A stretch of DNA of 13,261 nt from an uncultured archaeon (lineage in GTDB: Archaea; Asgardarchaeota; Heimdallarchaeia; Heimdallarchaeales; Heimdallarchaeaceae), in NCBI GenBank assembly GCA_964549075.1, contig CAZJUB010000073.1, positions 1 to 13,261 on the forward strand. The letters run 5' to 3'. Numbering within the stretch: the first letter of the stretch is position 1; each line of letters opens with the position of its first letter. The notes beneath the pieces were generated by a model. The model saw only the letters and a list, made by a program, of their open reading frames with translations, ran no database searches and was not told where the DNA came from. The position numbers were made by a program, and so were the translations under genes. Below are positions 1 to 13,261 of the stretch, piece after piece.

Positions 1-23
1 TGTGATTCGTCAGTAATACACTG

Positions 24-30
24 TTTAAAG
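24..30 (+). promoter_or_regulatory. Putative archaeal TATA box (TTTAAAG) for a leaderless transcript of ORF 54..263
   Basis: Lies 24-30 nt upstream of ATG54 with no SD in between. Chance occurrence is possible in AT-rich DNA. Confidence 0.35.
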
Positions 31-53
31 AAGTTAAAACGCAATATTAAAGT

Positions 54-263
54 ATGGAATTCGTTAATTACTTTGACATTCCTAAGAAAGAACTAGAAAA
101 TCAAAGCATTCTAAGCTATTTAGCTGAGCTTTATAAGAGTATAGAAGCACCATCAGGAAAAGTTCGTGCATGGTATTCTTTACCACATGAAGATAAAGAT
201 ATGAAACGCCTATGTGTTTTTTATTCAGTTAAACAATTCAAAGAGAAAAAAATAGCCCGGTAA
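54..263 (+). CDS. Small hypothetical protein (69 aa)
   Basis: ATG start, no overlap with a larger gene, globular-looking composition and an upstream TATA-like box. No family recognised. Confidence 0.65.
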   Translation: MEFVNYFDIPKKELENQSILSYLAELYKSIEAPSGKVRAWYSLPHEDKDMKRLCVFYSVKQFKEKKIAR

Positions 264-308
264 AGTAATACAAAAAATTCTTCCCCTTACTTGCAGTTTT
301 GTTGTAGT

Positions 309-316
309 TTTATATA
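309..316 (+). promoter_or_regulatory. Putative TATA box (TTTATATA)
   Basis: Good archaeal TATA consensus 26-33 nt upstream of ATG342. Confidence 0.45.
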
Positions 317-341
317 CTCAAAAATAGATTCTATAATAATA

Positions 342-611
342 ATGAGTGTTACAACAGAGACAGATCAATTACCTCAAAATGAGGAAATAACAAAAAATAC
401 ACATCAAAAACGAGCCTTGAAATTAATAGAATCTGATAATCAAAGAGAGAGATTGATGGGATTTGCTTTGTTATCAACTTGTTTCCACTTATGTGAACCA
501 GAGATTCAAGATCATGTGGAAAAGAAGTGGAAACAAGAGAAAAACTTGAGTGCTGTAAAAAAGGAATTTGTTAGTTTCTGTTTTGATAAATTTAGAAGAA
601 GACAGTTTTAG
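342..611 (+). CDS. Small helical hypothetical protein (89 aa); start reassigned from TTG291 to ATG342
   Basis: In-frame ATG at 342 (MSVTTETDQ...) follows the TATA box. The segment ALKLIESDNQRERLMGFALL is weakly HEAT-like. Its stop overlaps the convergent gene's stop at 608-611. Confidence 0.65.
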   Translation: MSVTTETDQLPQNEEITKNTHQKRALKLIESDNQRERLMGFALLSTCFHLCEPEIQDHVEKKWKQEKNLSAVKKEFVSFCFDKFRRRQF

Positions 612-1381
612 TCTGTTCCTTTATCTAGTGGGAAATATACTGGAAAAATAAGTCTAGCAAAATTTTGATAGATTTCAACATTATAATCTTGCTGTTCTAT
701 TAATCCCTCTAATTTTACTATTTCTGATTCTGAATAACCTTTCATATCAGGTAAATTGCCAACTTCAGCATAATCTAAAATTTTACAGATAATTTCCCCT
801 AATTCATCTAATTCAAGATAGCATTCAAGTAAAATGTGAGTATGATGTGTTAGTTGCTCAATTTGTTTCTCGTCTGGAACTGAATTAGCAATTCTAACAA
901 CAGACAGTATTGCTGCTCTTCTGGTAATATAATCTCTTGCATATACAACATTCTTAAGAGAATAGAGAACATCCACATCATCCAGATACCCTATAGCTCT
1001 TATTGCTGCATACTGGAGATCATAATCACTTTCTTCAAGAATTTTCACTAAATAAGGTTTTGATGCATAATCTTTCAAATGACCTAAAACTTCAAGTGTA
1101 GATAATTTAATTGCTAAAGAGCTTCCTTCTATCAATTTATGTAAATGATTGAGAATTGCTGCTTTAATTTCAGGATATTTAGAAGCTAATTCAACCATTG
1201 TTGATGCTGCAGCGTTTCTCACATTCCAGTCTGAGTCTTCAAGCAGAGGATAAATCTTTTTGATATCTTTCTCTTTCCCCCTTCTTCGAATGAACAAAGA
1301 ATAATAAGCTCTATCCAGAGGATCATTACTCTTAAGTTTTCTACTTATAGTTAAGCTTCTTAAAAAATCTATGAAAGTCAT
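608..1381 (-). CDS. HEAT-repeat (PBS lyase/HEAT_2-like) protein
   Basis: Tandem helical repeats LLEDSDWNVRNAAASTMVEL, LIEGSSLAIKLSTLEVLGHL, ILEESDYDLQYAAIRAIGYL and VVYARDYITRRAAILSVVRI. ATGA overlap with the upstream gene and SD-like GAGGGG at 1393-1398. Confidence 0.9.
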   Translation of the reverse strand: MTFIDFLRSLTISRKLKSNDPLDRAYYSLFIRRRGKEKDIKKIYPLLEDSDWNVRNAAASTMVELASKYPEIKAAILNHLHKLIEGSSLAIKLSTLEVLGHLKDYASKPYLVKILEESDYDLQYAAIRAIGYLDDVDVLYSLKNVVYARDYITRRAAILSVVRIANSVPDEKQIEQLTHHTHILLECYLELDELGEIICKILDYAEVGNLPDMKGYSESEIVKLEGLIEQQDYNVEIYQNFARLIFPVYFPLDKGTD

Positions 1382-2952
1382 AATTCAAACAACCCCTCTT
1401 TTATAAGATAACTGATAGCTCCTCTCTGAGGTTGAGTAAGTTTTTTCAGATGAATATAATCAATGTTTCTGATTTCAAATTTCTCTTCTTTCTCATCATC
1501 TAATTCAAATTTGTATGCATCTTTTCGCTTTGTTACTTGAACAGCTCTTGTTATAACAGGTAAATGATAGGGAGAAAGAGATTTATATTTAGTTTTATGT
1601 ACTGCAAATAATGTAGCAACATGAATTCCTCCTACTTTCTTAAAGACGACGATATCAGCAAAAGCAGGAAGAATTGTCTTGAAATCATCTCTGTAGAGAG
1701 CCATATGATTATGTAAAATCACTAACTGATCGATTCCAACACCATAATCATTAGCTTCAAACACATATACTTTCTTATCATCTACTTTTACATATCCTTT
1801 TGAGGAAATACTTGGATTATCATCAAGTAGTTGTCCAAATGTAGAGTACTTTCGTCGATAGATTTTACTCACATATTCTTCTATTTGACGCCATCCATAT
1901 GCATAAACTGACCATATATCAGACCACCTACTCCTAGATGAGTGCCAATGATCAACAACATATTCTGAATGAGTGTTTTTATTTACAGCAAGTAAATCTT
2001 TGATTTCATCCCATGTAAACTCTTCAAGAAATTCAATATCAGATGCATATGAGAACAATTTCTCAAACATTTTCTTTTCATCTTTGTATTTAGTCAAAAG
2101 TTTACTAACAGCTATCTGGCTGAAAACACCGATAGGTGGTGCTATTAAAGCTTTTAAACCACGAGGATACATTATTGATCTATCTTCATGTCTTTTTGGT
2201 AGTTGATACTCTTCTTTTTTCAACAGATAATCAATTGCTTTTTGTTGGATATAGTGGGCAAATCCCTCATCTATCAAATCATGTAGATGTTTCTTTCGTG
2301 CGGTTTTAGCTCTTTCCCCGATTAGGTTAATAGCTTCAATTGAGAAATTGTTAAATAGAGTATATTTTCTTGCATCTTCAGGAGGAGTATAGAAATCTTC
2401 TACACCGGCTTCAGTAAATAGTCTAATTACTCCAATTAAATCTTGGAAATATTGCCATGCCCAAACATGTTTATTTTTCGAGACTTTATTTAGTTGATAT
2501 ACATTATTGCTCATCAATTCTTTTAATATAACATCTAATTGATACAATTGAGCTAATGTTCTTGCAGAATTTGATTCAGTCTTTTCATTCATTAAAGCAT
2601 GGGCAAAAGCGTGGACAAACATTATCCGTAGAGTAAACTCTTGTTCCTTGGTCAGTTCATATGAAGGAACTGAGAGATAAATTAAAGTTGGTAAGGAATT
2701 GTAAACTGTTTCTTTACTTGTTGGCAAAAAATCGTTTATTCGTGCTGCTCTTAAATTTGTTATTTGTTCAGAAGTTAATATTGCTTGTGGAGTTCCTGTT
2801 ACCTCTAACACTCGATTTACGGAAACATGCATCTCAGGATTTAGAAAGATTAAAACTCTATAATTTTCAGGAGTTTCACCAACTAGAGTTTTGAAATCTT
2901 TTCGAGCATTTTCGTAAACAACAATTATTTCAGCAAGTTCTTCTTTAAGCAT
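1378..2952 (-). CDS. Divergent SpoVR/YcgB-like protein (zincin-like HxxxH...EGxAxY)
   Basis: Five colinear blocks resemble remembered SpoVR consensus: ETVYNSLPTLIYL (~YELVINSxPCxAxL), IMFVHAFAH (~LIVAHVxxH), LIDEGFAHYIQQK (~IMNEGWASYWH), SDIEFLEEF (~SDxSFLRxY) and VYVFEANDY...LVILH. It sits directly after the AAA+ and vWA genes. Confidence 0.65.
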   Translation of the reverse strand: MLKEELAEIIVVYENARKDFKTLVGETPENYRVLIFLNPEMHVSVNRVLEVTGTPQAILTSEQITNLRAARINDFLPTSKETVYNSLPTLIYLSVPSYELTKEQEFTLRIMFVHAFAHALMNEKTESNSARTLAQLYQLDVILKELMSNNVYQLNKVSKNKHVWAWQYFQDLIGVIRLFTEAGVEDFYTPPEDARKYTLFNNFSIEAINLIGERAKTARKKHLHDLIDEGFAHYIQQKAIDYLLKKEEYQLPKRHEDRSIMYPRGLKALIAPPIGVFSQIAVSKLLTKYKDEKKMFEKLFSYASDIEFLEEFTWDEIKDLLAVNKNTHSEYVVDHWHSSRSRWSDIWSVYAYGWRQIEEYVSKIYRRKYSTFGQLLDDNPSISSKGYVKVDDKKVYVFEANDYGVGIDQLVILHNHMALYRDDFKTILPAFADIVVFKKVGGIHVATLFAVHKTKYKSLSPYHLPVITRAVQVTKRKDAYKFELDDEKEEKFEIRNIDYIHLKKLTQPQRGAISYLIKEGLFEL

Positions 2953-4330
2953 ACAATATACTCTCCTTTAATATCTGCTCTCCAAGATTTTTGACTTGAG
3001 CAGGATCAACTAAAATAGGGCGTGTTATGCCTTTGAGCATTTGTTTTGTATGAATATAGATTTCTTTATTTCTAAGTGATTCAGGGCCCATCAAGAAATA
3101 AGAGATGTTCCAATTTCTTGATCTATCATTTTTCAAACTTGAAAAAATTCCATTTAGTTGCAGCAAGCATTCAATTGTGTCAGGTTTAGTGTTGGTATCT
3201 ATTTCATTAAAATATTTCTTAAGCTCACTATTTGTTTTATAGTTGAATGGATAAGAAGGAACGTTAGGCATTCCGTCAGTTATGATAGTGAATTGAATAT
3301 CTATATCTTTGTATTTATGTTGTTTCTTTGCATGTTCTATTGCAGCTAAAACACTTTGAACCATGTATGTTTTTCCACGAGCTTCAGCTGTTAATAGAAG
3401 TTGTTCCATGTCTTTGTCCGAATCTACAACTTTCGGATTTTTTCTTATTGGAACCACAGCAAGCTTGAACATGTCATAACGTTTTCTTTTTCTTCTGTTT
3501 AACGTCTTGAAATAATAGTAGAGGCTGAGGCTAGTTAGGAGGGCACCATCTAAACGAGACATTCCACCCTCAAAAACAGTTTTACGCATGGATTGACTCA
3601 TATCAACAATAAGATATACCAAAGAACGACGGTCTTTCTTTACCCTCATAATGTCTTCTTGTTTGACTTCAGTTGGAGGAATAGATTGAGAACTAAGAAT
3701 AGCACTTCTGTAAGTTTCCTTTAATCTTATTATGCCTCGAGGACGTTTATGAACTTCATCTATAGGTACATCAGAAATTTGTTTTACTAAATACCTTCCT
3801 AAAATTTTGCCTAACAAATCCATTACACTTTCTCTTGAAATTCTCTTTTTTCTTCCAAAAGCATCCGTAATCTCTATATCAACAATATCCTTCAGTTGAT
3901 TTAGTTTTTCTGCTAAGCTTTGGAGATCAATAGATCCTTCATATTTGATTTCCTTTAAAAGTTCTTGAATATATTTGAGAATATCTTCAACTGTTTGAAG
4001 TTCATTTCTATTTACTCTCTCTAGTACATCAGGTAGGACACGTTCGCCAATGAAACGAAGTAGTTTCATTTCGTTGATTAATCTTTCTTCTTCAGGAGCA
4101 GTTAAAGGTGTATTCATTATTTTTTGTAGAATGTTCTCTATAGCAACAGCATTTTTGGAAGCTATAGATAAAACAGCACCTTCACGTGAGCTTCTACCCA
4201 AGTGTGGATTTCTCCATAATTTTAATACTTGAGCAGCATCTTCAAATTCAAGAATAAACTCTTGGTTACTATAATGCTGTAATGGATCAGCAAATTCTGC
4301 TTCTGTTACGAAATATATTCGATGGGGCAT
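2945..4330 (-). CDS. von Willebrand factor A (vWA) domain protein, AAA+ partner (YeaH/CoxE/ChlD-like)
   Basis: MIDAS DxSxS in LIVDMSQSM (D243), T in GKTY and D in IITDGMPN. The pre-vWA segment LKETYRSA...EDIMR is typical of AAA-associated vWA proteins, and the N-terminal half is helical. Confidence 0.9.
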   Translation of the reverse strand: MPHRIYFVTEAEFADPLQHYSNQEFILEFEDAAQVLKLWRNPHLGRSSREGAVLSIASKNAVAIENILQKIMNTPLTAPEEERLINEMKLLRFIGERVLPDVLERVNRNELQTVEDILKYIQELLKEIKYEGSIDLQSLAEKLNQLKDIVDIEITDAFGRKKRISRESVMDLLGKILGRYLVKQISDVPIDEVHKRPRGIIRLKETYRSAILSSQSIPPTEVKQEDIMRVKKDRRSLVYLIVDMSQSMRKTVFEGGMSRLDGALLTSLSLYYYFKTLNRRKRKRYDMFKLAVVPIRKNPKVVDSDKDMEQLLLTAEARGKTYMVQSVLAAIEHAKKQHKYKDIDIQFTIITDGMPNVPSYPFNYKTNSELKKYFNEIDTNTKPDTIECLLQLNGIFSSLKNDRSRNWNISYFLMGPESLRNKEIYIHTKQMLKGITRPILVDPAQVKNLGEQILKESILYA

Positions 4331-4364
4331 AACATCATCTCTACTAGTTGCAATAAGATTATTT

Positions 4365-5915
4365 TTAGATATAATCCACTTTTAGTAACTGTTCATATGA
4401 TAATCTGAGTTTTTCAACAATTTTATTACGAATGTTTTCTTTGAACTTATCAAGACCTTCAAATCTTATAATCAATTCTGAGAGCTCTTTATCACTCAAA
4501 GCTTTCATTTTAGAGATATCTTCAGATATATCTTGAACACTGATTGAAACTTCAGCTTCTTTTATAGCTGTTCGAAGGGTGATTTTCAATTGCTGTAAAG
4601 AATCATTTATCATTGAGACTGGAACATCAAAAGCACCCATGGTACTACGAATCTTTTCTAATGTTATTACATTAACATCAGAGACTTCATCTTCTCTTAA
4701 TTGGAGTAATACGGTTTCTCCTATGATATTATTCATAGTACGAAGATCAATATGGGGGTTCCTTTGTGGATCGTGGATTTCATCAAGGCCTGAATAGAAA
4801 TCATTTCTTGCCATTCGGCTTTCAGAACGTAGACCCTTCATTTTTAGAGTTTCAGGAAGGGAATTATTTCCTAAGAAAGCCAAGAAATCAATTGCTAGTC
4901 TGCTAACATAATCAGTTGTTTCTTTCTCGAGTTCATGAAGTTGTATAATCGAAGGATTGGCTGTAATTTTCTTTCTTGTAAGAACTAATTGTTCTTCAAA
5001 CATATCCTTAAGAATTTGTTCTCTGCTTTCTACTGAACGTGCAGGCCACAAGACTTCAGGAATACGGTTGATAATAGGTTGACTTTCTTCTCCAAATACT
5101 GTTAGAGGAGCATTGGATGTGAAAATCACTGCACCATCAATGTATACTGGTTCTCCTTGGATGTTATACTTAATACCCATAGGTTCCTCTAGAAAACCCA
5201 TAAGAGATTCCAGTAAACTCAGGGGGAGTCTTTGTATTTCGTTAACTACAATAAAACCATGTGAAAGAACACCAACTTTGTGTGATGAAGCAGCAAAGGT
5301 AGTTGAAGTGTTTTTTCCGAAAAGCTCTTCCAGATTTTCAACTCCAGCTAATAGCATATAGAGACTTTCAGGGTCTGTTCTTGGATCAAGTTGTGACCTT
5401 CGAACCACAGTTTTCGTTGCATCCAATTTACTTAATCTACTAACAATTTCTTTTGGAGGTATTTCTAGAATACTATTGGTATTATCCAATTGAACTTCAG
5501 CACCATCTATTGAAAGTGCTTTTTCCATATTTTGTCTACAATATGGACACAGAGATTGCATAACTCTTATTCCAGCAAAGGGATTTGTAGTGAAGTTATT
5601 GATAATATCGACTATATATCCTGCGTCTTCCAAGAACGGACAACCAGAGATGTGATACTTGGAGTTATTGATTTCTCTGACTATATGATCAAGTAATACT
5701 CTAGCAAATAGTGTTTTTGCTTCTCCAGTTGGACCAGTAAGAAGTACTTTTCCTCCAACTGCAAGTTTATCCATTACAAGATTTTTACCTATTTCATTTC
5801 CTCTGACGCTAACATCTTTTAGAACTCTATCTCGGAATTCAGGATTCATTAGAATAGATCTAACTGAAAATCCGTCATATCCATCTTTCATTAATTTTTG
5901 TATTGAGAGTGTCAT
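4365..5915 (-). CDS. AAA+ ATPase, PrkA/YeaG- or Mg-chelatase I/MoxR-like
   Basis: Walker A VLLTGPTGEAKT (G61-T68), Cys insert YHISGCPF...LCPYC, variant Walker B FIVVNE, sensor-1 VIFTSN, Arg finger PIINRI and a possible sensor-2 DLRT. Confidence 0.88.
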   Translation of the reverse strand: MTLSIQKLMKDGYDGFSVRSILMNPEFRDRVLKDVSVRGNEIGKNLVMDKLAVGGKVLLTGPTGEAKTLFARVLLDHIVREINNSKYHISGCPFLEDAGYIVDIINNFTTNPFAGIRVMQSLCPYCRQNMEKALSIDGAEVQLDNTNSILEIPPKEIVSRLSKLDATKTVVRRSQLDPRTDPESLYMLLAGVENLEELFGKNTSTTFAASSHKVGVLSHGFIVVNEIQRLPLSLLESLMGFLEEPMGIKYNIQGEPVYIDGAVIFTSNAPLTVFGEESQPIINRIPEVLWPARSVESREQILKDMFEEQLVLTRKKITANPSIIQLHELEKETTDYVSRLAIDFLAFLGNNSLPETLKMKGLRSESRMARNDFYSGLDEIHDPQRNPHIDLRTMNNIIGETVLLQLREDEVSDVNVITLEKIRSTMGAFDVPVSMINDSLQQLKITLRTAIKEAEVSISVQDISEDISKMKALSDKELSELIIRFEGLDKFKENIRNKIVEKLRLSYEQLLKVDYI

Positions 5916-5922
5916 TATAGGT

Positions 5923-5928
5923 ACCTCT
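5923..5928 (-). promoter_or_regulatory. Shine-Dalgarno-like site (AGAGGT) for the AAA+ gene
   Basis: 7 nt upstream of ATG5915, inside the 16-nt intergenic gap. Confidence 0.6.
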
Positions 5929-5931
5929 TTT

Positions 5932-6534
5932 TTATATATCTAGATTATTTTCTTCTTCTGTAGTAATCTGAATTTCTACAGGTTTAATTTTTGAAAGTAA
6001 TTTTTCTTTTTCTTCCCATGACTTAACATGTCCAATATGAATCACCTTTTTCAACCAGTTTAATGCTTCCAAAATTGAAGGAATATCAGGTGTTTCAAAA
6101 AGGTTCCAGAGCCTATCAGTTAAACGAATCAGTGAAAGATTCTCTATTAGTTCACCTCTGGATAATGCTCCTTGCAGATTAGAATTATATGCACAAAGAG
6201 CAATTGGTAAATTTTGAGCTTCCGCATTCCAAACTATTTTTTCCCACAGAAAATTTCTTTCATGTTTTATCATTTCTTCTTTTGTTGCATCAATCAGATA
6301 CAACAAACCTTCAAAAGGTACGAATTGATTATACTTAAACTGAAAATTTAAAGTGTAAGGAAGTTCTACTAGGGAGCTATCAATAATGAATTCATTAAGT
6401 GATGTTTCTGACCTAATTAGTAGCGATCTGTTTCTAGTAGCTGGATTATTATCCCCCAAGATAAGGATAGAAACCTCTGGGTAGCCTAGTTTCCTACGAA
6501 GTGATCGTCTGAAATTCTGGATAAAGTTAGTCAT
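5932..6534 (-). CDS. Arf-family small GTPase-like protein with degenerate G motifs (probable pseudo-GTPase)
   Basis: Colinear with Arf1 by eye: EVSILILG~[18 protein letters not shown]~[39 protein letters not shown]~[37 protein letters not shown]~LYEGLDWL. It has an amphipathic N-terminal helix but lacks GKT, DxxG and NKxD. Confidence 0.8.
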   Translation of the reverse strand: [200 protein letters not shown]

Positions 6535-6564
6535 TGGGCTTCGCTAAAAAGGAAGGACTCTGAA

Positions 6565-6571
6565 TATTTAA
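6565..6571 (-). promoter_or_regulatory. Putative TATA box (TTAAATA) for the five-gene operon
   Basis: 31-37 nt upstream of ATG6534, within the 191-nt divergent intergenic region. Confidence 0.35.
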
Positions 6572-6725
6572 GAATGTTATGACACTTAAGAGTTTAATAT
6601 TTCAGCAAATCACTTTGATTATTATGAGAAGTCGTCAGTTTTTCTACAAATATGATGGCACACTTTAAAGATTATATAAGCAAAAGAGTTTAGAATTATT
6701 TCAGTTCTTTAGATACAGAGATAAC

Positions 6726-7214
6726 ATGAAAATACTGAACATTGTTGTGGGGAGTATTGAATATAAGGACACACTCTTGCTAATTAGAAGAGAAAGAGGT
6801 GATTATAAGCACAAGTGGGCCTTGGTAGGAGGGAAGATGAATTTTGATGAGGAAATAAAAGAAGCTCTTCTTAGAGAGATTAAAGAAGAAACAGGTTTGT
6901 CTGTTAAATTTAAAGGGGTAAAATCAATTATTAATGAAAAACTAAAAGATAAAAAAACCAACATTACTGTTAAGCAATTCCTTATTTTTCTTTGTTTAAC
7001 TGAAGCAGAATCATATAAGTTAAAAGAATCTGATGAAGGAGAATTGCGTTGGTTCTCAGATGAGGAAATTATGAATGAAAAAGAGAATATCATTCCATCC
7101 GATTATCTAATGATTACTGAGTTACTAAATAAAAACAATATGAATTCTATAATTGAACTTGATTTGTTAGAAGAAGAAACAAAACTGGAAATAGGTGTAT
7201 TCAAAGAGTATTAA
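6726..7214 (+). CDS. Nudix hydrolase
   Basis: Complete Nudix box GKMNFDEEIKEALLREIKEETGL (GX5EX7REUXEEXGU), preceded by LLLIRR...WALVGG. Confidence 0.95.
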   Translation: MKILNIVVGSIEYKDTLLLIRRERGDYKHKWALVGGKMNFDEEIKEALLREIKEETGLSVKFKGVKSIINEKLKDKKTNITVKQFLIFLCLTEAESYKLKESDEGELRWFSDEEIMNEKENIIPSDYLMITELLNKNNMNSIIELDLLEEETKLEIGVFKEY

Positions 7215-7226
7215 GGTTAGGAAATA

Positions 7227-8180
7227 TTATGCAATAATTTTCTCGAATTCTTTTTCATCTATACTTGATCCACTGATTAAAAGAACGACTTTAGATTCTT
7301 GAAAAACTTTGATCTTCTGTATAAATGCAGCAATTGTTAAAGCTGCTGCACCTTCCACTATCATCTCATGTTTATTATAGAGAAATCTTAAAGCATTTCT
7401 GATTTCATCTTCTGATACTAAAACATAATCATCTACATAATTTTTACAATATCCAAAGGTTATAGAATCAGATTCTAAACCTCCAGCAGTACCATCAGAA
7501 AGTGTAGGGAGAGAATCATAGGCTAAAATTTTACCAGCTTTTATTGATTCATACATAACAGGCGAATTGAGTGGTTGACTTCCTATTATCTTAGCTGTTT
7601 TTGATTTACTCTTAAAATAACCAGCAATACCTGAAATTAAACCACCTCCTCCAACTGGTACAAGGATATAATCAAGTTCTTCTATTTGTTTTTCTAATTC
7701 AATGCCTATAGTCCCCTGACCAGCGACAACCAACAGATCATTATAAGGTGAAATATAAGTCAAATTCCTTTTTTCAGCATAATTACGAGCAAAAATTTCT
7801 GCTTGAACACAGTCATCACCATAGAGTATGACTTCTACATTTTTCTCCTTTAAAGCTTTAACCTTAATAGGTGATGCATTCCTTGGTAGAAAGATGGTTC
7901 CTTTTAAACCTAATTTTGTTATTCCATAAGCAAATGCTGCGCCATGATTTCCAGAGGAAGCTGTAACGAACTCAAGTTCATCTTTGTCAGCACTATAGGA
8001 AATCAGACTATTTAGTGCTCCTCGAATCTTGAAAGAACCAGTCTTTTGTTGATTTTCAAGTTTTAGATAAACATCGCAGTTCCCCATCTCACTTAAAATT
8101 GGTGCATACTCTAGTTTGGTCTCTTTAATTGAAGACCTAATTCTCTTCTCTGCTCTAAGTATTTCTTCAAGTAAAGTCAT
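7227..8180 (-). CDS. PLP-dependent threonine/serine dehydratase (fold type II, no regulatory domain)
   Basis: LKLENQQKTGSFKIRGA (PLP lysine), ASSGNHG, AGQGTIGIE, VPVGGGGLISG and VEGAAA. At 317 aa it lacks C-terminal ACT domains. Confidence 0.93.
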   Translation of the reverse strand: MTLLEEILRAEKRIRSSIKETKLEYAPILSEMGNCDVYLKLENQQKTGSFKIRGALNSLISYSADKDELEFVTASSGNHGAAFAYGITKLGLKGTIFLPRNASPIKVKALKEKNVEVILYGDDCVQAEIFARNYAEKRNLTYISPYNDLLVVAGQGTIGIELEKQIEELDYILVPVGGGGLISGIAGYFKSKSKTAKIIGSQPLNSPVMYESIKAGKILAYDSLPTLSDGTAGGLESDSITFGYCKNYVDDYVLVSEDEIRNALRFLYNKHEMIVEGAAALTIAAFIQKIKVFQESKVVLLISGSSIDEKEFEKIIA

Positions 8181-8210
8181 TTGCCTCTTAAAACAACTAC
8201 TTCCGATTTC

Positions 8211-8219
8211 TATTTAAAT
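8211..8219. promoter_or_regulatory. Palindromic TATA-like box (ATTTAAAT) in a 57-nt divergent gap
   Basis: ATTTAAAT at 8212-8219 reads TTTAAAT on both strands and lies between start codons 8180(-) and 8238/8244(+). Confidence 0.4.
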
Positions 8220-8237
8220 CTTGAAGATTAATGATAA

Positions 8238-9074
8238 ATGGAAATGACATACGAACAAGCAGAAAAAGCAAGACTGATACTTCTTGGAACTGGAACTCCA
8301 AACGCTTTACCAAACAGATATGGTCCTTGTGTAGCGATAATTGTAAATAGCACGCCATACTTATTCGATTTTGGTTCTGGTTTAGTTCGAAGAATGAAAC
8401 AAGCTAAAATTGACATAAAAACAATACAGACAGTTTTTCTAACACATCTTCATACTGACCATACTATAGGATATCCAGATTTGATTTTTACAACTTGGGT
8501 GTTAGGAAGACATAATTCATTAGAAGTTTACGGACCGCCTGGAATAACTAATATGACTGAATATATCGAAAGAGCTTATGCAGAAGATATAAATGCAAGA
8601 ATAGATGGATTAGAACCTGCTAACACAACAGGATACAAAGTAAATTGCCACGAAATAGATCCAGGTTTGATATTTAAAGATACAAATATCAATGTTGAAG
8701 CATTTCCAGTAAATCATGGTTTACTGAAAGCATTTGGATATAGAATAACTACACCAGATAGAGTGATAGTAATTTCAGGTGATACATCTCCTTCAGATGA
8801 TTTAATTGAATATTATTCAAATTGTGATATCTTAGTTCATGAAGTATATTCAGCTGAAGGTTTCAAAGAATTACCTGAAAATTGGCAAGAATATCATAAA
8901 TCAATGCACACATCAACATATGAACTAGGAGATATCGCTGAGAAAGTTAAGCCAAAATCTTTGATTCTTTATCATCAACTATTTTGGGGAAGGTCAGAAG
9001 AGGAATTAGTTGAAGAAATAAAAACAAGATATAGCGGAGAGGTAATTTCTGGTAAGGACTTAGATCAATTCTAA
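8238..9074 (+). CDS. Metallo-beta-lactamase fold hydrolase, RNase Z/arylsulfatase-like
   Basis: LLGTGTP, FDFGSG, THLHTDHTIG (HxHxDH), VYGPPG, VNHG, SGDT, LVHE, MHTS and LILYH. Confidence 0.92.
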   Translation: MEMTYEQAEKARLILLGTGTPNALPNRYGPCVAIIVNSTPYLFDFGSGLVRRMKQAKIDIKTIQTVFLTHLHTDHTIGYPDLIFTTWVLGRHNSLEVYGPPGITNMTEYIERAYAEDINARIDGLEPANTTGYKVNCHEIDPGLIFKDTNINVEAFPVNHGLLKAFGYRITTPDRVIVISGDTSPSDDLIEYYSNCDILVHEVYSAEGFKELPENWQEYHKSMHTSTYELGDIAEKVKPKSLILYHQLFWGRSEEELVEEIKTRYSGEVISGKDLDQF

Positions 9075-9075
9075 A

Positions 9076-9082
9076 TTTTTTT
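9076..9082 (+). terminator. Possible archaeal oligo-T terminator
   Basis: T7 run immediately after the stop at 9074, with a second T6 run about 10 nt later. Confidence 0.35.
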
Positions 9083-9122
9083 AAGAAAAGATTTTTTACC
9101 ACTATGTCTCTTTCATTATCTT

Positions 9123-10208
9123 ATGGCAGTTAATGCTATACATACTTATCAAGAAAATATTGGGAAAGAAGAATCACAGAAGGGAGAAGTAATTGTTGAA
9201 ACTACAAGGTATCTCGCTATAGATGTATTTAGAGGATTGGCTATAGTCGCAATGATTTTTGCCAATGTTGTAGCTCCTTTTAACAATGTCCCTACTTGGT
9301 CGAAACATGCGGTAGATTATGGATTAACTTATGTAGATCTTGGAACACCATTCTTCTTCTTTGTCATAGGATTAACTTTCGCAATGTCATTTAACCGATC
9401 TACTGAAAAAATAGGATGGTTTCCAACAATTCTGAAATTTCTTAGAAGATATGCAGCTTTATACGGAATGGGTGCTATTGGTGCAATGTACTTTTTTACA
9501 GATAAAGGGATCCTATTTTCATGGGGAGTGTTGCAAGCTATTGGATTAGCAGGTATTTTTACAATGTTTCTTATAAAATTCCATAGAGCGGTAAGATTTG
9601 CACTTGGAATAGGATTCTTAATAGTTTACCAATATATCCTTACAATATCCGTACAAGTAGGAACAGAGCTAGGAGGTACAGAAATGGTGCTTCTAGGTAA
9701 TCTGAATCTGATGGATACACATGGTGGTATTATAGGAGGTATTGGATATTGTATATTGTTACTCCTTTCTACAGCAATAGTGGATGATTTCAGAAAAACT
9801 AAAAAGTGGTTTATTCTTGTATGTGGTGTGATTTTTACTGCTGGAGGGATTATTTTAGAAATTATATGGAGATACACTGGTTGGCCTCCATTTGGAGGAA
9901 TATCAAAAGAGAGAGTTACAGCTTCGTATATTTTGCTTACTATTGGTTTGGGAGCTATTATATTCTGGTTTCTATGGTTTATTTACGATAAAAAACAATT
10001 AACAAAAAATAGAAGTATTTTACAACCCATGGGAAGAAATGCAATCCTTATGTACATTCTGCATCCAATATTTATTGCTTTGACATTCTTAATCTTGGGT
10101 AGCGATGCTCATGTTGCACTTGTATTCTTTCTTGGAATAATTAGTATAGTGATACTTTGGATTTTAGCTTTCTTTCTAAATAAAAAGAACTTCTATATTG
10201 TAATATGA
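9123..10208 (+). CDS. Membrane acetyltransferase, heparan-alpha-glucosaminide N-acetyltransferase (HGSNAT)/DUF5009-like
   Basis: RYLAIDVFRGLAIVAMIFAN, KHAVDYGLTYVDLGTPFFFFVIG (catalytic His block), WGVLQAIG and MGRNAILMY, plus many hydrophobic TM segments. Confidence 0.88.
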   Translation: MAVNAIHTYQENIGKEESQKGEVIVETTRYLAIDVFRGLAIVAMIFANVVAPFNNVPTWSKHAVDYGLTYVDLGTPFFFFVIGLTFAMSFNRSTEKIGWFPTILKFLRRYAALYGMGAIGAMYFFTDKGILFSWGVLQAIGLAGIFTMFLIKFHRAVRFALGIGFLIVYQYILTISVQVGTELGGTEMVLLGNLNLMDTHGGIIGGIGYCILLLLSTAIVDDFRKTKKWFILVCGVIFTAGGIILEIIWRYTGWPPFGGISKERVTASYILLTIGLGAIIFWFLWFIYDKKQLTKNRSILQPMGRNAILMYILHPIFIALTFLILGSDAHVALVFFLGIISIVILWILAFFLNKKNFYIVI

Positions 10209-10217
10209 GGTAGAAAC

Positions 10218-10617
10218 ATGAAAACAATCAATTCAATTACAGATTTAATTGGGAATACTCCACTTTTACGTCTTGGTAAAATCTTTCCTGAAAAAAATAT
10301 CTATGGTAAATGTGAATTTATGAACCCTTTCAACTTGAAAGATATCATGTATAAGGAAATATAAAGCAATTCTAGTAATGTCTGAAATACAGAGTATAGA
10401 AAGACGACAAATTCTTAGAACATTAGGTGCTGAGCTAATTCCTACTAACATGTCTCCCTTTTTCTCTCTTCGTTGATAAATATTCTTTTTTAGTTCATAA
10501 CAAGATTAGCTAAGTTTTTCTTCCTCAGTTGTTTACGATAATAGTAAAAAAAATATTGTTGTTATTCTCGCAGATACAGGTCAAAGATATTTGAGTGTTG
10601 AAGGACTATTTACTTAA
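10218..10617 (+). pseudogene. cysK: Cysteine synthase (O-acetylserine sulfhydrylase, CysK/CysM family) remnant
   Basis: SD GAGGT and ATG10218 are followed by three blocks: SITDLIGNTPLLRL...IYGKCEFMNPFNLKD (stop 10362-10364); then, in a shifted frame, KYKAILVMSEIQSIERRQILRTLGAELIPT (10357-10446); then KKNIVVILADTGQRYLSVEGLFT-stop (ends 10617). It spans only 400 nt against about 900 expected. Confidence 0.9.
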
Positions 10618-10638
10618 TTTACACAGGAAGGTCCAATT

Positions 10639-11655
10639 TCAAATGGTTTTTGGAAAAATAGTAAAATCATTCCACAAAGTGCCATTATCAAAAATCTTTG
10701 CTTCTTTGCATTTTTTAAACATTTTTTTAGCATAATTAATATGATGTATTAAGCTTTGTTTCGATATAAACTCAGGTGAAAATTCCTTATCTCTTATTTC
10801 AAAAACATGTACTAAAGACCAGTAAAAAACATTCAGTATATGAATTGACCATATCTCATTAATTCTAATTTCTAAGTTACTATCTTCTCTCATTTTTAAA
10901 TAATTTCTCAAGAAATACTCTTTTTTTCTTTCCGTGAAATTGAATGAATCAAAAAGCATTGCTAAATCAATTGCTGGATCAGCAATTCTAAGAGATTCCC
11001 AATCAATTAATTTTAGTCTATCATTGTATAATATGACATTTTGAGGAGCAATGTCACAATGACACAATGTAGTTATTTTTGATTTCAAATTTGTATTAGC
11101 TTGAACTCTTAATCTACAGTTTGTTAGAAAAATGCCAAATTTTTCACTGAGATTATACTTTTTCCATTTATATACCAAATAGTTATGCATTTTTTCAATG
11201 TCAGAAAAAAAATCTTGTATACTCAAATCATTAGGTCGGTACCTAGTATTAATGTTATTCGAAATTTCTTGGTTATGAAATGTTGCAACTAATTGGGCAA
11301 GTTTTCTAATAATATTATCATCAATTTTAATATTAACAAGATTCTGACCTTCAAAGAAATCTACTAAAATAAAGGTTCCTCCTAAAATTTTAGGATTATT
11401 CTCATAAAGATAAATCCTTGGAGCAAAATCAAACTTTTCTAGAAATTTTAAATTATTATATTCTATATGTGATTTTAAAGGACTTTTTGGGTCTACATTA
11501 ACACGAAGAATAAATTGCTTTTGATTTATTTCTACTTTATAATTGAGATTACTCTCTCCCAGTTCAGGTGATTGAATATTTCCTATAGTTATTTCATCAG
11601 AGTTAAACATCAACGGATTTAATGAAAAAAGATAATTCTTTATTTTAGATTTCAT
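10639..11655 (-). CDS. Aminoglycoside phosphotransferase/choline-ethanolamine kinase family protein
   Basis: GESNLNYKV loop, FILRV, Brenner motif CHCDIAPQNV, and LIDWE...DPAIDLA. Confidence 0.9.
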   Translation of the reverse strand: MKSKIKNYLFSLNPLMFNSDEITIGNIQSPELGESNLNYKVEINQKQFILRVNVDPKSPLKSHIEYNNLKFLEKFDFAPRIYLYENNPKILGGTFILVDFFEGQNLVNIKIDDNIIRKLAQLVATFHNQEISNNINTRYRPNDLSIQDFFSDIEKMHNYLVYKWKKYNLSEKFGIFLTNCRLRVQANTNLKSKITTLCHCDIAPQNVILYNDRLKLIDWESLRIADPAIDLAMLFDSFNFTERKKEYFLRNYLKMREDSNLEIRINEIWSIHILNVFYWSLVHVFEIRDKEFSPEFISKQSLIHHINYAKKMFKKCKEAKIFDNGTLWNDFTIFPKTI

Positions 11656-11807
11656 TTAAAACAAAACTAATATCAGCTGGTTATATCTTTTATTTTCCAA
11701 TCAATTTGAGAGAAAGTGTCATATTTTTTAAAATTACTCTAATTTTTAGGTAAGATTTATGAGATACTGTCTTTTAATTACTTAAAATTACTTGTGTTGA
11801 TCTTTAA

Positions 11808-13261
11808 ATGAAAAATTTGGAAATTGAAACTGAAATGAAAGCTCCTTCTTATGCTCCTATGAAACGTTTTGCAAGTATAGATTTCTTACGAGGTTTGGCT
11901 ATTTTCATTATGATCTTTCTCCATATGGTTGGAGATTACCTTGATATTGACACACTTCTTGCTGATGTAAATCAGATTCCTCTAATAAATATAGTAGCTC
12001 TCATTGTTCTACCCCTGTTAGGTGGTTTAGCAGGTTTATTCTTGATTGCTTCATCCATTTCTAATATGCTAAGTATGCAAAAAAATCTTCAGCAAGGAAA
12101 AAGTATAGGTTCGATTGTGGTAAAGCAAATTATAGGAGGAATTGTTTTGCTTTTCTTTGCAATGTTGACTGAAGGGTTTACAGGTTATCATGGAACTATT
12201 GGAAATTTCATTTTAAACTTGAATAATCCCCCACTATCATTTAACATGGATATTGCAATGACTCAGTGGGCTACCTTCGAAGCAATTCATACAATAGCTT
12301 GGTGTGTTATTTTAAATGGAATTGTCCAAGGATTGCTTTCTATCAGAGGTTGGTGGAAGAAACCAAAACGCCAAATGCTAATTTATGTGGTTTTAATCAT
12401 AATCGTTCTTGCATCTACAAAATTTATCTGGACCGGGATTTATAATGGTATCAAAGGAACTGATGGGATTGGATTCCCTTGGGGACACAACGTAGACGGA
12501 ACTTTTTTGTCTAATCCAAACCTTCGTACATCAGGATTCTCTGCAGTAATCATAGGAATTTTTGTGAACCCTCTTGCTGCTCCAATGGAACCAATATTCC
12601 CATATCTAGCTGTATCATTTATGGGAAGTATAATTGGTATTGCAATTTCCCAACCTAAAAAAGCATTATTCAAAGGATTCGCAAAAACTGTACTTTTAAC
12701 TGGCTTTGCAATGTTTACTATTGGTGCTATTGGTACCGTCTTTGAATTAGCTAACATAATGACAGGCATAGATTCTATAGGAGGAGATGGATTTGGTGCA
12801 GGAGTTGAATTCTACAGATACATTTCATTTCATCGCCATTGGTTCCCTGATGCTACACTAGCTTATTCTGATTATATTACGTCATTTGCTTGGTTTTGGC
12901 AGACTTTCATCACTAATGGTTTTAGTATTATGTTGTGTACGATGATTTTGTATTTGGTAGAATTTCGTGGTAGAGGGAGTTATTTTGCCAAGAAGTCAGG
13001 TTACATTCGACGTTATGGAATAATAGCTTTTTCCAACTACAATAATCAATGGATATATTATTTTCCAGTTCTAATGTTGGGAGAGATAGGATTACATCAT
13101 ATGCTTTGGGGTAAAACATTTTTATCTATATTAATCACATTTGTATTATATACTATTGTTTTATACTTATGGGGATTAGTAAATTACCGTTTTTCATTTG
13201 AATGGTTTATGAAATCTATAGGATACATCCTGCTTCCAATTCGAAGAGTTGATGCTTTGAA
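11808..13261 (+). CDS. Polytopic membrane acyltransferase, DUF1624/HGSNAT-like; 3'-truncated by the window end (not in the ORF track)
   Basis: My translation from ATG11808 stays open for 484 codons to the end: MKNLEIETEMKAPSYAPMKRFASIDFLRGLAIFIMIFLH...GGLAGLFLIASSIS...FEAIHTIAW...EPIFPYLAVSFMG...FSFEWFMK. It has many TM segments. Confidence 0.88.
   Translation, partial: MKNLEIETEMKAPSYAPMKRFASIDFLRGLAIFIMIFLHMVGDYLDIDTLLADVNQIPLINIVALIVLPLLGGLAGLFLIASSISNMLSMQKNLQQGKSIGSIVVKQIIGGIVLLFFAMLTEGFTGYHGTIGNFILNLNNPPLSFNMDIAMTQWATFEAIHTIAWCVILNGIVQGLLSIRGWWKKPKRQMLIYVVLIIIVLASTKFIWTGIYNGIKGTDGIGFPWGHNVDGTFLSNPNLRTSGFSAVIIGIFVNPLAAPMEPIFPYLAVSFMGSIIGIAISQPKKALFKGFAKTVLLTGFAMFTIGAIGTVFELANIMTGIDSIGGDGFGAGVEFYRYISFHRHWFPDATLAYSDYITSFAWFWQTFITNGFSIMLCTMILYLVEFRGRGSYFAKKSGYIRRYGIIAFSNYNNQWIYYFPVLMLGEIGLHHMLWGKTFLSILITFVLYTIVLYLWGLVNYRFSFEWFMKSIGYILLPIRRVDAL

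Follow-up and report, generated by a model that had tools for sequence, protein, structure and literature searches.

A probable pseudo-GTPase derived from Arf is encoded beside a divergent AAA+/VWA gene pair in Asgard archaea of the class Heimdallarchaeia

The window, a 13,261-nucleotide stretch of contig CAZJUB010000073.1 from an uncultured member of the Heimdallarchaeaceae, carries on its minus strand the gene for an Arf-derived pseudo-GTPase, here called pArf (Table 1). The reading frame that had been predicted for it is intact, and the plus-strand reading of the same interval is full of stops. The gene order is pArf, AAA+ ATPase, VWA protein with a MIDAS (metal ion-dependent adhesion site), zincin-like protein and HEAT-repeat protein. 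A TATA-like element offers a candidate archaeal promoter for pArf; neither tRNAs nor Rfam families were found in the window. Two metatranscriptome runs gave only five short contigs; every one maps to the AAA+ gene (4325-5468) and none to pArf, and DNA carry-over is possible in these data. This DNA is present in a salt-marsh type of sample. NCBIfam has no match for pArf, the AAA+ protein or the 524-residue zincin-like protein, and public annotation names several members of the pArf family 'ADP-ribosylation factor-like protein' or 'hypothetical protein'.

Table 1. Coordinates of the pArf gene, its parts and its neighbours within the window.
Feature	Position	Strand	Description
pArf (Arf-derived pseudo-GTPase gene, P0001)	5932..6534	minus	ATG start, TAA stop, 200 aa
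Candidate archaeal promoter, TATA-like TTAAATAT	6564..6571	minus	about 33 nt 5' of the pArf ATG; inferred from sequence only
Amphipathic, basic N-terminal helix, residues 2-15	6490..6531	minus	helix in model
P-loop relic G27-R36	6427..6456	minus	length of GxxxxGKT plus two residues; Thr at Lys place, Arg at Thr place
19-residue loop, residues 57-75	6310..6366	minus	stands where Arf has b3, DxxG and switch II helix; pLDDT 91-95
G4 relic Y116-N-S-N119	6178..6189	minus	under NKQD in alignment with active Arfs
Family signature L133-x-L-x-x-L-x-x-R-x-W143, a4-b6 loop	6106..6138	minus	most conserved stretch of the whole family
C-terminal extension past the G domain	5935..6030	minus	helix 173-182, disordered acidic tail 186-200 (model)
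Divergent AAA+ ATPase, 516 aa	4365..5915	minus	starts 16 nt past the pArf stop, GAGGT before it
VWA protein, 461 aa, C-terminal VWA domain	2945..4330	minus	complete MIDAS: D243-x-S-x-S247, T321, D352
Zincin-like protein, 524 aa	1378..2952	minus	overlaps the VWA gene by 8 nt
HEAT-repeat protein, 257 aa	608..1381	minus	overlaps the zincin-like gene by 4 nt

The Pfam Arf profile (PF00025), named in the original prediction as a check, matches pArf at 24.5 bits against a gathering cut-off of 22.3 (E 2.1e-5). The match is limited to residues 71-163, equivalent to profile positions 79-172 of 174. The same genome gives 40 Arf profile matches, among which pArf, at 24 bits, ranks 39th; canonical motifs are present in some of the roughly 38 better-scoring relatives, and a canonical Arf lies on contig C15. 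The best 60 phmmer matches listed from the PDB are all Arf/Arl chains (top 8ouk_A, E 2.7e-5), and hhalign aligns the pArf-family profile with active Arfs at a probability of 98.6% (E 1.1e-15) over residues 70-168, the b4-a3-b5-a4-b6-a5 half. These scores indicate a likeness to Arf beyond chance. The segments quoted as Arf scaffold, G76-LLYLID-82, L133-x-L-x-x-L-x-x-R-x-W143 and E155-ALNWL-160, are all in the translation. The AlphaFold2 model (pLDDT 85.4, pTM 0.81) finds HodArfR1 (8oul_A) as its top Foldseek match (E 3.2e-8, TM 0.62/0.67). In VIA-align its best match is Arf1 (Z 17.9, rmsd 2.3 over 148 residues) and its ten best chains are all Arf/Arl/Sar (Z 16.1-17.9), with other small GTPases at Z 12-14. 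Model, Foldseek and VIA-align all place pArf with Arf/Arl/Sar, in agreement with the Arf-family fold that had been claimed and with the superposition suggested for it. The C-terminal half is Arf by sequence, and the whole protein is predicted to adopt an Arf fold.

The claim that every GTP-binding motif has been lost is borne out for the whole pArf family, beyond this one copy. At the P-loop place stands G27-DNNPATRN-35, Y116-N-S-N119 takes the position of NKxD immediately behind predicted strand b5, DxxG occurs nowhere in the protein and the G5 place reads ETPD. The switch region is shorter, as described: between a1 and b4 the model shows a single strand (49-56) and a loop, at pLDDT above 90, in the region that in Arf contains b2, b3 and the switch II helix; both the b2-b3 hairpin and that helix are missing from the model. 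Here f1 denotes the window's own family (Heimdallarchaeaceae), and f2, f3, f4 and f6 other families of the same class. GxxxxGK[ST] is found in 0/45 close and 0/16 distant members of the pArf family (f4, f6 and f3 types), and [NT]KxD strings, irrespective of position, in 1/45 and 2/16. DxxG strings occur only at non-homologous places. Among the active-like matches of the same search, 8/11 have the P-loop and 10/11 NKxD. As judged from alignment and model, pArf has neither the Lys/Thr of the P-loop nor DxxG, NKxD, the G5 motif or a switch II helix; it therefore most likely has no canonical GTP binding or hydrolysis.

An alternative is that pArf is a decaying or recently inactivated Arf paralogue that has no function of its own; with 40 Arf-family matches in one genome and pArf near the bottom of the ranking, redundancy is plausible. 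We regard this explanation as scarcely credible. Across 71 pairs (dS 0.05-1.5), dN/dS, which had been proposed as a check, is 0.031-0.272, a sign of strong purifying selection; its median rises from 0.084 in the C-terminal half of the core to 0.128 in the N-terminal half and 0.245 in the tail. The search for close orthologues with intact motifs, which would signal recent decay, found none (0/45 above), and the replacement motifs are themselves conserved. The reading frame is intact in all full-length homologues listed, with stops inside the matched stretch in 1/30 full-length rows of a first scan and, in a scan of 301 genomes, only in f2, f4 and f6 rows. The gene is single-copy in 27/28 sampled f1 genomes, and in 29/30 in a separate scan. 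In the tree, a single branch (SH-aLRT 99) separates 31 motif-less rows from 20 active ones, and the same split is obtained on 83 C-terminal columns from which the G4 and G5 columns had been removed. This topology gives the motif-less family a single, old origin that predates several families of the class and argues further against decay.

Full-length pArf matches (E <= 8.5e-37) were obtained in 50 of the 301 sampled Asgard genomes: 28/29 in f1, including the window's own genome, 1/1 in f2, 11/11 in f4 and 10/11 in f6. The 23 other Asgard families among these genomes gave none. By this distribution, pArf is a derived, lineage-restricted offshoot in part of one Asgard class. The relevance to the prokaryotic ancestry of Arf functions that the original prediction saw in it is weak; the same genome has about 38 better Arf-family matches.

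What replaces the motifs has been kept with some precision. G27, R34, N35 and R36 are invariant in 25/25 aligned relatives, [TA]RNR is present in 45/45 close relatives and [YF]N[ST]x stands at the G4 place in 44/45. The residue-by-residue equivalence of the P-loop relic to Arf is presumed from equal spacing after strand b1 in the model. [TA]RNR and G27 are strictly conserved at the former phosphate site and YNS[ND] is retained at the former base site; this would not be expected if the pocket had lost every function, and it counts against the nucleotide-independent role proposed below. pArf might be an atypical ligand-binding switch whose pocket (G27, T33, R34, N35, R36, Y116, N117) binds a nucleotide or other anion non-canonically and so regulates the AAA+/VWA proteins. 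The invariant residues just listed lie in a post-b1 loop that keeps P-loop length and the first Gly, the G4 place is conserved within the family (top-residue frequency 0.86), and some named pseudoGTPases bind nucleotide. This reading is nevertheless unlikely: the Lys/Thr that would contact phosphate and Mg are missing, as are DxxG and the switch II helix, and TRNR and YNSx are found in 0/16 and 1/16 distant members. The pocket residues are therefore subfamily-specific, and it is the surface of a3 and the a4-b6 loop that is family-wide.

In a 41-sequence alignment, the mean top-residue frequency is highest of all elements in the a4-b6 loop (0.87); b6 reaches 0.73, the P-loop place only 0.55 and the G5 place 0.42. 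L135, R137 and D140 are invariant in the family, and W97, W102 and R141 are likewise conserved family-wide. The charged C-terminal tail that had been reported runs from about residue 169 to 200 and is the least conserved part (0.30-0.47). At the other end, the predicted amphipathic helix is present in the model, and residues 1-14 have an Eisenberg moment of 0.84, the highest of any 14-mer in the protein and matched by 1.1% of 2000 shuffles. The protein begins Met-Thr-Asn, confirming that Gly2 is absent. The helix is kept in the window's own family and is weak or absent in P0049 (f6-type, moment 0.36) and the distant P0050 (0.30), which rules out membrane anchoring as the function of the family as a whole.

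The genomic setting of pArf is conserved as well. Three families of the class share the five-gene order, which was seen in 4/4 other f1 genera fetched, in 3/3 f6 loci fetched and in f4, where it is complete in genome G035 and in G037 runs up to a contig end that cuts the AAA+ gene. Within the same 301 genomes the AAA+ gene is present in 51 and occurs together with pArf in 48; one f1 genome (G008) has neither. Match coordinates put the two genes next to each other in the same orientation with 18-63 nt between them in 27/28 f1 genomes, the 28th being split by contig ends; they are also adjacent in 8/8 f6 and 6/11 f4 genomes. Two observations count against universal linkage: f2 (G001) and f3 have a different gene upstream of the AAA+ gene and their pArf relative elsewhere, and pArf is unlinked or moved in four or five f4 genomes. 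The cluster is found as one copy per genome with the same five genes, confined to five families of one class, and is vertically inherited.

The AAA+ protein has the Walker A motif GPTGEAKT, a Walker B with N-E (Asn225) and about 150 residues between the two. Pfam recognises Sigma54_activat in 7/7 orthologues (best 1.9e-5), AAA_5 in 6/7 (best E 4.2e-4, below cut-off for the window's own protein) and Mg_chelatase in 3/7. As these matches are marginal, 'MoxR-like' is to be taken as a clade-level label; the protein-atlas neighbours (scores 0.95-0.97) all carry AAA_5/Mg_chelatase. A zinc site considered in the insert (Cys92, Cys123, Cys126) was dropped, orthologue L039 having Ser at all three positions. 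In the VWA protein the MIDAS residues (DxSxS, T, D) are invariant in 7/7 orthologues, and VWA_2 is matched in 5/7 (best E 7.2e-5). The HEAT-repeat protein matches HEAT_2 (E 9e-14) and HEAT (1.1e-7).

Over its N-terminal 345 residues the 524-residue protein looks like a zincin metallopeptidase in which HAxxH stands for HExxH. In VIA-align the best match to its model (pLDDT 81) is the M1 aminopeptidase 6oiu_A, at Z 8.7 with an rmsd of 3.9 across 173 residues; zincin peptidases fill most of the 50 rows, at a borderline Z of 8-8.7. Foldseek with the model gives no match at E <= 0.001, Pfam assigns no family and the protein atlas returns only unnamed bacterial clusters. Glu is found at the catalytic place in 0/7 orthologues. 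A live metal site was rejected, the His residues of HAxxH not being kept in f4. Sequence and model together thus indicate a dead peptidase. PDB searches with single sequences and profiles of the AAA+, VWA and 524-residue proteins gave nothing significant. In a complex prediction of the 516-residue AAA+ and 257-residue HEAT-repeat proteins with pArf as partner, substituting another chain for the AAA+ protein did not lower the score, which therefore lacks specificity for AAA+.

Kept without its GTP motifs and encoded first in a conserved AAA+ cluster, pArf is probably a fixed binding subunit, not a molecular switch. We propose that it is an Arf-derived pseudo-GTPase that probably serves the assembly encoded by the cluster as a constitutive subunit or adaptor, independently of nucleotide. 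It would act through the surface on which conservation in the family is now concentrated, that of helix a3 and the a4-b6 loop; in Heimdallarchaeaceae the basic amphipathic helix may also hold the assembly at the membrane. The original prediction of a catalytically dead Arf kept as a scaffold or adaptor holds as regards its being kept under selection; the scaffold or adaptor part is suggested by the conserved operon.

Alternatively, pArf may be the client upon which the AAA+/VWA pair acts, for example with the MIDAS gripping the acidic tail and pArf being loaded onto, or extracted from, a membrane or partner. MoxR/VWA pairs are proposed in PMC7159879 to capture a substrate peptide through the VWA domain; the pArf tail (186-200) is acidic and predicted to be disordered, the MIDAS is intact and no other conserved client gene adjoins the cluster. 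Yet the tail is the part with the lowest conservation and highest dN/dS, its length varies among relatives, and the other four genes stay together in lineages in which pArf is unlinked, which makes a client role rather unlikely. An elaboration of the subunit or adaptor reading is an Asgard-specific, membrane-associated remodelling machine of all five proteins, in which an Arf fold held in one conformation would dock the HEAT solenoid and dead-peptidase scaffold through its amphipathic helix, and AAA+/VWA would assemble or recycle the complex. In this complete form we consider it unlikely.

The Arf-family GTPases of Asgard archaea are investigated as precursors of membrane traffic in eukaryotes. 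Within the Asgard Arf literature searched, no partner or effector is reported for them, and PMC11914678 describes working GAP/GEF candidates as not found. For pArf, itself an Arf relative, the genome points to probable partners, namely the four genes inherited along with it; among these, AAA+ and VWA make up a familiar kind of remodelling pair. Were the five-protein machine true, it would provide the first defined effectors for Asgard Arf relatives and a GTP-independent side branch of the logic by which Arf recruits solenoid adaptors in eukaryotic coats. Along with one live motor, the cluster encodes a GTPase and a zincin that are both dead as enzymes, and thereby offers a compact system for the role of folds after catalysis is lost. 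Members annotated simply as ARF-like or hypothetical proteins may be counted as switches in censuses of Asgard GTPases.

The best matches of pArf in both sequence and structure are the Asgard Arfs (ArfR/AArf; HodArfR1, 8OUK/8OUL, and GerdArfR1, 8OUM/8OUN) and eukaryotic Arf/Arl/Sar, with which it shares the G-domain fold. HodArfR1 and GerdArfR1 are described as having an N-terminal amphipathic helix without a myristoylation site (10.1101/2024.02.28.582541), a feature also seen in pArf. In contrast to these proteins, pArf lacks the G1, G3, G4 and G5 motifs, has one strand and a loop in place of b2/b3 and switch II, bears an extra C-terminal helix and tail, and stands in a fixed operon with AAA+/VWA genes. 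Searches within two Asgard Arf papers (10.1101/2024.02.28.582541, PMC11914678) found no passage on a motif-less or AAA+/VWA-linked Arf family; the phylogenetic annotation in the former left 159 sequences without a name. A fold kept as a binding module after the nucleotide motifs have gone is shared with eukaryotic pseudoGTPases such as the GTPase-like domain of Fbx4, which appears in the pArf VIA-align list (3l82_B, 9jkb_C; Z 12.3-12.4). CENP-M and the dynein light intermediate chain are further examples. Unlike pArf, these are neither Arf-derived nor archaeal, and no link of any of them with an AAA+/VWA operon is known. Searching full texts on archaeal pseudoGTPases gave two reviews, with no mention of Asgard in their titles and abstracts, and as far as the literature searched shows, the pArf family is an undescribed archaeal pseudoGTPase.

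In the order AAA+, VWA and a protein of about 510 residues, and in similar sizes, the cluster recalls the PrkA(YeaG)-YeaH/YhbH(DUF444)-SpoVR(YcgB) module. The genes yeaG, yeaH and ycgB are cofit in six bacteria, with biochemistry unknown (10.1101/072470). The comparison is with the one Asgard genome that has a canonical module (G291, contig C578), where the ~510-residue protein has HAxxxH and EGFAxY. With hhalign, the 524-residue family aligned to two SpoVR sequences exactly at a shared EGFAxYI, at a low probability (11%, E 0.0027, 47 columns); canonical two-sequence profiles likewise gave only 1.3% for VWA, over the VWA core only, and 3% for AAA+, over Walker A only. With E <= 10 allowed, SpoVR (PF04293), DUF444 (PF04285) and AAA_PrkA (PF08298) left contig C73 unmatched in a search that was positive in E. 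coli, B. subtilis and H. volcanii. Canonical modules, unlike the pArf cluster, have no Arf-like or HEAT gene.

With the MoxR-type pairs (NorQ-NorD, CbbQ-CbbO, RavA-ViaA) the cluster shares a MIDAS VWA protein beside an AAA+ protein. Its AAA+ may belong to the AAA_5/Mg_chelatase/Sigma54 group and is very divergent, with the N-E Walker B and the 150-residue insert. MoxR-vWA conflict systems are sporadic, diversifying and multi-copy, whereas the pArf cluster is single-copy, vertical and lineage-restricted, and is without variable effector domains as judged by Pfam. The 'ternary systems' described in PMC7159879 commonly include HEAT/TPR scaffolds, and their third component can be an inactive NTPase (iSTAND). 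These systems offer a precedent for pArf as a further, catalytically dead NTPase component, with a STAND protein in the place of a small GTPase.

The Arf-like reading frame of the window (13,261 bases, G+C about 32%) lies on the minus strand, and all the sequence strings that the original prediction cited for it are found in that translation; the plus-strand translation of the same interval has stops throughout. This gene, pArf, stands in a five-gene cluster with genes for an AAA+ ATPase, a VWA protein, a 524-aa protein and a HEAT-repeat protein. The ATG of the AAA+ gene lies 16 nt past the pArf stop, and there are overlaps of 8 nt and 4 nt between the last three genes.

Features of the window and elements of the pArf model (nucleotide positions unless residues are stated)
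Feature	Position	Strand	Remarks
pArf ORF	5932-6534	-	ATG 6534-6532, TAA 5934-5932, 200 codons; only ORF exactly there
TATA-like TTAAATAT	about 33 nt upstream of pArf ATG	-	read from sequence
GAGGT	7 nt before ATG of AAA+ gene	-	read from sequence
AAA+ ATPase, 516 aa	4365-5915	-	Walker A GPTGEAKT, sensor-1 Asn
VWA protein, 461 aa			C-terminal VWA domain, MIDAS invariant
524-aa protein	1378-2952	-	zincin-like in model
HEAT-repeat protein, 257 aa			last gene of cluster
NUDIX hydrolase	6726-7214	+	divergent from pArf
PLP-dependent (PALP) enzyme	7227-8180	-	beyond NUDIX gene
Acyltransferase-3/HGSNAT-like membrane protein	9123-10208	+	
APH/choline-kinase-like phosphotransferase	10639-11655	-	between the two acyltransferase-3/HGSNAT-like genes
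Acyltransferase-3/HGSNAT-like membrane protein	11808-13259	+	leaves window
pArf model, N-terminal half	residues: helix 2-15, strand 21-28, helix 31-43, strand 49-56	-	model
pArf model, loop	residues 57-75	-	confident in model
pArf model, C-terminal half	residues: strand 76-81, helix 86-101, strand 111-115, helix 126-132, strand 143-147, helix 151-168	-	model
pArf model, extension	residues: additional helix 173-182, disordered tail 186-200	-	model

pArf descends from Arf. It scores 24.5 bits against Pfam Arf (gathering cut-off 22.3; E 2.1e-5), in a match limited to residues 71-163 (profile positions 79-172), and its best 60 phmmer matches in the PDB are all Arf/Arl chains, the first being the Asgard Arf 8ouk_A (E 2.7e-5). 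Alignment by hhalign of a profile of 25 pArf relatives with nine active Arfs, three of them from the window's genome, gave a probability of 98.6% (E 1.1e-15) over residues 70-168 only. Because sequence alone gives no alignment to Arf for the N-terminal 69 residues, the structure was modelled, on a 41-sequence alignment (pLDDT 85.4, pTM 0.81). Foldseek returned 336 PDB matches at E <= 0.001; the top among the matches listed are all Arf/Arl, including HodArfR1-GDP (8oul_A, E 3.2e-8, TM 0.62/0.67). In VIA-align, run over 48,161 representatives, the first ten chains are all Arf/Arl/Sar, with Arf1 at Z 17.9 (rmsd 2.3, 148 residues), Arf6 at 17.7 and HodArfR1 at 17.3, above the remaining small GTPases at Z 12-14. 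The predicted Arf-family fold is thus borne out by Pfam and by superposition of the model, with Arf1 the best match in VIA-align; since Arf/Arl/Sar chains lead both structural lists, a fold other than that of a small GTPase is not upheld.

Strand b1 is followed by a loop that is as long as a P-loop and retains the first glycine of that motif (G27); judged by spacing, Thr33 would occupy the place of the P-loop Lys and Arg34 that of the Mg-binding Thr. The b2, b3, DxxGQ and switch II helix of Arf give way, between helix a1 and strand b4 of the model, to a single strand followed by a loop. Alignment with active Arfs puts YNSN under NKQD and ETPD under the G5 place. A word-index search gave 45 close clusters including the window's own (52-91% identity, one a 140-residue fragment), several under the source names 'Candidatus Heimdallarchaeaceae archaeon' and 'ADP-ribosylation factor-like protein'. 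An exhaustive search gave 33 representatives at E <= 0.001, of which 27 were retrieved, and true Arfs enter it only from about E 8e-6 downwards. The motif census covered the close clusters, 16 distant motif-less members and 11 active-like hits. GxxxxGK[ST] occurs in 0/45, 0/16 and 8/11 of these groups respectively, and [NT]KxD in 1/45, 2/16 and 10/11. Conversely, [TA]RNR is found in 45/45, 0/16 and 0/11, and [YF]N[ST]x in 44/45 (the fragment being the exception), 1/16 and 0/11. DxxG strings among close members fall almost exclusively at the old G4 place and none at G3; a bare G-K-[ST] remnant, lacking the Gly that should precede it, persists in four distant members. The loss of every GTP-binding motif, predicted for this one protein, is therefore family-wide, and the census does not uphold the notion that close orthologues have intact motifs.

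The pArf gene is maintained and old. Nei-Gojobori dN/dS, calculated for 24 orthologous coding sequences from genome loci, ranges from 0.031 to 0.272 across the 71 of 276 pairs with dS 0.05-1.5; over the 51 pairs at dS 0.2-1.5, the median is lowest for residues 70-168 (0.084), higher for residues 1-69 (0.128) and highest for the tail (0.245). That pArf is a decaying gene is accordingly a reading to which we give almost no credence. A tree was built from 31 rows lacking the motifs and 20 rows of active Arf-family proteins; one branch parts the two sets (SH-aLRT 99), and the same split is recovered when only the homologous C-terminal half is used, stripped of its G4 and G5 columns (83 columns). 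This fits a single loss of the motifs, which is not proven because the tree is unrooted and the separating branch long. Across the 41-sequence alignment, W97, W102, L135, R137 and D140 are invariant, and conservation is highest in the a4-b6 loop (0.87), compared with 0.55 at the P-loop place and 0.42 at the G5 place. Conservation has thus shifted off the former nucleotide pocket. The alternative that pArf acts as an atypical ligand-binding switch seems unlikely.

pArf ranks 39th among the 40 Arf-family matches in the window's genome (3.2 Mb, 217 contigs, 89.7% complete); its better-scoring paralogues there include at least three canonical Arfs with GLDAAGKT, DVAGQ and NKQD. Seven of the 40 lie on contig C15 (L001, L005, L007, L009-L011); five of the C15 genes, within about 10 kb, encode proteins of ~300-320 aa with a canonical G domain and a long C-terminal extension, and one C15 match has an internal TAA. 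A broad pArf-family profile finds full-length matches at E <= 8.5e-37 in 50/301 sampled genomes of the phylum: 28/29 in the window genome's family (f1), that genome included, and 1/1, 11/11 and 10/11 in three other Asgard families (f2, f4 and f6). Beyond a gap in E-value, a single f3 genome follows at 1.3e-12, and then twelve from f5/f7 (1e-8 to 1e-11), the latter matching in the C-terminal half only and probably true Arfs; the 23 other families of the sample gave no match. A targeted f3 search found divergent, likewise motif-less relatives of 158-170 aa in 3/3 genomes.

The AAA+ gene is present in 51/301 genomes (f1 28, f2 1, f3 3, f4 11, f6 8) and in no other family of the sample. The two genes occur together in 48 genomes at strict thresholds, and one f1 genome (G008, 86% complete) has neither. 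Judged from match coordinates, the AAA+ gene immediately follows pArf in the same orientation in 27/28 f1 genomes (contig ends cut both genes in the 28th), 8/8 f6 genomes and 6/11 f4 genomes. Of the other f4 genomes, G045 has the two genes on opposite strands with 1.9 kb between them, G043 and G046 have them on separate contigs, and the contigs of G040 and G044 are too short for the arrangement to be read. A gene other than the pArf relative precedes AAA+ in f2 and f3. The complete five-gene order is found in 4/4 other f1 genera retrieved, in three f6 genomes and in G035 of f4; in G037, also f4, it was followed only to the contig end within the AAA+ gene. The NUDIX gene adjoins the cluster in three other f1 genera (L033-L035) and PALP in two (L033, L034). 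At four f4 loci (L038, L039, L040, L042) the pArf relative adjoins a conserved protein of ~210 aa whose N-terminus resembles a signal peptide, and a ~240-aa protein is also present at three (L038, L039, L042); neither is beside the window's cluster.

The AAA+ protein has N-E at Walker B, Asn for Asp, in 7/7 orthologues, and an insert of ~150 residues between the Walker motifs that contains an invariant LDPRTDPESLYMLLAGVENLE-like block and three Cys, all of which are Ser in one orthologue (L039). Its Pfam matches are weak (Sigma54_activat 7/7, AAA_5 6/7, Mg_chelatase 3/7), and in the protein atlas the named clusters closest to it all bear these families. The 524-aa protein matched no Pfam family. 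Residues 1-345 of its model (pLDDT 81) are similar to zincin metallopeptidases, which make up most of the best 50 rows, at borderline Z (M1 aminopeptidase 8.7, LTA4H 8.0, TAF2 7.8, thermolysin 6.1). The HExxH place reads H-A-x-x-H, never Glu, with the His residues lost in f4, and an EGFAxY motif lies downstream. On its model, this protein would be a dead zincin-like enzyme, the second dead enzyme of the operon.

MoxR-type AAA+ rings act together with a VWA protein, which binds the client peptide at its MIDAS, and additional components set the client or the site of action, according to the available text of PMC7159879, PMC9976466 and PMC13036017. The cluster's extra components are three non-catalytic binding modules, and for this reason pArf is read as a permanent subunit or adaptor of the AAA+/VWA module, an assignment by analogy that we regard as reasonably probable. 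The a3 and a4-b6 face would contact the partner, and the Heimdallarchaeaceae protein may also touch the membrane through its basic amphipathic helix. That pArf is instead a client of the AAA+/VWA machine we consider rather improbable. Far more confidently than the subunit or adaptor role, we regard pArf as a functional Arf-derived pseudo-GTPase.

PseudoGTPases as a kind are already known; new here is one that is Arf-derived, archaeal and operon-embedded. No description of the family was found in the available text of the Asgard Arf/GTPase, archaeal pseudoGTPase, MoxR/VWA and PrkA/SpoVR literature searched, nor in that of two Asgard Arf papers (10.1101/2024.02.28.582541, PMC11914678). The first of these mentions 159 Asgard Ras-superfamily sequences that went through its phylogenetic annotation step without receiving an annotation, among which the pArf family may be.

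The cluster also invites comparison with the PrkA(YeaG)-YeaH(DUF444)-SpoVR module, the biochemistry of which is unknown according to the available text of 10.1101/072470. Pfam SpoVR, DUF444 and AAA_PrkA had no match on the window's contig at E <= 10, with controls detected. The canonical module occurs in 1/301 Asgard genomes (G291, f7), with the gene order of the window's cluster; the module there may not be archaeal, given the 6% contamination recorded for that genome. One of its two canonical SpoVR genes (L083, 823-3111, minus strand) encodes 762 aa rather than 511, through a ~250-residue insertion close to the N-terminus, possibly an intein. By hhalign, the 524-aa family aligns with the two G291 SpoVR sequences at 11% probability, over 47 columns at a common EGFAxYI; the VWA protein reaches 1.3% in the MIDAS core only and the AAA+ protein 3% at Walker A only. 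Because the cluster's central three genes and the module have the same order, similar sizes and motifs in common, it is an attractive, if unproven, proposal that the AAA+, VWA and 524-aa genes represent a very diverged PrkA-YeaH-SpoVR module.
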